Shown here: positions 1 to 64,000 of the stretch, in pieces
Layout: every line of letters starts with the position of its first letter
How positions within the stretch are numbered: position 1 is the first letter of the stretch
DNA from: a virus
Direction: 5' to 3' (one strand)
Length of the DNA: 64,000 bases
Virus genome (UHGV): UHGV-0275551
Position numbers and translations under genes: made by a program
Notes under the pieces: model-generated
What the model was told of the DNA's origin: nothing
What the model saw: only the letters and a program-made list of their open reading frames with translations
Databases searched by the model: none

Positions 1-533
1 GATGAATCAGCAACCTCTACAGGTGTCCAAGCGGTCCCATTTAAAGTAACATCTCTTAAGATAACAGTGGAACCAGTGGTTGTTGCAGAAATCTTTGACA
101 GTGTATATGCAGCATCAAGAACGCTTTTTCTAGTATTAATACGGATAACGATACCACCAGTCTTAGGAGTAATATGCTCAAAAATCTGAGAGAAAGTTGC
201 ACCATACAATGTCATAATTGCTTTTTGCAAGAATGTTGGAGTAGTATCAGAACGTCTTAGGAAGATTTGGATATAAAGCATAGCTCTGTATGTTTCATCA
301 TCAGCACCTAAAGGTCTAGGAACTTTAATCAGTGAGCCAATATTATCAAGTTGTTGACCTACTGACGTCCTGATATTTCTCTCTGTGTGCATCTGCCAGC
401 AAACATCCTCTAGTGTTTGTAGCTCATCAGTGATTGCTTTCAAGATACTTGTATAGATAAATTTATCTTTAAACTGTGTTACAGTCCTTTCATCAAGTGT
501 TTTATAATAAACACTATCAATCTTTTCAAACAT
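1..533 (-). CDS. putative tail/baseplate protein, 5' part (partial, continues past window start)
   Basis: ATG at 533-531 two nt after the stop of the 536..2005 ORF; frame stayed open for the ~25 codons translated by hand; sits next to baseplate genes. Confidence 0.35.
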
Positions 534-535
534 TA

Positions 536-2004
536 TTACTCCTTAGTGATGGTATACTGGCTACTTTCCCAAACAGTATATTGGTCACCGTCAACAGTAA
601 TTCTTGCTGTAGTATATTGTTCGTCACTAGGTGGAACTGATTGGATGTTTGATAATGCTACCTTCACCTCATTAATCTCAATGCCTTTGATTACGTCATA
701 GATGTACCCATAAATTCTGTTAGGGATAACATCATTACCAACCTTAAGAGTTCTTCCGTAGGCGTTAATACCTTGCACAATACTATCTCTGATATCTTCT
801 TCAGGGATTGTCAAACTTTCTTCGTCATATAATGAGTAAGACACCTTAACAAATGCGTATTTTGGTGTTGGTCTGCTAAAATAGATATTATGTGCCAGAC
901 CACCTAAATCATAGGCTGTACCAAAAATTGAGCCATAAGCCCTGATACCAGCAGGTTTTGTATCCCAGATTGCTTGAGCAACATTATCATTTTGACCACC
1001 AACTACAACAATCTTAAAAGATTTTGGTGGAAGACCTTCTGAGTTTGTCTCTTCAGTATCATTTTCAACACCTGAAGCATCTGAGACACCTTGAACTCTT
1101 TTAACAGCAGCTACAATTGCATCCAAAGTCCCTACACCAGTAACTGCTAAGGATTCTAAATATCTCTGTCTAAGTTCTGTGTCAGTTTCTTCGTTTCTAC
1201 CAGTTGTTAAGTCATACCTGTTATAGATGCTGTCAAGACCATCAACAGTTGTCTCAATCTCAATAAGAGTCCCAGCTAAAGCAGGAATAGCACCAACCTC
1301 TTCAGCCACTACATCTGAGATAGTTGTAATCTTTGTAAAGGTCAGAAACGTTGTCGCAGTAACAACCATAGGGTTTGTTCTTGCAATGATATCACCCTCA
1401 TCTTTATAGATTCTTAATGAGGCTCCATCATTGATAACTTCTGCTTTTGCTACAATACCACCATTAATAGTCTCTGCTAATTTAGTTAGTAGTGTGGTAA
1501 TTGTGTCTGATGAGGTTGGTTTATATGAGAAAATAACGTTATCAATAATAATAACATAATCTGCATCAGTTCGTAAAGAGTTAACTTCAAGAACAGCTTC
1601 AACACAATATGATGGGGTAAGGGTAATATTGTTAACTGGATAAAAGATATTTCCAGCAGTACTTCTCAATCTTGTTGTTGAAGAGATGGTAGCACCAGTT
1701 GTTCCAGTGAACTCAACCTGACCCCTTGTTGCCTGAGCAACATATCTGTATACAGCATTCAAAGCTGTGATATCATCAAGGTTAAATCCTTCAGCCTTGT
1801 CAATTGTCCCGCCGTCATAGATTTCTGATAGAATCTCATGTGTATCTGCTAAAGACCTTGCAATTGAAGCTAGGAAGAGACCTAATTGGCTATCTTCAGA
1901 AACGTCAAGGTTTGGTGAAATATCTCTAAGAAGTCTTGATTTGATATTATCAAAAATTTCCTGATATCTTAGAGTTTGTAATCCTGTTGTAGTTAATCCT
2001 GCCA

Positions 2005-2005
<1 letters not shown>
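536..2005 (-). CDS. baseplate J-like protein (gp6/gpJ family), putative
   Basis: 489-aa track ORF; size and position after gpV-like and gpW-like ORFs in a contractile-tail module; synteny only. Confidence 0.4.
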
Positions 2006-7389
<5,384 letters not shown>

Positions 7390-7390
<1 letters not shown>

Positions 7391-7629
7391 TACATTTTTC
7401 CTGCTCTTCTAAGTTCGTTGTAAGCAATTTCCTCTTTATACGACCTCTGAATCTCAAGAAATTGTCTCAATGATAATAAATCAGAGAATGTCATAGCAAA
7501 GAGTTGGTCAAGTGTTTCTTTACACCCTTCCATACCATAAATAGCAAGCACAAATTTCATCTCGTCTGCTTCTTCATAGGTTGCCTCTACAGCAGCATCA
7601 GTTAGTGGTGTCTGTAGAGTGTTACCCAT
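7390..7629 (-). CDS. tail assembly chaperone, distal ORF
   Basis: 79-aa track ORF starting 2 nt after the stop of the 7632..8030 ORF in another frame; classic position between tube and tape measure. Confidence 0.4.
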
Positions 7630-7631
7630 GT

Positions 7632-8030
7632 TTACTGAGAAGTTAGGCTTTTGAAAATGCTTGCTTCGAAAAAACTTCCGAAGTTTGCCTCCAGCGCAAA
7701 TGCTAAGTAATCAATAAACTCACCGTAGTTTGCTTGGAAGTACGTATCAATATTAAGTGGGAAGTCATCAACAGTTGCCCCTTGAAATAATAAGGTTGCC
7801 ATCTCTTCAAGGTTAATTTCTTCAATTCTGTCAAAACAAGCTTCAACAAGTTCTTTAAATGGAACCATTGGAGCTTCTTTCTTGTCTTTATCAGTCAGAC
7901 TTGATAGCATCTGTGCAAAGGTTGGAACAACAATTTTACCCAACTTCATAGACATCTTAATACCATCTCTTGCCCCAAGCAGAACAATATTTACTTTCTT
8001 ACCATTAATTACTCTAGATTCTGTTTTCAT
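7632..8030 (-). CDS. tail assembly chaperone, proximal ORF
   Basis: 132-aa track ORF between tube and tape measure genes. Confidence 0.4.
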   Translation of the reverse strand: MKTESRVINGKKVNIVLLGARDGIKMSMKLGKIVVPTFAQMLSSLTDKDKKEAPMVPFKELVEACFDRIEEINLEEMATLLFQGATVDDFPLNIDTYFQANYGEFIDYLAFALEANFGSFFEASIFKSLTSQ

Positions 8031-8103
8031 TGTGATTCCTTAATACTTTTAAAAGAAACAAAAAAGGGGAAGACCTTTTAAAGTCTCCCCCTTATAGGAT
8101 TTA

Positions 8104-8550
8104 TTAAACACTTGACGCTGGAATTGTAGAAGTATAGTCTAGCTTCTCACAACCAAAAATCCAAGTTTTAGAGTTCTGGTCACGACCAAGTTCAATCTGT
8201 GGTAATTCCTGCAACCAAGCATTAATACCAGTTGCCAGAACAGAGCCTGATGGGTCGTAGATTACAAAGTTAGAAGAGATATCTTCTTCAAGTTCCATAT
8301 TGTCTTGTTTAGCTTGAATTGCAGAAAGCATCTGGTTAGAGAGAGAAGTCTGCATTAGCTCAATCTCAATAGTACCTGTCTTGTCTGCATTTCTTGTCAG
8401 AGCAACTTGACCACCTGCACCTACAACTGGTGTCACAAGTGGTGATGTTCTCTGTAGACGTAAGAATGAGTCTGGGGCAAAGCCTTCAATGGCAATACCA
8501 TTCCAGCTACACACAACGTCTTTAGGGGAATATTGCTGATACATAGCCAT
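8104..8550 (-). CDS. tail tube protein
   Basis: 148-aa track ORF directly downstream of the sheath-like gene. Confidence 0.5.
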   Translation of the reverse strand: MAMYQQYSPKDVVCSWNGIAIEGFAPDSFLRLQRTSPLVTPVVGAGGQVALTRNADKTGTIEIELMQTSLSNQMLSAIQAKQDNMELEEDISSNFVIYDPSGSVLATGINAWLQELPQIELGRDQNSKTWIFGCEKLDYTSTIPASSV

Positions 8551-8565
8551 TCCAATTTACCTCTA

Positions 8566-9918
8566 TTATTCGTAAGCCACTGTACCTTTCAAGTCAACAT
8601 CCAAGATAGCCCCTGCTAAGATACCTGAGAAGGTAACGTCTTTCAGGATACGAGCTTTCTTGTCTGCCAAAGCAACTTGAGAGGCTTTAGGAACATTAAC
8701 TGTGTAAGATGACAGGAAGTTTCTGTTGACTGCTCTTTGCAGAGAGGTTTCAATGACTTGACGAATACGGGTAATACCAGTATCATCATAAGTAATCTTA
8801 CCACCCTTCTGGTTAATTAGCAAGTCTCTCAGAGAAGTTTTCAGGTCTGATTCTAACCAGTCAACACCACGGACGATATCAATCCATTCCCCACCAGAAG
8901 TAATCCCTCTACGAACCACTGGAACACCACCATCGAGGTCAATAAAGTTACAGTGACGTGCATCTAAAGCTGACTTCTGAATACTTGTCAGAGGTCTCTG
9001 ATTAGATGGCTGTAGAGAAGCAGCTACGCCAGTTAACTGTGCGTTACCCCAAGCAATTGAACCTGCATCATACGGAGCGCCATAAGCAATGTATGCCATT
9101 TCTGGATAGTCTTCTGCTGCTGTGTGATGCCACAAGCAAACGGTACGAGTGTACTGACTCTTAGCAAGCTGTGCTGGAACATCATTTGCACTGGCTAATT
9201 CTGTACCTTGTAGGGCTGTTACATCAGAGTTAGCTGTAAAGAAAATCTTCTTACGAGCTTGAATCTCAGAAGCCATTGCTAAGACAAACTGTCGAGTTCT
9301 ATCTTCTGCTGCAATGAAATACCAGTCAGTTGAATAAGCCTCAATAGCTGCCAGAGCAGTCGATGCTGTGTCAGCAGTTGTACTTGCAATTGACACTGTT
9401 TGTGCTGTAGTGGTAACCTTCACGAAGTCATTGTCACCCGCTTTGGTGATTACCATTGTTGCTGAACCACCAGCACCAGTTACATTGACGGTAACAAGGC
9501 CTTTTACAGAAGGCTCTGCTTCAATCTGAGTTTTAAGCTGCTGTAGCACCTTCTCAGCAGTATCTTCTGACTGTGAAGTGTACTGGAATGGCTGAGAAAC
9601 TCCACCGCTCACAGCTACAGTTAAAGAATAGTCGGTGCTCTCAGTAACCTCATCAGGAATTGATACAGTGTACTGCATAGCACGTCTACCAATATAAAGC
9701 TGAGTTACTTTAGGAGTCTGACTCCAAAGTTGTTTAGCAGCCTTATATGCAGCAGAGTTTTCATCGAAATCTTCAGCAACTTCAGTTAAGGAAGTGTAAC
9801 CACGGACTCTTTCTTCAAAGTTATCTGTTGAAGCTAAAAATAGTGGTAGCCCAAAACCTTCTCTTGTAGTTCCTGCGGTGTTCAATGTAATATCTACATT
9901 AACAATTGGATTCCACAT
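8566..9918 (-). CDS. contractile tail sheath protein
   Basis: 450-aa track ORF; size, position and C-terminal region (GGEWIDIVRGVDWLE) resemble myovirus sheath proteins. Confidence 0.65.
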   Translation of the reverse strand: MWNPIVNVDITLNTAGTTREGFGLPLFLASTDNFEERVRGYTSLTEVAEDFDENSAAYKAAKQLWSQTPKVTQLYIGRRAMQYTVSIPDEVTESTDYSLTVAVSGGVSQPFQYTSQSEDTAEKVLQQLKTQIEAEPSVKGLVTVNVTGAGGSATMVITKAGDNDFVKVTTTAQTVSIASTTADTASTALAAIEAYSTDWYFIAAEDRTRQFVLAMASEIQARKKIFFTANSDVTALQGTELASANDVPAQLAKSQYTRTVCLWHHTAAEDYPEMAYIAYGAPYDAGSIAWGNAQLTGVAASLQPSNQRPLTSIQKSALDARHCNFIDLDGGVPVVRRGITSGGEWIDIVRGVDWLESDLKTSLRDLLINQKGGKITYDDTGITRIRQVIETSLQRAVNRNFLSSYTVNVPKASQVALADKKARILKDVTFSGILAGAILDVDLKGTVAYE

Positions 9919-10518
9919 TTATTTTACCCCTTTGGAGTCTACATCTAGATGGATAGTATATTCTGGTGGCTCTTGTCCTTCTTCGTAAACTAATTCACCA
10001 TCAACAATGACACGTTCAATAATTCCCCCACGTTCATCTTTCAGGACTGAATTTTTTACAAGAGTTACAACAAGAGGCGCAGAATTTTCGAAATCTGTAT
10101 TGAGATAGGTATAGTCATTCGGGATAGCTCCAGTGTCTAAAACTGTAGCTCCTGTCTCTTCAAGAATTAAATCTCTGACTGAACTCATCTCTAATCGTTG
10201 TTTAAGCTCAAGCATAATACTGTGAGCACCTTTACCATTTACCGTAATTAATACTGGAATCTGAAAAGCAATTCTGTAGCAAACTACATCATCCTCAACA
10301 AACTTATCAAGAACCCAACCATAAGGTGTTGCAGCATCTTGACAATATACGGTAATAAATGGCTGGTCAGGTTTTAAACCTTTGTCATTTGAGTTATCAG
10401 AAGGGTAAGCTCTAATTACATTTGGTCTATTATTTTTATCACGAGCTAGTCTGTGACCAATAACATCCACTAAGGTTCTAACTAGACCTTTTTCAAGTTC
10501 TGCTGTTTCTAACTGCAT
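9919..10518 (-). CDS. hypothetical protein (neck/tail completion region)
   Basis: 199-aa track ORF between capsid and sheath genes. Confidence 0.3.
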   Translation of the reverse strand: MQLETAELEKGLVRTLVDVIGHRLARDKNNRPNVIRAYPSDNSNDKGLKPDQPFITVYCQDAATPYGWVLDKFVEDDVVCYRIAFQIPVLITVNGKGAHSIMLELKQRLEMSSVRDLILEETGATVLDTGAIPNDYTYLNTDFENSAPLVVTLVKNSVLKDERGGIIERVIVDGELVYEEGQEPPEYTIHLDVDSKGVK

Positions 10519-10894
10519 TCATTTTATCCCTTCTAATAATGATATATTCATAATGGGACGTATGGGCTAATTGCTGTGACCAATCCATAGTCATAAATAC
10601 TTCATACTCATGACCATCAATCATAACAATGTCAGACTCATTCCACTCTACATCATCTGAAGTTCTAAGTTTATATGTAGTATACAGGATTCTTGTATCG
10701 GTAAGCCTGATACCTTCCGGTAAAGCAATCTGTGTACCATTCTTTACAGAACCTTTGATATATGGCTGGATATTACCTTTGCAGTTAACCTCTACAATAT
10801 CTTGTGAAGCTACCCAATCACCATCATCATTGTAATAACCGTCTTCAGAGACTTTACGCTTTACTACAAAGCTGTGTCTGTTTAAGAGTCTCAT
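10493..10894 (-). CDS. hypothetical protein (head-tail joining region)
   Basis: 133-aa track ORF overlapping neighbours. Confidence 0.3.
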   Translation of the reverse strand: MRLLNRHSFVVKRKVSEDGYYNDDGDWVASQDIVEVNCKGNIQPYIKGSVKNGTQIALPEGIRLTDTRILYTTYKLRTSDDVEWNESDIVMIDGHEYEVFMTMDWSQQLAHTSHYEYIIIRRDKMNAVRNSRT

Positions 10895-11373
10895 TTCTTA
10901 ATACCCTTCTTAGTAGAAATTTTATAAGCAAGGTTATCTCTTAAGTCACCTGTCTCAACAAGAGGTGCGTTAAAGCCTTTTTTCTTGACTGTGGAAGGTG
11001 CGTTAGGAGGGAGGATAGCAGAATTACCAAAACCCCTTTTAATTGCCTTCTGAGCATTCTTTGCAAATGCTTCTAAAGTATTTGAAGGGTCTGTGTTGAG
11101 ACTGCTAAGTTGCTTATAGAGATTCTTCTTAGTCTGCTCTAACAAGGTCTGTCTGTTTAGCATCATAGTGATTTCAAACAACCTACGATATACTTTACCA
11201 GAAGCTGAAGGAACCCCAATAACTTCTTGTAAATACATTAAAGCAGGATAAGAAAAACCAGAGCTATGTTGACCTTGTTCTTGAAAATACCCAACTTGAG
11301 CATTAGCCGTTTGCAAGTTCTTCATAGCCCCGACTAATTTTGCTCTAGCGGGGTGAATAACCCTTTTAACCAT
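10891..11373 (-). CDS. hypothetical protein (head-tail joining region)
   Basis: 160-aa track ORF. Confidence 0.3.
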   Translation of the reverse strand: MVKRVIHPARAKLVGAMKNLQTANAQVGYFQEQGQHSSGFSYPALMYLQEVIGVPSASGKVYRRLFEITMMLNRQTLLEQTKKNLYKQLSSLNTDPSNTLEAFAKNAQKAIKRGFGNSAILPPNAPSTVKKKGFNAPLVETGDLRDNLAYKISTKKGIKK

Positions 11374-11822
11374 TATTCATCTCGCTCGATAATAAATACG
11401 CCATTAACACGGTTGCAGTAATCTCTGCCTTCGTATCTGGCAGCATCACCATATTCTGTGTATTTCTTGACAGAGCAAGGATTTTGACGACGCATATCAA
11501 TGTCGCACTGATTAATACCACCTGCATAGGGTAGTCCTGAAACAGAGCTTTTAACAAGGTCGTCATAAACAGCTTTCAGAGATTTGAATCTGGAAGAGTT
11601 ACGTAAATAAACACCACCAACCTTCTCATCTCCCATCTTGGCTACTTGAAAGAGTAAATATTTAAGAGCTTTGATGGCTGCTTTCTTTTCATCCTTTCCA
11701 GATTCTAGATAGAACCACTCTAGCACAGACTGCTCAATAAGAATTTCATCATTATTGGTGTCTGTGCAGAGGATTCTTACTCTATCAAGAGGGTTATTGG
11801 CTGGGTCGCCTGTATAGCACAT
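11373..11822 (-). CDS. hypothetical protein (head completion/connector region)
   Basis: 149-aa track ORF directly downstream of the capsid gene. Confidence 0.3.
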   Translation of the reverse strand: MCYTGDPANNPLDRVRILCTDTNNDEILIEQSVLEWFYLESGKDEKKAAIKALKYLLFQVAKMGDEKVGGVYLRNSSRFKSLKAVYDDLVKSSVSGLPYAGGINQCDIDMRRQNPCSVKKYTEYGDAARYEGRDYCNRVNGVFIIERDE

Positions 11823-11843
11823 TCATAACCCTCCTTAAGAATA

Positions 11844-12950
11844 TTAGTCTGGTTTAGCGTCAGAACGAACGTCTACCAGCAACTGAGGACGTGTGCAGTA
11901 TGGCAGCATGTAAGAGTGAGCTTCAAAGTCAATACCTTCGTCACGGTCTTTTTCGTATTCGAATACGTACAGTTCCTGACCAAGTGTATTTGCATAACCC
12001 ATCTTAGGGCATGGACCATATGCCACTTCGAAGATGTTGTTAGCTTCACCCAGCATAGAAACGTTAGGGAAAGCATGACCTACACCAACAGTTGCTGCTA
12101 CACTATCAATGCTCACCAGAGTGTGAACCTTACCACGCTTGTCTTTGAACTTACCGTTGTACTGGACAAACTTAACACCACCGTAGTAGAAAGTGTTCAT
12201 GTGAGCCTGAACGCCGTCAGTACCACCAGTTCTCAGAGAACCAGTAATCTGTTGCCAAGCCAGCGGAGTCTGCTGTGCAAGATAAGCGTCACGAATCTTA
12301 GGGTGTTTAACCAGTTTGCTGAAGAATAAGCGGTCAACAACTACGTGAATTTCTTCACCGTTGATTACAGTGCCAGTCTTAGCTTCGTCTTCCATGTGCA
12401 TACGCAGTTCTTCAATAGCAGCGTCAATGTCAGCATTAGGGTTGTCAAGGTCGAAGTAAACAGTCTTCTTCTCAACGTCGAACTGCTTGTACAGGTCAGC
12501 ATACAGAGTACCACGAGCATCAACAACTTTACCCTTCAGAGCTTGCATAAACAGGAACTCACGAGTAATATCGAACTTGGTACGAATCTTCATCAGCTTC
12601 TTAGCACGTACTACAGCTTCAGTAGTCAGTTCGTTTGCAGTTCCTGGCTGACGTACACCCTGAATCTCATCAGGAGTAATGCTTTCAACTTCTTTGAAGT
12701 ACATCATTGGGAAGCTGATTTGACGAACACGCTCAGGTGCGCTAGTCTCTGCTTTACGGCTATCGCGGTCTACCGCATCAAGCAAGCTAACATCCCAATC
12801 AGTCAAGTCCATAAGGAAAGTAGTTTGGGTGATTGGTGCTGAACGGAACAGACCTAAGTTGGAAATATACCCATAAGTATTTGGGATAGACTGGACTTCA
12901 CCAGTAAGGTCAGCAAGGAAAAATCTGCTTTTTTCAGAATTAGTCAACAT
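11844..12950 (-). CDS. major capsid protein
   Basis: 368-aa track ORF following protease and decoration-like genes; overall character of a phage major capsid protein. Confidence 0.7.
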   Translation of the reverse strand: MLTNSEKSRFFLADLTGEVQSIPNTYGYISNLGLFRSAPITQTTFLMDLTDWDVSLLDAVDRDSRKAETSAPERVRQISFPMMYFKEVESITPDEIQGVRQPGTANELTTEAVVRAKKLMKIRTKFDITREFLFMQALKGKVVDARGTLYADLYKQFDVEKKTVYFDLDNPNADIDAAIEELRMHMEDEAKTGTVINGEEIHVVVDRLFFSKLVKHPKIRDAYLAQQTPLAWQQITGSLRTGGTDGVQAHMNTFYYGGVKFVQYNGKFKDKRGKVHTLVSIDSVAATVGVGHAFPNVSMLGEANNIFEVAYGPCPKMGYANTLGQELYVFEYEKDRDEGIDFEAHSYMLPYCTRPQLLVDVRSDAKPD

Positions 12951-12983
12951 TGTAAAATTCTCCAGAATGTCTTATTATTGTTA

Positions 12984-13361
12984 TTACAGGCCAGTTGGTA
13001 CGAAATCAATACCTTTAGCAGCCAGAGCTGTCTTGACGGCAGCAGCATCAACGCTCGCTTCAAGAGTAAGCAGGTCTTTCAGTTCTGCATCACGGTGGAT
13101 ACCTACCACTTTCAACTGACCATGATAAGACAGTTGCAGGTCTGCGTAGAAATTAACGATACATACAGAGTCTGCTTGGGCTTCTTCTCCAGCTTGTACC
13201 TTAGTACCGTCTGCTTTCAGAACTTCACCTACACGGTATTCTGTTGAAGCAACTGGAGTGTACTCTTTACGAGAGTGGCCTGTTGGGGTAATCTGTTCCC
13301 AAAGAATGATATCATTCAGAGGTTCTCTGTTACCTAACTTAGTAAAACCTTGATATGCCAT
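12984..13361 (-). CDS. head decoration-like protein, putative
   Basis: 125-aa track ORF between protease/scaffold and capsid genes. Confidence 0.4.
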   Translation of the reverse strand: MAYQGFTKLGNREPLNDIILWEQITPTGHSRKEYTPVASTEYRVGEVLKADGTKVQAGEEAQADSVCIVNFYADLQLSYHGQLKVVGIHRDAELKDLLTLEASVDAAAVKTALAAKGIDFVPTGL

Positions 13362-13372
13362 TATTGTGTTCC

Positions 13373-14719
13373 TTATTTGATAAGAGATTTTAGAGCATTC
13401 TGGAGAGCCAGTTTGCGTTGTTCAGCGGTGTCTTCGGAAGCATTCTTAGCTGGTTCTTTTTCTTCTTCAACCAAATCAGCTTCACCGTTATTACCCATTT
13501 CTTCCATAGCATTAGAATGCTCAAGAACAGCACCAGCAGTTTCTTTCAGCTTGGTAATTTCTGATTCTTTTTCTTCCATTGCAGAAGCATGGGACGCGAT
13601 AGTTTCATTAAGTTTCTGGTTAGCACCTTCCATAGCATTCATAAACAGAACACTCAGAGGGTTATCAAGACCAGCACCTAAAATAGTCGTTGCAGCTTCT
13701 TTTGCATCAAATCCAAAAGCTTCAGCAGAAGCAGAAATCTTATTAGTCAAATCTGACAAAGCAGCTTCCTGTTCTTTGGCTTTCATTTGAGCAACCTGAA
13801 GACGCAAAGCCTCTAGTTCTTGCTTTTCTTGTTCAGTCATTTCTTCACCTGAATTGTTAACGTTTAAACTTACAGGAGCCTCTTCAGAACCTTGTAAGTA
13901 ATTTAAGAAATCATCTTGAGACATGATTGAGTTAATTAAACCAAGTTCAAGAGCTTCCTGAGCAGAATAAACATTCGCCTCAGTATTCTTTACAGCTTCT
14001 TCAGAGAGATTACGAGATTCGGCTACAAAACCTGTAAAGGTTGCGTAGGTATCATTAATTCTCTTTTGAAGTCTTTCTTTGCTTTCTTCTGAGAGTGCTT
14101 GGAATGGTGAACCCATACCTTTAAACTCACCAGCTTTGATGACGTTAATTGTTACGCCATTCTTTTCAAATGCCTTAGTTAATTCCTGATGAACCATGAT
14201 TACACCAATAGAACCAACATCTGCATCTGGTGATGCAATAATTTCTTCAGCAGAAGATGCAAGAGCGTATGCAGCGGAACAAGCGAACTCATCTACATAA
14301 GCAATAATTTTCTTTTGGCCTCTTGAAGCCATAATGTGACGTGCTAATTCAAAGCAACCTGAAGCTTCACCACCACCAGAATCAATATGCAGAACAATAG
14401 TCTTGATTGACTCATCTGCTAAAGCTTCGTCAAAGCCTCTACGTAAACCCTCATAAGAGCTTAATCCACCTGTACACATTGCATCAATGAACGTCATACG
14501 ATGAGTTAAACCACCCATAATAGGGATAATAGCAATGTCATCTTTTACTTTTAAAAGACTTCTTGCGTCACCTTTGGGTTTATCAAAGTTTACTGCTGCT
14601 TGGACATCACCCAGCAATCTGTTATTCACATAAGTTGCTGCTGAGTGAGCTAATGATTCAGTGGCTAGTAAAGGTTGGTTGAATAATCTATCAGCAAGTC
14701 TGAAGATATTCGAACTCAT
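13373..14719 (-). CDS. prohead protease (S49/SppA-like) fused to scaffold-like C-terminal region
   Basis: 448 aa; HIDSGGGEASG and FACSAAYALASSA motifs resemble S49 serine peptidases; Glu/Ala/Lys-rich coiled-coil-like C terminus. Confidence 0.6.
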   Translation of the reverse strand: MSSNIFRLADRLFNQPLLATESLAHSAATYVNNRLLGDVQAAVNFDKPKGDARSLLKVKDDIAIIPIMGGLTHRMTFIDAMCTGGLSSYEGLRRGFDEALADESIKTIVLHIDSGGGEASGCFELARHIMASRGQKKIIAYVDEFACSAAYALASSAEEIIASPDADVGSIGVIMVHQELTKAFEKNGVTINVIKAGEFKGMGSPFQALSEESKERLQKRINDTYATFTGFVAESRNLSEEAVKNTEANVYSAQEALELGLINSIMSQDDFLNYLQGSEEAPVSLNVNNSGEEMTEQEKQELEALRLQVAQMKAKEQEAALSDLTNKISASAEAFGFDAKEAATTILGAGLDNPLSVLFMNAMEGANQKLNETIASHASAMEEKESEITKLKETAGAVLEHSNAMEEMGNNGEADLVEEEKEPAKNASEDTAEQRKLALQNALKSLIK

Positions 14720-14730
14720 TTTTACTCACC

Positions 14731-15063
14731 CTATTTGTTTAAATCTACAGAGACTGAAGAGATAACATAGATACCTTCTTCAGCAAAGAATTGAGGTTTG
14801 CTAAGAGCACCAGTTGCCACGCATTTATCGTTAGCATCCCACAAGCTATAGTGTGAGACCGTTGCAGAAGCTGGAACAGTAATATTAACTGTGTCTTCTG
14901 AGGCAATTAAGCCGTTATCCGGTTCAGAAAAATAAATAGCCACTGGCTGAGTAACCTTATTTGCTGTAGGGTCTGCCGTTGGGTCTACATTGTGTAAAAT
15001 AATAGTCGTTGGGGTTAGCGTGGCGAGGATTTTATTCTTACCATCAATAGTTAATGTTCCCAT
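14731..15063 (-). CDS. hypothetical head morphogenesis protein
   Basis: 110-aa track ORF between portal and protease. Confidence 0.3.
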   Translation of the reverse strand: MGTLTIDGKNKILATLTPTTIILHNVDPTADPTANKVTQPVAIYFSEPDNGLIASEDTVNITVPASATVSHYSLWDANDKCVATGALSKPQFFAEEGIYVISSVSVDLNK

Positions 15064-15563
15064 TAATTAAACCTTACTTTTTGTTTAAGGACTGTTGAAT
15101 GGTTACCAGATTCATCTACCACATTTACAATCATATCATATACTTTGCCTTTGACAAGTACTTTGTAATCATTTTGTGAAAAAATGTATTCAAGTCTGTT
15201 TGTTTCTTTATTAACTGTCATTGGAGATTGAAATGCAGTGTCGAGGGTAATGAAAGCGGCTTCAATGCTATTAACATTGATACGTTTATTCTCGCAGTTA
15301 TATAACTTTACACCCAAAAGGCATGAACTGTCAAATGGAATTTTAACAATTTCACTACAATTTCCTGAAATAAACGGTTTTCCACTCATTGGAGCATCAA
15401 GTAACCTGCAAATAGTGAAAACGTCAGAGGTTCCACCATCACTTACATAACCTGAAAGACTGACCCTTGAGCCAGCCTCTACAGATAATTTGTCAGTGAT
15501 AATAAGAACACCTCTATACGAATGCACTCGTGTAGCATTTGAAATAGAGATAACTTCAGCCAT
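15063..15563 (-). CDS. hypothetical head morphogenesis protein
   Basis: 166-aa track ORF, start overlaps portal stop. Confidence 0.3.
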   Translation of the reverse strand: MAEVISISNATRVHSYRGVLIITDKLSVEAGSRVSLSGYVSDGGTSDVFTICRLLDAPMSGKPFISGNCSEIVKIPFDSSCLLGVKLYNCENKRINVNSIEAAFITLDTAFQSPMTVNKETNRLEYIFSQNDYKVLVKGKVYDMIVNVVDESGNHSTVLKQKVRFN

Positions 15564-17038
15564 TATTTATTTGCCTTATTTGCTGTGCTTGGGTCTTTCG
15601 CTGAAGGTGTCTTTGCAGTACCTTCTCCAGCGGTCTTATAACCATCTCCTGAGCGGCTTTGGCTATTTGGAGAAAGCTTTTCAGATACTGGCTGAGACTC
15701 ATCAGCAGGAGGGAGACCAATATGCTCTCTAAGCTTGTTAGATAGCTCTTTGTCAACTTCCAAAGCACCTACTGCAACAGTCTTCTGAATATAAGAACCA
15801 ATTGCTTCAAGGTCTGGAGTTTCGATATCATCATATGTGATTTGTACATGTTCTTCATCGTCCCACATATTAAGAGCATAAGTCTGTGCAACTAAATCAC
15901 GGTTAATTACGTTCTTAATTTGCTTCAGCAGAATATCTACTGACATCGCTAATAAGCTTGTCTTAGAATCTGCAAGAGAGAATGAACCGTATTTTGACTG
16001 ACCCATAGCAAGAACATCTGACATAAATGCCATCATAATCTGCTTGGAATATCTGTCAATAATAGAACCTGTATCGTATGCTTTAGCACCCTGTCTAGAA
16101 ACTAATGAGAACTCAAAAATATCCTCTTTAGTATCTGGGTCGATATATCTAGGCCAGATTAAACCTGCTCTGTCGTTAGCAATCATATCATTAACAACAG
16201 TCTTGCAGTATTGTACGAAAGCTTTCTTTTCAGGTTCTGCATTTTCATCCAGATAATCTGGTGGTAAACCAATCTTTGGCATACCTACCAAGTCTCTTGA
16301 AACACCAACGGCTTCATACTCTTCAATCTGTACTTTATACTTCCACGGTACATAAGCATTAAGTAATGGTGAACGACCTTCTGGATTTCCATATTCATCG
16401 TCATACTTGAACAGCATGAATTTAGCTCGTGGAAGTTTTCTTGTTAGTGGTCTTTCTCCGAGATTAATTGCTCCAGCAATATGTGAAACATTTCTCAGAT
16501 TCTGCCTAACACCTGTAACTTTTCTAAAGTCTTCGTCAAAATACCACTTATCAAGTGTTGATTGGTTTCTGATTGGTAATTTAGCCCATCCAATTAGACC
16601 ATCATCAAATTTAGACTGGTACTTTCCTTTTTTACCCTGACGCTTCTTATAAACTTTCTCGTTAACACAGAACCCATAAGTGCAGAATGACATTACAGAA
16701 TTAATAAAATCTGCCCAATCATGCTCCATGTCATCCATTAAAGAATTAAAGAAGTCTGCTCTTTCAAGCATTTTAGGGTCTTGCTCTTTTCCCTTTGGAG
16801 GTACGAATCTCCAGTTGACTTTTCTGACAAACATCTTAATAATATTTACAGATGCTGCTACAGCAGGGTCACGCATCATTAATTGGAAAGTTTTAATACT
16901 TTCAGGGAACCTTAGTGCCTGACGAGGTTCTTCATAGATTCTTCCATTCTTAACCTTCAGACCCAAAGAACCTACTTCACCCATTCTAAATGGTGGTAAG
17001 CTTTCTTGTGTTTCTGTAATATCTGCCATTCTTCTCAC
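15563..17038 (-). CDS. portal protein
   Basis: 491-aa track ORF immediately downstream of terminase large subunit; size and position. Confidence 0.6.
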   Translation of the reverse strand: MRRMADITETQESLPPFRMGEVGSLGLKVKNGRIYEEPRQALRFPESIKTFQLMMRDPAVAASVNIIKMFVRKVNWRFVPPKGKEQDPKMLERADFFNSLMDDMEHDWADFINSVMSFCTYGFCVNEKVYKKRQGKKGKYQSKFDDGLIGWAKLPIRNQSTLDKWYFDEDFRKVTGVRQNLRNVSHIAGAINLGERPLTRKLPRAKFMLFKYDDEYGNPEGRSPLLNAYVPWKYKVQIEEYEAVGVSRDLVGMPKIGLPPDYLDENAEPEKKAFVQYCKTVVNDMIANDRAGLIWPRYIDPDTKEDIFEFSLVSRQGAKAYDTGSIIDRYSKQIMMAFMSDVLAMGQSKYGSFSLADSKTSLLAMSVDILLKQIKNVINRDLVAQTYALNMWDDEEHVQITYDDIETPDLEAIGSYIQKTVAVGALEVDKELSNKLREHIGLPPADESQPVSEKLSPNSQSRSGDGYKTAGEGTAKTPSAKDPSTANKANK

Positions 17039-17045
17039 CTAGCTA

Positions 17046-18662
17046 TCAACGTCTAAGCCCCTCATATGGGTTTCCTCTCACTAAATCTGTGTGAGCACCC
17101 ATTGATGGTGGCTTGAATAATTTAACTTCGTTAAGACTGTTGAAAGCATCACTGGTAGCATCCACTTGGTCATCTTTAGTTTTACCATCACCACAAAAGC
17201 CTTCAAGCTCTTGAAAGTAAGCTTCATTCCAACTACCTCTCAAGACTTTTACAAGTCCAGCTTCAGAAGCAGCAGAAAATCCCGCAAAGCGGGTAACTTT
17301 ATCTTTATTTGTTGGTTTGGCTCTTGCACGATAACCTTTCTCGGCAAGTTTCCTGATGAGGGATGTTGCGTAGGATTTACCAGCAGCGCCTGGGTCTTGA
17401 GGGATAAAAATACCAGTTCGCTTACCGTCACTTTCAGCAGTCAAATTAATTTGTGTTTCGACTCCAGAGGGTCTATCTCTAAATCTTACTACATCAATGA
17501 TATAATAGCAACCGTCTTTTTTAGATTTACCCATCTTAACACCTGCTGTCCAGTCTGGATTAGGGTTAATCTCAGATGGTAAAGTTGCTGCTAAGTCCCA
17601 TGCTCTAACATCAAATACATCTTCTGGGAGTGAATCAACAATTTCACACCATTGTCTTTGCCAATAGTTTGAACCTTCTGCACGAGCCTTCCAGTTACCG
17701 AAACGAAGTCTTGCAACGTTTACAGGGGTGTTGTTTTCCAACTTACCACGGTACTTAGGCTCTAAGAAGTCAAGGATTGGGTTATCATCAATCGTACCAG
17801 AGATAAAGGTGTATGTTTGAGGAATCTCAAGAGGGAACATTTCAAGAATCTTGTCTCTCTCCCAATCAGAAACCATCACACCATCGTTCATTACATACCA
17901 ACGAATACGACCACACTTTTCAGGGTCTGGATAACCTTCTTCATCTAAGAATGGCTCTACCCAATCGTAAATAAAGTGGTCTCTGTCTGGGTTCATAGAA
18001 ATCTTCATGTATGAATCACCTTCAGCACCAGAACGTAGACGGGTTTGTAGGTATGAAATCTGTGAAGCAGAGAAGTGTGTACCTTCGTCAAAGTAAATAG
18101 CTGAGTATTCAATACCCTGATGACCTTCAGCGTGCTTTTCAAGTTCTAGGTAGGTAAACTTGATAGTTGCCCCAGAAGGGAATGTGATAGTCATTTTCTG
18201 CTCGTGAGGAATCCCACCAAACTTACCAAATAGTTTCTTTGCAGCAGGCCATAAACCACCTTGTAGCTGTGTTGTATTTCGACGGAAATATACAGCATTA
18301 TAGTTAGGGTCTTCAATAAATCTTAAAGAGTCCATTAACAATGCAGCAGTTTTACCAGCACCAGCAGCACCACCATAAAGAACCAAGTCAGCATTAGTGT
18401 TTAAAAAGACCTCTTGAGAACCCGGCTGAGGGGCTACATAATTCTTATCAGTCATCAATTTAAAGATAAGGCGAACTTGGTCTGGTGTGTATCTTAATAA
18501 AGTCAGAATTTGAGTTGGAAGGAATTTAGAGGGGTCTTTACCGAATGATTTGATAATTTCTTTTACTTCATCAGAAAGCCCCAACTCTCCAGCTAGGACT
18601 TTCCTAACATCTTCCACTCGCTTCTGCTTAACAGCATTTAAGTCCATTAAGCACCTCCGCAA
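17046..18662 (-). CDS. terminase large subunit
   Basis: 538 aa; Walker A LYGGAAGAGKT near N terminus, nuclease-like C half. Confidence 0.8.
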   Translation of the reverse strand: MRRCLMDLNAVKQKRVEDVRKVLAGELGLSDEVKEIIKSFGKDPSKFLPTQILTLLRYTPDQVRLIFKLMTDKNYVAPQPGSQEVFLNTNADLVLYGGAAGAGKTAALLMDSLRFIEDPNYNAVYFRRNTTQLQGGLWPAAKKLFGKFGGIPHEQKMTITFPSGATIKFTYLELEKHAEGHQGIEYSAIYFDEGTHFSASQISYLQTRLRSGAEGDSYMKISMNPDRDHFIYDWVEPFLDEEGYPDPEKCGRIRWYVMNDGVMVSDWERDKILEMFPLEIPQTYTFISGTIDDNPILDFLEPKYRGKLENNTPVNVARLRFGNWKARAEGSNYWQRQWCEIVDSLPEDVFDVRAWDLAATLPSEINPNPDWTAGVKMGKSKKDGCYYIIDVVRFRDRPSGVETQINLTAESDGKRTGIFIPQDPGAAGKSYATSLIRKLAEKGYRARAKPTNKDKVTRFAGFSAASEAGLVKVLRGSWNEAYFQELEGFCGDGKTKDDQVDATSDAFNSLNEVKLFKPPSMGAHTDLVRGNPYEGLRR

Positions 18663-18668
18663 ATAGAA

Positions 18669-18869
18669 TTATTCAGAGTCTGTAGCAGTCTCTTCTTTCT
18701 TAACTTCGAACTTTGCATCAACAGCATCAAGAAGTGCATCCATAGATGCTTCTTTAATATCAATACCTGTTGCTACAGACAATCTGTCTGCAATTGCCAT
18801 GATAGTATTCTGCATAAATTCTAGCTTTTTATTAGCTTCATAAAGTTCTTTATAAACGGTCTCGCTCAT
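18669..18869 (-). CDS. hypothetical small protein upstream of terminase
   Basis: 66-aa track ORF; acidic. Confidence 0.3.
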   Translation of the reverse strand: MSETVYKELYEANKKLEFMQNTIMAIADRLSVATGIDIKEASMDALLDAVDAKFEVKKEETATDSE

Positions 18870-18994
18870 TATGTTTTCTCCAAATAGTTAACCATGTTTC
18901 CCCTTAAAAAAGACGGCACAGAGACCGTCAAGGAGAAACCACAATGTACGTCAGAGACATACTGTATAAGTCTTCCTATAAAGTATAACTCTGT

Positions 18995-19055
18995 AAAAAA
19001 GCCCTGTCTAAAAATACTCTTCGGTAGCGAAAGGAAGAATACTTATAGCAGGGCA
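18995..19055 (-). terminator. rho-independent terminator after the tRNA array
   Basis: long imperfect hairpin closed by GCCCTG/CAGGGC, followed on the minus strand by TTTTTT. Confidence 0.45.
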
Positions 19056-19091
19056 TTATTATTATTTTAATTGAGAGAGAGTAAAATAACT

Positions 19092-19167
19092 TGGAGAATC
19101 CGAAGGGACTCGAACCCTTATAAACCTGTTTTGCAGACAGGCACATAGCCGTTTCTGTCACGGATTC
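19092..19167 (-). tRNA. tRNA-Cys (anticodon GCA)
   Basis: hand-folded cloverleaf; 7-bp acceptor gaatccg/cggattc, T-arm aaggg-actcgaa-ccctt on plus strand; sense anticodon loop CTGCAAA; CCA encoded. Confidence 0.6.
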
Positions 19168-19171
19168 AAAT

Positions 19172-19264
19172 TGGAGGAAGATACCAGACTTGAACTGGTA
19201 CACCGATTTCTCAGCTACTGGCAGTTTAGCAAACTGCTCCCTTACCTTTTAGGGTTAATCTTCC
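19172..19264 (-). tRNA. tRNA-Ser (anticodon GCT), class II
   Basis: 93 nt with long variable arm; acceptor ggaagat/atcttcc; sense anticodon arm GCAGT-TTGCTAA-ACTGC. Confidence 0.55.
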
Positions 19265-19266
19265 AT

Positions 19267-20001
19267 TTATTTCTGTAATGCGTTCTTCATTTCTGGTGTT
19301 GCAATAGTGTCAATTACACCAGTTTTACAAGCATCATCAAACCAGTCTGGTAAGATACCTGCTAAGAACCCATTGATATTCGTTTTAAGGTACTCTGCAA
19401 TAAGAGCAGCTTCTTCTTCAATCATCTGCACAACTTCATCTGCATAAGCTGTAATTTTTGAAATACCTTCATTAATCTTACTAACAGCTTGCTCAGCTAA
19501 ATCAGAAATAGTATCAAGACCTTTGTCAATAGCATCTTGTAAGTCACTTAACACACCATTAACACTATCTAGTGCACTGTTAATCGTATCAATAGCTTTT
19601 TGACCATACTCTGTAGCAACACCCATAATACCACTAAATGGTGTACAGCCAACTTGTTCACCTGCTGCACCCATAACATTAGAGTAACCTTTTGCTACCT
19701 GCATACGTGATGAAAACTCATCAATGGACTTTTGACCGTAATCTGTTAGTGTTTTGGTAGTTGATGTAGTGCTTGTCAGACTCGTGGTAAAGCTGTTAAG
19801 CAGAACTGTTGTAAGTCCAGCAGCAACAAGCTTATCCTTTACTGTAGGGTCTGATACAGAGCTAATAGAGCTTACAAGTGATGTAGAGGCAGCTACGGTT
19901 CCACCGAGAACTGCTGCACCAGTAATAAGGGGGTTAGAAAACCCTTTACCGGTTTTTAAGAGATTGAAAATCTCCTTACCTTGTTCTGTCATCTCTTTCA
20001 T
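19267..20001 (-). CDS. hypothetical Ser/Thr-rich protein embedded in tRNA array
   Basis: track ORF 19267..20064 shortened to the ATG at 20001 because the longer form overlaps tRNA-Phe; weak AAAGGTG RBS. Confidence 0.4.
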   Translation of the reverse strand: MKEMTEQGKEIFNLLKTGKGFSNPLITGAAVLGGTVAASTSLVSSISSVSDPTVKDKLVAAGLTTVLLNSFTTSLTSTTSTTKTLTDYGQKSIDEFSSRMQVAKGYSNVMGAAGEQVGCTPFSGIMGVATEYGQKAIDTINSALDSVNGVLSDLQDAIDKGLDTISDLAEQAVSKINEGISKITAYADEVVQMIEEEAALIAEYLKTNINGFLAGILPDWFDDACKTGVIDTIATPEMKNALQK

Positions 20002-20019
20002 TAAGCACCTTTGAAATTG

Positions 20020-20094
20020 GTAGTCCAGTGGGATTTGAACCCTCTTCTCATGTTTTTCAGACACGCGCTTTAACCATATAAGCTACTTGGACTA
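20020..20094 (-). tRNA. tRNA-Phe (anticodon GAA)
   Basis: acceptor tagtcca/tggacta perfect; sense anticodon arm CGTGT-CTGAAAA-ACATG; T-stem has one mismatch; CCA apparently incomplete. Confidence 0.5.
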
Positions 20095-20099
20095 TAAAT

Positions 20100-20175
20100 T
20101 GGGGTGACCTACGGGATTTGAACCCGTATAGACCATGTTCACAGCATGGGTCATTACCATTTATGATAAGGCCAC
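20100..20175 (-). tRNA. tRNA-His (anticodon GTG)
   Basis: sense anticodon arm CCATG-CTGTGAA-CATGG; discriminator C73; perfect T-arm. Confidence 0.6.
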
Positions 20176-20206
20176 ATTTAAGGACTCTCGTAAGAATCCT
20201 TAGAAG

Positions 20207-20282
20207 TGGCAGCGGCATAAGGATTTGAACCTTAATAGGACAGCTTCAGAGACTGCTGCATTGCCAGTTATGCTATACCGCT
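20207..20282 (-). tRNA. tRNA-Gln (anticodon CTG)
   Basis: sense anticodon loop CTCTGAA, stem with two G:U pairs; G73 discriminator; D-stem GCAT/ATGC. Confidence 0.5.
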
Positions 20283-20287
20283 AAATT

Positions 20288-20366
20288 TGGTACTCCATAT
20301 CGGATTCGAACCGATACATAACACAGATTTTAAGTCTGGCCTCTCTGCCAATTGGAGTAATGGAGC
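20288..20366 (-). tRNA. tRNA with Leu anticodon TAA, short variable loop
   Basis: 79 nt; sense anticodon arm CCAGA-CTTAAAA-TCTGT; Leu-type D-loop CAATTGGCAGAG; variable region about 7 nt; A73. Confidence 0.45.
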
Positions 20367-20368
20367 AT

Positions 20369-20444
20369 TGGCGGGGGATGTTGGAATTGAACCAACTTCT
20401 TCGATTTCAAAGACCGAGGTTTTAACCTTGTAAACTAATCCCCT
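20369..20444 (-). tRNA. tRNA-Gln (anticodon TTG)
   Basis: sense anticodon arm TCGGT-CTTTGAA-ATCGA; T-arm gttgg-aattgaa-ccaac; G73. Confidence 0.55.
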
Positions 20445-20452
20445 TTAAATCT

Positions 20453-21010
20453 TTACTTTCTTAGTGGATGAATAAAGAATGCCAACATAACTCTTTCCCT
20501 TGAAAATGCTCTTTCTTCTGGGACAACACTTTTAAGTTTCCACCCAACATAAATTCTCCAGTAAAATTGTTTACCAAAGATTTTGATTGACGGCACAAAA
20601 GCGAATAATCCCCAAGCATTACTGTTCCACATTAGGAGATAACCAGTCTGATTATCTTCAGGGTTAGAACTTACGTTGATATTACCTTTCCACTTAGTAA
20701 CATCTTTTACATCTCTTCCTAATACATGGTAAGAGAAGTTATAAGCTTTGTTTCTCCAGAGCCATCCAACTCTCTGCATGTAGACACCAAGCTTACCAAT
20801 CTTTCTAATCTTAGCCCATCGTTTGATATGACCTGCATCACCATCAATTGGGTTGTCATAAGTCTCCATCCATCTGAACCCGAAAGGTAAGTGTCCTTTC
20901 TTCTCACTGTAGAATGGAACTACAAAAGGTGCTAAGATAACTGCTAAGATTGCTGCAAATGGCTCTAACAAAGCTAAGAAAATCCATGAAGCATACTTTA
21001 AGTATCTCAT
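20453..21010 (-). CDS. hypothetical membrane protein embedded in tRNA array
   Basis: 185-aa track ORF; hydrophobic N terminus (IFLALLEPFAAILAVILAPFVVPF). Confidence 0.4.
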   Translation of the reverse strand: MRYLKYASWIFLALLEPFAAILAVILAPFVVPFYSEKKGHLPFGFRWMETYDNPIDGDAGHIKRWAKIRKIGKLGVYMQRVGWLWRNKAYNFSYHVLGRDVKDVTKWKGNINVSSNPEDNQTGYLLMWNSNAWGLFAFVPSIKIFGKQFYWRIYVGWKLKSVVPEERAFSRERVMLAFFIHPLRK

Positions 21011-21249
21011 TGTCTAATCCTCGTAAGGAGGTAAATGTTATTATTCGTTTCTAAACCTTCTGGTAAAACTGTCTCAAAAATAACACTCTTCAGATGTCTA
21101 CCACCAAAACAATCACGTATAAATCTTTCTACTCTAGCGGGGTCACATAAGTATCCCACTTTTAAGAAAATGTGGTGTTCAACACCAATGACCCTGACAA
21201 ACTCAATACTCTCACAGTTTTCATGTTCAACTACTGTTAATGTTTGCAT
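21007..21249 (-). CDS. hypothetical protein
   Basis: 80-aa track ORF, stop overlaps start of 20453..21010 ORF. Confidence 0.35.
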   Translation of the reverse strand: MQTLTVVEHENCESIEFVRVIGVEHHIFLKVGYLCDPARVERFIRDCFGGRHLKSVIFETVLPEGLETNNNIYLLTRIRQ

Positions 21250-21266
21250 AGTATCACCTTTTTATC

Positions 21267-21342
21267 TGGCGCAGGATAAGGGATTCGAACCCCTATTAAC
21301 AGCTTCGTAGACTGTTGCTCTTTCCATTTGAACTAATCCTGC
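21267..21342 (-). tRNA. tRNA-Arg (anticodon ACG)
   Basis: acceptor gcaggat/atcctgc perfect; sense anticodon arm ACAGT-CTACGAA-GCTGT. Confidence 0.55.
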
Positions 21343-21347
21343 AAAAT

Positions 21348-21425
21348 TGGTGTTCCAAGACGGATTCGAACCGTCACTAATACAAGGTTTGAGCTTGCAT
21401 CCTCTGCCAATTGGGATACTGGAAC
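21348..21425 (-). tRNA. tRNA with Leu anticodon CAA, short variable loop
   Basis: 78 nt; sense anticodon arm GCAAG-CTCAAAC-CTTGT; Leu-type D-loop CAATTGGCAGAG; perfect T-arm gacgg-attcgaa-ccgtc. Confidence 0.45.
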
Positions 21426-21426
21426 A

Positions 21427-21501
21427 TGGTACTCACTAAAGGACTTGAACCTTTTTCTTCATCTTGTAAGGGTGATGTTTTACCATATAAACTAAGCGAG
21501 T
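21427..21501 (-). tRNA. tRNA-Val (anticodon TAC)
   Basis: sense anticodon loop CTTACAA; T-arm aaagg-acttgaa-ccttt; D-stem gttt/aaac. Confidence 0.5.
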
Positions 21502-21502
21502 A

Positions 21503-21597
21503 TGGAAGAGGTCTGAAGTTGTGCCGCTAACTCAACTTCGTGGAATTTGTTACGGTCTTCAGTTGACTCAAAGCGGTCTTTCACTTGACCTCTGAAT
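21503..21597 (-). other. 95-nt structured spacer, possibly a degenerate tRNA or small RNA
   Basis: tgg + 7-bp terminal inverted repeat agaggtc/gacctct like an acceptor stem, internal 7-bp hairpin gaagttg/caacttc, but no canonical T-loop. Confidence 0.25.
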
Positions 21598-21673
21598 TGG
21601 TGCTCCCACAAGGACTCGAACCCTGATAAGTTGCTTACAAGGCAACCGTAATAACCAATTATACGATAGGAGC
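21598..21673 (-). tRNA. tRNA-Thr (anticodon TGT)
   Basis: sense anticodon arm GTTGC-CTTGTAA-GCAAC perfect; acceptor with one G:U. Confidence 0.6.
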
Positions 21674-21680
21674 ATTAATT

Positions 21681-21755
21681 TGGAGCATCCAGAGGGAATC
21701 GAACCCTCAACCTCAGTTTGGAAGACTGTAATTTTCCCGTTTAAACTATGGATGC
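21681..21755 (-). tRNA. tRNA-Gly (anticodon TCC)
   Basis: sense anticodon loop CTTCCAA; perfect T-arm gaggg-aatcgaa-ccctc; acceptor gcatcca/tggatgc. Confidence 0.5.
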
Positions 21756-21761
21756 ACTAAT

Positions 21762-21837
21762 TGGTGGAGTCACTGAGAATTGAACTCAGTTCCCAAGTTT
21801 GCAAAACTCGAATTTTAACCATATAAACTATGACCCC
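21762..21837 (-). tRNA. tRNA-Ala (anticodon TGC)
   Basis: sense anticodon arm CGAGT-TTTGCAA-ACTTG; G3:U70 pair and A73 as expected for Ala. Confidence 0.6.
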
Positions 21838-21843
21838 ATTGTT

Positions 21844-21919
21844 TGGTACAGGTGGAGGGAATTGAACCCATCGTCTTACTGATTAAGAGTCAGCCGCATA
21901 ACCATTTTGCTACACCTGC
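21844..21919 (-). tRNA. tRNA-Lys (anticodon CTT), weak T-stem
   Basis: best parse gives sense anticodon arm GCTGA-CTCTTAA-TCAGT; T-stem only 3 clean pairs; an alternative parse gave a poorer loop. Confidence 0.4.
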
Positions 21920-21926
21920 ATTAATT

Positions 21927-22003
21927 TGGTACACCTAGAGAGATTCGAACTCACACTGAGCAGATTCTAAGTCTGCTGCCTCTACCAGTTGGGCTATAGG
22001 TGC
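21927..22003 (-). tRNA. tRNA with Leu anticodon TAG, short variable loop
   Basis: 77 nt; sense anticodon arm GCAGA-CTTAGAA-TCTGC perfect; Leu-type D-arm GCC-CAACTGGTAGA-GGC; 5-nt variable loop. Confidence 0.5.
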
Positions 22004-22083
22004 ATTAAATCTTTTTAGAGAACTTCTAAGAACCTAAGCAACAAGGTTCCACAACAAGCTGTAATAACCTTAGAAGCCCTCTA

Positions 22084-22104
22084 AAAAGACCTAAATAGGT
22101 CTTT
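22084..22104 (-). terminator. hairpin terminator-like element downstream of the 22247..22588 ORF
   Basis: aaagacc-taaat-aggtcttt hairpin; short T-run on the minus strand. Confidence 0.35.
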
Positions 22105-22246
22105 GCATAGTCTTGTTTAATCCGGTGACTAGAACCTTTGGAGAGCTTGATATTATCTCTTCTCCGTGACACCTACTAGGTGCTTTGACAGTGTACGACA
22201 ATACACGAGGGATAAACCGACAATGCGAACAAGCATGGACGGAGTA

Positions 22247-22588
22247 TTAAATCTTTAAGCTAAGTTCAGTCTTAGACTTGATATCTTTAGCTTTGTAGAT
22301 GATGACTTTATCAAGTGGTTCAATGTAAACAGCTAAGTAATCAACTTGAGAGTTATCAAAATTCATTATTCTATTTTCATTCTTGTTAGAACGAACTCTT
22401 TTCAGTTGCACTCTCCAAAGTTCACCTCTTTTGACTGAGGTTGATTTTACCTCAACAGTCTCAATCAAACCATCTTTGTGAACTAGAAAGTCATACTTTG
22501 CATTATCTGTAGCTGGTGAATACACTTCATAACCTCTTTTGAGGAAAGCTAATTGTGTAGCAATTTCACCTACTGAACCTTTCTTCAT
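22247..22588 (-). CDS. PD-(D/E)XK-type nuclease-like protein, putative
   Basis: track ORF 22247..22768 shortened to ATG 22588 (strong AGGTGG RBS; longer form overlaps tRNA-Ser); motif YDFLVHKDG...IETVEVKS fits a D...E.K nuclease core. Confidence 0.4.
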   Translation of the reverse strand: MKKGSVGEIATQLAFLKRGYEVYSPATDNAKYDFLVHKDGLIETVEVKSTSVKRGELWRVQLKRVRSNKNENRIMNFDNSQVDYLAVYIEPLDKVIIYKAKDIKSKTELSLKI

Positions 22589-22611
22589 AATCACCACCTT
22601 AAAAATCATTT

Positions 22612-22698
22612 TGGCAGAGAGTGCAGGAGTCGAACCCGTACCGTTTCCAGCAGCACCAGTTTTCAAGGCTGGTTGGTCTCCGTTGACCGCCACTCTCT
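22612..22698 (-). tRNA. tRNA-Ser (anticodon TGA), class II
   Basis: 87 nt; acceptor agagagt/actctct perfect; sense anticodon loop CTTGAAA; long variable arm. Confidence 0.55.
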
Positions 22699-22711
22699 CC
22701 GAAACAATCTT

Positions 22712-22794
22712 TGGCATGGGACGGAGGAGTTGAACCCCTTTGAAACGGTTTTGGAGGCCGTTGCTCATGCCTTAGAGTCTTAACATCGTCCCAT
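22712..22794 (-). tRNA. tRNA with anticodon CCA (Trp?), atypical 83 nt
   Basis: perfect acceptor atgggac/gtcccat, G73, sense anticodon arm ACGGC-CTCCAAA-ACCGT, but the D-region is about 7 nt too long. Confidence 0.35.
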
Positions 22795-22936
22795 ATTATA
22801 ATTCGAAGCTTACCCTGTTATCTCAACACTGTCAAGCTTCTTCTCAGATTATTTACATGTTCTGGAAAACATGAGATACAGACCACCTCCCTACAGGAAG
22901 ACCCACTAAGGCCGTCTAAGTAATCTGCTAACTATT

Positions 22937-23013
22937 TGGTACACCCTACAGGATTCGAACCTGTAACTAACGATTTAGAAGACCGTTGCTCTATCCAATT
23001 GAACTAAGGGTGC
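22937..23013 (-). tRNA. tRNA-Arg (anticodon TCT)
   Basis: sense anticodon arm ACGGT-CTTCTAA-ATCGT; perfect T-arm acagg-attcgaa-cctgt. Confidence 0.6.
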
Positions 23014-23259
23014 ATTATCTTTAAAGACTCTCTTAGAAAGCCCTTAAAGATGCCCACCTTATTAATCATACCGTGGGCGAGTACGCCAAATTCTTTGATG
23101 AGGGATTGGAAGACCTCACTGGTGTTTAGCCTATCAAGCTACTGCCAGAAAAACATTGTCGTTTGCATTTATTTTAAATTTGCAAAATAGACGCTACGCA
23201 ACGAAAACTAAGGTTACTATAAAGTAGTCACATCTCAATGTCAACAACTTTATTGAAAT

Positions 23260-23335
23260 TGGTACTGGTAGGTGGAATCGAACCACCGATGTTCCCTTAT
23301 CAGGGGAGTGTTATAACCTTCTTAACTATACCAGC
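23260..23335 (-). tRNA. tRNA-Ile (anticodon GAT)
   Basis: sense anticodon loop CTGATAA; perfect T-arm ggtgg-aatcgaa-ccacc. Confidence 0.6.
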
Positions 23336-23336
23336 T

Positions 23337-23413
23337 TGGAGGTTCAGATGGGAATCGAACCCACATTCATAGGGCTTATGAGACCCTTGCATTACCTTAT
23401 CTGCGACTGAACC
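23337..23413 (-). tRNA. tRNA with anticodon CAT (Met or Ile2 type)
   Basis: sense anticodon arm AGGGT-CTCATAA-GCCCT; acceptor ggttcag/ctgaacc perfect. Confidence 0.55.
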
Positions 23414-23417
23414 ATAT

Positions 23418-23493
23418 TGGTAGAAGTGGAGGGATTCGAACCCATCGCCTGTCAGATTAAAAGTCTGCCGCATCACCATTCTGCTACACTTCC
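23418..23493 (-). tRNA. tRNA-Lys (anticodon TTT)
   Basis: sense anticodon loop CTTTTAA; T-arm gaggg-attcgaa-cccat. Confidence 0.55.
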
Positions 23494-23496
23494 ATT

Positions 23497-23640
23497 AAAT
23501 TATCTTTGTAGATAAGCTACCCAGACTTGCTTAAGGTCTGTAGCGATGTGCCTTTTTGGGTTTAAATCTAGAATTTACCCTTTCACCCTTTGTGGTCGCA
23601 TACTCACAGGTAAGCTTAATAACTTATCTACAAAGATAAT
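23497..23640. repeat. 19-bp inverted repeat bracketing about 105 bp inside a tRNA spacer
   Basis: aattatctttgtagataag (left arm) and its exact reverse complement cttatctacaaagataatt (right arm). Confidence 0.55.
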
Positions 23641-23785
23641 TACCAGACCGTTGTTTATCATCTTAAGTGCTACCATTACACCAACTCGACATCTGCCGAG
23701 TGAAGGAATCGAACCTTCGCCTTTTCTTTACCGAGAAATAGATTGTTTAAGTTTTGCTGTAAACGGTCTTCTGTAAATTTGTTGA
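23641..23785 (-). repeat. spacer unit (family shared with 24180-24262 and 24340-24430) containing a tRNA-like T-arm fragment
   Basis: begins taccagaccg, ends ttgctgtaaacggtcttctgtaaatttg; internal gaagg-aatcgaa-ccttc hairpin followed by ttttcttt. Confidence 0.4.
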
Positions 23786-23922
23786 GCCAGACCAAGTTTT
23801 AAATTTTTCAAAATTAAATTGGCTTGAAATTTCATACATTCTTGCTGTATTTGGTCTTCTGCTCCTTTAAAGAATACTCGTAAGAACTCTTTAAGGGAGG
23901 GGCTAAATAGCCCTCTCAAAAT

Positions 23923-24000
23923 TGGCGGTTATGAAGGGATTTGAACCCTCATCATCTCCCGTGACAGGGGAGTATTTTAACCAGATTAAACTACATAACC
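23923..24000 (-). tRNA. tRNA-Asp (anticodon GTC)
   Basis: sense anticodon arm CTCCC-CTGTCAC-GGGAG perfect; acceptor ggttatg/cataacc perfect. Confidence 0.6.
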
Positions 24001-24006
24001 TTTATT

Positions 24007-24094
24007 TGGTGTGCCGTGTAGGAGTCGAACCTACCGAGTCTCAATGACAAGGGATTTACAGTCCCCACCGCTACCATCTACGGGATAACGACAC
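24007..24094 (-). tRNA. tRNA-Tyr (anticodon GTA), class II
   Basis: 88 nt; sense anticodon loop CTGTAAA; perfect T-arm gtagg-agtcgaa-cctac; long variable arm. Confidence 0.55.
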
Positions 24095-24102
24095 ATTTAA
24101 TT

Positions 24103-24179
24103 TGGCGGTTAGTCAGGGATTCGAACCCTGTGCCATTCGCTTAACAGGCGACCGCACATACCTTATGTGCTTCCTAACC
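24103..24179 (-). tRNA. tRNA-Asn (anticodon GTT)
   Basis: sense anticodon loop CTGTTAA; D-stem GCAC/GTGC; perfect T-arm caggg-attcgaa-ccctg. Confidence 0.55.
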
Positions 24180-24262
24180 ATGTTTAGTATTACCAGACCG
24201 TATCTTTCAATTTTTCCGCTAAAAATTTAATAAATATTGCTGTAAACGGTCTTCTGTAAATT
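24180..24262 (-). repeat. spacer unit between tRNA-Asn and the second CAT tRNA
   Basis: shares taccagaccg start and ttgctgtaaacggtcttctgtaaatttgg end with the 23641-23785 unit. Confidence 0.45.
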
Positions 24263-24339
24263 TGGAGGCGGGTGCAGGAGTCGAACCTGCCGATACCATG
24301 CTAATGAGACATGTGAGACGCCCTTTCTCTATACCCGCA
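24263..24339 (-). tRNA. tRNA with anticodon CAT, pair 1:72 mismatched (initiator-like?)
   Basis: perfect T-arm gcagg-agtcgaa-cctgc; sense anticodon loop CTCATTA (position 37 is T); acceptor pair 1:72 is T:C. Confidence 0.45.
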
Positions 24340-24430
24340 ATTCTTAATGACCAGACCAAATCTCTTCTTTGTCCGATTTACCTTCAGATGAATAAGATTA
24401 AGTTTGCTGTAATTGGTCTTCTGTCAAAAC
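24340..24430 (-). repeat. spacer unit between the CAT tRNA and tRNA-Glu
   Basis: accagaccaaa start and tttgctgtaattggtcttctgtcaaaactgg end, degenerate copy of the spacer family. Confidence 0.4.
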
Positions 24431-24508
24431 TGGCGTTCCAGAAGGGATTTGAACCCTCAGATATCCACTTTGAAAGAGTGGTGACTTTACCGTTTTGTCT
24501 ACTGGAAC
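24431..24508 (-). tRNA. tRNA-Glu (anticodon TTC)
   Basis: sense anticodon arm CCACT-CTTTCAA-AGTGG perfect; acceptor gttccag/ctggaac perfect. Confidence 0.6.
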
Positions 24509-24515
24509 ATTAATT

Positions 24516-24592
24516 TGGTCTCTGTTGGAGGACTTGAACCTCCGGCCTTACCGCCCCAAACGGAACGCTCTACCAAGCTGAGCTAAACAGAG
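24516..24592 (-). tRNA. tRNA-Pro (anticodon TGG)
   Basis: sense anticodon loop TTTGGGG; perfect T-arm ggagg-acttgaa-cctcc; D-arm GCTC-AGCTTGGTA-GAGC. Confidence 0.55.
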
Positions 24593-24716
24593 ATAAACTT
24601 TTCAAACTCTATGTAACCACTTTAACATTATTTTTTAGTGGTTGTCAAGAACTTTTTTAAAATATTTTTCAGTATCTTAGAAAAGCTCTCATTTCGTTTC
24701 TATGTAGAACATATTA

Positions 24717-24756
24717 AAGGGTATTAAACACATTGTCAATACCCTTTTTAAAACTT
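24717..24756. terminator. 9-bp-stem hairpin with T-runs on both sides (bidirectional terminator candidate)
   Basis: aagggtatt / aataccctt stem, 12-nt loop, followed on plus strand by ttttaaaactttttacc; lies between the vWA gene and the tRNA array. Confidence 0.4.
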
Positions 24757-24757
24757 T

Positions 24758-26173
24758 TTACCAGATATAACGGTCAATCATTACTGCTTTGAGCATTACA
24801 CTGATTGGGTCAAACTTCTCACCACCAAGCAGAGCTTTTAAAGTGGCTGGAGAGAACCCTGATACCATTGCTACACCGTTATCCTTAACAGATACTTCGC
24901 AAGTACCATTACGGTTTGCTAAGTACCAGAATACCAGTTGTGGCATCTCATATCCAGCTTTTTTGTACTTACTCTGAATTGCTTCAAAGTTTGTACGACC
25001 GTTAGCCCCATCAACCTGATTAAACTCCATATCGGAGAAGATGATAAGCTTACTTGGCATATCTTTCTGAGTCAAGTTGTTTCTTTTGCCTGTCTCAAGA
25101 ATACGGTCAAAAGCTGCTTGTAAGTTAGTTGAGCCATATTCAACGTGTCGCATCACCTGACGATGACGGTTTCGTAAATCACCACTCAGTTCGATGAAGT
25201 GAGGGTTTGTTGAATAAACCATCAACTCATTCTTAAAGCAACCTGTATTGCGTTCTGCTACATACAAGGCAAGTGATACACCAATATCCAGAGCAGTAAT
25301 GGAGCCAAAATTCACCCAAGACATTGAACTTGATACATCAGACATACACAAGATGTTTTCACCTTCTGCCATCCAGTTTGGTAGTGCTTTCCACTGCTCA
25401 TTAGCAACATCTGCATTACCATGCTTGACAGATTTAATCACATCGTATGGGTAAACAGCACCAGCATTAATCTTAGCCTCACCTTTTGATAAGGACTCAA
25501 TGTAAGCTTTGTAACGTTCTCCATCCTTACGGTTAAACAGTTTTTGGTAACGTGCAGCAGCAAGTGAGGGAACCTTACTGTAGTCAATCTTGCCAAACTC
25601 ATTAGCAGAGATTTTTTGCTCAACTGTATCAGATAGTGCAGATAACAGTGTGCGGTACTCTTTCTCGCTCAAGTTGGCAAACTTGCAGAAACGTTTTACA
25701 AACTGCTTATGACGTGGTTTGACTCGTGGTAACCACTTAGCCGCCAAACCTGCTGTTGCAGGGTCTAGTAATGCTGCTTCTAAATGTTTGAAGGCATCTG
25801 TCTCGAAACAAGTACCCACGAAGATTTTGAAGTCATCAAAACGACCAAGTTCTGCAATCTTATCCATAATGCGAAGAACCTGTGTAGGCTCTAAAACTTT
25901 ATCTTCAATTGCTTGAAGCAAAACAGTTCTGAAGGCTTTACGCTCACCCATACCTTCTCGTACATCTCGCATATGAAGCAAAATACGAACTGCAACATCA
26001 ACATCCTCACGCAAAGCTTTGTAGAACAAGTCTGGTAAGATTTCTACATTGCTACGGCTTGAACCAGCAGCTTTGTAAAAGTCTACAAGAGCAGACATTG
26101 ATGAAGTATGGTTTACAGCACCATTTTCAGTTCGACCTGCATGAAGGTGCGCATGTTTAAATAATTCGCTCAT
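24758..26173 (-). CDS. vWA-domain protein with about 280-aa helical N-terminal domain
   Basis: 471 aa; MIDAS-like DxSxS (ILCMSDVSSSMSW) and KLIIFSDMEF strand typical of von Willebrand A domains. Confidence 0.55.
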   Translation of the reverse strand: MSELFKHAHLHAGRTENGAVNHTSSMSALVDFYKAAGSSRSNVEILPDLFYKALREDVDVAVRILLHMRDVREGMGERKAFRTVLLQAIEDKVLEPTQVLRIMDKIAELGRFDDFKIFVGTCFETDAFKHLEAALLDPATAGLAAKWLPRVKPRHKQFVKRFCKFANLSEKEYRTLLSALSDTVEQKISANEFGKIDYSKVPSLAAARYQKLFNRKDGERYKAYIESLSKGEAKINAGAVYPYDVIKSVKHGNADVANEQWKALPNWMAEGENILCMSDVSSSMSWVNFGSITALDIGVSLALYVAERNTGCFKNELMVYSTNPHFIELSGDLRNRHRQVMRHVEYGSTNLQAAFDRILETGKRNNLTQKDMPSKLIIFSDMEFNQVDGANGRTNFEAIQSKYKKAGYEMPQLVFWYLANRNGTCEVSVKDNGVAMVSGFSPATLKALLGGEKFDPISVMLKAVMIDRYIW

Positions 26174-26254
26174 ATTTTACTCTCTTCTCTCATTTGTTGT
26201 TTGATGTGACAGACTTTAGAGCAACTTTATAGAGTCTGTCAACACCTTTTAAAA

Positions 26255-26626
26255 TTATTTTTTAAGAGTCGCTACAGCAGAGAACGTTGGTTTGTTATCT
26301 GTCTGTTGTTGACCACCATTATCAGGAGTCTTCTTAGTGTCTGCTGCAAGTGCTTTCATCTCACCTGCTGAGTGAGTAAAGATAGTTTTACCTACCTCAA
26401 TCATGCTCTTGATGGTTACGTCGTCTGTGTTTAACCCGAACTCTGCAAGCTTAGCAGCATCCCTTGTAACAATCGCTTCAAATAACTTTGCAGCAAACTC
26501 AGCAGAGTTGTCAATGGTCAGTTGAGCTTTTACAAGTGAGCTTTTGTTGCGAGAGCCTTTTGGTCTTCCAGATGGGTTTCCAGATTGGCCTTTTTTAAAC
26601 TGGCCTTTGTTTGTTCTGTTTTTCAT
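26255..26626 (-). CDS. hypothetical basic protein
   Basis: 123-aa track ORF; N-terminal KGQSGNPSGRPKGSRNK motif; divergent from the plus-strand cluster. Confidence 0.4.
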   Translation of the reverse strand: MKNRTNKGQFKKGQSGNPSGRPKGSRNKSSLVKAQLTIDNSAEFAAKLFEAIVTRDAAKLAEFGLNTDDVTIKSMIEVGKTIFTHSAGEMKALAADTKKTPDNGGQQQTDNKPTFSAVATLKK

Positions 26627-26801
26627 TGGTATGCCTCTTATAAGACCTCTTAAAAGGCTTTTAAGATAAAAGATAGATATCCAGAAAGATATCTGTTTAA
26701 ATAGCCTTTTTAGAGGAACCTTTTAAGTTATCTTCTAAGTATTTATAAGCCTACACCTTGTCAAGTACTTTGTCAACAACTTTTTTAACTTGCAATAGTT
26801 C

Positions 26802-26830
26802 TTGACTTGTTGTATGGATTACTGTACCAT
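26802..26830 (+). promoter_or_regulatory. sigma70-like promoter candidate for the plus-strand cluster
   Basis: TTGACT - 17 bp - TACCAT, about 45 nt upstream of the ATG at 26876. Confidence 0.3.
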
Positions 26831-26875
26831 CTTACTTAAAGCTGTAGGTCTGCCTTGTTCTACAAAGGAGACTTA

Positions 26876-27037
26876 ATGAGAAAATCAAATAAACCGAAGA
26901 AAGGTAAGAATACCAATCACTGTAAGGAATCAAAAAGGGTAGAGTCAATCTACTATTCATCCTCTGAAATTGGTCTGTACCTGTTCTTTCAAAATTACAG
27001 AAGACAAGAGGATTATCTATGTGTAGTTCCCAATTAG
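26876..27037 (+). CDS. hypothetical small basic protein
   Basis: track ORF 26855..27037 re-started at ATG 26876, which has an AAAGGAGA RBS; the track start is a TTG. Confidence 0.3.
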   Translation: MRKSNKPKKGKNTNHCKESKRVESIYYSSSEIGLYLFFQNYRRQEDYLCVVPN

Positions 27038-27252
27038 AAATCGCAGATATTATAGATTTATATCAAACTGCAAAGAGTCATGGCTATATAACCTCAATTG
27101 GAAAGAATAGTCACTATGATGCTTTGACTGGAATGTATTTCAGGGCAATGGCTCAATCTAGTGAACAACACTTAATGGTTTCTTCCAGTGAGTTTACTTC
27201 GTTTCTCTATTGCAGCAAAATTATAAATCGCAGGAGAACTGAAAAATGTTAA
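27019..27252 (+). CDS. hypothetical protein
   Basis: 77-aa track ORF; AAGAGGA RBS upstream of ATG. Confidence 0.4.
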   Translation: MCSSQLEIADIIDLYQTAKSHGYITSIGKNSHYDALTGMYFRAMAQSSEQHLMVSSSEFTSFLYCSKIINRRRTEKC

Positions 27253-27836
27253 CAGTAAGTTTTAATTACAATAGTGATGGCTCTGTATCAATTAACTCAC
27301 CATATGCAAATGACCTATTGAAAGAATTAGTTAATCAGTGTGATAGAGGTCTTCACTATGTTCCAAATTCTTTTAAACAGAAGACTATTGCTAATAACTT
27401 GATGCGTGTAACAGTAACGTCATCGAATCCAAATTATGACTTTGATAGTGAAAGCCCGTACTCATTAGTTGCGCTTGGAGAGAGCAGCCAATTCAAACTT
27501 GTTTGCCACGACTCAGAAACATTCCTTAAGGTATTTTCCAACCTTATCCATAATAATAAGTACAGCTACGTTGATGGTAGTGTAAATTTCTATCCAGCAA
27601 ACTATACATGTTTGTTGGTTGATAATATGAGAAAAAGTAAGCAAGAGCCTACAGAAATTTCATTTGATGTGAACTCTAGTCCAGACGCAGAAACAAGTAA
27701 GAACTTTGATATGAGTTACGCATTGTCACTCAGTAAGAAATCCGAGTTCATTGATTATGTCAATGGATTTGGTTTTAAGTTTGATGAGAGTATGAATCTT
27801 AAAAAACTTAAGAACCTACTTAAGACCAAAGCTTAA
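27246..27836 (+). CDS. hypothetical protein
   Basis: 196-aa track ORF; AGGAGA RBS; followed by hairpin aggggc-tgat-gcccct. Confidence 0.5.
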   Translation: MLTVSFNYNSDGSVSINSPYANDLLKELVNQCDRGLHYVPNSFKQKTIANNLMRVTVTSSNPNYDFDSESPYSLVALGESSQFKLVCHDSETFLKVFSNLIHNNKYSYVDGSVNFYPANYTCLLVDNMRKSKQEPTEISFDVNSSPDAETSKNFDMSYALSLSKKSEFIDYVNGFGFKFDESMNLKKLKNLLKTKA

Positions 27837-27883
27837 GTGTGAATAGGGGCTGATGCCCCTTTAACTATTTATAAGGATATTTA

Positions 27884-28255
27884 ATGAAAGCTAAGAGTGC
27901 AAAAGACTTTTATTGCTTCCTACAATCCTATATCAATTCCGTGCAAAATGGTGAAAGGTACAACATTAATGATGTTATCCCAACACCTTTGACATGGAGA
28001 CTCAGTAAATGGCCTGAAGAAGATATTACACCAACAAGCAAACAACGCACCTACAAACCTGAAATCAATATTCCAGATTCTGAGAATCTATTATATCCAA
28101 TGTTCCATATTGTTGGTCTTGGAAGATTCCTTATGGATATCCAGTATGTAATTGGTAAAGGTTATAAGGTTAAAGGTATTGTTGTTGGTGATGTATCTCC
28201 GCATCACAAAGGTTATTTTAGACTAAACGCACATTTAGAGGCTAAAAAGAAATGA
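27884..28255 (+). CDS. hypothetical protein, paralog of the N-terminal domain of the next gene
   Basis: 123 aa; shares F(L/F)MD(I/L)QY(V/A)I and other blocks with residues 1-110 of the 28252..29136 product. Confidence 0.5.
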   Translation: MKAKSAKDFYCFLQSYINSVQNGERYNINDVIPTPLTWRLSKWPEEDITPTSKQRTYKPEINIPDSENLLYPMFHIVGLGRFLMDIQYVIGKGYKVKGIVVGDVSPHHKGYFRLNAHLEAKKK

Positions 28256-29136
28256 TTAAAGCAAAGACTTACCCAGACTTCAAAGAGTTTGTGAAGGGTT
28301 TCATTGCAAATGTAAAGGCTGGTAAGAGATATGATTTTAGAACATATCAAGAGGCTATTTTACCACTTACCTATAGTTCATATTGGCCTGAAGCTGATAT
28401 TGCAGAAGTTGAGAAGTTTGACTACAAACCAGACTACAAAGTTCCATTTAGTGATGAATTGCTTTACAGTGTTGGTGCACAGATGAGAACTGCTGATTTC
28501 TTCATGGACTTACAATATGCAATTATCAATGGTAAAGACGTTGATACAGTTTATTGTGAATGGCTGGCAAGAGTTAAACCATTCTCAATGCTGAATGCTA
28601 AGTTGAAGGATGCTATCAAGCCACCAGCAATCACTCAGCAACCAACCAATCAAACAGTAAATGAAGGTGGCACACTTACTCTAAGCATTCTAGCAACTAA
28701 CGCCACTGGATATCAGTGGAAGAAGGATGGTGAGGACATCCCTAGTGCCAATTCTGCAACTTACACAAAACAGTCAGTAGCACCTTCTGACGCTGGTTCA
28801 TACACTTGTGTTGTATCTGGAGAGGGTGGAACAAGTATTACCTCAGATGCGGCAACAGTTACTGTCAACGCACTTCCGGTAATCACTCAACAGCCAACCA
28901 ATCAAGAAATCACTGAAGGTGAGACTTTAACACTGAATGTTGTGGCAACAGGTGCAACAGGTTACCAGTGGAAGAAAGGTGAGGAAGACATCCCCGATGC
29001 AACTACTGCAACTTACACCAAAGAAGGTGCAACCACTGCTGATGCAGGAAGCTACACCTGTGTAGTTACTGGTGCAGGTGGCTCTGTAACATCTAATGCA
29101 GCAACAGTTACAGTTAACCCAGCAGGGGAGGCATAA
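28252..29136 (+). CDS. protein with paralogous N-domain plus two tandem Ig-like domains
   Basis: 294 aa; two about 90-aa repeats ITQQPTNQ..EG.TLTL..ATGATGYQWKK..EDIP...ATYTK...AGSYTCVV.G.GG..S.AATVTVN. Confidence 0.55.
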   Translation: MIKAKTYPDFKEFVKGFIANVKAGKRYDFRTYQEAILPLTYSSYWPEADIAEVEKFDYKPDYKVPFSDELLYSVGAQMRTADFFMDLQYAIINGKDVDTVYCEWLARVKPFSMLNAKLKDAIKPPAITQQPTNQTVNEGGTLTLSILATNATGYQWKKDGEDIPSANSATYTKQSVAPSDAGSYTCVVSGEGGTSITSDAATVTVNALPVITQQPTNQEITEGETLTLNVVATGATGYQWKKGEEDIPDATTATYTKEGATTADAGSYTCVVTGAGGSVTSNAATVTVNPAGEA

Positions 29137-29600
29137 TGCAACTCTCAAGAAAAGGTTTAGAAGCTATTAAGTTCTTTGAAGGTCTTAAGCTTGAGGCTTA
29201 CGAAGATTCTGCTGGAATCCCCACAATTGGGTATGGGACAATTCGTATTGGTGGGAAGCCTGTTAAGATGGGTATGAAGATTACCGCTGAACAAGCTGAA
29301 CAGTATCTTCTCGCAGATGTTGAAAAGTTCGTTGCAGCAGTGAACAAAGCCATCAAGGTTCCAACTTCTCAGAATGAGTTTGATGCACTTGTAAGTGAAA
29401 CATACAACATTGGTATCACAGCTATGCAGGACTCTACATTTATCAAGCGCCACAACGCTGGTAATAAGGTAGGTTGTGCAGAAGCTATGCAGTGGTGGAA
29501 CAAGGTAACGGTCAAAGGTGAGAAGGTCACTTCAAACGGTCTTAAAAACAGACGCAGAATGGAAGCTGATATTTACCTTGACAGTGTATACCCAAAGTAA
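29136..29600 (+). CDS. endolysin, GH24 (T4/P22-type) lysozyme
   Basis: 154 aa; FFEGLKLEAYEDSAGIPTIGYG block with catalytic Glu/Asp/Thr pattern; GGGGAGG RBS. Confidence 0.85.
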   Translation: MQLSRKGLEAIKFFEGLKLEAYEDSAGIPTIGYGTIRIGGKPVKMGMKITAEQAEQYLLADVEKFVAAVNKAIKVPTSQNEFDALVSETYNIGITAMQDSTFIKRHNAGNKVGCAEAMQWWNKVTVKGEKVTSNGLKNRRRMEADIYLDSVYPK

Positions 29601-29609
29601 TATCTTCAT

Positions 29610-29632
29610 AGGCTCCTTCGGGAGCCTTTTTT
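29610..29632 (+). terminator. rho-independent terminator after endolysin
   Basis: aggctcc-ttcg-ggagcct hairpin followed by TTTTTT. Confidence 0.65.
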
Positions 29633-29651
29633 ATTTTCTAAGGAGAAAGCT

Positions 29652-30050
29652 ATGAAACTTTGGGCTAGTGACTTTGGAACTTTTAAGTACACTCGTAATG
29701 GCTCGCTTGTACGCATTGTCGGGAACAATGTAGTTTCAAGAGGTGATAAGGTGTATACACGGTTTACTGTAGAGCTTGTTGAATTGTCACCTATTGAGTC
29801 TGTGAACAATGGTCTGTTCAAGTTTGAGACTTACAATGTCAATGAGCATGGACAATTCAACCCTCTTGGCGAAAGTGGACTTGATATTATTTCAGAGCAC
29901 CCATTGACAAAAGAGCAACTTGCAGGTTACTATAAAACTGTTCTGGAAAGGCAGTTAGCAACACATGAACAAGAAGCTAACTACCATCTACAGCATTGCG
30001 AAACTTTAAGAGCAAAAATCGAACAAGCAGAGAGAGGTTTTTATGAATAA
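29652..30050 (+). CDS. hypothetical protein
   Basis: 132-aa track ORF; AAGGAGA RBS. Confidence 0.5.
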   Translation: MKLWASDFGTFKYTRNGSLVRIVGNNVVSRGDKVYTRFTVELVELSPIESVNNGLFKFETYNVNEHGQFNPLGESGLDIISEHPLTKEQLAGYYKTVLERQLATHEQEANYHLQHCETLRAKIEQAERGFYE

Positions 30051-30450
30051 AGATGTTAGAGATATTCAAGTAAAGGTTGACACATTTGGTCATGATGGTC
30101 TAGAAGACATCGGTTTTGCCGACGCAGTAATATTCAAGTGCAACGGAGATTTATTCCTTCGTTTTACAGGGTCTGGAAGCACCCTTCATCGGGTGCGAGA
30201 TGATGAAGATGGCTGCCCTGTATTTGGTTGGTTTAACACAGAGTTCCCTCTCTACGTAATCCACTATCCAGATGGTGGAGAAGACTGGACAACCCAATCA
30301 ATCTTTGATGAGCTTAATGGTGTTCCAGTTGAGCAAGAAGAGCAAGAAGAGCAAGAACCTGTTGAACTCACCTTCACTTTTATCAAAGAAGAGAAAGTAG
30401 GTGACTTGTCAGTAACTGAAGCAATTCAAGTCTCACAGGTTATTCGTTAA
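30043..30450 (+). CDS. hypothetical acidic protein
   Basis: 135-aa track ORF; AGAGAGG RBS; overlaps previous stop. Confidence 0.45.
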   Translation: MNKDVRDIQVKVDTFGHDGLEDIGFADAVIFKCNGDLFLRFTGSGSTLHRVRDDEDGCPVFGWFNTEFPLYVIHYPDGGEDWTTQSIFDELNGVPVEQEEQEEQEPVELTFTFIKEEKVGDLSVTEAIQVSQVIR

Positions 30451-30743
30451 TGAGTAAAGTACAGGTTGTTTTCCCTATTTGTGACTTCTCACTGGAGCGT
30501 GAACTTGACCTGTACGAAGAAATTACTGACGAAATTATCTGGTCTGTTGTAGAAGAGGCTATCAAGAAGCTGTATGGTGGCCTCTTAAATCCATCAAGTA
30601 AGAAGTTAAGCACTAAGCAAGTAGCTGACCCATATATTTCATACGATGCCTACAACAAACCTTTTGAAAATACCTGCTTTGACCTTATGGTAGGTAATAA
30701 CAAAGTCAACTATTTCTTCGTCAGAGAGTTTAACGATGAGTAA
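30450..30743 (+). CDS. hypothetical protein
   Basis: 97-aa track ORF; TAATG stop-start overlap. Confidence 0.4.
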   Translation: MSKVQVVFPICDFSLERELDLYEEITDEIIWSVVEEAIKKLYGGLLNPSSKKLSTKQVADPYISYDAYNKPFENTCFDLMVGNNKVNYFFVREFNDE

Positions 30744-31080
30744 GCTCCATGTCACAGTGTACAAAAACTTCTCAGATATTAAAGAGTCTTTAACAAATAA
30801 GCTTGACTTACAACGTAAAAGACTCTTTTTAATGTATGACATAGACAACTACAACCATCCTAAAGAGTTTAACTACAAAGATGGTACAAAGGTTGTTGAG
30901 TTTGAAGATTCTGTGACGGTGTATGTAAAATATGACTTACCAGCAAAGTATATAGGGATGTTAGAGTACTACATATTCAAACATACTGGTATGCGTGGTG
31001 AGTCTGTCAAGATATCTTCTATAGAAGTTTTTGAGAAACCTAACACACAACTTAAAAAGTATTTAATGAGGAAACTGTAA
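30736..31080 (+). CDS. hypothetical protein
   Basis: 114-aa track ORF. Confidence 0.4.
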   Translation: MSKLHVTVYKNFSDIKESLTNKLDLQRKRLFLMYDIDNYNHPKEFNYKDGTKVVEFEDSVTVYVKYDLPAKYIGMLEYYIFKHTGMRGESVKISSIEVFEKPNTQLKKYLMRKL

Positions 31081-31670
31081 TGTCCGAAGAGCAACAGAAT
31101 ATTACCCCACAAGTAACACTAGTCCAACATTTTGGGAACATTGAAGGTTGTGTTGCACTTTTTCAACCAAGTATCAATTCTCCTGCAAAAGTCTGTAAGT
31201 TGACTATGAATGTCAACAATATCAGTGTTTGCCTTGTTGATGAAGTACAATACTTCAAATTCAATGACAGAGAAGTTGATGCTGCACTATTGAAGTATCG
31301 AGCAAGCCTCGAAAAAGACATTGACCATAAAGAGCTTGTCACACTGTTTGGTGACCTACACAAGCTTCTTGAAAAGGTTATTAAGCGTACATACTACATG
31401 AACAATGGTTCAATCATCACAACTTTGATTTCTCCATGTATCTCAGAGCCAATTCTGACTGATGAAGGTGGATACTACGTAGTGGCATCAGCAGATTCTG
31501 ATTGGTGGATGAAAAATACAGCACTTAAGACGGTTATTGAGGCTATTCGTGAGCATATCCCTTCATTCAGCCCGTGGAAAGGTAAAGGTGATGACTTTAT
31601 CGCACTATTGAGTGAAGAAAGTAGCAAACGCAGTGCATTAATGCCTAAGAAGTACTCTTGCCGAGTATAA
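31080..31670 (+). CDS. hypothetical protein
   Basis: 196-aa track ORF; GAGGAA RBS. Confidence 0.45.
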   Translation: MSEEQQNITPQVTLVQHFGNIEGCVALFQPSINSPAKVCKLTMNVNNISVCLVDEVQYFKFNDREVDAALLKYRASLEKDIDHKELVTLFGDLHKLLEKVIKRTYYMNNGSIITTLISPCISEPILTDEGGYYVVASADSDWWMKNTALKTVIEAIREHIPSFSPWKGKGDDFIALLSEESSKRSALMPKKYSCRV

Positions 31671-31742
31671 AATATTGACTATAATGGGAGCTATCGAGAG
31701 GTAGTTCCCTTTTTAGCTTCTTAAGAAGATGCGTGGTGAAAA

Positions 31743-31961
31743 ATGAAAAAACTAACTACAGTTGAAGATTACTACAAACTGTCCCTATTAGAACAATATC
31801 GTAGGAGTCAGAATATCAGAAAATGCTATGGTAAACACGCTGAAGGTGACTTTTACCGTTGCTACGATGCAGATTTAAAAGGTGTAACACCTAGAGGGAA
31901 AGTCCTGCAAAGACTTGTTGACCTTGAGTGGAACAAACGATTGAGAGGGGTTGGGAAATGA
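31743..31961 (+). CDS. hypothetical protein
   Basis: 72-aa track ORF; GGTGA RBS. Confidence 0.4.
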   Translation: MKKLTTVEDYYKLSLLEQYRRSQNIRKCYGKHAEGDFYRCYDADLKGVTPRGKVLQRLVDLEWNKRLRGVGK

Positions 31962-32461
31962 TTTACGAAGAAAGATACAAGATAGATTATCAGAAGACTG
32001 GTCATCACACTTCACTAAGAGTAACCAAACCAAATGGGGATACTGGTATCATAGCACATTTTGGTGGTGATTATTGGTACGGTACAGGTTGCTTTGAAGG
32101 CTACACTCAAGAATACTTAAAAGCTTTCTACAGAGACTTTACAAATGACTACAACAGGGTTGTTGAAGAGAAGAATAAGTGCATTAAGCATGAATACCAT
32201 GCCAGAGGTTGTCTGAATATTGTTATGATACTGGTTTTCTTCTTAGCAACATTACTAGCCGTATCAGCAATCAGCTACATAGCTCAAGACTTGACCATTA
32301 CACAGATTACTGCAAAGGTACATGATGTTTGGTACTTGTATGCTGTTCCTTTAGCTGGTATCATCATCTCACTAATAAGGTTCAGAGTTCATAAGAAACG
32401 ACTTAAGGACTCTGAGGTTAAACTTGAAGAGGTAAGTAAAGAATGCAACCTACAATTATAG
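31958..32461 (+). CDS. hypothetical membrane protein (two C-terminal TM helices)
   Basis: track ORF 31928..32461 re-started at ATG 31958 (GAGAGGGG RBS, ATGA overlap); hydrophobic VMILVFFLATLLAVSAISYIA and LYAVPLAGIIISLI. Confidence 0.45.
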   Translation: MIYEERYKIDYQKTGHHTSLRVTKPNGDTGIIAHFGGDYWYGTGCFEGYTQEYLKAFYRDFTNDYNRVVEEKNKCIKHEYHARGCLNIVMILVFFLATLLAVSAISYIAQDLTITQITAKVHDVWYLYAVPLAGIIISLIRFRVHKKRLKDSEVKLEEVSKECNLQL

Positions 32462-32537
32462 CTGTCTGTGTTCGTTTTGCAATCACTGAAATGATTAACA
32501 AGGCAATCTTAAAAGATGCCTATGGAGAGACTAAGTA

Positions 32538-32762
32538 ATGATTAAGACACCTGTACCAATTTTTGGATTTCCTTCTATAGAAGAGTTTAAAGTTTATCTT
32601 GACAAAAACTTCTACAATGAGCAGCCTGTTACTTTGCTGAAGAGTGACTTATCAGAGCTTCTTGATATGATTATCAAGGCAACTTCTGAGAAGGAACCTG
32701 AACAGAAAGCTGAGAAGAAGACTAGTAAGAAATCCGATAAGAAGACTGAAAAGTCTGAGTAA
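32538..32762 (+). CDS. hypothetical protein, Lys/Glu-rich C terminus
   Basis: 74-aa track ORF; GGAGAGA RBS. Confidence 0.4.
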   Translation: MIKTPVPIFGFPSIEEFKVYLDKNFYNEQPVTLLKSDLSELLDMIIKATSEKEPEQKAEKKTSKKSDKKTEKSE

Positions 32763-32814
32763 TAACTTAGGGGTTACTTGATAGCCCCTTTGTAGAAACT
32801 TAGAAGGTAGCGAA

Positions 32815-33237
32815 ATGAAAGAGCTTATTGGTAAAAGATTGACAGTTTACTGCTCTAAAACAAAGAAACCACTCACTTCTGTGAAGGTTTTTGATGTTGA
32901 CACCACTGGTGTAGAGTACCCAATCCAATGCACAATAATTACTCCATTCAATGCAGATGATATGGATTTTAAAGAGTGTGAAGTGATATCTTTTAATGCT
33001 GATGGGTATTGGAGAGGTAAGTTAAACAAGCAATCAAAAGATTTTGATATGCAAATCCTTATCAATGAAGGCTATATCTGTGTAAAAGATATCCTCGTAG
33101 AAGCCTATGAAGAAGGTATAATTGATATTGTGCATGATGTTGAAAAAGCTTTAAAGCTTGTTATGCCGCATTTAGAATCTGGAAAGCTGACTTTAGAGAT
33201 GCTTAATAGGGTTATTCGGAGAGCTTATGAAAATTAA
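32815..33237 (+). CDS. hypothetical protein
   Basis: 140-aa track ORF. Confidence 0.4.
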   Translation: MKELIGKRLTVYCSKTKKPLTSVKVFDVDTTGVEYPIQCTIITPFNADDMDFKECEVISFNADGYWRGKLNKQSKDFDMQILINEGYICVKDILVEAYEEGIIDIVHDVEKALKLVMPHLESGKLTLEMLNRVIRRAYEN

Positions 33238-33691
33238 AGAAACAGTTCGAAAAGCAATGCTTACCAATTCAACTAAAGATGAAATGTACAAAGAAATCTG
33301 TGATGAGTTGAATTGCTCAAGACATGCTGCTAAGGTTCTTGTACATTGTTTTATCTGGGAATGTTCAGAAGCTTATATGAGATTCAGAGCTTTTGAAAGT
33401 TCTAACTTACTAGGTGATGTAGAAGCTAGTGAGAAGCTAAAAGAACCTGAAGTGAAAACAGTCCCTAAAGTTGGTAATACATACCCTCTTAAAGACTTCA
33501 AGACTGGAAAGATTGTTGCAAAAGGTGTAGTAGAATCTGTTTATCATGATGGTAAATACTTACTTAAAATATTCGAGTATGACAGCCACTATACGCACTT
33601 ATGTGGGATTACATTCTTAGTAACAGAAGAAGACATTATTAGGAACAATAGCAACAAGTTTGCAGTACCAGCTTACCAAGTTTTACGATAG
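33227..33691 (+). CDS. hypothetical protein
   Basis: 154-aa track ORF; GGAGAG RBS. Confidence 0.4.
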   Translation: MKIKETVRKAMLTNSTKDEMYKEICDELNCSRHAAKVLVHCFIWECSEAYMRFRAFESSNLLGDVEASEKLKEPEVKTVPKVGNTYPLKDFKTGKIVAKGVVESVYHDGKYLLKIFEYDSHYTHLCGITFLVTEEDIIRNNSNKFAVPAYQVLR

Positions 33692-33704
33692 TGGTGTGAT
33701 AGAT

Positions 33705-34253
33705 ATGGAAAAAGATAACTTAAAAGACGTTGAAGGTAACTATCTAGTCCTTGACTGGAAGGATGTTCGGGAAGCACTCTCCGAAGAAAATCTTGACTGG
33801 TTCGAACAAATTATCTTTGCAGTACGGCATAACCGAGAAGTTGAAAATGGTAAAGAGCCACTTGAAGGAATCTTTGTAGAAAGGTCTTATCCGTTCTATG
33901 AAGACACTTTGCAGAAAGTTAAGATGTACTTTAAACAGAAGAACCGTAAAGTGGTCACTATGGTGTCTCTTGGTGGACAGAGTATGTCTGTGATGGAAGA
34001 TATCAACCCTAAGAGACCGAGTAAAGGTGTTTGTATAAAAATCACAGGACATGAAGAGTATATCTCAGTGGATGACTTTAGTGCATTCTGTAATGGGTCT
34101 TGTGTCTTTAATGGTTTTCACTATGATATCCGAGTATACCCAATCAAGGGAGATGATATCATGATGCAGATATTCGATAACAACAACGGATTCACTCATT
34201 TTTATCAGACAACTAAGTCATCCCTTAAAACAGTTCTGGAAACACTGATTTAA
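33705..34253 (+). CDS. hypothetical protein
   Basis: track ORF 33660..34253 re-started at first ATG (33705); the track start is a TTG inside the previous gene. Confidence 0.35.
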   Translation: MEKDNLKDVEGNYLVLDWKDVREALSEENLDWFEQIIFAVRHNREVENGKEPLEGIFVERSYPFYEDTLQKVKMYFKQKNRKVVTMVSLGGQSMSVMEDINPKRPSKGVCIKITGHEEYISVDDFSAFCNGSCVFNGFHYDIRVYPIKGDDIMMQIFDNNNGFTHFYQTTKSSLKTVLETLI

Positions 34254-34262
34254 AATATCTTA

Positions 34263-34293
34263 AGAGCCTCCTTAATCGGGGGCTTTTTAATTT
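34263..34293 (+). terminator. terminator candidate closing the plus-strand cluster
   Basis: gagcctcc-ttaatc-gggggct imperfect hairpin followed by TTTTTAATTTTT. Confidence 0.45.
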
Positions 34294-34940
34294 TTATAAA
34301 ATTTTATCGGTTGTCCCAACCTCTGGGTCACCATCATATGTGAATAAAATATCTATCCTTCTTAACAACCTCCTTAGTCTTACTCTCTATATAGTTATAT
34401 AGTACTATATAGTATCTTAGTAACTATCTAGTGGTCTTAATAGCCCCCCTGTATAAGCCTTCTAACTAGCCCTTTAATAAGCCCTCTAAACACTCTTCTA
34501 ACAAGCCTTCTTAACAACCTATACAATCACCTTAACCATCTCTCTATACCCTCTTAGAAGCTCCTATACACCTCTTAATCTCTATGTCAGCTATGATACC
34601 CTCTATAGATGTTCACTAGGTACTACTAAGCCTCTATATAGACTGTTTTAACAAACTTAACAGGAATATCTTCACAGACCTTATCTCACAAGGTCTAACA
34701 CGGTACTAACAAGGTATCTTATAAGCCTGTTTCTACCTGTATTTTTAAAAGACTGTATAGGTAATTATTCAGAATTTTAAAATTTTTATAAAATAAGACT
34801 ATCAAGTCATTTTTTAGGGTCTTTGAAGGAACTCAAAAATATCTGTAGAAGATGTATATCTGCTTGGTAGCCCTTAACAACTCCCTTACAAGTACTTTGC
34901 AAAATTTTAAAATATCCTTAACAATCTCTTAACAGTTCTC

Positions 34941-35013
34941 ACAAGCTCTTAACAACTCTTCAAAGCTCTTAACAACTCTTCAAAGCTCTTAACAACTCTT
35001 CAAAGCTCTTAAC
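34941..35013. repeat. tandem direct repeat, 20-bp unit x 3.6
   Basis: aagctcttaacaactcttca repeated head-to-tail three times plus a partial copy. Confidence 0.8.
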
Positions 35014-35895
35014 AGATTCTTAACAGAACTAACAAGGATGTAACAGTTTCTTAACAGTTGATACATAGGCTTTACAGAATCTTAACAGATGACTAACAAG
35101 AGCTAACAAGTTAATTTTTAAGAGTTATTTTGTAGGGATAATTAACAAGTTCCTAACAAGTGTTTAATCTTTTTAACAAGCTATTAACATGGTCACTATC
35201 TCTTTTCTTATCGTTCCCTTTCCCTCTTAGTGATTCTCTAAATAGCCCTCTTAAAAGCTCTCTATAGCTCCTTGTAAGCTCTTTTAAGTCTCTTCCTAGT
35301 AATTACACCCCAACTATACAGACACCTCTTTATAGGGCTTTACAGAGGCTTTAAAGGCTATGCTAAAGACTCTTACAAGGCTTTTACGTGGTCTTAACAG
35401 AGATTTAACAAGGGGCTAACAAGTCTCTAACAAGTGCCTTAAAAGCATAACTATGTAGGGATTGTTAAGAAATTGTTAAGAAAATGTTAAGGGGGCTAGC
35501 ATTTACGTAACTTTATAGCCTCTTTTACGTAACTTTTGAGTAACTTTATAGCCCCTATAACATACTTTAAAGGAACTACCAAGCCCTTTTTAGTAGTTCA
35601 CAAGAATACTAACGAGATGATAAAGCTTACACCCTTATAAGATTCTTCTAAGGCTCTGGGAAGCTCTATAAAGGGCTTTTTAGAGTGGGTTAATATGATT
35701 GCTTAAGTTAGGTTGATAAGGCTGTTATAGAGCGTTATAGAGCGTTTAAGGGGTTGCCCTTCCCTTTCGGGTTATGGGCTTATATTTAAGTTGATTTGAT
35801 AAAAGGTTATAGAGTAGACTATAGAGTTATTGCTTTTAAGGTCTGATAAGATTCTGGAAAGGGAAGGGAAAGGGTTGTATAAGGATTTGATAGAC

Positions 35896-35920
35896 GTAAA
35901 AAAGCCCCATTTAAGGGGCT
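35896..35920 (-). terminator. rho-independent terminator at the distal end of the small-gene array
   Basis: agcccc-atttaa-ggggct hairpin followed on the minus strand by TTTTTTAC. Confidence 0.55.
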
Positions 35921-35958
35921 GTAAAGGTATCTGGGGCTATTTAGCCCCGTTGCGTCGA

Positions 35959-36207
35959 TTAGTTGTAGCCTTGTTTGCTGTAGTATAGAGAGACAATCAA
36001 GTCACCCCAATAATGGTAGTGAGATTCCTCGTTTATGGCTTCTTTTACGGCATCTTTCCAGAAGTCATCAGTAGGGTTATAATCTGGTATCACCTGCTGA
36101 ATCAGCATTTTGATAAGGTCAAAGGTGTTATCTGTTCCACCGATATCGAATTTTGCATCAAGTTTGTGGCAGCCATAAGCATTAACAGTTACGCGGATAG
36201 TTGACAT
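35959..36207 (-). CDS. hypothetical small protein (cassette gene, family-A leader)
   Basis: 82-aa track ORF; ATG directly follows the conserved SD of leader 36208-36274. Confidence 0.5.
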   Translation of the reverse strand: MSTIRVTVNAYGCHKLDAKFDIGGTDNTFDLIKMLIQQVIPDYNPTDDFWKDAVKEAINEESHYHYWGDLIVSLYYSKQGYN

Positions 36208-36274
36208 AATTTAGATTCTCCAGTTTAGGACTTTGTTTAGTGGGAAGGTCATTCCCTCCCCGTTGATTAGTAAT
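36208..36274 (-). repeat. family-A leader element (5'UTR hairpin + SD)
   Basis: sense actaatcaacGGGGAGGGAATGACCTTCCCCactaa...cctaaactGGAGAatctaaATG; 8-bp stem incl. G:U. Confidence 0.6.
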
Positions 36275-36299
36275 TTACTGCATATTGGCGTAGGTTGCA
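36271..36299 (-). promoter_or_regulatory. sigma70-like promoter for 35959..36207
   Basis: -35 TTGCAA, 17-bp spacer, -10 TAAATT; the TAA of the -10 is the stop codon of the upstream gene. Confidence 0.45.
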
Positions 36300-36538
36300 A
36301 GCCTTTTTTCGTTGTATTTTGTCAGAATTTCACAAGATAGAACATCGTACATTGTAACCGCTTTGCTTTTGTCGAGGTCAAAAAAGCCAAATGCTTTACC
36401 ATCTTTGAATCCGACAACTTCGTAAGATTCTTTAATGATTTCACCATTGAACAAATCACTTTCGATACGGTGAAACAACGCTACGTCTTCTTTGTTAGTT
36501 GCAATCTGCAATAGTGTGGTTAATTCTACGTGTTCCAT
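36275..36538 (-). CDS. hypothetical small protein (cassette gene, family-A leader)
   Basis: track ORF 36275..36643 shortened to the ATG at 36538 that follows the conserved SD; the upstream extension reads through the leader. Confidence 0.5.
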   Translation of the reverse strand: MEHVELTTLLQIATNKEDVALFHRIESDLFNGEIIKESYEVVGFKDGKAFGFFDLDKSKAVTMYDVLSCEILTKYNEKRLATYANMQ

Positions 36539-36605
36539 TTTTGAATCTCCTAGTTTAAGGACTTTACTTAGTGGGAAGGTTAATCCCTCCCCGTTGATTG
36601 ACAAT
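36539..36605 (-). repeat. family-A leader element
   Basis: gaatctcctagtttaaggactttacttagtgggaaggttaatccctccccgttgatt on plus strand. Confidence 0.6.
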
Positions 36606-36631
36606 TTACAGACTTTTGATTGTCTCGTCAA
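36603..36631 (-). promoter_or_regulatory. sigma70-like promoter for 36275..36538
   Basis: -35 TTGACG, 17 bp, -10 TAAATT overlapping the stop of the 36606..37136 ORF. Confidence 0.45.
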
Positions 36632-37136
36632 TATCTTTTTCAATATCTTTTAAAGTTTTTTCTAAGTTCTTGATATTGAAGGATAAGCCTTCACCGAGAG
36701 TCTTAGAATAACCGCTAGGACGTAAATCATAAAGGCAAATTTGTTCTACATTGGAGAGGTTGACCATTTCACCGCTTACATCATAAGCTATTGATACGGT
36801 GTTTTCAGGGGCTTTATAGAACTTGTTAAGATTCTTGATAGAACGTTCATAAGCCATTTTATAACCATTTAAAAGGTCTTTAACGTGGTTGCGAACGTTT
36901 TTACACTCATCTAAGTAAATACCTAAGAATAGCGGTAACAGTTCTGCTACAGCTTGCATAAAGTGAGATACTACAACAGTAGAAACATTACGACGATGTA
37001 TATAATAAGCCCCGTTTTCTGATTTAGTGATAGTTGCAAAGTGTACACCGTTGCAACGAAATTCGAAGGTATCTTTAACGGGTTTAGTCATAACGTTAGA
37101 TGAGCGAATGTAGTTGATAGCTTGAAACTTGTTCAT
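36606..37136 (-). CDS. hypothetical protein (cassette gene, family-A leader)
   Basis: 176-aa track ORF; ATG follows conserved SD of leader 37137-37200. Confidence 0.55.
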   Translation of the reverse strand: MNKFQAINYIRSSNVMTKPVKDTFEFRCNGVHFATITKSENGAYYIHRRNVSTVVVSHFMQAVAELLPLFLGIYLDECKNVRNHVKDLLNGYKMAYERSIKNLNKFYKAPENTVSIAYDVSGEMVNLSNVEQICLYDLRPSGYSKTLGEGLSFNIKNLEKTLKDIEKDIDETIKSL

Positions 37137-37200
37137 TTTGAATCTCCTAGTTTAAGGACTTTACTTAGTGGGGAAGGTCATTCCCTCCCCGTTGATTAGT
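37137..37200 (-). repeat. family-A leader element
   Basis: gaatctcctagtttaaggactttacttagtggggaaggtcattccctccccgttgatt. Confidence 0.6.
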
Positions 37201-37229
37201 ACTATACTTGTTTTGATTTGCCTTTGCAA
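37201..37229 (-). promoter_or_regulatory. sigma70-like promoter for 36606..37136
   Basis: -35 TTGCAA, 17 bp, -10 TATAGT immediately upstream of the leader hairpin. Confidence 0.5.
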
Positions 37230-37356
37230 GCAATTTTTAAGTTTATCTATAAAGAATCTATTAAGTGAATCCCTTTTAGATAACCCCCTCGAACAAAGTT
37301 ACCAATGTCAATGGGTATTGTCAACACTTTTTTAAAAGTTTTTTGTAAGTTATTGA

Positions 37357-37698
37357 TTAACTTATGAATATTTTTTCAGGCTTTACATAGCTGATACGCT
37401 GACTTTTTAGCAGGTCATCCCAGATTAAAGCGGCAATATGTGCATAACCGGATTCACGTAAAAGCTTCATTGTTTTACTTCTCGTTTCAAAACGGCTTGC
37501 GTAGTATTCACTGTTCAAGGTCGTTTTATTCCCTTCGTTATCTGTATGGATGATTTGCATCACTTGAAAGGGGCTTACACCCTCGCCTTTGTTCCACTGT
37601 TCAAAGTATTTTAGGCACTGCATAGGTGACATCTTATCACTTACTTGAGTTGACCAAGATGAGCCAGCTTTATCGGTAATTACGGTTACATAAGCCAT
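37357..37698 (-). CDS. hypothetical protein (cassette gene, family-B leader)
   Basis: 113-aa track ORF; ATG follows conserved SD of leader 37699-37783. Confidence 0.5.
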   Translation of the reverse strand: MAYVTVITDKAGSSWSTQVSDKMSPMQCLKYFEQWNKGEGVSPFQVMQIIHTDNEGNKTTLNSEYYASRFETRSKTMKLLRESGYAHIAALIWDDLLKSQRISYVKPEKIFIS

Positions 37699-37783
37699 TT
37701 TAGAATCTCCAGTTTAGGATTTAGTGGTAAAGCTCTTTATCTGGGGCTTACTATACAGACTAATAAGCCCCATGTAAAGTACT
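37699..37783 (-). repeat. family-B leader element
   Basis: sense ...GGGGCTTA-(loop)-TAAGCCCCagataaagagctttaccactaaatcctaaactGGAGAttctaaATG. Confidence 0.6.
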
Positions 37784-38032
37784 TTAAGCGTCTTTATATT
37801 CTATCTCTGTGCACTCACCTTTTACTAGCTCAAAGGTCCAAATAATTCGTTTATACTCAATCACTACTACAGTAACAAGGTCAGTCCTCTTCTCATTGGT
37901 TTTAAAGTCTATTGTGTGGGTATACTCATAACTAGTCTTATCCTTAATTTCCCCGTAGCGTCTACACTCTTTATAGACTTCATCCATTAAGCCATTGCTA
38001 ACCATGTTTTTTAGTTGAGTTTTAGTATACAT
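37784..38032 (-). CDS. hypothetical small protein (cassette gene, family-A leader)
   Basis: 82-aa track ORF behind leader 38033-38105. Confidence 0.5.
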   Translation of the reverse strand: MYTKTQLKNMVSNGLMDEVYKECRRYGEIKDKTSYEYTHTIDFKTNEKRTDLVTVVVIEYKRIIWTFELVKGECTEIEYKDA

Positions 38033-38105
38033 TTTTTGGAATCTCCTAGTTTAAGGACTTTACTTAGTGGGGAAGGTCATTCCCTCCCCGTTGATTGATA
38101 ATTTA
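38033..38105 (-). repeat. family-A leader element with adjacent -10 TAAATT
   Basis: same GGGGAAGG..CCTCCCC hairpin and SD as other family-A copies. Confidence 0.6.
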
Positions 38106-38125
38106 CAGACTTTTATCAGGCTTGT

Positions 38126-38359
38126 CTAGTCTTTTTCAATGATAATTTCATATTGACCATCGACACTGTCGAAATAGATTCCTTCGTCATCTTCTGTCTT
38201 AAAGTAACATTGTATATCATCACTGGCGGGGTAGTCTTGTCTTGCTATCTGGCAAACTTGAATAGCATTTTCTTTACTTCCTGTAAACTCTTCAAGCCCT
38301 TTAAAGTCACATGAATGGCCGTTACAAATGGAAAGGATGAGATAAATGGTTGTAAGCAT
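38126..38359 (-). CDS. hypothetical small secreted protein
   Basis: 77-aa track ORF; hydrophobic N terminus MLTTIYLILSICNG; no family leader, preceded by hairpin cccc-tgtaa-gggg. Confidence 0.4.
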   Translation of the reverse strand: MLTTIYLILSICNGHSCDFKGLEEFTGSKENAIQVCQIARQDYPASDDIQCYFKTEDDEGIYFDSVDGQYEIIIEKD

Positions 38360-38425
38360 GATTTAAGCCCTCTAAAAGCCCCTGTAAGGGGTTAATCAGT
38401 GTTTATAAGGTGAATGTATAGGTTT

Positions 38426-38968
38426 TTAGAAAAAGACCTTTAAATCACTCTCTACAATGTTTTCTGTCAGTGTATCCATGATGTCACAAAAAACCTGAAT
38501 ACTGTCGGATTGTTGGATACTTTTAGCAAGTAGCTCCAATGTTTCATCAAGATAATTTAAATTTGGGTTATCCAGTGAAGGGAGACAAAAAGGTGAATAC
38601 ATAGCGTTGAACTCTGTTGTATAGACCTTTTTAATCCAATTTACATCAAAGTACTCTGTAAAGCTTGCTATATTTGACACGTTATCACAAGAATAATCAT
38701 CATTTAGCTCATCCTCTGGAATGTCAAGTTCTAAGATAACAATATTTTGAGTTTTCATCTGAAAAGCTGCCGTGATAGTGGCATTTCCTAGAGCTTGCTG
38801 GATACCTTCCGATGCTATCTCTTCCTCATCATCACCATAGAGTTTATTTTCTGGGTACACGTAAAAATTGCCGTCCATATCCGAACAATTCCATACACCT
38901 GATGGTTTATCACCGTTATTAATCAGGTTGATAAAGTTTTCTTGAGTAGTACCGTGAAAGCATTTCAT
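38426..38968 (-). CDS. hypothetical acidic protein (cassette gene, family-B leader)
   Basis: 180-aa track ORF behind leader 38969-39061. Confidence 0.5.
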   Translation of the reverse strand: MKCFHGTTQENFINLINNGDKPSGVWNCSDMDGNFYVYPENKLYGDDEEEIASEGIQQALGNATITAAFQMKTQNIVILELDIPEDELNDDYSCDNVSNIASFTEYFDVNWIKKVYTTEFNAMYSPFCLPSLDNPNLNYLDETLELLAKSIQQSDSIQVFCDIMDTLTENIVESDLKVFF

Positions 38969-39061
38969 TTTGAATCTCCTAGTTTAAGGATTTAGTGGTA
39001 AAGCTCTTTATCTGGGGCTTACTTTATCGAACTATAAGCCCCTTGTAAAGTACTTTATCAG
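38969..39061 (-). repeat. family-B leader element incl. promoter-like TTGTCA - 17 bp - TACTTT
   Basis: agtggtaaagctctttatctggggcttac...taagcccc..gtaaagtactttatcagttaattt on plus strand. Confidence 0.6.
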
Positions 39062-39259
39062 TTAATTTTTGACAACTTTTAAAACTGCAAGATAACCTAA
39101 GCAATAAGAATCACCGAAGAGAGTTCTACCCATGAAAGAATCATCTTTGATATCCTTTGCAGTGACTGTTTTTTCTACGCCGTGGGAAAGAACTACATCA
39201 CCAACTTTAATGTCTTTGATGTGCGTGGTTTCAATGGTTAAACCGTTGATAATAGCCAT
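39062..39259 (-). CDS. hypothetical small protein (family-A leader; ends ...VVKN)
   Basis: 65-aa track ORF; C-terminal codons and stop lie inside the conserved family-B element downstream. Confidence 0.5.
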   Translation of the reverse strand: MAIINGLTIETTHIKDIKVGDVVLSHGVEKTVTAKDIKDDSFMGRTLFGDSYCLGYLAVLKVVKN

Positions 39260-39323
39260 TTTGAATCTCCTAGTTTAAGGACTTTACTTAGTGGGGAAGG
39301 TCATTCCCTCCCCGTTGATGTGT
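39260..39323 (-). repeat. family-A leader element
   Basis: gaatctcctagtttaaggactttacttagtggggaaggtcattccctccccgttgatg. Confidence 0.6.
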
Positions 39324-39352
39324 AATTTAATCTATCTAAAAATCAGTGTCAA
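39324..39352 (-). promoter_or_regulatory. sigma70-like promoter for 39062..39259
   Basis: -35 TTGACA (perfect), 17-bp spacer, -10 TAAATT. Confidence 0.55.
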
Positions 39353-39360
39353 TAAAATTT

Positions 39361-39765
39361 TTAGAGTTCTGCATAAATTGCGTCGCAGATGTCACGAAAG
39401 TCATGATTTGCCAAATTACGTTGTAACCAAGTGGCAAAGAAATCAGCGATTGCAAAATTAGCATCATACTCAACAGATAGCCACACTTTCACGGCAAATC
39501 TAAACATTTTCAAGTCTAACTCTTTATTCATTACCTTAGATTTGCCTAACATGTCGACCATTTCATATTGTGCACCGTCTAGCGTGATACCTGCTGCAAC
39601 GTCAGCCAATGAGTTTTTTACGTTTTCAACGTCTAAGATAACGCTTTGAATCTTTCCGATAATGTTGTGCAATGTTTCATCCGGTGCTGATGATGTAATA
39701 ACATTGATTCGATTAACGGTTAAACGTGCTTTTAAGATTGACAACTCACGATTATTAATAGCCAT
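39361..39765 (-). CDS. hypothetical protein (cassette gene, family-B leader)
   Basis: 134-aa track ORF behind leader 39766-39850. Confidence 0.5.
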   Translation of the reverse strand: MAINNRELSILKARLTVNRINVITSSAPDETLHNIIGKIQSVILDVENVKNSLADVAAGITLDGAQYEMVDMLGKSKVMNKELDLKMFRFAVKVWLSVEYDANFAIADFFATWLQRNLANHDFRDICDAIYAEL

Positions 39766-39850
39766 TTTAGAATCTCCAATTTAGGATTGAGTGGTAAAGC
39801 TCTTTATCTGGGGCTTACTGTACAGACTTATAAGCCCCCTGTAAAGTACT
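39766..39850 (-). repeat. family-B leader element
   Basis: gaatctccaatttaggattgagtggtaaagctctttatctggggcttac...taagcccc. Confidence 0.6.
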
Positions 39851-40123
39851 TTATACTAAGTGCAATTTTTTACCTTTTACTATAATGTAACTCGATGTGC
39901 TATTGCTGCAAACATCCTGATAAATTCTGCGCAAACGTCCTTCATAGTATACTTTCCAGCTAGTTGGAATCTTTTTGCCGTATCCGGTAGCAGTTTTTTG
40001 GAGTCCTGCGAATTGCCAATCTAAGATATGTTGCTCAGCCTGTAAATCCTCAAAGTGCATCACACCGTCTACATAGTGACGTAGAGTGACATTTAAAGTG
40101 AGACCGTTGTTAGTAGTATACAT
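39851..40123 (-). CDS. hypothetical protein (cassette gene, degenerate family-A leader)
   Basis: 90-aa track ORF behind leader 40124-40187. Confidence 0.45.
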   Translation of the reverse strand: MYTTNNGLTLNVTLRHYVDGVMHFEDLQAEQHILDWQFAGLQKTATGYGKKIPTSWKVYYEGRLRRIYQDVCSNSTSSYIIVKGKKLHLV

Positions 40124-40187
40124 TTTAGAATCTCCTAGTTTAAGGACTTTATTTAGTAGGGTGGTTATTGCCTCCCCGTTGATGTGT
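40124..40187 (-). repeat. family-A leader element, diverged hairpin
   Basis: tagtagggtggttattgcctcccc in place of tagtggggaaggtcattccctcccc. Confidence 0.5.
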
Positions 40188-40216
40188 AATTTAATCTATC
40201 TAAAAACCAGTGTCAA
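40188..40216 (-). promoter_or_regulatory. sigma70-like promoter for 39851..40123
   Basis: -35 TTGACA, 17 bp, -10 TAAATT; flank nearly identical to the 39324-39352 copy. Confidence 0.5.
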
Positions 40217-40545
40217 CAGTTTTGTTTTCGTTTGCTCAACTCTTGAACAATTACAGTATGATAGTCTTTTAAGTCACTAATATTTAAAGCATTTATCAGA
40301 GAATTATAATCATCGACTAATTGAAAATCATCTTTGAAAATGTCGCTGATTTGATAAGCTCTCGCCCTGAATCTGAAGCTCATTTCTAACCGCTTTAATT
40401 GTTCATCGCTCAACCGCTCTAGAAAGCTCATTACAAGGCTATTGCTAACCTGTTGTGTGATTGCCTTATTTGCTAGATTATAGGCTTTATATGCCTTATA
40501 GAGCGCGAAAATGGCAATGATTGCAGTGATACCAGTCATTAACAT
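40213..40545 (-). CDS. hypothetical membrane-anchored protein
   Basis: 110-aa track ORF; N-terminal TM (ITAIIAIFALY); overlaps upstream gene by 7 nt, no own leader. Confidence 0.45.
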   Translation of the reverse strand: MLMTGITAIIAIFALYKAYKAYNLANKAITQQVSNSLVMSFLERLSDEQLKRLEMSFRFRARAYQISDIFKDDFQLVDDYNSLINALNISDLKDYHTVIVQELSKRKQNC

Positions 40546-40835
40546 GGTGCTTCCTCTTTACGTGACACTTTGCCATTTACAGTTATCTCATAAGAATCTA
40601 GTAAATCGCTTTTAGATTTGACAGGACTTTTAAGAGTATCATCATAGATATTGACTTGCAATACAGGTTTTTTATACTCCCTGCAACTATTCCATAAGCA
40701 AATCACTACACGACGACCTTTTATTTTGCCGTGTAACCATTCCATAACATCATGGCTATTTCTTGATGTTTCAATGAAATCAATTTTGTTGAGTAATTTG
40801 CTTAGATTTTCACGAACTTTATTTGATAATTTCAT
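40539..40835 (-). CDS. hypothetical protein (cassette gene, family-B leader)
   Basis: 98-aa track ORF behind leader 40836-40923. Confidence 0.5.
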   Translation of the reverse strand: MKLSNKVRENLSKLLNKIDFIETSRNSHDVMEWLHGKIKGRRVVICLWNSCREYKKPVLQVNIYDDTLKSPVKSKSDLLDSYEITVNGKVSRKEEAPC

Positions 40836-40923
40836 TTTTGAATCTCCAGTTTAGGATTGAGTGGTAAAGCTCTTTATCTGGGGCTTAAGATACCAACTTT
40901 TAAGCCCCTTGTAAAGTACTTTA
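40836..40923 (-). repeat. family-B leader element
   Basis: conserved hairpin GGGGCTTA..TAAGCCCC and SD. Confidence 0.6.
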
Positions 40924-41133
40924 TCAGTTAATTTTCAGCTTTGCATAACCTCTCATTGTACGAATTGGAGATGTTAAGGCTACGCGTCTAATATATGCCT
41001 TTTTTGTGTATACATTTGTCTTTCCGATAGTGTTTACACATGTAAAAAGATTTATTGGTGAATTTTTTAACTTCAACTGTTTATCAGCCTTCACACCCCA
41101 TCTTACAGCAGATTGTTTTCCGTTGTCAACCAC
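40924..41133 (-). CDS. hypothetical protein (GTG start) or 3' part of a frameshifted cassette gene
   Basis: 69-aa track ORF with GTG start and poor RBS; the family-B leader ATG at 41213 opens a 23-codon ORF in another frame that stops at 41142. Confidence 0.3.
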   Translation of the reverse strand: MVDNGKQSAVRWGVKADKQLKLKNSPINLFTCVNTIGKTNVYTKKAYIRRVALTSPIRTMRGYAKLKIN

Positions 41134-41213
41134 TTTCCCGCCTAACTTTTCGCTATGATGCGAGCGTCATCACGAGTTTTTACAGGAATTACAACGTTTT
41201 TGATAGTAGCCAT

Positions 41214-41301
41214 TTTTGAATCTCCAATTTAGGATTTAGTGGTAAAGCTCTTTATCTGGGGCTTACTTTATCGAACTATAAGCCCCTTGTAAAGTACTTT
41301 A
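41214..41301 (-). repeat. family-B leader element
   Basis: gaatctccaatttaggatttagtggtaaagctctttatctggggcttac...taagcccc. Confidence 0.6.
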
Positions 41302-41682
41302 TCAGTTAATTTTGAAGATTGTTACATAACCATCACTACCGATGATTTGAGACACTCCAGCTTTTTCTACTTGATAGCCCATATTTTCAAGATGATAAAC
41401 AGCATCATCGTAACCATATGCGCCACCCTGATAACGTCTCTTATCGCATCTTATCAGGTTTTTACCACGTCCAGCAAGTGCATGTAAAATGGCTTTTTCG
41501 CTTGAAAGAGTACCATCTAGCATTGTCGCCGTGTAATGGTTGATTTTATTCCCATTGATATCATACTTAAAATTAAACGAGTGAACAACAATAACGTTAC
41601 CTTTAAAATTCTCATCAAGTGACTTCTCCAGTGCGTTGCGAAAGTTGTCTTTGTTGATGAATTTAGGTGCACGGTATGCCAT
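41302..41682 (-). CDS. hypothetical protein (cassette gene, family-A leader; ends ...FKIN)
   Basis: 126-aa track ORF behind leader 41683-41750. Confidence 0.5.
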   Translation of the reverse strand: MAYRAPKFINKDNFRNALEKSLDENFKGNVIVVHSFNFKYDINGNKINHYTATMLDGTLSSEKAILHALAGRGKNLIRCDKRRYQGGAYGYDDAVYHLENMGYQVEKAGVSQIIGSDGYVTIFKIN

Positions 41683-41750
41683 TTTGAATCTCCAGTTTAG
41701 GACTTTATTTAGTGGGGAAGGTCATTACCTCCCCGTTGATGCAAATACTA
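41683..41750 (-). repeat. family-A leader element
   Basis: gaatctccagtttaggactttatttagtggggaaggtcattacctccccgttgatg. Confidence 0.6.
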
Positions 41751-41947
41751 GATAACCCCGTTCAAAGAGTCAAGAAAAATTTTAAAAATATTTTTGGAAA
41801 AACTGTAATGAAACGTGCGCACACGACTACCACAAAACAGAACACAAATCAAGAATTATTTTTCAACCCGCTACAAATTTTTCTCTTGACTTTTGGGGAG
41901 AGGTGGAGTAAGAGGGGGAGAGGGGTTGGTCTGGCTCTCTATAAAAA

Positions 41948-42140
41948 CCTACCTGCACGATTCTAAAATGATTTTTCTTGCCCGACCTGAGCGGGGTCTG
42001 CACGTTTTGAAAATGAAAAAGCTCTTTGGAGATTACCTGCACAGTTTGAAAATGAATTTTCTCTTTGGAGTTCAAAATTCTCTCTACAGATTTCTCTACA
42101 GAACTCTACCTGCACAATCCTGAAATGAAAAAGCCCTCCT
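41948..42140. repeat. four dispersed direct repeats of about 35 bp in the intergenic region
   Basis: copies of cctgcacNNttNtNaaaatgaNNtt at about 41948, 41995, 42032 and 42104. Confidence 0.55.
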
Positions 42141-42201
42141 TACCTGAAAAATTTACCAGATAAGGAAGGCTTAGTCTATTGTAAATATTATACAGAGTTT
42201 C

Positions 42202-42987
42202 TTAGTTCTTTGCGTCTAAGAAGGTAACTTCTGGTGAAGAGAAGACCGTCTCGATATCCTCATCAGTTCTTGCATAAATATATGTATCTGCATCACTGCC
42301 AAATGTTACGGCTATCCTGTGATTGCTCTTCGACAGGTGGGTAACTAGAGCGTTACTTAGAGACATCTTCTCAACCGGAGGGTTACTTTGATGTATCTTA
42401 CCTTTTCTTCGTCTGAAGAGGGTAACTGTATCATCTTTGAACGTTACTACACCTGCAAAGTATTCTGGTTCACAGTAGTTATTCCAACCTGAGCGTAACT
42501 TGTGGTACATCTCTCCTTCGTAGACATACAGATAAACATCTACACTCTTCATCACCTGATTAATGATAACTGTGACGGCTTGAGGGTCAAGTCCACCGAT
42601 ACCTGCACCAATCATAGGTAAACCAACCTTCTTCAACTGATTAACTTCACAGTATCTGTTAAGCTGTTTCAAAGATGACTCTAAAGCACTGTATCGGGCA
42701 TCTTTACCAGTCTTAAGCTGAGTGTAAAGGTTAGCTATACGACCTTGTTTTAAACGTGCTACAGAGAAATTACCCAGTAAATTTTCACAAGGTTTGTGTC
42801 CTATACCACCTGCATATAGATAAACTTCTGTATCGGTCTCATATGCTTTTGGGTAAAGTTTAGAAATCTTGTCAGCGATACCTGCACCCATTAAGTTCAT
42901 ACAGTTGCAACCGTGACCGATGATGTCAAACTTACCTTTATCAAATGCGGCAAAGATATCACCATTAATTATTTTTACAATACCCAT
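42202..42987 (-). CDS. macro-domain protein with about 100-aa C-terminal extension
   Basis: 261 aa; N-terminal IINGDIF...DIIGHGCNCMNLMGAGIADKI resembles the macro-domain ADP-ribose-binding signature. Confidence 0.55.
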   Translation of the reverse strand: MGIVKIINGDIFAAFDKGKFDIIGHGCNCMNLMGAGIADKISKLYPKAYETDTEVYLYAGGIGHKPCENLLGNFSVARLKQGRIANLYTQLKTGKDARYSALESSLKQLNRYCEVNQLKKVGLPMIGAGIGGLDPQAVTVIINQVMKSVDVYLYVYEGEMYHKLRSGWNNYCEPEYFAGVVTFKDDTVTLFRRRKGKIHQSNPPVEKMSLSNALVTHLSKSNHRIAVTFGSDADTYIYARTDEDIETVFSSPEVTFLDAKN

Positions 42988-43188
42988 TTAACATCTCTCC
43001 CAAGATTCTTTGTCTTCTGAAGGTTTTACACGTTGTCCTTCGTGGTCTACCCAGATGCACCCACAACCTTCACAGATTACTGGCATTGCATAACCAGCTT
43101 TAAAGTCATCTTCAGTGATAAGACCTTTTAAGTCACCTGTATCACGTCCGAACATTTCAATAGAACAGTCTTTGCAGAAGTCAGCCAT
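42988..43188 (-). CDS. hypothetical Cys-rich small protein
   Basis: 66-aa track ORF; CKDC...CEGCGC cysteine pairs. Confidence 0.4.
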   Translation of the reverse strand: MADFCKDCSIEMFGRDTGDLKGLITEDDFKAGYAMPVICEGCGCIWVDHEGQRVKPSEDKESWERC

Positions 43189-43200
43189 ATAACATACACC

Positions 43201-43428
43201 TTATAGTTCAGTTTCTCGTAATTCTTTACCTTCATCATAGAAGCATTTATAGAATGTATCTATAGAAATTCTGGCAAAGGTAAGGTCTTCAAAGTATTCT
43301 TCTGGAGTTATACCTGTAAAACTAAAACCATCAAGATTGTAAAACGGTATTACTGTGTCATCGCTCATGAAAACACATGCAGATACGACTTCTCCAGTAT
43401 CTTTGTCAATTATTTCTAGAGCTTTCAT
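43201..43428 (-). CDS. hypothetical protein
   Basis: 75-aa track ORF. Confidence 0.4.
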   Translation of the reverse strand: MKALEIIDKDTGEVVSACVFMSDDTVIPFYNLDGFSFTGITPEEYFEDLTFARISIDTFYKCFYDEGKELRETEL

Positions 43429-43540
43429 AGTTTACCTTCTCAGTTAGCTCATATAAATCAACATGCTCAATACTATCAATGTTGATATCAATCTTTTTGA
43501 AGCGTTCTATCACTTCGTTGTCAGTCATCCATATCAGACA

Positions 43541-43729
43541 CTAATGATTCTGAATGGATTCTTCAAGAAGGTCAACACAATCTTTAAAAGTTTTTGTATC
43601 ACTTCTTGTTCCTATCATTGCGATTGTTCCATATAGCCACTTACCATTGCCATAAGATACTTGTGCTACGCCAACTTCTTTGCCTTTCTCGTAGTAAACA
43701 GCTACAAAGTCTCTTCCGTTAATCTGCAT
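43541..43729 (-). CDS. hypothetical protein
   Basis: 62-aa track ORF. Confidence 0.35.
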   Translation of the reverse strand: MQINGRDFVAVYYEKGKEVGVAQVSYGNGKWLYGTIAMIGTRSDTKTFKDCVDLLEESIQNH

Positions 43730-43731
43730 AG

Positions 43732-44004
43732 TTACTTCCTCGTTTTGAGAACTGCTAAGATTTCTTTAGAGTCTGGTAAGAACCATGTGTAGTGATTCTC
43801 TTTGATTTCTGGATGAGTGTCAACCTTTATTTTGCACTCTTTACCAACATGCTTAAGCTGTGCTGTGATACCTTGCATAAAGATGTGACACATTACATTA
43901 TCCATAATCGTAGGTAAGAAATCAATCCTCATGTAAGTATCTTTCGGTCTCGGTAGAAGTAAGTAACCTTCTGTGTAGAAAGTTTCATCATTACTTTGTG
44001 TCAT
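43732..44004 (-). CDS. hypothetical protein
   Basis: 90-aa track ORF, coupled to o-spanin gene. Confidence 0.4.
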   Translation of the reverse strand: MTQSNDETFYTEGYLLLPRPKDTYMRIDFLPTIMDNVMCHIFMQGITAQLKHVGKECKIKVDTHPEIKENHYTWFLPDSKEILAVLKTRK

Positions 44005-44270
44005 TACTGCTTATTCCCTAATAAAATCATATCAATAAGGTTATTAGCTTTGATTGTGCACTGGTAAAATCCATCACGATAGAACTCAAGGGCTGCTGCC
44101 ACATCGCTGCCAGTATTACCTTTGACAGTGAATCTTGACTCTTCTTGAGTGTACTTGTCACCCTCACTTACTTGGGAGTTTTTGAATGTACTGTTCACTT
44201 TGTTCGTTGAACACCCTGACATAATTATCAGTAACACAAACATTATAAAACTCTGGCTTAGTTTTTTCAT
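44004..44270 (-). CDS. o-spanin (outer-membrane lipoprotein), putative
   Basis: 88 aa; signal peptide with lipobox-like IMSGC; overlaps the 3' part of the i-spanin-like gene in another frame. Confidence 0.55.
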   Translation of the reverse strand: MKKLSQSFIMFVLLIIMSGCSTNKVNSTFKNSQVSEGDKYTQEESRFTVKGNTGSDVAAALEFYRDGFYQCTIKANNLIDMILLGNKQ

Positions 44271-44511
44271 ATGTTAGTACCTCTTTTGTATGCTTATTCT
44301 TAGCAAGCACATCTTTCAAATCATTTTTGTAATTGGTGCTGAGTGTGGCTAAACCTTCCTGATAAGCATCTTTGGCAACACTTATTAGTTTCTCGTTATT
44401 TAGCTCAGTTTCAGCAACTTGGTAGTCTCTGTAAGAGTATCCTCCCCAGACACCTGTCCCAACTAAGAAAACAATTATGAAAGTAGCTTGACAGAACTCT
44501 TTAAATGTCAT
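44164..44511 (-). CDS. i-spanin, putative
   Basis: 115 aa; N-terminal TM helix (FIIVFLVGTGVWGG) then coiled-coil-like domain; overlapped arrangement with lipoprotein gene. Confidence 0.55.
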   Translation of the reverse strand: MTFKEFCQATFIIVFLVGTGVWGGYSYRDYQVAETELNNEKLISVAKDAYQEGLATLSTNYKNDLKDVLAKNKHTKEVLTYEKTKPEFYNVCVTDNYVRVFNEQSEQYIQKLPSK

Positions 44512-44529
44512 TTAACAATCTCCTGAAAT

Positions 44530-44553
44530 GAAAAAGGCTCCCGAAGGAGCCTG
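44530..44553 (-). terminator. rho-independent terminator
   Basis: aggctcc-cgaa-ggagcct hairpin followed on minus strand by TTTTTCATTTC. Confidence 0.5.
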
Positions 44554-44563
44554 TATCTTAACC

Positions 44564-45043
44564 TTAACCGAGGACTTTAGCAAGGATATTTGCAGCCATC
44601 GAAGAAGCTTTTGCAGCAGCAACTACGCCAGCTTTGACAGTGCTATCCTTAATAGCAGATACCGTTGCAGCATCAGTAAAGAGATAAGTGATTGTTTTGG
44701 AACCACTTGTAAAGGAAAGCATAAGAGTAGTTTCCAGATTGAAAGAGCGATACGGAGCACCTTCTTTAACGATACCTTCAGCACCTAACTCTGAAGCCTT
44801 ACCCATATCATAGATAGTCATCAGGTTTTCTTTGTGTGCAGTCGTTGAACCAACACCTTTTACGTGCTTCTTAACGTTCAACAATGCACGATATTCACGA
44901 ATGCTACCATCAGCTTTTACATTAACAGCACGGAAAATTTTACCTTCAAAGTTACCTTGAATCATTTTACGAACTACTTCAGATTTGTTTGCCGTATCGT
45001 CCAGTGCTACCGTAATGATATTGTTCATAAGTTCTTCTCTCAA
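44564..45043 (-). CDS. hypothetical protein
   Basis: 159-aa track ORF. Confidence 0.4.
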   Translation of the reverse strand: MREELMNNIITVALDDTANKSEVVRKMIQGNFEGKIFRAVNVKADGSIREYRALLNVKKHVKGVGSTTAHKENLMTIYDMGKASELGAEGIVKEGAPYRSFNLETTLMLSFTSGSKTITYLFTDAATVSAIKDSTVKAGVVAAAKASSMAANILAKVLG

Positions 45044-45735
45044 TGTTTAACTAACATGGTTTTAATGTGTGGAAGGATTCTGTTTACCTTCTGAACATTC
45101 TTCTCTGTATCTTCTATAAAACATACTATATCAAAGTAAGGCAGAATGCAAGACTGAATCATCCTCACTTTCAAACTTTCTGCACTTATAGAGTTAGTCC
45201 CAAAACCACGCATAAAAAGCATGTAATCATGCTCTATGTAATGCCTTAAAAACATCTCAGTAGGTATTCTCTGAGATTCACCTCTTGCTGTCAATAGTCC
45301 AATGGCAGCGTGATTAGAAATTGCATCAATAATATTGAAAACATACGTTGGTTTTGCACTTACAGAGTCAAGCAAATTGGTGTACTGTGAAAATGACCCA
45401 TCAATCAGTTCCGTTGAGCAATCTTCGTGATTAAAATTTGTCAGAACACCATCAATATCTGCTAAGATGAGGTTACCTTTTTCTACAAGGTCTTTATTGA
45501 CTATGACTAAACTGTCACGTCTTACACCTATAGTTTGTCCGGTCTCTTTGTCCACAACGTTCACAATTGGTTCTGATGTGTGGAACTCTTCAAGTGAACA
45601 TACAACTTCTCTTGCAGTATCTTCAAAATCCCTGCACTGTTCTGGAGTCCATACACAGGAATCAAGACCTAACTCATGAGGATGCAAGTCATAAGCGTGG
45701 CACAGGACTTCATCAGACTTTCTTAATTTTTTCAT
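45040..45735 (-). CDS. HAD-superfamily hydrolase (nucleotidase-like), putative
   Basis: 231 aa; motif I LILADIDGVLTN (DxDGVL) typical of HAD phosphatases. Confidence 0.45.
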   Translation of the reverse strand: MKKLRKSDEVLCHAYDLHPHELGLDSCVWTPEQCRDFEDTAREVVCSLEEFHTSEPIVNVVDKETGQTIGVRRDSLVIVNKDLVEKGNLILADIDGVLTNFNHEDCSTELIDGSFSQYTNLLDSVSAKPTYVFNIIDAISNHAAIGLLTARGESQRIPTEMFLRHYIEHDYMLFMRGFGTNSISAESLKVRMIQSCILPYFDIVCFIEDTEKNVQKVNRILPHIKTMLVKH

Positions 45736-46261
45736 GATTTACCTTAGAAAGGTTTGTTGCAAATTCACATTGAGCGATAACTTTCATATTGTTATAGACA
45801 TCTTGAGAGTATTTCTTAGCTTTAGGGATTTTGTACGAATACCCAGCATTATATGATGCTAAAACTTTTTGTAAAGTCTTCTTTGACTTTGGCTGACCAT
45901 GCACCTTTGTCCAAAACTCAAGCTCTTTGTGCGTTTCCTTCGCAGCATAGTCAAAATCTTTTAAGAGTTTCTTTTTAGCCACACTAGGACTAATTTTGTT
46001 ACGCTTTACAACAGTCTTCAAGTGATTCTGGAAGATACCATAGTCATGGGTCTTTTTATTTTCTACCTTCAGACCTAACTCTGACTCTTGTAAGGCTATA
46101 GCTGCTAGAGTGATACCCCAACCTTTACCCATGTTATTCTCACCATACTGGTAAGCTTTTAACATGTTCACTTTTTGACTAATTGATAGCTCTGGGCAGT
46201 CAACTGCATAAGATAAGTGTGCTGTAAACATTAAGCACAAACCTAGAATCAATTTCTTCAT
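45713..46261 (-). CDS. secreted lytic transglycosylase-like protein
   Basis: 182 aa; signal peptide; AIALQESELG ... YGIFQ resembles the SLT catalytic ES / GLMQ motifs. Confidence 0.45.
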   Translation of the reverse strand: MKKLILGLCLMFTAHLSYAVDCPELSISQKVNMLKAYQYGENNMGKGWGITLAAIALQESELGLKVENKKTHDYGIFQNHLKTVVKRNKISPSVAKKKLLKDFDYAAKETHKELEFWTKVHGQPKSKKTLQKVLASYNAGYSYKIPKAKKYSQDVYNNMKVIAQCEFATNLSKVNHEKIKKV

Positions 46262-46324
46262 TGGTTCTCCTGTTTAGTTTATCGTGACAACAATTATACA
46301 GCACTCTGCACAAAATACAAATAA

Positions 46325-46348
46325 AAAAGGCCGCCGAAGCAGCCTTTT
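46325..46348 (-). terminator. hairpin terminator between rIIB-like and SLT-like genes
   Basis: aaaaggc / gcctttt stem with A-run and T-run flanks (bidirectional appearance). Confidence 0.4.
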
Positions 46349-46361
46349 AAGAAATTACTTA

Positions 46362-47471
46362 TTAGATTTCACGTTTACGTTGAGAGATGAGTTCACCAGC
46401 AGTGCCAACGATGACATGCAAAGCTTCAGTCTTACCGTCCCATGCTTCCAGCACTTTACGTTGATTATCAACGATTGCTGCAACTTCATAACGAGAGGAA
46501 CGCATCTTCATATCATTGTAATCAGTTGGAACAGATACAACATCTCGTGGATGTACGCGAACCTTCAGGATTGTATCACCTGAGAAGCAACGAACATAAT
46601 CCCAAGCACCAACATGAAGACCTTGAGAGCAAGTTACGTTACGGTTATTATCAACCATCCAACGTGGCATTTCTACAATGTTACCCAAATCATTAGGCAC
46701 TTTGTAGGTGTGAGAGTCAACCAACTTGCCTTCACGAGTAGAGACTTTCTTCCAACCAATGATGTAGCCTTCTTCATCAATTTCAACATCAAGGTGAGAT
46801 ACAAATCCCCAAAGTTGTTCTACAGAATCTTTAGATGGGTTTTCCATCAGTTTTTCGAAGAACATTACAAGTCGTTCAAAACCTTTATCGCCAGTTTTCA
46901 TCATGTGAAGAATACGGTCAACCAGAGTAGAACGCATCTCAACAGCACCGTAGAATAGCTTGTCGCCTTTGATTGTGATAGCACCCTGAGTGAAGTTTTC
47001 GATAGACTTACGAATGTTCATCAGTTCAAATGCTTTCTTGAACTCACCTTTCACAACATGAACTACAATCTCTTGATAGTTCGGATGAGTAGACTCAACA
47101 ATTTCAGATTCTGAACCATAAGTCATAATTACAGAATCACCAGTAATCATGTACTCAATCTTGTCATCTTTCTGCATAGCTTCGTGCAGTTTATTTACTG
47201 GAGCTTTCTGTACAGTGTCTTTAACGACCTTTTCAACTGGTTTGCCAGCTTTCTTTTTAAAAGTCTTAGCAACTTGTTTCAAAGTCTTCGTAGCTGGTGT
47301 AGAAGTTGCCTTCTTCTTGCCTTTTAAGGTTGCTTCATGACGCTCTACAGCACGACCAACTGAACGGGTTGAAGTATTGAACTTCTGTGCAATAGCTGTT
47401 TTAGTCAGCTTACCTTCTTTAACCAGTTTGTAAATTTCTGCGTCAATCTGTGCTTTAGTTTTAGTAGTCAT
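46362..47471 (-). CDS. rIIB: rIIB-like protein, putative
   Basis: 369-aa track ORF immediately downstream of the rIIA-like gene; assignment by synteny. Confidence 0.35.
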   Translation of the reverse strand: MTTKTKAQIDAEIYKLVKEGKLTKTAIAQKFNTSTRSVGRAVERHEATLKGKKKATSTPATKTLKQVAKTFKKKAGKPVEKVVKDTVQKAPVNKLHEAMQKDDKIEYMITGDSVIMTYGSESEIVESTHPNYQEIVVHVVKGEFKKAFELMNIRKSIENFTQGAITIKGDKLFYGAVEMRSTLVDRILHMMKTGDKGFERLVMFFEKLMENPSKDSVEQLWGFVSHLDVEIDEEGYIIGWKKVSTREGKLVDSHTYKVPNDLGNIVEMPRWMVDNNRNVTCSQGLHVGAWDYVRCFSGDTILKVRVHPRDVVSVPTDYNDMKMRSSRYEVAAIVDNQRKVLEAWDGKTEALHVIVGTAGELISQRKREI

Positions 47472-47550
47472 CTTATTACTCTCTCTTGTTAGTTAATCAA
47501 TCAATTTGTGAGGCTATTCTAAGGGGCTTCAAAGCCCCTTGTCAAACACT

Positions 47551-49917
47551 TTAATCGTAAATTGTTGTACCTTCTGGAACACATTTCACATTAAAGCCTA
47601 AAAACTTACTCACTTCGATAGGTGATACTTTATTCCAATCTAAGTGTGAAAGCAAGAAGTTTTCTTGTTTTCTTTTTGAAAGATAGTTTGTCAGCTTGAT
47701 AACCATGCGGTCACCTGCTTTTTTAATCTTTTTGTACAGTTTTGTGTCATTATCAAGGCATGACTTCAAATCCTGAAGAACACTGATAGTGTAAGTGTAT
47801 GCAAACGGTGCAGCCACATACTGAATCTTACCGAACATTGCCTCAACAGCATCTTCATTCCCTTCTAAGAAGATTGTCTTAATAGTATCCCTTGAATAAC
47901 AATACCCGCGAGAAATCTTCCTGTTATTGAACGTAAAGTTTCTGGCAATAATCCAACTGCTTGTAAGGTCGAGGACACCATCCATGTAGATGCGTGTCAT
48001 ATACCTGTTATGGTTAATCCAATGAACATCAGTTAAGCTGTCGTTCAAGAGCTTCTCATCTACTTCAATCCAGTCTTCTGGTATCTTTTTCCAATTTGCT
48101 TTTCGGAAAACATAGACTGTCTTGCCTGTAACATTAGCAACTGACTTAGCTACATCCTCTGGAGATGAGCAAAAACATCTACCATCAACTGTGTCACCTA
48201 CTGCCTTAATATAAAGCTGAGGTTCTTCAATTGTGTCTAAGTCTTCTGACACCTCTTTGTATGAAGCTTTAGTTTCTGCTGGAACAGCTTTCCAGAGTTT
48301 TACAACACCCCTTACAGCTTCTTTACGCTGATAGTGGTGTTCCTTATCAGACATCTTCACAATCTTTAACAAGCTTTTATCAAGTTTGTGTAGATTGATT
48401 AAATCATCTAACTCTTTTTCAGTCGAGAATACAAACACAATGCCATTGTATCTGTGGAACAGGCCTGACTCGTTAGCGTAGTCTCGACATGCACCACGCA
48501 AAATTTGATTGCGTCCTACAGTCTTCTCAGTACCGTTTTTATTGCGACGGTCATTAATCACGAACAAAAACTGTTCAATTTGGCTTTTACGCATTGCACC
48601 AAAGATATTGAACATGCTTGCCTCTTGAGTGTAGGAAAGTGCTGTTGCACGAATCTTACTCTCTAAAGAGTTGAACTTGACATAAGCAACTGGGTCATAA
48701 AGATAATCTACTTTAGGGATATTGTTCCCGTTCCTATCAACCTTAATATTGCCTTTACCGTCACGTTCATAAATGACTGAGCCGTCTTCTGCGTAGATAA
48801 TTCCACGACGAATGTTTAACAATTCTTCTTCCAGAGAATCAAGCTTAATGCCTCCCCACTCTAGCTTTGGACACACAGCATTAAACATCTCTCGTGAGTT
48901 CAAACGTAGCTCTGCATAAGCCTGTGCAGCATCCATGAGTGTAGGTTGGCTATTAACTTTCTTGATAACATCCTTTGTAATTGCTTCAGTTATCTTTTTG
49001 GTAGCCTCGATGATAACATTTTTTGTCGTATCATTCATCTGCAATGCTTCACGAGAAGCTGCTATAGCAACTGAACCAATAGGCATGTAGATGTTTACAA
49101 GGTCTACGCTCCTACGGAAAAACTCTGGCAAGACTTTGAAGAAATCATCACCAAGTAATGCTTCCATGTTCACTGGATAGGCAATATTACCCATCACCAC
49201 ATTAAACTCTGTCCTGTTACCACTAGAACGCCAGCTTTGCTTATGAATCATGGCATCGTAAACACCTTCTTCACGGGCAATGACGTTCATATCTGCTAAT
49301 ACATCGTCGTACTCAATATTACTTTCTGGTTTTACAGTGAAGTATGAGTACACATTTCCAGCTTCTTCAAAGAACTTTGAGATACGGTGGTCAGCAACTG
49401 CCACACGTACAGCTAAACCATTAGGTTCTTTTGTTGGGTTAGTGGTCAGTTTAGTTACTTGAGGGATACCATTCTCAAGATAAACAGAGTACTTATTAAC
49501 AACACCATCAACATAGCTAGATACTGTGAATGACTGAGCAATTGCAAATGGGGATTTTGAGCCGACACCCATTGCACCAATGTAGTCATTAGAGTCATTC
49601 TTCGTAGAAGCCCCGTAGTTTAGGTACAAACTCATAACTTTATCATGAGTCAATCCAGTTCCAAAATCACGAACTTCAAAGTAAGGCTCAAAACGAGTAG
49701 GTAAATGCACATGGAACGGGATGTTCTCTTTTCCAGCTTCTTTCTGAGCATCTACTGCGTTACATGACAGTTCACGAATCACTGCCCTTTCTTTAAAGGT
49801 ATATACACCAGAACTCAAAAGGCTGAACATCTCAGGTGTCATTGTAATCTGTGCTTGAGACGTCTCTAAAGAAGTTGAACTCTTAATCACTTCTGCGTGG
49901 TCATTTACCATGCGCAT
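47551..49917 (-). CDS. rIIA: rIIA-like protein with GHKL/Bergerat ATPase fold
   Basis: 788 aa; N-terminal RELSCNAVDAQ ... VRDFGTGLT ... GAMGVGSKS resembles HATPase_c motifs found in T4 rIIA. Confidence 0.55.
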   Translation of the reverse strand: MRMVNDHAEVIKSSTSLETSQAQITMTPEMFSLLSSGVYTFKERAVIRELSCNAVDAQKEAGKENIPFHVHLPTRFEPYFEVRDFGTGLTHDKVMSLYLNYGASTKNDSNDYIGAMGVGSKSPFAIAQSFTVSSYVDGVVNKYSVYLENGIPQVTKLTTNPTKEPNGLAVRVAVADHRISKFFEEAGNVYSYFTVKPESNIEYDDVLADMNVIAREEGVYDAMIHKQSWRSSGNRTEFNVVMGNIAYPVNMEALLGDDFFKVLPEFFRRSVDLVNIYMPIGSVAIAASREALQMNDTTKNVIIEATKKITEAITKDVIKKVNSQPTLMDAAQAYAELRLNSREMFNAVCPKLEWGGIKLDSLEEELLNIRRGIIYAEDGSVIYERDGKGNIKVDRNGNNIPKVDYLYDPVAYVKFNSLESKIRATALSYTQEASMFNIFGAMRKSQIEQFLFVINDRRNKNGTEKTVGRNQILRGACRDYANESGLFHRYNGIVFVFSTEKELDDLINLHKLDKSLLKIVKMSDKEHHYQRKEAVRGVVKLWKAVPAETKASYKEVSEDLDTIEEPQLYIKAVGDTVDGRCFCSSPEDVAKSVANVTGKTVYVFRKANWKKIPEDWIEVDEKLLNDSLTDVHWINHNRYMTRIYMDGVLDLTSSWIIARNFTFNNRKISRGYCYSRDTIKTIFLEGNEDAVEAMFGKIQYVAAPFAYTYTISVLQDLKSCLDNDTKLYKKIKKAGDRMVIKLTNYLSKRKQENFLLSHLDWNKVSPIEVSKFLGFNVKCVPEGTTIYD

Positions 49918-49945
49918 AATACTTTCCTCTTAGTTTACTGTTAAA

Positions 49946-50122
49946 TTACTTATTAAACATTTTACCAGAACCACCACACATAGGGCAACAACCTGCTCTT
50001 GTATACCCTTCCCCATTGCAGTAATCACACTTCTTGTACTCTGCATAGTACTTGCAAAGAAGGTAAACAAATACTGCTACGCTGCCAAGTGACAGTAAAA
50101 TTTCTATCCAATATGCTTGCAT
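49946..50122 (-). CDS. small membrane-anchored zinc-finger protein (not in track, 58 aa)
   Basis: hand-translated: MQAYWIEILLSLGSVAVFVYLLCKYYAEYKKCDYCNGEGYTRAGCCPMCGGSGKMFNK; GAGAGGTGA RBS; two CxxCxGxG motifs. Confidence 0.45.
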   Translation of the reverse strand: MQAYWIEILLSLGSVAVFVYLLCKYYAEYKKCDYCNGEGYTRAGCCPMCGGSGKMFNK

Positions 50123-50439
50123 GACTCACCTCTCATATTTTTGTAAAGGATAAAGCTTCTGTCATGGACGATACTTGTAGATACTGCAAAGTTACTTTCA
50201 AGCATCTGTTTGTTTGGATTGTAGAAGCTTTTTTTAAACTCGTCAAGCGCAAATTGGTGGTTGTCTGGAAGACCTTTTACACAAACTTTTATTGTGACTG
50301 CTGCTGCAATCTTACCATTCAGTTCTTCTTTAGCTGCTACTAAAATTTTGTTAAGGAACTTTTTACCATCTTCAGGTTTCTTAATATTCTCCCAACGTTC
50401 TTCTAAGACAATGTTGATGTTCATCTCTTTGATTTTCAT
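50104..50439 (-). CDS. hypothetical protein
   Basis: 111-aa track ORF; GGAGAAG RBS after the upstream terminator. Confidence 0.45.
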   Translation of the reverse strand: MKIKEMNINIVLEERWENIKKPEDGKKFLNKILVAAKEELNGKIAAAVTIKVCVKGLPDNHQFALDEFKKSFYNPNKQMLESNFAVSTSIVHDRSFILYKNMRGESCKHIG

Positions 50440-50451
50440 AATCTTCTCCAG

Positions 50452-50479
50452 AAATTAAAAAGGCTCCCGTAGGAGCCTC
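50452..50479 (-). terminator. rho-independent terminator after the NadV-like gene
   Basis: aggctcc-cgt-aggagcct hairpin followed on minus strand by TTTTAATTT. Confidence 0.55.
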
Positions 50480-50492
50480 TTATCATATACTT

Positions 50493-52274
50493 TTAAAGCT
50501 GCTTGTCAATATTATTTCGAATATCACCAAGAGTTGTGTAACCGTACTGCTCAGAGTCGCTAAAGACTAAACGTAAAGCACAAGCTGGATGTTCAAGTGC
50601 ATCTGCAAAGCTCTGGAATCCATAGCCATCTACAGCTTTCAAATTCTCACCATCCCACATAGGTGCTACACCACCAAAGGCAGATTTCTTAACACCACTA
50701 TCTGTTTTAGGGTCTTTTGCAAGCATAATCTCTTTGCCACCAATGCTTGCAAGAGTTGCTTTGACAGCAAATGCAAAGGTGTCACGAGTCATGTACTGGT
50801 AAGTGTAAGAGCCTACACCAAACACTACGTTAGAGCTTGCAAAACCCATTTCATACAGACGCTTCAGGATTTCGTTTGCACGTTCCAACGTGATAGAGTC
50901 ACCATAGATAAGTCCAATGTGCTCATCCAGTACCTTAAAACCTTTAGAGTTGATAGTTCCTCCAAAGATGTTATACAAGGTCTTAATAGCTCCATCAATC
51001 TCTGCTACAGGGCGTGTTACAACGTTTGCAGAACCAACCATATAAGCGTTCTTCAACATCACTGTATCAGCAACTTCAAAGTCTTCTCTGTCAACAACCA
51101 TTTCGTAGCCTTCTGACAGTAGCCATCCAGCAATACCATAGCTGATGTTTTCAAGCTTCATGTTCAGAACAGCATTCAGCATTGTGTCACTGGCTTCCAG
51201 ATTGCTTAGGTGCTCATAATAAGCCTTTTTAGCACACTCTAAGTGGATTGCTTTATAACCTGTGACAATGTGTACAGGGTCTCCAGAGTCAGGACGAATT
51301 ACCAGTTTGCCATCACGTTCCATAATTTCTTTACGGAGTGCTGGTAAGATTTCTGACACAGTTCTCCAGAAGTTATAAGTGTCTGAAACAACACTTGCAA
51401 TACCAGTTGGATAAGTTTCTGTTAAGAAGCGACGGAAGGTTTGCAACTCACCTTTAAAGCGTCTTTCTTCTTCAACCAACTCATTACCACCTTCCCAAGC
51501 AATGTTTGCACACATTACAGAGTGTTCAGTGGCTGGTACAGAACCACCAATATCAGAGACTGGGTAAGACTGTCCGTAGATGCGTTTAGCTGTATATACA
51601 GCAGGGAAGCTATCAGTCCCTTTAAAGCTGGTTAAGTGGCCTACAGCGTTAAATGCGTCATCAGTAAAGCCGGACATACCACGCATAGCAAAGTCATGGC
51701 ACTGATAAGGTAAATGTAAGTCATTGTCGCAAGTAAGGTCAGCCCACTTCTTACAGATGCGTTTATAATGCAATGCAATAGTTGCAATGGTACAAGCCTT
51801 CCAAATCTCAGCAGAGAAAGCATCTTCCAGATATCCCGCTACCCAATGGAAACCTGAAACAGTGTTCTGGAAGACAATCATTGGTACACGCATAGGAACA
51901 ACTGTACCTTCTTCTACAGCGTATACTTCAACTGGTAGATAACCTAAGTCGTGAAGTGCTTCCCAATGCTCTCGACCGATAGCATCTTTACCCAGAACAC
52001 CATTCATGACTTCTAAGATTTCATCAATGGCTTCTTTTTTATCACGTTCAAAGAAAGTGGCGTTCCAGTGGTCTATCAAGTAATCTTTAACGAAACGTTG
52101 AATACCAAAAGCTACTACACCATCAATTGCTAAGGGGCTGTTAAACCACTTATCACTACGTGGTGTCAGGTTCAACATAAGATATTGCGTAGCATCTGGA
52201 TACTGATATATATGTGATGCCTTGTAAGCATCTGCATTAAGACCTGCTGGTACTGCGTAAAGTGACTTACTCAT
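50493..52274 (-). CDS. nadV: nicotinamide phosphoribosyltransferase-like protein (NadV/NAMPT family)
   Basis: 593-aa track ORF; overall resemblance to NAMPT/NadV-type phosphoribosyltransferases; adjacent to Prs-like gene. Confidence 0.55.
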   Translation of the reverse strand: MSKSLYAVPAGLNADAYKASHIYQYPDATQYLMLNLTPRSDKWFNSPLAIDGVVAFGIQRFVKDYLIDHWNATFFERDKKEAIDEILEVMNGVLGKDAIGREHWEALHDLGYLPVEVYAVEEGTVVPMRVPMIVFQNTVSGFHWVAGYLEDAFSAEIWKACTIATIALHYKRICKKWADLTCDNDLHLPYQCHDFAMRGMSGFTDDAFNAVGHLTSFKGTDSFPAVYTAKRIYGQSYPVSDIGGSVPATEHSVMCANIAWEGGNELVEEERRFKGELQTFRRFLTETYPTGIASVVSDTYNFWRTVSEILPALRKEIMERDGKLVIRPDSGDPVHIVTGYKAIHLECAKKAYYEHLSNLEASDTMLNAVLNMKLENISYGIAGWLLSEGYEMVVDREDFEVADTVMLKNAYMVGSANVVTRPVAEIDGAIKTLYNIFGGTINSKGFKVLDEHIGLIYGDSITLERANEILKRLYEMGFASSNVVFGVGSYTYQYMTRDTFAFAVKATLASIGGKEIMLAKDPKTDSGVKKSAFGGVAPMWDGENLKAVDGYGFQSFADALEHPACALRLVFSDSEQYGYTTLGDIRNNIDKQL

Positions 52275-52290
52275 ATTTTATCTCTCTCTC

Positions 52291-52782
52291 TTAGTTATGT
52301 CTTGCAAACTCACCATGAAGTTCTATTCGCTTTTTAATTACAGCTTCTTTTGCTTCTTCTACCGTTTTAAATCTTCCACAAAAGTATTCTTTATGGTAAA
52401 GCATGACTCTTGCTTTGTAAAGACCTGTTTGTTTACAAAAACTTACACCCTTCACACCAGTTTTATTATTCTTGTATATACCCCTATTCCTCTGATTTTG
52501 TGACTTTGTGCTAAGTCTTAAATTATCCAACTTATTATTAGATTTATCAAGGTCTATGTGGTCTATCTCATATCCACTTGGTATCTCACCTCCAGACATA
52601 ATCCATGCAATATTATGTGCATAGTACCTCTTCTTATTTATCTGGACTTGGATATAACCCTTCTTAGACCTTGTGCCAGCCACATTACCAGCAATAGCGG
52701 TACTGCAAAGGGTTACTCTCCAAATTAATAAACCTGTATCTGGTTCATATATTAGGTATCTTTCAAAATAACCCTTATTCAT
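52291..52782 (-). CDS. HNH homing endonuclease with AP2-like DNA-binding domain
   Basis: 163 aa; YEIDHIDLDKSNNKLDNLR HNH core and KTGVKGVSFCKQTGLYKARV AP2-like segment; inserted between NadV-like and Prs-like genes. Confidence 0.6.
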   Translation of the reverse strand: MNKGYFERYLIYEPDTGLLIWRVTLCSTAIAGNVAGTRSKKGYIQVQINKKRYYAHNIAWIMSGGEIPSGYEIDHIDLDKSNNKLDNLRLSTKSQNQRNRGIYKNNKTGVKGVSFCKQTGLYKARVMLYHKEYFCGRFKTVEEAKEAVIKKRIELHGEFARHN

Positions 52783-52790
52783 ACTGTTAC

Positions 52791-53687
52791 CTAATCAATG
52801 GTTGCTACAGTAACTTGACCATAATGTGTTAAGCCACGGTCTTTAGCTTCCCCTAAAGAGTTTGTAGTGTAGATGTGGTCAATGCCATTGTCAAGAAGGT
52901 TTTCAACATCTTTAGAGAAGATACCGTGTGTTACATAGAGTTCCACACGTTTTGCACCTGCTTCACGAAGATGTTTAGCTGCTTCTATGAAGGTTCGACC
53001 ACCATCACAGATATCATCCAGAATCATGACGGTTTTATCTGTCAAATCAACATCATCAAGGATTCGCATACCAGTAATTTCACCAGTCTTAAGGTTGCGT
53101 ACTTTAGACATTGTGATATATGGTTTATCCACCTCTTTAGCAGTCTCTGCAATCTTCTTAGCAGCACCTGCATCTGGGGCTACTAAGTAATCAATCAGTG
53201 GGTCATTTGCATAGTGGACTGCAATTTCCTTTTGAGGAATACTCTGGAAGCAGTTAAACAGGTTATCTGGTACATAGCTGTGAGGGTCAACTGCACAGAC
53301 TGCACCAAATCTCATTGCATTTACCTGTTTAGCAAAAACCTTTAAAGCTGCTGCGTCGCCTTTAAACATGTGACGGTCATAACGTGCATTTGGTAAGTAG
53401 TAAAAGATGACAGTCTTTAAAGCATAATCATGAGGAATTAAATCATCAATTGCTTCTTTAGCAAGTGCCACAGCAAACAATGTATCCTTATCATAACCTT
53501 TTACAATCATAATCACATTGTTGATGGATGATGCTGCATAAGCAGTGAAATCAACAAACTCTGGCGAAAAGTGTCCACCAATCTCACCAGAAGGAAATTG
53601 GATGATGTTAAACTCTTCTTCATGAGTTCCTTTAGTTGGTGAATGAACTGTAACACGGATAGATGTTTTCATAGTTTTCTCTCTCAA
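52791..53687 (-). CDS. prs: ribose-phosphate pyrophosphokinase-like protein (Prs family)
   Basis: 298 aa; PRPP-binding loop VMILDDICDGGRTF and two PRTase-like halves. Confidence 0.6.
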   Translation of the reverse strand: MREKTMKTSIRVTVHSPTKGTHEEEFNIIQFPSGEIGGHFSPEFVDFTAYAASSINNVIMIVKGYDKDTLFAVALAKEAIDDLIPHDYALKTVIFYYLPNARYDRHMFKGDAAALKVFAKQVNAMRFGAVCAVDPHSYVPDNLFNCFQSIPQKEIAVHYANDPLIDYLVAPDAGAAKKIAETAKEVDKPYITMSKVRNLKTGEITGMRILDDVDLTDKTVMILDDICDGGRTFIEAAKHLREAGAKRVELYVTHGIFSKDVENLLDNGIDHIYTTNSLGEAKDRGLTHYGQVTVATID

Positions 53688-53962
53688 TCAAAAGTTACGT
53701 TTGTTACTGCCATTGCAGATTTGCATTTTGCAGGGTCTACAACGTGATAAAGTACACTACAGTTACCTGTACTGTCTGGTACAGGTTTAACCCATTGTTG
53801 CTTGACAGTTGGTTCGCCTAAGTCTTTGTAAGAACCATCTGTAAAATTGTTTACCATCTCAAGTGCAATTGGTTCTGGAACATGACCACGTATCATGTAC
53901 ATCTCACAACCATTACCACCTTCACTCACTAATGGTAAAATTTCCCACTTCTCTTTAGCCAT
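53684..53962 (-). CDS. hypothetical protein
   Basis: 92-aa track ORF. Confidence 0.4.
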   Translation of the reverse strand: MAKEKWEILPLVSEGGNGCEMYMIRGHVPEPIALEMVNNFTDGSYKDLGEPTVKQQWVKPVPDSTGNCSVLYHVVDPAKCKSAMAVTNVTFD

Positions 53963-54470
53963 TGTAAGTTGCCCTATAAACTGTCTCGAACTTCAACAGG
54001 AGAGATATTGCCAAATCTGTATAGTTGTTGTCAAGCACCTCTGGCATATTATTTTTGATATATTTCTCTTGCTCTTCATAGGTCATCTTAGGTGTGCTTA
54101 GAAGGTTATCCCCTTGCTTCTGGTTATCAGCTTTAGTTTGGATAAACCAGTTCGCACAGTGATGTTCACCACCTTTTGTAACAGGTTTGTGGTGGCCTAG
54201 TGTAAATGTTTGCTTACCCGTATACCTGCAAAGATTGTTCAGTGTTGCAATGGTGTTCTTCACAACACACCATTCATACAGGTTATCTATTGTGTAGTGT
54301 GGGTAATAACGGACAAGTGCTCTTTCACGGAAGTTATCACGATTCCAAAGAACCATGTGATTCGAGTTAGAAGGGTCGTATTGGTGGGAGTCAATGAACT
54401 CTTGACGTTCCTCAAAGCTGAGTCTTAGAACTGACATTGCAGCAGAACGTTTCAGATTTGACAGGTACAT
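53955..54470 (-). CDS. HNH-like nuclease, putative
   Basis: 171 aa; LGHHKPVTKGGEHHCANW...NQKQGDN fits an HH..N..N type HNH core. Confidence 0.35.
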   Translation of the reverse strand: MYLSNLKRSAAMSVLRLSFEERQEFIDSHQYDPSNSNHMVLWNRDNFRERALVRYYPHYTIDNLYEWCVVKNTIATLNNLCRYTGKQTFTLGHHKPVTKGGEHHCANWFIQTKADNQKQGDNLLSTPKMTYEEQEKYIKNNMPEVLDNNYTDLAISLLLKFETVYRATYNG

Positions 54471-54481
54471 ACTATCTCCAA

Positions 54482-54512
54482 AATAAAAAGGGAACCTTTA
54501 CAGTTCCCTTAT
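54482..54512 (-). terminator. rho-independent terminator
   Basis: gggaac-ctttaca-gttccc hairpin followed on minus strand by TTTTTATTTT. Confidence 0.5.
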
Positions 54513-54844
54513 AGTATCTGCTTACTGAGCTACTTTCAAGATTCTTGTGAATGGAATTTCACTTTCTTCCATTAACTCTTTAGTTTCTTTGGTAACTTTC
54601 ACAAAGTTATCTAGGCAGATAATCTTCTTATCTTTCTTACTATAGGTTAATTTAACCTTTTCAATATCTTTCTCAGAGCTTTTCTCTTCATTGAAGAGTT
54701 TTACAGCCTCTTTGAATGGGAGATATGAGCCATCATTATCACTAATGAATCCTGTACCACAATAGTAGGAGTTATGCTATCTAGCCATAAACTGGCACAG
54801 TAAGAAAATCTGTAATTTACGAGTGTTATAAACTTTGCTCATGA

Positions 54845-55111
54845 CTATTTAGCCTTCTTATTACGTTTACGGTTACGAGCTTTCTTAGCTGCTCGTTTAA
54901 TAGCTGCTGCACCAGACGGACGGTGGGCTTGTTTCTTACCACCTTTGCCACGGCCTACATAGATGTAAGGCTGCTGTTCAATTTGGCTTGTAAGAACCTG
55001 TGCAACCGCTGAAGCATCTACACCGACCTGCTTTCCAGTCATAGAAACAATTGCTGCTGCTTTTGCCAGTGCCTTCAAGAATCCAGCTTTCATATTACCT
55101 AAAATTCCCAT
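54845..55111 (-). CDS. hypothetical basic protein
   Basis: 88-aa track ORF; Lys/Arg-rich C terminus. Confidence 0.4.
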   Translation of the reverse strand: MGILGNMKAGFLKALAKAAAIVSMTGKQVGVDASAVAQVLTSQIEQQPYIYVGRGKGGKKQAHRPSGAAAIKRAAKKARNRKRNKKAK

Positions 55112-55207
55112 TTTTAGTCTCTCTCATTAAAGTTTAATACAGAACTTATGAAGTTCTTCTTCAGTGATACCAATTGGAGTTATACCTTAGTCCATTTGCC
55201 AGAATAA

Positions 55208-55693
55208 TCACTCTGCTCTCCACTGACAATCACCTTGCCACCCATACTCTTTTCTCCAGAGGTTTTGGTTATCAGAACCACGATATGGTTTAACTGTTGG
55301 TTTAGATGAATCATACTTACCATCAATCACCACGTCAACATATTTCATCACATCAAGGTGAATTTTTTCATGTAACTGAAAACCTGTCCAGAGCCAGATA
55401 GATTTTTCTGGGTAAACGGTTTTAATACGTTTGCATATGTTGGTAACCTCTTGAATGTTTCTATCATCCAGAGGTTCTCCACCAAGTATTGACAGCCCAC
55501 TGATGGCATTATCATCCATTAACTTAATGATGCCATAAAGGTTTGCATAAGTGAACTCTTTACCAGCATTAAACTTCCAAGATTCCTTATTAAAGCAACC
55601 TTCACAGTGATGCTTACAACCAGCTACGAAGAGGCTTACACGAACCCCTTCACCATTAGCTGTGTCAAATGGTCGAATCTCCATGTAATTCAT
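55208..55693 (-). CDS. nrdG: anaerobic ribonucleotide reductase activating protein (radical SAM)
   Basis: 161 aa; CxxxCxxC cluster (GCKHHCEGC) near N terminus; same region as NrdD. Confidence 0.7.
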   Translation of the reverse strand: MNYMEIRPFDTANGEGVRVSLFVAGCKHHCEGCFNKESWKFNAGKEFTYANLYGIIKLMDDNAISGLSILGGEPLDDRNIQEVTNICKRIKTVYPEKSIWLWTGFQLHEKIHLDVMKYVDVVIDGKYDSSKPTVKPYRGSDNQNLWRKEYGWQGDCQWRAE

Positions 55694-55702
55694 CTAGTTA
55701 CC

Positions 55703-56002
55703 TCACCAATACATATAAGTGTTCTTAGCGGCTTTCTTTGGAGACTTGCTATCAATATCAAAATCTTCATCTAAGAAGGATGTCTTAGAAAGCTGCCTTA
55801 TTTGTGTTCTTGTAAGACGTTTAGTGGCCTTCTTAATCTCTCTACAAGGCTGGCTTGTGAAGTCGTAAGAGCCACCTTTTCTGGACATCATATCAGAATG
55901 GAAGTAGACATCTGAAGCATTTTCTCTGTTACGTACCTCATTTCTCCACTCATAGAGTCCATGAACGTTCTTTAAACCTTTTCTTCGAATTGTTTTACTC
56001 AT
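55703..56002 (-). CDS. hypothetical protein
   Basis: 99-aa track ORF. Confidence 0.4.
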   Translation of the reverse strand: MSKTIRRKGLKNVHGLYEWRNEVRNRENASDVYFHSDMMSRKGGSYDFTSQPCREIKKATKRLTRTQIRQLSKTSFLDEDFDIDSKSPKKAAKNTYMYW

Positions 56003-56394
56003 TCAAACACCACCTGACAAGGAACCTGTTTAGTAATAAATTCTTCACAGTGTTCTTTAATGAAGTTTTGTAATGGCACACAGTCTTGTGCGCAAGTCAT
56101 TAGCATAATGTACTCTGGATTCATGATATTTTCAAGACTGTAGAAGACAACATCACCAGATAGTTCGTGACCATCTTCTTCAGACCAAGTTCCAGTGACT
56201 ACAGCTAATTTGTCAAGCAATTCATTAGGCAATGCTACACCATCTTCTACAGAATCACTTAGAACATTGTCGCCGATATACAATGTGAAGACCGTGTGGA
56301 ATGTTGAGTATCTTACATGATTCTTTTCACAAGAGCCACACTCTGAGGCATAATCTTTAATCCACTCTAACTGTTTTTGGCTCAACTTAATCAT
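55999..56394 (-). CDS. hypothetical protein
   Basis: 131-aa track ORF. Confidence 0.4.
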   Translation of the reverse strand: MIKLSQKQLEWIKDYASECGSCEKNHVRYSTFHTVFTLYIGDNVLSDSVEDGVALPNELLDKLAVVTGTWSEEDGHELSGDVVFYSLENIMNPEYIMLMTCAQDCVPLQNFIKEHCEEFITKQVPCQVVFE

Positions 56395-56591
56395 AATTTC
56401 ACCTTAGTTGGTAATGCACTGAATGCTATGACTAAACCTAAAAATGGTTTGAAGCATGACCATAAATCCATCTGACCATGATATGAGAAACTCCATTGTG
56501 GGTCTGAAAAACCCCATACCATAACACTAACCCCAAAGAAGAAGACTAGAATATGGAGTATGTATATCAACGCTTTTGATATCTTAAACAT
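56391..56591 (-). CDS. hypothetical small membrane protein
   Basis: 66-aa track ORF; hydrophobic core. Confidence 0.35.
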   Translation of the reverse strand: MFKISKALIYILHILVFFFGVSVMVWGFSDPQWSFSYHGQMDLWSCFKPFLGLVIAFSALPTKVKL

Positions 56592-56755
56592 TTTAACTTA
56601 CCTTTCAATTCACAATAAGAAAGTCCTAAAAAGAACCCTAGTAAGACAGAACCTATGAACAACCCAATAATACTCTCTGCCATATCTAACATCCAAATAA
56701 AAAGGTGATGTAAGTCTATCAAGACTCACACCACCATGTCAAGTTTTACATAAGG

Positions 56756-57364
56756 TTATTTTTTCTTACAATTGTCAAAATGATATCGAGTCATGTTACC
56801 AGCACCACCAGTCATACCACAATGAGGGCAAGTTTTCTTTTTCTTTGGCTTTTTTCCGGCTTCTGACATCTTCTTCCTTGTTTCTATAGACCTTTTACAA
56901 CCTTTTGATTTTGTATTGCCTATTTGAGATTCTCCTAATCGTCTTCGATGTTCTTCAGTGAAAACCCTACCTTTATTCACAATAGATAAAGCTTTCGAGT
57001 TCAAAGCTCTTACCTTTTCATAGTCTCTGGATGATATTTTCCTATCTAGGCCATCATGAGCTAACCTGTTCCATGCAAACCATAACTTATGATTGTTTGG
57101 ATACATCTTAACCAGTAATTTATGAGCTATATAATGCTCTCTAGGTGTAAGCAAAGCAATATTATCTCCACTAATTTTATCGCCACCTAGACATACCGGT
57201 ATGATATGGTGTCTTTCATAACCCTTACCTTGACATTTGTAGTATGTAAGAGGCACACCCCTTTCAGAATGTGCCTTCTTAATAATTGCATTATATATTA
57301 GTTCGTAATTCATTTGTATGCTACATAGAAACCCTATCCTTAATTTCTGCCATCTTAGCGTCAT
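56756..57364 (-). CDS. HNH homing endonuclease with C-terminal zinc ribbon
   Basis: 202-aa track ORF; ERHHIIPVCLGGDKISGDNIALLTPREHYIAHK HNH core; CPHCG motif; 5' end overlaps nrdD 3' end, so true start could be the internal ATG at 57313. Confidence 0.55.
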   Translation of the reverse strand: MTLRWQKLRIGFLCSIQMNYELIYNAIIKKAHSERGVPLTYYKCQGKGYERHHIIPVCLGGDKISGDNIALLTPREHYIAHKLLVKMYPNNHKLWFAWNRLAHDGLDRKISSRDYEKVRALNSKALSIVNKGRVFTEEHRRRLGESQIGNTKSKGCKRSIETRKKMSEAGKKPKKKKTCPHCGMTGGAGNMTRYHFDNCKKK

Positions 57365-59465
57365 TCATTCGAGACTGACCTTTAATTTTTGTGAATGACA
57401 AGTACCCGCACACCCTGTTAATCACAGAGATATCATGTGAGTGACAAACTTCACATTCTTCAACATCAGCCTTTGGCCTGTTACCACAATGTTCACAGAT
57501 TGCTAAGTCAAAGTTAAGTCCCTGATAGAAACCTTTCAACATACCTCTTGTAATACAACTTTTAAGTGCTGTTAAGTTTTCTGGGTTAGCTACTCTTACA
57601 TACTGGATTCTACCGCCTCTACAGATATGGAAGAATGGCTCTTCTAAGTCCTGCTTCTCAAATGGTGAGATGTCTGCTGCAACATTCATATGGAAACTAT
57701 TTGTAAAGTATTCCTTATCGGAAACACCTTTGATAACCCCAAACATATCTCTGAACTGTTTTAGCTGAGTCCCACATAGTGATTCTGCTGGAGTACCATA
57801 GACGGCATATAAGAAGCCATCTTCATTTTTAAACTCTTCGGTTTTCATGTTAATGTATGCCAGAACATCATATGCAAAACTATAGCTTCCAACTTCATGA
57901 AGTCGTTTACCTTCAGCAAGAACAGACAACTCATCAAGCGCAGTAACACCAAAAGAAGCTGTGAAGGACTTCACAATATCCCAACCAACCTTGTCAGTAG
58001 GTTTCTTAGTTCCTTTGTACAGACCACCTTGTGTGAACGCAAGAGGGTTAGAACTTGCTGGCATATTAGCAATCATTTCGTAGCGTTTCTTGTGGAAGCT
58101 GCGAATCATCTCTAGGTACTTATCAAGCTCTTTCCAGAAATCTAAACCATTCTCTTTAGAATACTGGTAAATCATTGGTAAGTTCAAAGATACAGCACCA
58201 ATGTTAGCACGACCAACGTAGAACTCTTCCCCATCCTCGTTAAGATATGGAGATAAGAAGGCTCTACAACCCATCGGCGAGATTACCTTGCCAGAACGCT
58301 CAAAAGCTTCTGCTACAGCACCATGACCAGATACACTTAAGAAATCTGGATACATCGCTTTAGAGCAACACTCTATAGCTTTACTGTACAGGTGGCCTTG
58401 ACAGATATTCTCATTATGTCTCTTCTGGTCATAAATATAAACCAGTTTAGGAAATACAACAGGTTTCTTGCTCTTACCTTGTCCATTCATACGAACATCT
58501 AGGAGAGTACTTGCAATCATATATTGCAGTCGGTTATCTTCATTAGACATATCTGAGTCAAGTAACCCGAATGTCAAAGTTGTAAATGCAAAATCCCCAC
58601 GGCTACAAGGTACGGTATTTAGTTTCATTTCAAGTGACTGGAAACCTTGAGTTAGTTCAATCTGTAGCTGCTCCATGACATAATTATGGTAATGTTCTTT
58701 AGGAATACCATAAGATGCTGCTTTCTCAGCATGATAGCGTAGAGACTTCTTAGCATACGGTACAAGTACCTTATCAATCTCTGCTAAAGTAAAGCCACCA
58801 AATTGCTGTGCAGTTGCTGAAAGAACTACGTCACCAATAACCTGTAAGGCCGACAGCACAGACTTTGGTTCACAATATTCGATGCCAGACATTTCAAAGC
58901 CACCTTTCAGGACTTTACCAATGTCAAACAGGCAACAGTTGATACCACCAAAGATTAGGTCTCTTAAATCATGGATATAGATAAACCCTTTTTCAATGGC
59001 TTCAAGTTCCTCTGGTGTTAAATGGTACTGTTTAAAGATTTCTTTAGTCAGATAACCACGAATAATTGAACCTTTTGTAGAAATTAAACTGCTGTCAAAG
59101 TTAGCATTCTCTCTGTCACCTAAGAAGAGTGTATCTTTGGTCTTCTGGTAGAGTTCATCCCAATTTTGAGCAACTTCTTTACGGTAATTTCTATATGTTG
59201 AGTAAGACTCATAAATCTCGTGATTAACTTCTGCCAAAGCACCTTCAACAATACTGTGAATATCATTTACCGAGATAAGCAAATTATTCTGCTTAGCGGA
59301 CTTTACCAGAATCCTCATAAATGCTGACTCAAGAGCTTGAGTAACATCTGGTGGAAGCTCTTTATAACCAACCCTATTAGCTGACTTTGTGACTGCTGCT
59401 AAAACTTTTTTGATATCAGGTTCTTCGAGTGAGCCATTCTTTTTAATAATCTGTACTTTGTTCAT
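57321..59465 (-). CDS. nrdD: anaerobic ribonucleoside-triphosphate reductase
   Basis: 714 aa; C-terminal glycyl-radical motif RVCGYLS and Cys-rich zinc ribbon CEHCGN...CEVCHSHD. Confidence 0.8.
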   Translation of the reverse strand: MNKVQIIKKNGSLEEPDIKKVLAAVTKSANRVGYKELPPDVTQALESAFMRILVKSAKQNNLLISVNDIHSIVEGALAEVNHEIYESYSTYRNYRKEVAQNWDELYQKTKDTLFLGDRENANFDSSLISTKGSIIRGYLTKEIFKQYHLTPEELEAIEKGFIYIHDLRDLIFGGINCCLFDIGKVLKGGFEMSGIEYCEPKSVLSALQVIGDVVLSATAQQFGGFTLAEIDKVLVPYAKKSLRYHAEKAASYGIPKEHYHNYVMEQLQIELTQGFQSLEMKLNTVPCSRGDFAFTTLTFGLLDSDMSNEDNRLQYMIASTLLDVRMNGQGKSKKPVVFPKLVYIYDQKRHNENICQGHLYSKAIECCSKAMYPDFLSVSGHGAVAEAFERSGKVISPMGCRAFLSPYLNEDGEEFYVGRANIGAVSLNLPMIYQYSKENGLDFWKELDKYLEMIRSFHKKRYEMIANMPASSNPLAFTQGGLYKGTKKPTDKVGWDIVKSFTASFGVTALDELSVLAEGKRLHEVGSYSFAYDVLAYINMKTEEFKNEDGFLYAVYGTPAESLCGTQLKQFRDMFGVIKGVSDKEYFTNSFHMNVAADISPFEKQDLEEPFFHICRGGRIQYVRVANPENLTALKSCITRGMLKGFYQGLNFDLAICEHCGNRPKADVEECEVCHSHDISVINRVCGYLSFTKIKGQSRMNDAKMAEIKDRVSM

Positions 59466-59484
59466 TATTGCCCCTTTACATGCT

Positions 59485-59512
59485 AAAAAGGTCTCCGAAG
59501 AGACCCTTTCAT
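59485..59512 (-). terminator. hairpin terminator/attenuator immediately upstream of nrdD
   Basis: ggtctc-cgaa-gagacc hairpin followed on minus strand by TTTTTAG. Confidence 0.45.
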
Positions 59513-59513
59513 T

Positions 59514-59720
59514 TTAAATCTTTTTAGAAAACTTAGAAACGAGTTTTCTCAGTTTTTCAGTGATGCCTAACTGTATCTCTAATATTTCAAAGATAACCCA
59601 TAGTAACATGGCTCCAAACAATGAACCTTGTTCAAAATCAGTAAATAGGTTAACAACAAGCATACCAATCACAATGGCTGGTGCATCAACAACCAGACCT
59701 TCCCAAAGGCGTTTAAGCAT
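59514..59720 (-). CDS. hypothetical small membrane protein
   Basis: 68-aa track ORF; two hydrophobic segments. Confidence 0.4.
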   Translation of the reverse strand: MLKRLWEGLVVDAPAIVIGMLVVNLFTDFEQGSLFGAMLLWVIFEILEIQLGITEKLRKLVSKFSKKI

Positions 59721-59955
59721 TATTCACCTCTGCCATAAAATTCTGTAGCGTTCCAACAGGTTTTGGGTTTTGTCCATCAGTTTTCATGATGAATGGCATC
59801 TGACGAACTGGCATCTGTGCAATATCCATCAGGTCTGATAGTTCATAGTCCTGCCCTAACATTCTCACAACATGGTCAATACCACGAGCTTTTGCAAAAT
59901 TCTTTGCAGTCTCACACTGAGGGCATCCAGTTTTGGAGTAAATTACATAAGTCAT
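59713..59955 (-). CDS. glutaredoxin-like protein (NrdH/Grx type)
   Basis: 80 aa; CPQC active-site motif near N terminus; sits between nrdB and nrdD. Confidence 0.65.
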   Translation of the reverse strand: MTYVIYSKTGCPQCETAKNFAKARGIDHVVRMLGQDYELSDLMDIAQMPVRQMPFIMKTDGQNPKPVGTLQNFMAEVNNA

Positions 59956-61088
59956 TAAGGAACCTCTAAAAATCCACTATTCAAATCATCTACAACAGTA
60001 TTCAACAGGTACGCACCGTTCTGTTGCTCCTGATTAGCATTCTGCTCTTTATCAATTTCCATCTTCTTAATCATGTACTTCAAAGGTGGTTCTTTAGGAG
60101 CTACAAAATCTCTGGGAATGCCAAACATATCATACAGTGGGGCAGCATTATAGTAAACCCACTCATGAAGAAGCTTTGTATTTAAGCCAACTACAGCACG
60201 TCCTTCGGAGAAGATATAATACGACCATTTCTCTTCACTTTCAACTACTTCATCTAAGATTACTTTAATCTCTGGAAGAATTTGTTGAAAAGCTTTCTGC
60301 CACTCATCATCTCTTAAAGTTTCTTTTAAAACTTCAATATCAATTTTAGTGTGAAGGATTTCATCAAGCATAATCTTCTGCACAGCTTGAGCAATACCCT
60401 GAAATTTATCTTGAGCATCAAGTGCAAAAGTACATGCAAAGGATGCCATAAAAGATATACCTTCCAGTGCAGTCACTGCAAATAGACCTTTTAGAATCAC
60501 TTTATGGAAGTGTAAAGGGTCTTTGTCCAGAAGCGAATCACGCACATAACTCAGGCGATAGTTTATACCTTCATCCAGTAATTCTTCAAGAACACGATTC
60601 ACAGTTTTTAATCGGTCTTGCACAGCAACATTCTGGTTAATCTCATCTAAGATTGTTTCAGGGTTTTTAATACATTGCCTTACAATCTCTGAGTAAGTAA
60701 GAGCATGTAGGTTTTCAATCTCAGACTGCTTCATAATTGCAGTTGCATAGATGTCATCAGAGATAAAGGGTGCAAAGGCAAATGCCAAGCTCTTAGCAAC
60801 TTGAGTGTCTGCTTCCCATTGCCACTTAAGAATCTCAAGCATTACACCTGACATTGATGCTGGAACACTCTCAAAATCAAGACGTGATTGTTCAAAAGGG
60901 AACTCATCTTCTGACCAGTCTTGTGCTTTTTGTTGTTTATAAAGTTCAAAGATTTTTGGGTAGTGCTTATTAAGTGAGTCAAAAGTTTTTCTCTCACCAC
61001 CTAAAAAGATTGGGTGCTGGTTAATCATAGTGTGATTTCTCCTTTCTTTATCATTTCTAAGGCTTGTTTTCTGTCTAAAACTTCCCAA
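59955..61088 (-). CDS. nrdB: ribonucleotide reductase small (beta) subunit
   Basis: 377-aa track ORF; ferritin-like helices with E..H pairs (e.g. LDEILHT); directly downstream of nrdA. Confidence 0.7.
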   Translation of the reverse strand: MGSFRQKTSLRNDKERRNHTMINQHPIFLGGERKTFDSLNKHYPKIFELYKQQKAQDWSEDEFPFEQSRLDFESVPASMSGVMLEILKWQWEADTQVAKSLAFAFAPFISDDIYATAIMKQSEIENLHALTYSEIVRQCIKNPETILDEINQNVAVQDRLKTVNRVLEELLDEGINYRLSYVRDSLLDKDPLHFHKVILKGLFAVTALEGISFMASFACTFALDAQDKFQGIAQAVQKIMLDEILHTKIDIEVLKETLRDDEWQKAFQQILPEIKVILDEVVESEEKWSYYIFSEGRAVVGLNTKLLHEWVYYNAAPLYDMFGIPRDFVAPKEPPLKYMIKKMEIDKEQNANQEQQNGAYLLNTVVDDLNSGFLEVP

Positions 61089-61337
61089 TTTTCTTTGTTA
61101 AACATCTCATAAGGTCTTGCGTAGATTTTACCATCTGCTGTAGAGATATAAGAGGCTCCAGTGACCCATAAGTCATCATTCTGCTTTATCATGATACCTG
61201 TACTGCTCACATAGTACAATGTTTTGCGGGGTTTGTAGAGCAAGTATATTGGTCGCTCATGTTTTTCTATTAAATCTTTCACGGTCTCTCCAAAGTTATT
61301 TTTAGAGGGTCTTTTACGACCCTCATAATTGTTAAAA

Positions 61338-63572
61338 CTAAACACCACAACCCTCGCAATAAGCATCTTGCAGTGCAGATTTACCTACACCAATGCGACT
61401 GTTAAGGTAGTACATGGTTTTCATACCTACCGAGTTGGCATAAATCATGTACTTCAAAGCTTGAGCCAATGATACCTTCTTAGCTTTTGCGTAGTCAACA
61501 TAGAAATCTGAAGAGATAGCTTGACCAGTGAACTTTTGAACAATTGCATAACAATCAATCAGGTCAAAGGTGTCAATACCCCAAGCAATTTCATATACAT
61601 ACTTCAACTCTTCATAATCTGGAACAATAAACAGTACGTTACCAGTTGCAGACTTTTTAGTTAAAATAAAGTCACGAATTGGATACAAGCCATTTGTCGT
61701 ATTGGTTGCCAGTGAAGAACTCTCATTAGGCATGTAAGCTTCTAATACAGAGTTTCGGATTCCACCATTTTCTTTGATACGTTGTGCTAAGTCATCCCAA
61801 TCATATCGTAGTTTTGCATCATGCTTTTCATCAATCTTCTTGTTAGCTGTCTTTGGAGGAACCCAGCCTTCAGGATACTTAGTGAACTTCATGTACTCTG
61901 GCACGCCACGTTCTTTAGCAAGTCTCAGAGAGGCTTCATGCAGATAGTAAGAGTGCATCTCTGCCAGTTCATGAAGTTTCGTTTTACCTGCTCGTGAAGA
62001 GTAGTTCACGTAGTTCTTCGCAAGGTAATGAGCCACATTTGTAAGGCCAATCCCAACAGAACGACGCTTCTGAACGTGGTTACGCATCGACGGATACGGA
62101 TAATCCATAAGGTCAATAATGGAGTCAACCATTGCAAGAGCATAATAAGCAACGTCAGCGTATTCATCTTCTGAAATTCTCCCTGCAACCAAACTAGCTA
62201 GGAAGCAAAGAGCCACCTCACCATCCTCTTTCACAGCATCGTCTCTGTAAAGGTCTGTCTCTTTCTCAAAACCATACACTGGCAACACAATTTCCATACA
62301 AAGATTTGACATCTTCAATGGTTCTTTAAATGGTGTATGTGTGTTCGCATTGTTAGTGAAGAATGGATACACACGACCTGTAGCATAACGCTGTTGAATA
62401 AACAGCTTAGCAATTTCACGAGCCTTTACTCGTCTGTGCTTAACTCCTGAATGTACTGCGTGACCAACTGCCATAGCAAACTCGTCAGCAGATGCTGTGT
62501 AGAACATGTCATAGAGTTTTGGTGCATCTTTGTAAGAGAATAGCAACCAATCCGTATCATACTGAACACACTGCCAGAAATAATCGTTTGTGCCGAATGA
62601 GTAGTCCATCTCATTAATACGTTTAGAAGGAACCGTTGTAGGGTGCTTCAAACGCAGTAAGTCCTCAATCTGTGGGTCTAGAGCAGTGTAGAAGTTATTA
62701 GCTGAACCACCACGGCTCTTCTGTTTATTTGCCTCTACAGATGAACGTACAAGCTTGTAATAAGGTAGCTTACCCATGTGCTCAATCGTGTTTTGACGGA
62801 TACCATCGCCAATAGTGCGAGTCTCCATCAGCATCCCGATACCAGCTTGCTTTGTAGTCATGTCATAAGCAACCTTTGCAGCAATACCGAGAGATTCGGC
62901 AGTATCATTTGCCTTAATCAAACAGCATGACGCATAGCCCGATTTAGTTGCTCTTAACCCGTTTAAATAGGGCGTAGGAGCGTTAATCTTCAGGTCAGAT
63001 AGGTAAGTGTACAGCTTGATAACATCTTGCAGTCTACGGTGCTTTGGTTGCTTCTCAAAGGCTTTCATAGCCATACCCATGAACATAAATTGTGGTGACT
63101 CAAACAGTCTTCCCGTTTTAATATCACGGATACCGTACTTGTCTCTGAACTGTTTCAAGACTGCATAACCGTAAGAGATATCTTTTGAGTGCACGATGTA
63201 ACCTTGCAGGTATTCAAGCTCTTCCTGTGAATAATCCATCTTCTCCCAAAGTCCTGCTCTCTCCATATTTTTAACGAAGGTAATCAGCGTAGGAACCTTA
63301 GTAAAGCCTCCAAAGGCTTCTTTGTAGATAATACCCAAAAGCAGTCGTCCAGCCATATCTGAGTACTCTTGAGTTTGTTTATCAACACAAACATCAATCA
63401 TGGCTTGGTGCATCTCTTTTGTAGTGCAACCCTCATAGACACGTTTCATAGCTTCCATAGTGACTTCTGACCAGATAATTCCACGTTTATCTGCCCATGA
63501 TGCCCACTTATTCAGTCTTTCTGGGTCAAAGCTTACTACTGTACCATTTGATTTTTTAATTGTCTTAATCAT
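61338..63572 (-). CDS. nrdA: ribonucleotide reductase large (alpha) subunit, class Ia
   Basis: 744 aa; active-site NLCMEI motif and C-terminal CEGCG cysteine pair. Confidence 0.8.
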   Translation of the reverse strand: MIKTIKKSNGTVVSFDPERLNKWASWADKRGIIWSEVTMEAMKRVYEGCTTKEMHQAMIDVCVDKQTQEYSDMAGRLLLGIIYKEAFGGFTKVPTLITFVKNMERAGLWEKMDYSQEELEYLQGYIVHSKDISYGYAVLKQFRDKYGIRDIKTGRLFESPQFMFMGMAMKAFEKQPKHRRLQDVIKLYTYLSDLKINAPTPYLNGLRATKSGYASCCLIKANDTAESLGIAAKVAYDMTTKQAGIGMLMETRTIGDGIRQNTIEHMGKLPYYKLVRSSVEANKQKSRGGSANNFYTALDPQIEDLLRLKHPTTVPSKRINEMDYSFGTNDYFWQCVQYDTDWLLFSYKDAPKLYDMFYTASADEFAMAVGHAVHSGVKHRRVKAREIAKLFIQQRYATGRVYPFFTNNANTHTPFKEPLKMSNLCMEIVLPVYGFEKETDLYRDDAVKEDGEVALCFLASLVAGRISEDEYADVAYYALAMVDSIIDLMDYPYPSMRNHVQKRRSVGIGLTNVAHYLAKNYVNYSSRAGKTKLHELAEMHSYYLHEASLRLAKERGVPEYMKFTKYPEGWVPPKTANKKIDEKHDAKLRYDWDDLAQRIKENGGIRNSVLEAYMPNESSSLATNTTNGLYPIRDFILTKKSATGNVLFIVPDYEELKYVYEIAWGIDTFDLIDCYAIVQKFTGQAISSDFYVDYAKAKKVSLAQALKYMIYANSVGMKTMYYLNSRIGVGKSALQDAYCEGCGV

Positions 63573-63588
63573 TTTCGAATCCTACAGA

Positions 63589-63612
63589 TGAAAAGAGCCT
63601 CCGAAGAGGCTC
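63589..63612 (-). terminator. rho-independent terminator upstream of nrdA
   Basis: gagcctc-cgaa-gaggctc hairpin followed on minus strand by TTTTCATCTG. Confidence 0.5.
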
Positions 63613-63618
63613 CCTAGT

Positions 63619-63954
63619 TTAAATCTTGAAAATTTGCTCATTCTGCCACATATCGTAAAACTTATCACTTACTTTTGTGATAGACGAAGCGTGCATACAA
63701 TTTAAGAGCCATGATGGAGTCTTGCTATCCATGATTATTTTGAGCTTTTGTGCGACGTTGCCATCCATATCTGAAACAACATAATTACCGCGTATTTTAC
63801 ATACAACTTTTCCAAACAAGATTGCACTTCTTCCTCTTCGGTCATCACAGTACATAACTGTGTCTCCGTGTTTAACGTCCCGTCCGAGACTGTCAACACC
63901 TAATTTAGCACCAGAGATAATGGCATCGTAATCTAACTTCTTTGCTTTAAACAC
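63619..63954 (-). CDS. hypothetical protein
   Basis: 111-aa track ORF; GTG start with TGGAGAAA RBS. Confidence 0.4.
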   Translation of the reverse strand: MFKAKKLDYDAIISGAKLGVDSLGRDVKHGDTVMYCDDRRGRSAILFGKVVCKIRGNYVVSDMDGNVAQKLKIIMDSKTPSWLLNCMHASSITKVSDKFYDMWQNEQIFKI

Positions 63955-64000
63955 GGTATTTCTCCAAGTTTCTTTTTAGATATAACCAACCGTAGTCAGT

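Follow-up and report, generated by a model that had tools for sequence, protein, structure and literature searches.

Only in recent work have macrodomains of phages been assigned particular counter-defence functions: AdfM acts against DarTG2, and Adpp against aRES. Knockout of tk.4 renders phage T4 sensitive to DarTG2, and the gene has been named adfM on that genetic evidence from a single preprint (10.1101/2025.11.20.689424). For the PhiKZ macrodomain Adf, gp104, removal of DarT2 adducts has been shown biochemically, and DNA de-ADP-ribosylation of the DarG2 type relies on an Asn-Lys pair, N22/K80 in TaqDarG and N23/K78 in PhiKZ AdfM (PMC13309987). Adpp of Vibrio phage Gary (KNV71_gp137) dephosphorylates ADP-ribose-1''-phosphate (ADPR-1''-P), whereby NARP1 overcomes aRES defence (preprint 10.64898/2026.01.28.702374). 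The phage in which NARP1 was originally defined is the Felixounavirus Bas63. Here, we describe a macro protein from a related phage, the N-terminal half of which scores closest to T4 Tk.4 and the C-terminal domain (CTD) of which appears, from database searches, to be restricted to Felix O1-like phages.

The gene, its phage and its operon

The window, by which we mean the whole 64,000-nucleotide stretch of viral DNA that was analysed, is a Felixounavirus genome. Over 4 kb around the macro gene, the window shares 96.9% identity with phage wV8 and with the O157 typing phages of E. coli, and the protein is 100% identical to AKE44958.1, which is recorded for E. coli O157 typing phage 1 under the name 'macro domain protein'. 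Its orthologues are ORF13 of Felix O1 and gp012 of wV8. The macro assignment is long-standing public annotation, and the gene is not a new discovery. Hundreds of Felixounavirus records label it 'macro domain protein', 'phosphatase' or 'O-acetyl-ADP-ribose deacetylase', another public name is 'high-affinity ADP-ribose binding module', and the PHROGs family phrog_335 ('phosphatase') covers the protein over its full length (E=4e-113). The record note for Felix O1 ORF13, 'hypothetical 17.5 kDa protein in tk-vs intergenic region', is a reference to T4 Tk.4. We found no earlier description of the two-domain architecture with its lineage-restricted, fast-evolving C-terminal module.

The ORF list and translation show that the gene is one uninterrupted ORF on the minus strand, the plus-strand frame across the same interval being broken by many stop codons. 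The sequence-only reading had placed a gene here and left the strand unstated; the interval does hold a single ORF. The macro gene begins with an ATG at 42987, immediately after the TAA of an upstream ORF that encodes a Cys-rich protein of 66 aa, and a ribosome-binding site, GGGAGAG, precedes that ATG. Thus, the two genes are probably translationally coupled. A hint in the wV8 note that the small ORF and the macro gene make up one Felix O1 protein was followed up and rejected. The two are separate in Felix O1, as ORF12 and ORF13, and the small ORF occurs without regard to the macro gene in 836 phage records. We conclude that there is no fusion of the two.

Transcription of the region runs on the minus strand through the NARP1 pair, two small genes, rIIA, rIIB, gp003, a gene labelled 'polynucleotide kinase' and gp005 to a terminator, and then through the spanin genes, five or six small ORFs and the macro gene to a second, strong terminator (Table 1). 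The macro gene therefore is the last gene of a unit of about 2.4 kb bounded by the two terminators. Beyond the second terminator, a spacer of about 500 nt precedes small-gene cassettes flanked by direct repeats. It had been proposed from the sequence that the gene stands at the head of the early cassette region, but the macro gene ends its operon, and the cassettes start past both the terminator and the spacer. The NARP1 pair lies about 7.5 kb from the macro gene; some 15 genes and two terminators intervene. Relatives on metagenome contigs that are only 33-35% identical keep the synteny of rIIA, rIIB, a HAD/PNKP-like gene, small genes and the macro gene. Likewise, the macro gene of Erwinia Kolesnikvirus directly follows the spanins.

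Table 1. Features of the macro locus and of the genes weighed with it, in window coordinates.
Feature	Coordinates	Strand	Remarks
Complete CDS of the two-domain macro protein	42202..42987	-	261 aa plus stop; ORF list, translation
Macro domain, residues 1-157, Poa1p/TARG1/DarG branch, Tk.4 type	42517..42987	-	
Signature GHGCNCMNLMGAGIADKI, residues 24-41, with catalytic-site Asn N28 and first glycine loop MGAGIA	42865..42918	-	translation
Invariant NLYTQ, residues 86-90	42718..42732	-	HMM alignment to TARG1, motif table, invariance
Second glycine-rich (phosphate-binding) loop PMIGAGIGGLD, residues 124-134	42586..42618	-	translation, invariance
CTD, residues 158-261: linker helix, six beta-strands, one helix	42205..42516	-	predicted model
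Intrinsic terminator, about 30 nt past the macro stop codon	42131..42172	-	17-bp stem followed by T-run; annotated at the same place in wV8
Upstream terminator, start of the spanin-to-macro unit	44535..44552	-	wV8 annotation
Gene labelled 'polynucleotide kinase' in relatives	45040-45735		no Pfam or NCBIfam support
NARP1 Namat, NadV-like	50493-52274	-	
NARP1 Adps, Prs-like	52791-53687	-	

A Gln-type macrodomain closest to T4 Tk.4

The N-terminal part of the protein reaches 32.3 bits with Pfam Macro (PF01661), above the cut-off of 22 (E=1e-7), and covers positions 2-117 of the 118 in the profile. Moreover, the AlphaFold2 model of the full-length protein, built on an alignment of 19 relatives (pLDDT 87.6, pTM 0.86), has the three-layer alpha/beta macro fold. 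The sequence-only reading had called a macro domain here and had named structure prediction as the check, with a different fold as the refuting outcome; both the profile match and the predicted fold bear out the call. Close structural matches of the model are human TARG1/OARD1 and yeast Poa1p. The family profile, when searched against the PDB, gave TARG1 as its best match (E=3.7e-11) and also found DarG (E=3.6e-9). In the PADLOC and NCBIfam libraries DarG was the only match, and it covered the macro half of DarG alone.

The ADP-ribose site is conserved throughout the family. Among the 19 relatives, which reach down to about 32% identity, H25, G26, N28, C29, N31, M33, G34, A35, G36 and A38 of the signature region are invariant, as are N86-Q90, P124, G127-I130 and G132-D134 of the later motifs, and both glycine loops (MGAGIA, 33-38; IGAGIGG, 126-132) are invariant or nearly so. 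N28 aligns with N23 of PhiKZ AdfM, which corresponds to N22 of TaqDarG. Q90, however, occupies the position of the catalytic Lys in TARG1 (K84), DarG (K80) and PhiKZ AdfM (K78), and no conserved Lys was found beside Q90 among the 19 relatives. In the HMM alignment TARG1 D125 falls on G131, such that the K84/D125 dyad of TARG1 is absent. T4 Tk.4 likewise has Gln in place of that Lys, and so do the NARP1-embedded macro of Vibrio phage K460 and Gary Adpp. Judged by these aligned residues, 'Gln-type' phage macros are distinct from the 'Lys-type' of DarG, TARG1 and PhiKZ AdfM, and the protein described here is of the Gln type.

Among characterised proteins, T4 Tk.4 is the nearest to the macro half (82 bits, 35% identity, E=3e-24), followed by Gary Adpp (about 53 bits), the Adpp-type protein of K460 (49 bits), TARG1 (46 bits) and PhiKZ AdfM (25 bits). 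A neighbour-joining tree places the two-domain proteins in one clade (100% bootstrap) and divides the NARP1-associated macros among three separate clades, each well supported. Its deep nodes have less than 50% bootstrap, and so it is pairwise scores and motifs that carry the grouping with Tk.4. The two-domain clade and Tk.4-type proteins have exactly the same motif variant, HGCNC with NLYTQ; in most NARP1-associated macros the motifs are HQxNC and N[LV]YGQY. Tk.4 and the present protein also share MGxGxA, PxIGAGIG and the Gln at the DarG Lys position, and both are products of early-region genes of virulent myoviruses. Tk.4 differs in having one domain only: its 155 aa stop at about the equivalent of residue 157, whereas 104 further residues follow here. 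It also differs in its neighbourhood, which is tk-vs as opposed to the rIIA/rIIB-spanin region.

The other described macrodomains are more distant. Gary Adpp is likewise a Poa1p-like phage macro and shares H-x-x-N-C, M-G-x-G-I-A, N-x-Y-x-Q, IG-x-G-x-x-G and the Gln (its own motifs read HQCNC, MGRGIA, NVYGQ and PLIGCGLAGGD), but Adpp proteins are only 27-28% identical to the macro half (Gary Adpp 27%, E=2e-13), are encoded between or beside Adps and Namat and, in all listed cases, consist of a single domain of about 150-170 aa. PhiKZ AdfM (Chimallivirus) resembles the present protein as a phage-encoded stand-alone macrodomain counter-defence enzyme but is 23% identical, of the Lys type, single-domain and targeted to the phage nucleus. 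TARG1 has an identical MGAGIA loop, and the H-x-C-N-C motif presumably resembles that of Poa1p. Both, however, are eukaryotic single-domain proteins with other biology, and TARG1 has K84 and D125 where Q90 and G131 stand here.

DarG differs in several respects. The NF048014 equivalog scores 47.5 bits against a cut-off of 250 and matches over profile positions 4-152 of 338, such that the DarT-binding C-terminal half of DarG (positions about 150-338) finds no counterpart here. The Asn of DarG is kept as N28, but its catalytic K80 is replaced by Q90. Moreover, no darT is adjacent, the neighbours being small phage ORFs and spanins, and the CTD is not consistently acidic. Examples of the DarG2 antitoxin of DarTG2 are the T. 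aquaticus and M. tuberculosis DarG proteins (PDB 5m31, 5m3i, 7omu); a plasmid search for true DarG comparators yielded nothing but entries with the generic name 'macro domain-containing protein'.

A fast-evolving C-terminal domain

The CTD is a real domain, as indicated by a confident prediction and by purifying selection. In the full-length model the mean pLDDT of ten-residue blocks is 80-91 across residues 161-260, higher than for the CTD modelled alone (pLDDT 78, pTM 0.71), and the CTD appears to pack against the macro domain. Its dN/dS among close orthologues is 0.12-0.26, and the CTD is therefore under purifying selection; the corresponding value for the macro half is 0.03-0.08. Between Felixounavirus and either Mooglevirus or Suspvirus, amino acid identity is 47-49% in the CTD and 75-76% in the macro half. 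By these sequence comparisons the CTD evolves several-fold faster than the macro half, and its only invariant or near-invariant residues are P174, G179 and Y236.

The sequence-only reading had described about 100 aa without obvious motifs after the macro domain. The description was correct, as residues 158-261 matched nothing in Pfam, NCBIfam or PADLOC, and when 16 CTD sequences were compared with Pfam, no family was matched by more than one of them. A word-indexed search with the CTD alone also gave no match. A CTD profile run against 1.84 billion representative proteins recovered, apart from relatives with both domains, only two truncated gene calls and repeat proteins. The matches to giant proteins and BamB were rejected as PQQ-type beta-propellers and other repeat proteins that score below 12 bits per repeat, since their significant E-values are sums of weak beta-hairpin matches. 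P0032 (114 aa), a candidate stand-alone CTD, was rejected as a truncated gene call, for it starts with the end of a macro domain. No fold match to the CTD was found in the structure libraries searched, and the BFVD structure search returned only the protein's own orthologue, with a poor TM-score. Thus, in the sequence databases searched, the CTD appears in Felix O1-like phages only, and always joined to a macro domain of this clade.

The charge of the CTD was considered as a pointer to single-stranded DNA mimicry or nucleic acid binding. Net charge is not conserved, with a pI that ranges from 4.8 to 9.7, and this speaks against a conserved role as an acidic DNA mimic and equally against one as a basic nucleic acid binder. 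Inspection of the CTD revealed no enzyme-like motif. Moreover, no CTD-like ORF lies beside the macro-only relatives (T4, where tk.1-tk.3 and vs were inspected, K460 and PhiKZ), and so there is no evidence that the two-domain protein arose by simple gene fusion.

What the macro domain and the C-terminal domain may do

We propose that the macro gene encodes an early-expressed counter-defence enzyme. Residues 1-157 would form a catalytically competent macrodomain of the Tk.4 type, which would bind ADP-ribose and cleave its adducts by hydrolysis at the 1'' position. The substrate may be single-stranded phage DNA carrying ADP-ribose that the host toxin DarT2 has attached to thymidine, and removal of the adduct would allow replication to proceed. 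The CTD, of about 104 residues, might be a small beta-rich accessory, specificity or targeting module for a variable partner or substrate. Stated generally, as a catalytically competent macrodomain that counters defence by acting on some ADP-ribose adduct or derivative, the proposal is very probably right. In its specific form, a Tk.4/AdfM-type hydrolase that removes DarT2-type ADP-ribose from phage single-stranded DNA with the CTD as specificity or targeting module, it is our preferred but tentative reading. The sequence-only reading had suggested that the protein could reverse ADP-ribosylation-based defence or degrade ADP-ribose-derived signals. Both roles are now demonstrated experimentally in the closest phage relatives, in Tk.4/AdfM against DarTG2 and in Adpp against aRES.

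DarT2-modified single-stranded DNA seems the likeliest substrate because T4 Tk.4 (AdfM) provides the closest homology. Also in favour are the invariant ADP-ribose site, DarG as the sole PADLOC and NCBIfam match and the biochemistry of PhiKZ gp104, and an early counter-defence role is consistent with the position of the gene downstream of rIIA and rIIB and with synteny kept in relatives of 33-35% identity. Against DarT2-modified DNA, the Lys needed by DarG, TARG1 and PhiKZ AdfM is an invariant Gln here, with no conserved Lys nearby. Tk.4 also has that Gln, and because of this Tk.4-type chemistry on DNA is not proven. Moreover, Adpp, a validated ADPR-1''-P phosphatase, has the Gln too, and the phage carries NARP1. 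The PhageMaP study of Bas63 and a search of the DarTG and Felixounavirus literature contained no phenotype for this gene and no DarTG2 data for Felix O1-like phages.

As the main alternative, the protein might be an Adpp-like ADPR-1''-P phosphatase that makes ADP-ribose and so feeds the phage's own NARP1 enzymes, Adps and Namat, for NAD+ synthesis. The ADPR-1''-P would come from RES-domain NAD+ phosphorylases such as aRES, and breakdown products of ADP-ribose cyclic phosphate may be substrates as well. The NARP1 pair is indeed encoded in the window, and Gary Adpp has the same overall signature including the Gln, but we consider this role somewhat unlikely. The macro gene lies outside the NARP1 operon at the distance given above, whereas NARP1-AP is defined by a position within two genes of Adps and Namat, and Table S1 of NARP1-AP lists no Escherichia or Salmonella phage (preprint 10.64898/2026.01.28.702374). 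Moreover, the macro half scores lower with Adpp-type proteins than with Tk.4 (49-53 versus 82 bits), its motif variant is that of Tk.4, and it is joined to a second domain, as none of the listed Adpp proteins is. A hydrolase for some other ADP-ribose conjugate or signal is less probable still, with these candidates: ADP-ribosylated proteins or RNA of host or phage (as in CmdT-type mRNA modification), O-acetyl-ADP-ribose or cyclic ADP-ribose signals of the Thoeris type. The branch is versatile, TARG1/OARD1 having been deposited as O-acetyl-ADP-ribose deacetylase 1, and the same activity appears among the public names of this protein. Those names, however, are automated annotations, no homologue with such a function is closer than Tk.4 or Adpp, and the annotated wV8 genome offers no contextual link to an ADP-ribosyltransferase, a sirtuin, a TIR protein or a Thoeris counter-gene.

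Two further explanations are very improbable. A Poa1p-like housekeeping enzyme could clear the ADPR-1''-P released by 2'-phosphotransferase during tRNA repair and might be tied to the 'polynucleotide kinase', which is annotated five to six genes upstream of the macro gene in wV8 and Felix O1. The phage has a large tRNA cluster, and the syntenic gene of distant relatives gives weak or faint HAD_PNKP matches. The window's own copy of that gene, however, matches neither Pfam nor NCBIfam and is separated from the macro gene by a terminator, and the whole wV8 annotation contains no Tpt1/KptA, 2H phosphoesterase or RNA ligase. With the kinase label unsupported and neither a 2'-phosphotransferase nor an RNA ligase in wV8, a role in RNA repair is unlikely. 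It is just as hard to credit that the macrodomain is a non-catalytic ADP-ribose binder, a reader or sponge to which the CTD lends activity or oligomerisation. The Lys of TARG1 and DarG and the Asp of TARG1 are missing (Q90, G131), and some sources call the protein a 'high-affinity ADP-ribose binding module'. The Asn equivalent to the invariant one here nonetheless matters for activity in PhiKZ AdfM, Adpp is catalytically active with the same Gln, and the CTD has neither an enzyme-like motif nor more than its three invariant or near-invariant residues.

The protein sits between the AdfM and Adpp groups in a set of well-studied phages (Felix O1, wV8 and Bas63) that includes the prototype NARP1. 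Because of this intermediate position in a NARP1-carrying phage group, it could readily serve to find out which features set a DNA de-ADP-ribosylase apart from an ADPR-1''-P phosphatase, given that both have Gln where DarG has Lys. What the CTD contributes bears on how much the gene matters. If the CTD is a mere structural appendage, the gene is an ordinary, already annotated accessory gene. If it is a specificity or toxin-binding element, the protein shows how phages diversify one enzymatic scaffold against ADP-ribose-based defences.

We infer a specificity or targeting role for the CTD because it evolves several-fold faster than the macro half and because sister phages carry an unrelated module in its place. 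A bolder and quite improbable view is that the Ounavirinae turned a Tk.4-type hydrolase into a two-module counter-defence protein, in which the CTD would be a new arms-race fold, exchanged between lineages, with a second and non-enzymatic function. The lineage modules would be a Felix type, a distant type and the unrelated Kolesnikvirus type. The CTD might bind directly to a host effector that varies, DarT2 or a RES/ART toxin for example, and inhibit it, or might target the enzyme to its substrate, and if so, it would be a convergent analogue of the toxin-binding domain of the DarG antitoxin. We note that the Kolesnikvirus orthologue, at 260 aa and in the same position, carries an extension of about 105 residues that is not homologous to the CTD: the CTD HMM did not match it, and hhalign gave a probability of 0.1%. 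That extension is confined to 36 Kolesnikvirus-type genomes. Moreover, a 41%-identical allele is present in Felix-like genomes of about 88 kb, such as that of Salmonella phage Si3. Thus, the Ounavirinae macro scaffold carries divergent, possibly exchangeable, C-terminal modules.

Divergent alleles at the macro locus

The macro locus varies among related phages. Members of the protein cluster P0009, such as that of Salmonella phage Si3, are two-domain alleles with just 41% identity to the window's macro protein, and this type of allele circulates in genomes of ~88 kb, the size of Felix O1. Thus, a highly diverged allele in Felix O1-sized genomes indicates that closely related phages either hold very divergent alleles at the macro locus or undergo allele replacement there. 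Moreover, the syntenic macro protein of Erwinia phage vEam_W_25 ends in a module of ~105 aa in which similarity to the Felix-type C-terminal domain was undetectable, and which was restricted to ~36 Kolesnikvirus-type genomes.

Features in the window and at the macro locus of vEam_W_25 (L014, the Erwinia phage sequence)
Feature	Sequence	Coordinates	Strand	Remark
DUF2828 + DUF7788 protein, 471 aa	window	24758-26173	minus	"RNA-binding protein" in wV8
TCATTT-N7-GTGCAGGTA repeats	window	41950-42128	minus	spacer past the macro gene's terminator
Cys-rich ORF, 66 aa	window	42988-43188	minus	CxxC…CxxCxC, zinc-ribbon-like
Gene that wV8 and Felix O1 label "polynucleotide kinase"	window	45040-45735	minus	
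NadV/NAMPT-like gene (Namat), 593 aa	window	50493-52274	minus	
Prs-like gene (Adps), 298 aa	window	52791-53687	minus	
Syntenic macro protein, 260 aa	L014	2498-3280		Kolesnikvirus

Immediate neighbors and the NARP1 pair

The Cys-rich ORF and the macro gene are translationally coupled, the TAA of the former abutting the ATG of the latter, and the ORF had no match in Pfam. Homologs were found in 836 phage records, including those of rV5-like, T5-like, Pseudomonas, and Stenotrophomonas phages, and because they are so widely spread, we conclude that the ORF and the macro gene are independent of each other. On the other side, the repeated motif occurs in three exact copies at intervals of ~75 to 85 nt, accompanied by one further degenerate copy ending in …GTGCAGACC. 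The motif was absent from the remainder of the window (64 kb), and not one of 100 shuffles contained at least three matches. The set may represent regulatory or promoter elements that precede the small-gene cassettes. Finally, the macro gene lies ~7.5 kb downstream, on the same strand, of the NadV/NAMPT-like and Prs-like genes, which are the Namat and Adps of a NARP1 NAD+ reconstitution pair, a system originally defined in Felixounavirus Bas63.

Labels and names

The "polynucleotide kinase" label looks unreliable, as neither Pfam nor NCBIfam supported it for the window's gene and HAD_PNKP matches were only weak or faint in the syntenic genes of distant relatives. The name AdfM has been given by two independent groups to macro proteins that are not orthologous: T4 Tk.4, of the Gln type (preprint 10.1101/2025.11.20.689424), and chimallivirus PhiKZ gp104, of the Lys type (PMC13309987), which score just ~21 bits against each other by pairwise BLASTP. 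The gene of the DUF2828/DUF7788 protein adjoins the large tRNA cluster, and a PhageMaP preprint reports that Bas63 gp130, a Ro60-like protein encoded upstream of tRNA genes, counteracts the Ppl defense system.

Follow-up and report, generated by a model that had tools for sequence, protein, structure and literature searches.

The window analysed here, a stretch of 64,000 nucleotides from a viral genome (UHGV-0275551), carries on its minus strand a short gene located between an rIIA-like gene and the next open reading frame. The window region matches 255 phage records and is about 99.6% identical to Escherichia coli O157 typing phage 8 (Felixounavirus wV8). The frame claimed by the initial annotation was verified, since it extends from an ATG to a TAA codon (50122..49946) and encodes the 58-residue peptide MQAYWIEILLSLGSVAVFVYLLCKYYAEYKKCDYCNGEGYTRAGCCPMCGGSGKMFNK. 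The strong ribosome-binding site that had been assigned to this frame was also confirmed, as a Shine-Dalgarno sequence, GAGAGGTGA, is placed at positions -12 to -4 from the ATG, and AGGTGA matches the anti-Shine-Dalgarno complement. In Mooglevirus and Suspvirus phages, GGAG or GAGG is found at the same distance from the peptide start, despite the fact that the overlapped codons differ. From the promoter downwards, the features of the locus are as follows.

50482..50509, minus strand: sigma-70-like promoter, TTGACA-16-TATGAT (11/12), at the end of the NAMPT gene, kept in three Ounavirinae genera
50458..50481, minus strand: terminator-like hairpin AAGAGGCTCCTACGGGAGCCTTTT, which abuts the promoter -10 and would end the NAMPT transcript
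50104..50439, minus strand: ORF of 111 amino acids (phrog_4262), which overlaps the start of the peptide gene by its last 19 nt
50126..50134, minus strand: Shine-Dalgarno sequence of the peptide gene, within the 3' end of the upstream ORF
49946..50122 (stop included), minus strand: peptide CDS of 58 codons, corresponding to Felix01p243, the wV8 gp138-type protein and phrog_3931
50051..50113, minus strand: predicted hydrophobic transmembrane helix, codons 4-24, with a conserved E7-x3-S11 (N-terminal end) and K24 (C-terminal end)
49964..50029, minus strand: two CxxCxGxG motifs (CDYCNGEG ... C-CPMCGGSG), codons 32-53, putatively folding into one Zn(Cys)4 knuckle
47551..49917, minus strand: rIIA homolog of 788 amino acids (phrog_612, E=1e-188), 28 nt downstream of the peptide gene and with its own Shine-Dalgarno sequence
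46362..47471, minus strand: rIIB homolog of 369 amino acids, the final gene ahead of a strong terminator (46325..46348)

When the 64-kb window was scanned in six frames, the only CxxCxGxG motifs found were the CDYCNGEG and CPMCGGSG that had been noticed in the peptide at the outset. Shuffled windows (n=100) contained a mean of 0.18 such motifs per window, and the presence of the pair is far beyond chance expectation.

The gene had been described as unlisted and easily missed. The first statement is true for the 60-aa ORF track but not for the public records, because the peptide is an annotated CDS in typing phage 8 (AKE46287.1), in the RefSeq record of typing phage 1 and in phage KhF2, and the phrog_3931 profile covers it from end to end (residues 1-58 against profile positions 1-59 of 59, E=5.1e-33). 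As for the second, a few records do leave the gene out, e.g. MT478991 for the RB49-like homolog, but more than 200 public phage genomes carry the CDS. The product is labelled "putative membrane protein" in KhF2, "heat shock protein" in one record and "hypothetical protein" elsewhere, and it is the "hypothetical membrane protein Felix01p243" of published genome tables (PMC4837284). GenBank, RefSeq and PHROGs therefore already list the peptide gene, and phrog_3931, Felix01p243 and agp080 of phage SUSP1 represent the peptide's own family, with identical synteny and no difference from the peptide described here. Literature searches on the function of phrog_3931, Felix01p243 and agp080 and on Felix O1 toxicity screens retrieved only genome tables and a CRISPRi-ART fitness call.

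With regard to transcription, the promoter at the end of the NAMPT gene, which is of the type used by the host RNA polymerase, would drive a single unit formed by the 111-aa ORF, the peptide gene and rIIA/rIIB, and the next strong terminator on this strand is located after rIIB (46348..46325). A terminator is annotated in phage Mordin at the position equivalent to that of the hairpin AAGAGGCTCCTACGGGAGCCTTTT, and the Shine-Dalgarno sequence of the peptide gene is conserved together with the promoter in Felixounavirus, Mooglevirus and Suspvirus. In Felixounavirus, rIIA must share the mRNA of the peptide because the 28-nt gap leaves no room for a promoter, whereas in Mooglevirus and Suspvirus an extra promoter separates the peptide gene and rIIA. 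The flanking genes 130 and 1 (rIIA) of Felix O1 reached their RT-PCR maximum at 25 min and were classified as "middle" genes in a table from which gene 131, which they flank, is absent, and the virion proteins of this phage do not include the peptide product (PMC3185647).

Judging from the gene arrangement, the 111-aa ORF is probably coupled to the peptide gene at the translational level, and the two genes co-occur strictly, as the 111-aa partner shows exactly the distribution of the peptide (258 records). Association with this partner gave no lead to a function, since the 111-aa protein had no Pfam match, and the best PDB folds for its AF2 model (pLDDT 67) were C-terminal domains of IF3 with scores that are not significant (E of at least 0.14, TM about 0.5). 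The extra 114-aa ORF that is present in typing phage 1 was considered as a duplication of the partner and was rejected because it is unrelated (E=0.11); its site is a variable insertion slot. The T4 rIIA.1 product was similarly discarded as a positional analogue of the peptide upstream of rIIA, as it lacks Cys, forms a highly charged soluble helix and belongs to a different PHROG, phrog_1683.

Conservation and dispensability of the peptide gene

A tblastn search located the peptide in 259 phage records, with identities above 90% in Felixounavirus and of 45-56% in Mooglevirus and Suspvirus. The gene order is fixed (PRPP synthetase, an HNH gene in some cases, NAMPT, an optional small ORF, the 111-aa ORF, the peptide, rIIA and rIIB), and both this order and the 19-nt overlap are kept in the three genera and in one metagenomic contig, the peptide gene being located directly upstream of rIIA in 258 of 258 Ounavirinae records. 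Selection was analyzed with 26 distinct ortholog nucleotide sequences. The dN/dS ratio was 0.067 within Felixounavirus and 0.23 within Mooglevirus/Suspvirus, and it was unchanged (0.064) when the overlap codons were left out. Variable sites were distributed as 7, 3 and 27 over the first, second and third codon positions, and the alternative frames contained stops in all 26 sequences. The peptide ORF is thus a genuine gene under strong purifying selection, and the conservation of the reading frame in relatives, whose absence the initial annotation had named beforehand as a refutation of the gene, was indeed observed. Frameshifted copies are present in phiWec177, NJ12 and three Logan assemblies, each of them a singleton cluster versus hundreds of intact sequences. 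An explanation of the conservation by an RNA element was dropped because no Rfam family matched the region at E<0.1.

A weak match led to a 52-aa ORF of RB49-like Krischvirus phages, MIIENLVSVFIIALFVIMALPLKKCKHCNGTGLCGDGCCAHCHGSGKVSIIK, which is present in about 59 records and which lacks annotation in MT478991 and is a "hypothetical protein" in RB49 and JSE. The best PHROG of this ORF is also phrog_3931 (E=4.6e-9), and metagenomic relatives of this second clade (53-59 aa) show the same architecture. These similarities place the RB49-like Krischvirus peptides (52-55 aa) in the phrog_3931 family, which is an addition of the present analysis. In this T4-like clade, the peptide gene invariably shares 11 nt with the 3' end of an NrdH/glutaredoxin-like gene, and a DUF7570 (55.2-like) gene comes after it. 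The searches in bacterial and archaeal genomes retrieved knuckle-level matches only, and because none of them combines the transmembrane helix and the knuckle, the family looks phage-specific. The 39 hits in these genomes, as well as the distant IMG/VR hits L034-L042, were rejected as orthologs because they match the knuckle only and lie inside DnaJ or large multi-domain proteins.

The requirement for the gene can be judged from a CRISPRi-ART screen of phage SUSP1, in which the ortholog AVU07_agp080 (57142..57321) was "Not Fit" with a score of 1.05 (7 guides), rIIA was "Semi-Fit" (1.83), and the 111-aa gene and rIIB were "Not Fit", in a screen that has false negatives according to its authors (PMC11879866). 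Moreover, the SUSP1 ortholog harbors a G39D change within motif 1, and for this reason its call may transfer incompletely to the present phage. The "Not Fit" ortholog and the few frameshifted copies indicate that the peptide gene is accessory, i.e. kept in nature but dispensable on the laboratory host.

Predicted membrane helix and zinc knuckle

The N-terminal hydrophobic helix of the initial annotation was found both in the hydropathy profile, where the best 17-residue window spans residues 6-22 (mean Kyte-Doolittle value of 2.26), and in the AF2 model (pLDDT 78), where a helix formed by residues 3-27 precedes a small beta knuckle. Residues E7 and S11 are invariant, and E-x3-S/T is kept in both clades. 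This conservation, and a dN/dS of 0.07 for the transmembrane half, suggest that the helix is not a mere anchor, and the conserved polar positions within it point to a specific intramembrane contact.

The orientation of the helix was predicted from the distribution of charges. In all 15 family members, the N-tail lacks K/R and contains an acidic residue, and all of the basic residues (2-6 K/R) are located C-terminal to the helix, with a tail that is usually basic. According to the positive-inside rule, this distribution predicts an N-out/C-in topology. In Mooglevirus and Suspvirus the segment that follows the helix is acidic, and the net charge of the C-domain ranges from -2 to +1, so that the topology call, still a prediction, depends mainly on the absence of N-terminal K/R and on the basic tail. 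Thiolate zinc sites require a reducing cytoplasm, and the predicted orientation would place the knuckle precisely there. The peptide is therefore predicted to be a bitopic inner-membrane peptide with an N-out/C-in topology.

The C-terminal half had been described as a double zinc finger with DnaJ-like repeats. Although two CxxCxGxG motifs are present, they most likely come together in one Zn(Cys)4 site instead of two fingers, because the motif pair has the CxxC-x10-CxxC spacing of Anti-TRAP, in which two CXXCXGXG motifs bind a single zinc that is essential for function (PMC2896485). Both clades keep C32, C35, C46, C49, G37, G39, G51 and G53 without exception. In contrast, C45, the first Cys of a CC doublet, is nearly invariant and is replaced by Pro in one family member (P0010), and C23 shows no conservation, which argues for C32, C35, C46 and C49 as the zinc ligands.

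The motif type is also that of DnaJ, but the single sequence hits the DnaJ_CXXCXGXG family of Pfam with 15.8 bits (E=0.017) versus a gathering threshold of 32.7, and its hit to DUF5351 (E=0.0024) lies below threshold as well. The family profile matched 1exk, the cysteine-rich domain of E. coli DnaJ, in both of its halves (E=8.8e-12), DNAJA3 (E=1.7e-6) and, ungapped, Anti-TRAP (3lcz, E=0.0019; query 30-53 on chain residues 10-33). The best PDB matches of the AF2 model were those to Anti-TRAP (3ld0, 3lcz and 2bx9), with an rmsd of 1.0-1.1 Å over 28 columns and 28-36% identity, and their Foldseek E-values were weak (0.14-0.65) because the domain is tiny. That the peptide is a membrane-anchored zinc peptide, as had been proposed, is thus a well-supported prediction.

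Anti-TRAP (AT, RtpA) of Bacillus subtilis and Bacillus licheniformis is likewise tiny (53 aa), and its only mode of action is to bind and block another protein. It is a soluble protein with a C-terminal helix that assembles it into trimers and dodecamers (PMC2896485), whereas the phage peptide contains an N-terminal transmembrane helix instead, and only 9 residues follow its last Cys, with no C-terminal helix in the AF2 model. In addition, the peptide did not match the Anti-TRAP family of Pfam. To our knowledge, TRAP, the Bacillus protein targeted by Anti-TRAP, is absent from enterobacteria, to which the hosts of these phages belong. With a transmembrane helix in place of the trimerization helix, the peptide is not an Anti-TRAP family member.

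The DnaJ cysteine-rich domain (PF00684, 1exk) has the CxxCxGxG motif type in common with the peptide, but it contains four motifs and two zinc centers in a V-shaped domain inserted in a J-domain chaperone. In contrast, the peptide has two motifs (starting at residues 32 and 46), shows no J-domain match and lacks the G/F region and the C-terminal domains of DnaJ. Hence, it is not a DnaJ family member either, and is best described from its sequence as an uncharacterised, J-less small protein with a predicted DnaJ-like/Anti-TRAP-like zinc knuckle.

The published description of Arabidopsis FIP (FtsH5-interacting protein, At5g02160), one of the J-less DnaJ-like zinc-finger proteins of plastid membranes, offers a closer parallel in architecture. 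Mature FIP has a transmembrane anchor and, C-terminal to it, a C4 finger built from two CXXCXGXG motifs, and its binding partner is the FtsH5 protease (PMC5915565). The FIP finger is predicted to be exposed to the stromal side, which is equivalent to the cytoplasm and matches the predicted orientation of the phage peptide. However, FIP belongs to eukaryotes, is targeted to plastids with a transit peptide and has been reported in land plants only, and its likeness to the phage peptide is likely due to convergence from a common DnaJ-type module. The peptide shares its predicted zinc module with Anti-TRAP and DnaJ, and in architecture it most resembles plant FIP.

Possible roles of the peptide

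With moderate confidence, we propose that the peptide is an accessory, membrane-tethered zinc knuckle that binds proteins and that is co-transcribed with the 111-aa ORF and rIIA/rIIB. According to this proposal, in which zinc binding, orientation in the membrane, protein binding and any partner are inferred, the peptide would be translated in a manner coupled to the 111-aa ORF. Residues 4-24, approximately, would be inserted in the membrane as one helix with an N-out/C-in orientation, and residues 32-53 would fold on the cytoplasmic face into a Zn(Cys)4 knuckle equivalent to Anti-TRAP or to half of a DnaJ cysteine-rich domain. The knuckle, kept at the membrane through the helix, would then offer a surface for protein binding, and the peptide might sequester, recruit or inhibit a membrane-proximal protein of the host or the phage. 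The benefit would be limited to particular conditions or hosts, and basic lytic growth would not need the peptide. A protein-binding role is suggested because the characterized relatives of the module all have protein partners, namely TRAP for Anti-TRAP, clients and DnaK for the DnaJ zinc domain, and FtsH5 for FIP. That the helix, with its E-x3-S/T, and the knuckle are both under purifying selection suggests that the peptide has a specific partner at the membrane. Nevertheless, the near-invariant Cys45 and the coupling to an NrdH-like gene in the T4-like clade are compatible with a redox function no less than with protein binding.

A narrower form of this proposal, which we consider distinctly unlikely, is that the peptide, possibly together with its 111-aa partner, is tethered to the membrane to inhibit a host inner-membrane machine or to serve as its adaptor. 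By analogy with the FIP-FtsH5 pair and with lambda CIII, the FtsH protease would be a candidate target, and another one would be a membrane-associated abortive-infection system that is countered together with rIIA/rIIB. If this were true, the family would represent a new class of small zinc-knuckle effector directed against the host or its defenses and common to Felix O1-like and RB49-like phages.

The finding of the gene has in itself little practical weight, because the databases already contain it, and in the one genome-wide screen that covers the ortholog its loss had no clear cost. What the present analysis adds is that a family labelled as hypothetical (membrane) protein is predicted to combine a transmembrane helix with an Anti-TRAP-like Zn(Cys)4 knuckle facing the cytoplasm, and that it spans three Ounavirinae genera and RB49-like Straboviridae, with the upstream gene to which it is translationally coupled differing between the two groups. 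Salmonella typing and biocontrol make use of Felix O1-type phages, and we hypothesize that host-specific accessory factors could help to explain differences in host range or defense evasion. Unless a specific host target is found, the interest of the peptide is modest.

As an alternative to protein binding, the peptide could be redox-active, with its CxxC pairs and Cys45 taking part in thiol-disulfide exchange or serving as a redox sensor, either in the periplasm or in conjunction with a phage redoxin. We regard such a role as rather doubtful. In such a role the peptide would act like the plant membrane proteins LQY1 and CYO1, which are DnaJ-like zinc-finger proteins with PDI activity. The nearly invariant CC doublet that precedes the second motif falls outside the canonical DnaJ motif. 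The invariable 11-nt overlap with the NrdH/glutaredoxin-like gene in the T4-like clade is also in agreement with a redox role, and the acidic post-helix segment of Mooglevirus and Suspvirus would permit translocation of the C-terminal domain. However, the Pro found at the position of Cys45 in P0010 suggests that the fifth Cys is dispensable, and the invariant glycines are the signature of a zinc-knuckle geometry rather than of redox CxxC sites. Furthermore, an N-tail without K/R and a basic C-tail argue for a cytoplasmic C-domain, and the partner in Ounavirinae is a 111-aa protein that is not a redoxin and lacks CxxC.

Equally unlikely, in our estimation, is that the peptide works with the membrane-associated rIIA/rIIB proteins, either to counter Rex-type abortive infection or to time lysis, for instance as a membrane tether or regulator of rIIA. 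Its invariable position directly upstream of rIIA in the Ounavirinae, and the mRNA that both genes would share in Felixounavirus, are consistent with such a partnership. Knock-down of rIIA/rIIB of SUSP1 lowers plating on lambda RexAB hosts (PMC11879866), and the score of agp080 (1.05) was the highest among the non-rIIA neighbors, but this raised score may reflect a polar effect on rIIA. Moreover, Mooglevirus and Suspvirus have a separate promoter between the peptide gene and rIIA, the peptide gene of the T4-like clade adjoins nrdH and lies far from rIIA, and T4 itself has the unrelated soluble rIIA.1 upstream of rIIA.

Felix O1-like phages lack an identified holin (PMC3185647; PMC4837284), and none has been recognised beside their endolysin, which raised the question of whether the peptide could be the missing holin, antiholin or lysis-timing protein, a role that we consider very improbable. 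The size of the peptide, its single transmembrane helix and its basic C-terminal tail are typical of holins, and it is encoded in the same region as rIIA/B, about 5.5 kb away from a spanin pair (44004..44511). Nevertheless, loss of plaques would be expected without a holin, and the SUSP1 ortholog was "Not Fit" (7 guides, in a screen with false negatives). In addition, the flanking genes are of the "middle" rather than the late class, and RB49-like phages place the peptide gene by nrdH, away from the lysis genes. We know of no established holin with an invariant Cys4/Gly4 zinc knuckle.

Finally, that the ORF is non-functional, i.e. a chance ORF or a sequence conserved as an RNA element or for the overlapping upstream gene, is scarcely credible, since its length below the usual ORF-calling thresholds, the 19-nt overlap and the few records that omit it are outweighed by a dN/dS that stays at 0.064 without the overlap, by dominant third-position variation with the other frames closed, by the 45-56% protein identity across genera with invariant Cys/Gly residues, by the lack of an Rfam match and by a motif pair far beyond chance, and a chance ORF is effectively refuted.

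Frameshifted copies and homologs of the peptide gene

Five frameshifted copies of the peptide gene were found, in phiWec177 (P0003), in Salmonella phage NJ12 (P0004) and in Logan assemblies (P0005-P0007), each of them forming its own singleton cluster. The positions of the shifts differ, and in all five the knuckle is lost as reading continues in an alternative frame of the gene, giving products of 63 aa. These frameshifts may represent either sequencing errors or genuine loss-of-function variants.

49930..50070 (-), alternative frame of the peptide gene, open over the last 46 codons

In the phiSUSP1 ortholog (ALH46971.1, L007:2501-2680, +), motif 1 reads CDECEGSD, with Asp in place of the last Gly, which is otherwise invariant. 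This substitution bears on the extension to other phages of the 'Not Fit' class obtained for SUSP1 in the CRISPRi-ART screen (PMC11879866).

In the RB49-like phages the peptide has a 52-aa homolog, which the records of RB49, JSE and ECD7 list as a hypothetical protein; it carries no annotation in the vB_EcoM_011D4 record (MT478991.1), where its gene overlaps the 3' end of nrdH by 11 nt.

L008:1495-1653 (+), i.e. MT478991.1 complement(144956..145114), 52-aa homolog in vB_EcoM_011D4, TM helix followed by CKHCNGTG...CCAHCHGSG

Promoter-like site and variable gene content upstream of the peptide

50218-50246 (-), promoter-like site TTGACG-17-TACAAT within the 111-aa ORF, about 124 nt 5' of the peptide ATG
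52291-52782 (-), HNH homing-endonuclease gene inserted between those for PRPP synthetase and NAMPT (phrog_99, E = 5e-68)
L002:2546-2890 (-), extra 114-aa ORF of typing phage 1, on a 350-bp insertion between NAMPT and the 111-aa gene

The promoter-like site occurs at the matching position in all three genera, the Mooglevirus and Suspvirus version being TTGACC-17-TATAAT (11/12). Because it overlies the stretch of the 111-aa ORF whose protein sequence is best conserved (ALDEF..FYNPNK), its conservation could stem from coding, from promoter function or from both.

The HNH gene was also found in SUSP1 and in a metagenomic contig (L045), and it was missing from the position compared, between PRPP synthetase and NAMPT, in Silverhawkium, Mordin and mistaenkt. 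The insertion of typing phage 1 is likewise present in typing phage 15 and fjerdesal, and its 114-aa product, considered as a duplicate of the 111-aa protein, proved to be unrelated (E = 0.11). Mooglevirus and Suspvirus carry a different ORF in the same slot (71 aa, phrog_2375); the slot between NAMPT and the 111-aa gene is, therefore, a variable insertion site. A 95.7-kb Logan/ENA contig encodes a 116-aa protein (P0176) in which the N-terminus of PRPP synthetase is followed by the C-terminal half of the 111-aa protein. Either a natural deletion or a misassembly is implied, by which the HNH gene and NAMPT were lost together with most of prs and the beginning of the 111-aa gene; the overlap region upstream of the peptide is kept.

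Lysis-related candidates and a further CxxC ORF

44164..44511 (-), 115-aa ORF, TM helix at its N-terminus, spanin-like pair member
44004..44270 (-), 88-aa ORF with lipobox IMSGC, overlapping the former, spanin-like pair member
45713-46261 (-), 182-aa ORF that follows rIIB, assigned to phrog_600 in the SUSP1 table
42988-43188 (-), 66-aa ORF, MADFCKDCSIEMFG...VICEGCGCIWV...

The 182-aa ORF has a signal-peptide-like N-terminus (MKKLILGLCLMFTAHLSYA), and its ...ALQESELG...GIFQN... segment bears a possible resemblance to lytic transglycosylases. The 115-aa and 88-aa ORFs (44004-44511, -) form a spanin-like pair. No holin gene was identified in the region of this pair, and the literature gives Felix O1-like phages no assigned holin (PMC3185647, PMC4837284). 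The 66-aa ORF, whose two CxxC pairs lie some 35 residues from each other and which lacks a hydrophobic helix, may encode a soluble zinc-ribbon protein.

Follow-up and report, generated by a model that had tools for sequence, protein, structure and literature searches.

NARP1 is an NAD+ reconstitution pathway of phages made up of two enzymes, Adps and Namat, and it came to light when genes 79-80 were deleted in Bas63, a Felixounavirus (bioRxiv 10.1101/2024.02.11.579819). The pathway starts from the ADP-ribose (ADPR) and nicotinamide into which NAD+-depleting defences (SIR2-HerA, DSR1/2, type I Thoeris, SEFIR and others) cleave NAD+. Adps pyrophosphorylates ADPR at its terminal ribose with the β,γ-pyrophosphate of ATP, and Namat couples the resulting ADPR-PP with nicotinamide to give NAD+ directly, bypassing the NMN-adenylyltransferase steps of the host. 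Both the SpβL1 and the ICP1 enzyme formed ADPR-PP and AMP from ADPR and ATP, and ADPR-PP was also found during Bas63 infection (10.1101/2024.02.11.579819; PMC13586617). SpβL1 Namat was in turn found to produce NAD+ from ADPR-PP and nicotinamide in preference to NMN from PRPP (PMC12774641), and the Bas63 results imply as much in vivo (10.1101/2024.02.11.579819). The NARP1 reactions have thereby been demonstrated for orthologues in vivo (Bas63) as well as in vitro (SpβL1 and ICP1) (10.1101/2024.02.11.579819; PMC12774641; PMC13586617).

Other genes were also described within this locus. NARP1-AP of the Vibrio phage Gary has the order Adps-Adpp-Namat, in which Adpp is a Macro-domain ADPR-1''-phosphatase, and RyDEP is a RyR-domain cADPR glycosidase encoded inside the NARP1 locus of phage DyoEdafos (10.64898/2026.01.28.702374; 10.64898/2026.05.28.727677). 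The locus analysed here lies in a stretch of 64,000 nucleotides from the virus genome UHGV-0275551, referred to as the window. It very probably represents NARP1 in a phage like Felix O1, with the spacer between the two enzyme genes occupied by a selfish gene for a homing endonuclease.

Phage identity and layout of the locus

The window belongs to the genus Felixounavirus, with 258 phage records matching at 94-96% nucleotide identity. Genes 79 and 80 of Bas63 (Escherichia phage JohannRWettstein, MZ501086; bas63_0079 and bas63_0080) are syntenic with adps and namat of the window, have equal lengths (293 and 593 aa) and stand in the same neighbourhood, nrdG ... adps, namat ... rIIA, rIIB. A first reading made from the sequence only had pointed to reports that phage NadV-plus-Prs-like pairs rebuild NAD+. 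This was correct and even understated, as Bas63 is of the same genus and its Namat and Adps share 97% and 79% identity with those of the window. On the other hand, the novelty that this reading implied for the locus did not hold, since NARP1 was described from Bas63 and the prs-HNH-nadV arrangement is annotated in Felix O1. The locus is the already described NARP1 pathway, and an inserted subdomain of the Ounavirinae-type Namat is its sole undescribed detail.

The genes adps, HNH and namat are three tightly packed, co-directional genes of the minus strand. The features of the locus are as follows.

52791..53672, minus strand: adps, ADP-ribose pyrophosphokinase (PRPS-like), 293 aa from ATG (Pfam, NCBIfam, PHROG; orthology with Bas63 gp79)
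52989..53018, minus strand: PP loop of Adps, DDICDGGRTF (translation check; DDICDG is identical to D212-G217 of ICP1 Adps)
52783..52790, minus strand: 8-nt spacer from the adps stop to the HNH start, GTAACAGT
52291..52782, minus strand: probable free-standing HNH homing endonuclease gene (HNH_3 and weak AP2), 163 aa (Pfam, PHROG, PADLOC)
52275..52290, minus strand: 16-nt spacer with the namat ribosome-binding site, GAGAGAGAGATAAAAT
50493..52274, minus strand: namat, nicotinamide ADP-ribose transferase (NAMPT-like), 593 aa (orthology with Bas63 gp80; similarity to SpβL1 Namat)
52167..52274, minus strand: first 108 nt of namat, a polymorphic patch adjoining the HNH insertion site (nucleotide comparison with relatives)
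50781..50813, minus strand: selectivity-clamp helix motif of Namat, GSYTYQYMTRD, aa 488-498 (match to the published consensus)
50994..51257, minus strand: inserted segment of Namat, 88 aa, aa 340-427, α/β subdomain (alignment and model)
50458..50481, minus strand: terminator-like hairpin 12 nt past the namat stop, a putative terminator (consensus scan: 10-bp stem, then a T run)

The three open reading frames that had been proposed are present at 50493-52274 (593 aa), 52291-52782 (163 aa) and 52791-53687 (298 aa from a TTG). For the Prs-like frame, however, the existence of the gene was confirmed and its start was not. The most likely start is the ATG at 53672, which gives 293 aa, because it is preceded by the ribosome-binding site GAGAGAGA and is used by every annotated orthologue; the TTG at 53687 falls within the tail of the gene upstream of adps. 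The PRPP loop quoted for this frame, VMILDDICDGGRTF, was also found in it. Finally, the HNH gene alone separates the two enzyme genes, as had been said. With gaps of 8 nt (adps-HNH) and 16 nt (HNH-namat), it sits between them and interrupts neither, and adps lies upstream of namat on the same strand at a distance of 516 nt.

Among 228 related records, 62 carry the HNH gene at the adps-namat junction. The insertion boundaries, one at the adps stop and the other at the namat ribosome-binding site, are identical. The GAGAGAGA element upstream of namat is also found in phages without the HNH gene. In Bas63, EC6 and wV8 the gene is absent, and its site holds a 45-46-nt spacer that contains a GC hairpin. 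This hairpin, GGGGCTT-GAAA-AAGCCCC followed by a T run, is conserved among HNH-less genomes and missing from those that carry the gene. It was considered as a terminator and rejected, being weak (-11.5 to -14.1 kcal/mol) and without clear gain over shuffled sequence (z -1.7 to -2.3).

As the insertion removes a hairpin found in the tested Bas63 arrangement, the relative expression of adps and namat could differ between the two forms of the locus. One reading goes further and supposes that the loss of the hairpin, or the 516 nt added, shifts the Adps:Namat ratio and leaves NARP1 weaker or retuned in the phages with the HNH gene. Conservation of the hairpin in HNH-less genomes and its disappearance from the others speak for such an effect. 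Nevertheless it is unlikely, given the low stability of the hairpin, the intact enzyme frames of the HNH-carrying phages with their short spacers and a GAGAGAGA ribosome-binding site of their own before namat, and the persistence of the arrangement in 62 records of three genera, Felix O1 included. The genes being still tightly packed and co-directional, the pathway should function despite the insertion.

Substrate signatures of Adps and Namat

The Prs-like frame (298 aa as first called) matched Pribosyltran (1.1e-11) and Pribosyl_synth (4.5e-10) in Pfam as well as PHROG 619 (3.1e-96). Its identity to Bas63 gp79 is uneven, with 97% over aa 181-293 and 68% over aa 1-180. The protein shares 36% identity with ICP1 Adps (113 bits) and scored at most 65 bits against any solved canonical Prs. 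It is far under the canonical Prs equivalog cut-offs of the PRK-derived NCBIfam models (85.1 vs 297 and 58.7 vs 438 bits). The broad TIGR01251 model is barely passed (114.6 vs 113), with a match that stops at profile position 289 of 309. The window Adps is thus placed outside the canonical Prs subfamily and equivalog models, and the early end of the TIGR01251 match agrees with the lack of the C-terminal α11-α12 module that sets Adps apart from canonical Prs. No solved Adps structure was among the PDB matches, the best being an archaeal Prs (5.4e-17).

The residues of the enzyme were therefore mapped by means of the ICP1 residues listed in the literature, after aligning the protein with ICP1 Adps from a phage record. 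R87, H121, D161, K185, D212, D213 and D216 of ICP1 Adps correspond to R97, H131, D167, K190, D219, D220 and D223 of the window. The catalytic lysine, borne in the PRPS-like two-domain fold by a β-hairpin (ICP1 K185, SpβL1 K162), is K190 within SKVRNLKTGE. The DDICDG loop, which is the donor-binding loop of ICP1 Adps (PMC13586617), is followed by GRT in the window and by AAS in ICP1. In the ATP lid, F221 of ICP1 is kept as F228 while F223 is replaced by E230. At the adenine contact, F92 of ICP1 aligns with M102, next to F103. The counterpart of ICP1 F18' could be F26 (QFPSGE) or F35 (HFSPEF), MAFFT and phmmer differing over the Adps N-terminus. From these likenesses the window Adps is predicted to make ADPR-PP from ADPR and ATP. 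The low identity of its N-terminal domain to the tested Bas63 protein and the two adenine-contacting aromatics that lack a clean match count against this prediction.

The 593-aa protein matched NAPRTase (5.3e-35) and NAMPT_N in Pfam, PHROG 448 (1.3e-202) and NCBIfam PRK09198 (470.8 bits, cut-off 405). Its best solved relative by sequence is SpβL1 Namat (9w5w/9w5x; E 5e-128), and a fold search ranked 9w5x first, with a TM of 0.95. All the catalytic and NAD+-contacting residues mapped from the SpβL1 crystal structure are kept. D13', Y15', F189, R192, D215, A242, the catalytic His, R306 and D308 become D15, Y17, F195, R198, D221, A248, H251, R327 and D329; G458, D459 and the clamp G488-S-Y490...Y494-x-T496-R-D498 are likewise conserved, and S190 of SpβL1 is A196 in the window.

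A clamp with the consensus GSXΦXΦXΦTRD is specific to Namat and absent from Nampt (PMC12774641). GSYTYQYMTRD of the window fits this consensus, and the motif was present in 37/37 aligned homologues. In the selectivity-clamp loop (SCL) the third position is R, K or Y, and with K or Y the stacking is done by the next residue (PMC12774641). The window reads TPRSDKWF, with K42 followed by W43 exactly as in Bas63 Namat, and the two proteins do not differ in either clamp sequence, SCL or SCH. An adps gene lies 516 nt upstream, well inside the range of 10 genes used to recognise a Namat. The comparison with canonical versus ADPR-utilising enzymes that had been suggested for both proteins hence shows the published signatures of the ADPR variants, and the check for catalytic residues found every mapped residue of Namat and the catalytic lysine and acceptor residues of Adps in place. 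Judged by these signatures, the window Namat probably prefers the reaction of ADPR-PP with nicotinamide to NAD+ over that of PRPP to NMN. With orthology and conserved residues pointing the same way, the NARP1 reactions are expected to take place in this phage.

The names given by Pfam, NCBIfam and GenBank, which are Prs and NadV, would rather fit canonical salvage, in which PRPP is made from ribose-5-phosphate by the Prs-like enzyme, NMN from PRPP and nicotinamide by the NadV-like enzyme, and NAD+ is completed by host NadR or PncC. SpβL1 Namat does have about half of the PRPP-to-NMN activity of human Nampt in vitro (PMC12774641), and a minor canonical flux is thus possible. As an account of the locus, however, canonical salvage is very improbable. 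Bas63 overcame SIR2-HerA even in a ΔpncC ΔnadR host, ADPR-PP built up only when genes 79-80 were present, and SpβL1 Adps gave a product with ADPR and ATP and none in a Prs-activity assay, the substrate of which is ribose-5-phosphate in the preprint legend and PRPP in its text (10.1101/2024.02.11.579819). The adenine-clamp motif of the window Namat and the scores of the window Adps under all Prs equivalog cut-offs argue against it as well. NARP2, which combines Nampt and Nmnat without Adps, was also considered and rejected, because the enzyme bears the Namat clamp and has an adps gene next to it.

Two insertions, one of about 15 aa and one of about 78 aa, distinguish the window Namat from SpβL1 Namat, and the larger one forms a separate subdomain. 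This 88-aa segment (about 78 residues beyond SpβL1 Namat at the equivalent point) starts directly after the catalytic RPDSGDP strand. It is missing from SpβL1 Namat, HdNadV, human NAMPT and bacterial homologues of about 496 aa, and is limited to Ounavirinae-type phages. The Namat structure paper makes no mention of a subdomain of this type (PMC12774641). The segment was modelled with confidence as an α/β subdomain, for which a structure search detected no structural relatives, and it is the fastest-evolving portion of namat. Conceivably the subdomain is an add-on with a function of its own, such as docking or regulation, by which Namat would be linked with Adps or a host factor and the labile ADPR-PP would be channelled, but this idea is doubtful; the alternative is a neutral decoration.

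The HNH gene and its probable mobility

The 163-aa protein matched Pfam HNH_3 (2e-19, over 46/46 profile positions), PHROG 99 (5e-68) and the homing-endonuclease (HEase) entry of PADLOC, and its HNH motif EIDHID...NN...NL...N is intact. Of the HNH-AP2 label first given to it, the HNH part stands whereas the AP2 part is sub-threshold (20.9 bits against a Pfam cut-off of 33.3). No paralogue was detected elsewhere in the window by tblastn, the gene being a single copy of its type.

Homologues with at least 80% amino acid identity (61 records) all belong to this lineage, and others reach at most about 43%. In IMG/VR, 6/6 copies lie between adps and namat, and close relatives were seen at no other site. 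Compared with phiSUSP1 and Moogle, the window shows 90-91% nucleotide identity in the HNH gene and only 76-77% in adps and namat; dS is 0.39 for the HNH gene versus 1.30 for adps. This much lower divergence across genera suggests mobility rather than co-evolution with the enzymes. The gene is intact and under purifying selection (dN/dS 0.11-0.21). Presence/absence polymorphism, site specificity and divergence below that of the flanks all bear out the homing-endonuclease call. In contrast, its position, which had been regarded as notable, is not special, being shared with the type phage Felix O1 and about a quarter of the relatives. The middle gene would thus be a free-standing, site-specific homing endonuclease, mobile and outside the pathway, as seen in a small sample of related phages.

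The beginning of namat shows a similar pattern. Its first 108 nt are 77% identical to those of Bas63 and wV8 and the remainder 94-100%, while towards phiSUSP1 and Moogle the same 108 nt reach about 92% and the rest about 76%. Over the first 120 nt the identity to phiSUSP1 and Moogle is 88%, which resembles a co-conversion tract in this small sample of related members. These population patterns suggest that, in mixed infections, genomes without the HNH gene are most likely cleaved by the endonuclease at the adps-namat junction or close to it, and that repair would copy the HNH gene in together with the first 100 nt or so of namat. A tie between the Adps N-terminal allele and the HNH gene was rejected, as wV8 and EC6 have no HNH gene and yet a window-type Adps (97% identity).

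ADPR-handling or defence functions were likewise looked for in the middle gene and its neighbours and rejected. For the middle gene, Pfam, PHROG and PADLOC gave homing-endonuclease matches only; the neighbouring frames of 92, 171, 111 and 58 aa had no match in these collections, and no Macro or RyR domain was found in any of the five. Although inserted genes can extend NARP1 operons (10.64898/2026.01.28.702374; 10.64898/2026.05.28.727677) and this frame is intact and selected, it is scarcely credible that the gene is a working accessory like Adpp or RyDEP, given its HNH_3, weak AP2 and homing-endonuclease profiles without Macro or RyR domain, its absence from about three quarters of the relatives, among them Bas63 with a functional NARP1, and its low divergence relative to the flanks.

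Implications and comparison with known systems

An intact NARP1 copy is mainly confirmatory of a well-characterised counter-defence pathway. It predicts that the phage should resist SIR2-HerA, DSR1/2 and type I Thoeris; since it has no Adpp phosphatase, resistance to aRES is not to be expected according to the published logic. Such predictions would be useful when Felix O1-like phages are assessed for therapy or biocontrol. In addition, a site-specific selfish endonuclease appears to have settled in the adps-namat spacer of phages from three Ounavirinae genera. As it seems to carry the 5' end of namat along, it may help to shuffle counter-defence alleles between co-infecting phages.

With respect to Bas63, the window has a 492-nt HNH gene (516 nt from adps to namat) instead of a 45-nt hairpin spacer, a different allele of the Adps N-terminus (68% aa) and of the first 100 nt or so of namat (77% nt), and it lacks the small gene 0081 that follows namat in Bas63. 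Felix O1 (NC_005282) has ORF127 (prs), ORF128 (HNH) and nadV in the same order and with the same lengths (882, 492 and 1782 nt). Its HNH gene is of the same lineage (dN 0.053, dS 0.38), the differences being at the sequence level only. The GenBank annotation of Felix O1 is older than NARP1 and describes canonical pyridine-nucleotide salvage.

With SpβL1 Namat (9w5w/9w5x; PMC12774641) and ICP1 Adps (PMC13586617) the window shares the core, the selectivity clamp, the lysine, the acceptor residues and DDICDG, but ICP1 F92 is not cleanly matched and F223 is not conserved. NARP1-AP and RyDEP also have a third gene within the adps/namat locus; theirs handle ADPR, whereas that of the window encodes an HNH nuclease. 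NARP2 and the NadV-NatV pair of KVP40 restore NAD+ with a NAMPT-family enzyme as well. However, the Nampt of NARP2 uses PRPP and needs an Nmnat partner, while the window enzyme has the adenine clamp of Namat and a neighbouring Adps.

In T4-like phages, free-standing homing endonucleases lie between genes of the same pathway, for example mobE between nrdA and nrdB. Like the HNH gene of the window, the intergenic HNH genes of these phages show presence/absence polymorphism and flank differences that fit target-site immunity and co-conversion. Unlike theirs, its putative target is the adps-namat junction of Ounavirinae.

Gene content and setting of the locus

The segment 50493-53687 of the minus strand contains three closely spaced, co-directional ORFs in the ORF listing. 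The sequence-only reading had described NAMPT/NadV-family and Prs-family genes as neighbours with an HNH gene between them, an arrangement that was borne out by the ORFs and their Pfam, NCBIfam and PHROG matches. The three ORFs and a neighbouring gene upstream of them are the following.

50493-52274, minus strand: NAMPT-family ORF, 593 aa (Pfam NAPRTase 5.3e-35, and NAMPT_N)
52291-52782, minus strand: HNH endonuclease ORF, 163 aa (Pfam HNH_3 2e-19, whole profile covered; PHROG 99 5e-68)
52791-53687, minus strand: PRPS-like ORF (Pribosyltran 1.1e-11, Pribosyl_synth 4.5e-10, PHROG 619 3.1e-96)
55208-55693: NrdG, anaerobic ribonucleotide reductase activase, upstream of the locus

The 593-aa ORF also matched NCBIfam PRK09198 (470.8 bits, cut-off 405) and PHROG 448 (1.3e-202). 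In the Prs-like protein, the quoted PRPP loop DDICDGGRTF was found in the window translation. Its family was confirmed, while the proposed length of 298 aa is probably to be shortened to 293 aa with a start at the ATG at 53672, because a GAGAGAGA ribosome-binding site precedes this ATG and all annotated orthologues start at the equivalent one. As for the "HNH-AP2" label of the middle ORF, the HNH_3 part holds, and the AP2 match was sub-threshold (20.9 bits vs 33.3). The spacers flanking the HNH gene measure 8 nt and 16 nt and the gene therefore lies between the two enzyme genes, neither of which is interrupted.

A 4.5-kb query around the locus matched 258 phage records at nucleotide identities up to 96%, nearly all of them Felixounavirus or close relatives with Escherichia, Salmonella, Shigella and Citrobacter hosts. 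Downstream are rIIA/rIIB homologues, as in Bas63 (Escherichia phage JohannRWettstein) and Felix O1. By pattern scan, terminator-like hairpins were detected on the minus strand at 54510-54488 and 50481-50458. They may bracket a five-gene unit made of a 171-aa ORF, a 92-aa ORF, the Prs-like gene (adps), the HNH gene and the NadV-like gene (namat). A strong promoter-like pattern match, TTGACA-16-TATGAT, overlaps the end of namat. The 171-aa ORF (53955-54470, minus strand; PHROG 3500) lies two genes upstream of adps. It resembles HNH endonucleases weakly (PHROG 2214, 1.4e-06) and contains a HHxxxxxGGxHH-like motif. Every relative examined has it (Bas63_0077, Felix O1 ORF125), and the gene is therefore fixed, not mobile.

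Distribution and probable mobility of the HNH gene

A junction query located the HNH gene precisely at this site in 62 of the 228 related records. It is absent from Bas63, EC6 and wV8, whose spacer at this site is 45-46 nt long and contains a short GC hairpin and a T run. In tblastn, homologues of at least 80% identity were present in 61 records; all others reached at most ~43% and were scattered over unrelated phages. Close copies in IMG/VR were located between adps and namat in six cases out of six.

Two phages of other Ounavirinae genera, phiSUSP1 and Moogle, carry an HNH gene with 90-91% nucleotide identity to that of the window, whereas their adps and namat are 76-77% identical, with 88% for the first 120 nt of namat. 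Synonymous divergence was 0.39 for the HNH gene vs 1.30 for adps. The dN/dS of the HNH gene was 0.11-0.21, and all copies examined were intact at 163 aa. Ten aligned junctions, seven with the gene (HNH+) and three without (HNH-), were also compared. The seven HNH+ genomes all have a single namat 5' allele in common, with G at nt 5 (Ser2), whereas the three HNH- genomes carry C (Thr2); in two of these three, the first 100 nt of namat are very different (77% identical).

These patterns of distribution, site specificity, mobility, selection and junction alleles are what would be expected of a free-standing homing endonuclease that is active and site-specific and co-converts its flank, and this is why the middle gene is read as a putative one. 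The earlier proposal to that effect thus gains support from the site specificity, the presence/absence pattern and a divergence lower than that of the flanks. From these comparative data, the enzyme would, in co-infected cells, cut genomes that lack the HNH gene close to their adps-namat junction, and the gene would then be copied into the cut genome by recombinational repair. The alternative of an Adpp- or RyDEP-type extension of the pathway was rejected, since a Macro or RyR domain was looked for in the middle gene with Pfam, PHROG and PADLOC and not found.

The hairpin in the HNH-less spacer has a 6-bp GC stem (GGGGCTT GAAA AAGCCCC then TTTT; positions 16528-16572 of L008, the Bas63 sequence, with equivalents in the HNH-less relatives L002 and L010). 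It is conserved in HNH-less relatives, inside the described two-gene operon, and lost in HNH+ genomes. It may act as a weak attenuator or affect RNA stability.

Felix O1-like phages were already noted to differ in homing-endonuclease content (PMC4837284). A second ORF resembling homing endonucleases (202 aa; 56756-57364, minus strand) has a NUMOD3 motif and matches an HNH-type DNase weakly. It sits in a ~570-nt segment (56753-57321) for which Bas63 has nothing equivalent at that position. In the Bas63 annotation, nrdD (L008:9530-12416) is a joined CDS of two pieces with a homing-endonuclease gene between them, and the window is only 84% identical to Bas63 at 57322-57500. These differences around nrdD/nrdG indicate that the genus is mosaic in its homing-endonuclease content.

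Signatures of the two enzymes

The NadV-like and Prs-like proteins were compared with Namat (nicotinamide ADP-ribose transferase) and Adps (ADP-ribose pyrophosphokinase), which together form the NARP1 pathway. SpβL1 Namat (PDB 9w5w/9w5x) was the best solved relative of the NadV-like protein by sequence (E 5e-128), and its crystal structures were also the best by fold (TM 0.95 to an AF2 model of mean pLDDT 93.5). All residues listed as nicotinamide or NAD+ contacts, among them the catalytic His251, R327 and D329, map to identical or conservative residues. The motif GSXΦXΦXΦTRD that distinguishes Namat from Nampt reads GSYTYQYMTRD, and the clamp loop is K42-W43, as in Bas63. The protein thus keeps the Namat-type clamp and catalytic residues.

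Straight after the catalytic RPDSGDP strand, the window Namat has ~78 residues more than SpβL1 Namat, HdNadV, human NAMPT and the ~496-aa homologues of enterobacteria. The inserted segment (aa 340-427, 88 aa; 50994-51257, minus strand) was modelled as a compact α/β subdomain with a pLDDT of 93-96 in the full protein and 90.7 alone. Every homologue of 590-610 aa from the ~84-92-kb contigs has it, down to 46% identity, and it is the most divergent and fastest-evolving part of namat. No structural relative of it was found in PDB and BFVD, and it goes unmentioned in the Namat structure paper. It is a previously undescribed detail of the Ounavirinae-type Namat. SpβL1 Namat, in which this subdomain is missing, shows no binding to Adps. 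A second insertion of ~15 aa is seen at aa ~259-273.

The ~496-aa homologues are encoded on chromosomes of Klebsiella, Cronobacter, Erwinia, Kosakonia and other Enterobacterales (proteins P0070, P0072, P0087 and others). They are annotated as nicotinate phosphoribosyltransferase, yet contain the Namat clamp motif GS[YF]TYQYNTRD and for this reason are possibly NARP1 Namat proteins of bacteria or prophages instead of NadV, in agreement with the bacterial NARP1 homologues reported in PMC12774641.

No Adps structure was found in the PDB copy, and residues were mapped by aligning the window protein to ICP1 Adps (from a phage record) and using the residues listed in PMC13586617. The catalytic K185 corresponds to K190, and R87, H121, D161, D212, D213 and D216 correspond to R97, H131, D167, D219, D220 and D223. 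DDICDG is identical in both proteins. F92 and F223, which are aromatic contacts, and the F18 position are not cleanly conserved or alignable. The window protein scored 113 bits against ICP1 Adps vs at most 65 bits against any solved Prs, and missed the cut-offs of canonical Prs models, both subfamily and equivalog, by a wide margin. It is therefore closer to ICP1 Adps than to canonical Prs, with the catalytic lysine kept.

Two alleles of the Adps N-terminus (aa 1-180; 53133-53672, minus strand) were observed in the genus. They are ~68% identical in amino acids, and the C-terminal catalytic halves ~97%. The window type is common to wV8 and EC6. Identity bands in tblastn suggest ~155 records with this type and ~90 with the other.

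Relation to known NARP1 loci

NARP1 was first identified in Bas63, a Felixounavirus of the BASEL collection, which became sensitive to SIR2-HerA on deletion of its genes 79-80 (annotated prs and nampt). ADPR-PP was seen only with the genes and the defence both present, and the counter-defence was independent of host pncC and nadR (bioRxiv 10.1101/2024.02.11.579819). The window genes are syntenic with Bas63 genes 79/80 (MZ501086) and of equal lengths. Namat is 97% identical between the two phages and Adps 79% overall (97% over aa 181-293, 68% over aa 1-180). This orthology and the signatures of ADPR-using enzymes support the NAD+ reconstitution that had been proposed by homology. As demonstrated for the orthologues, a host NADase would split NAD+ into ADPR and nicotinamide, Adps would convert ATP and ADPR to ADPR-PP, and Namat would join ADPR-PP and nicotinamide into NAD+. 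The experimentally tested Bas63 Adps carries the other N-terminal allele than the window. The window belongs to the same genus as the founding NARP1 example, and the identical gene arrangement is in GenBank for Felix O1, annotated as prs (ORF127), HNH endonuclease (ORF128) and nadV.
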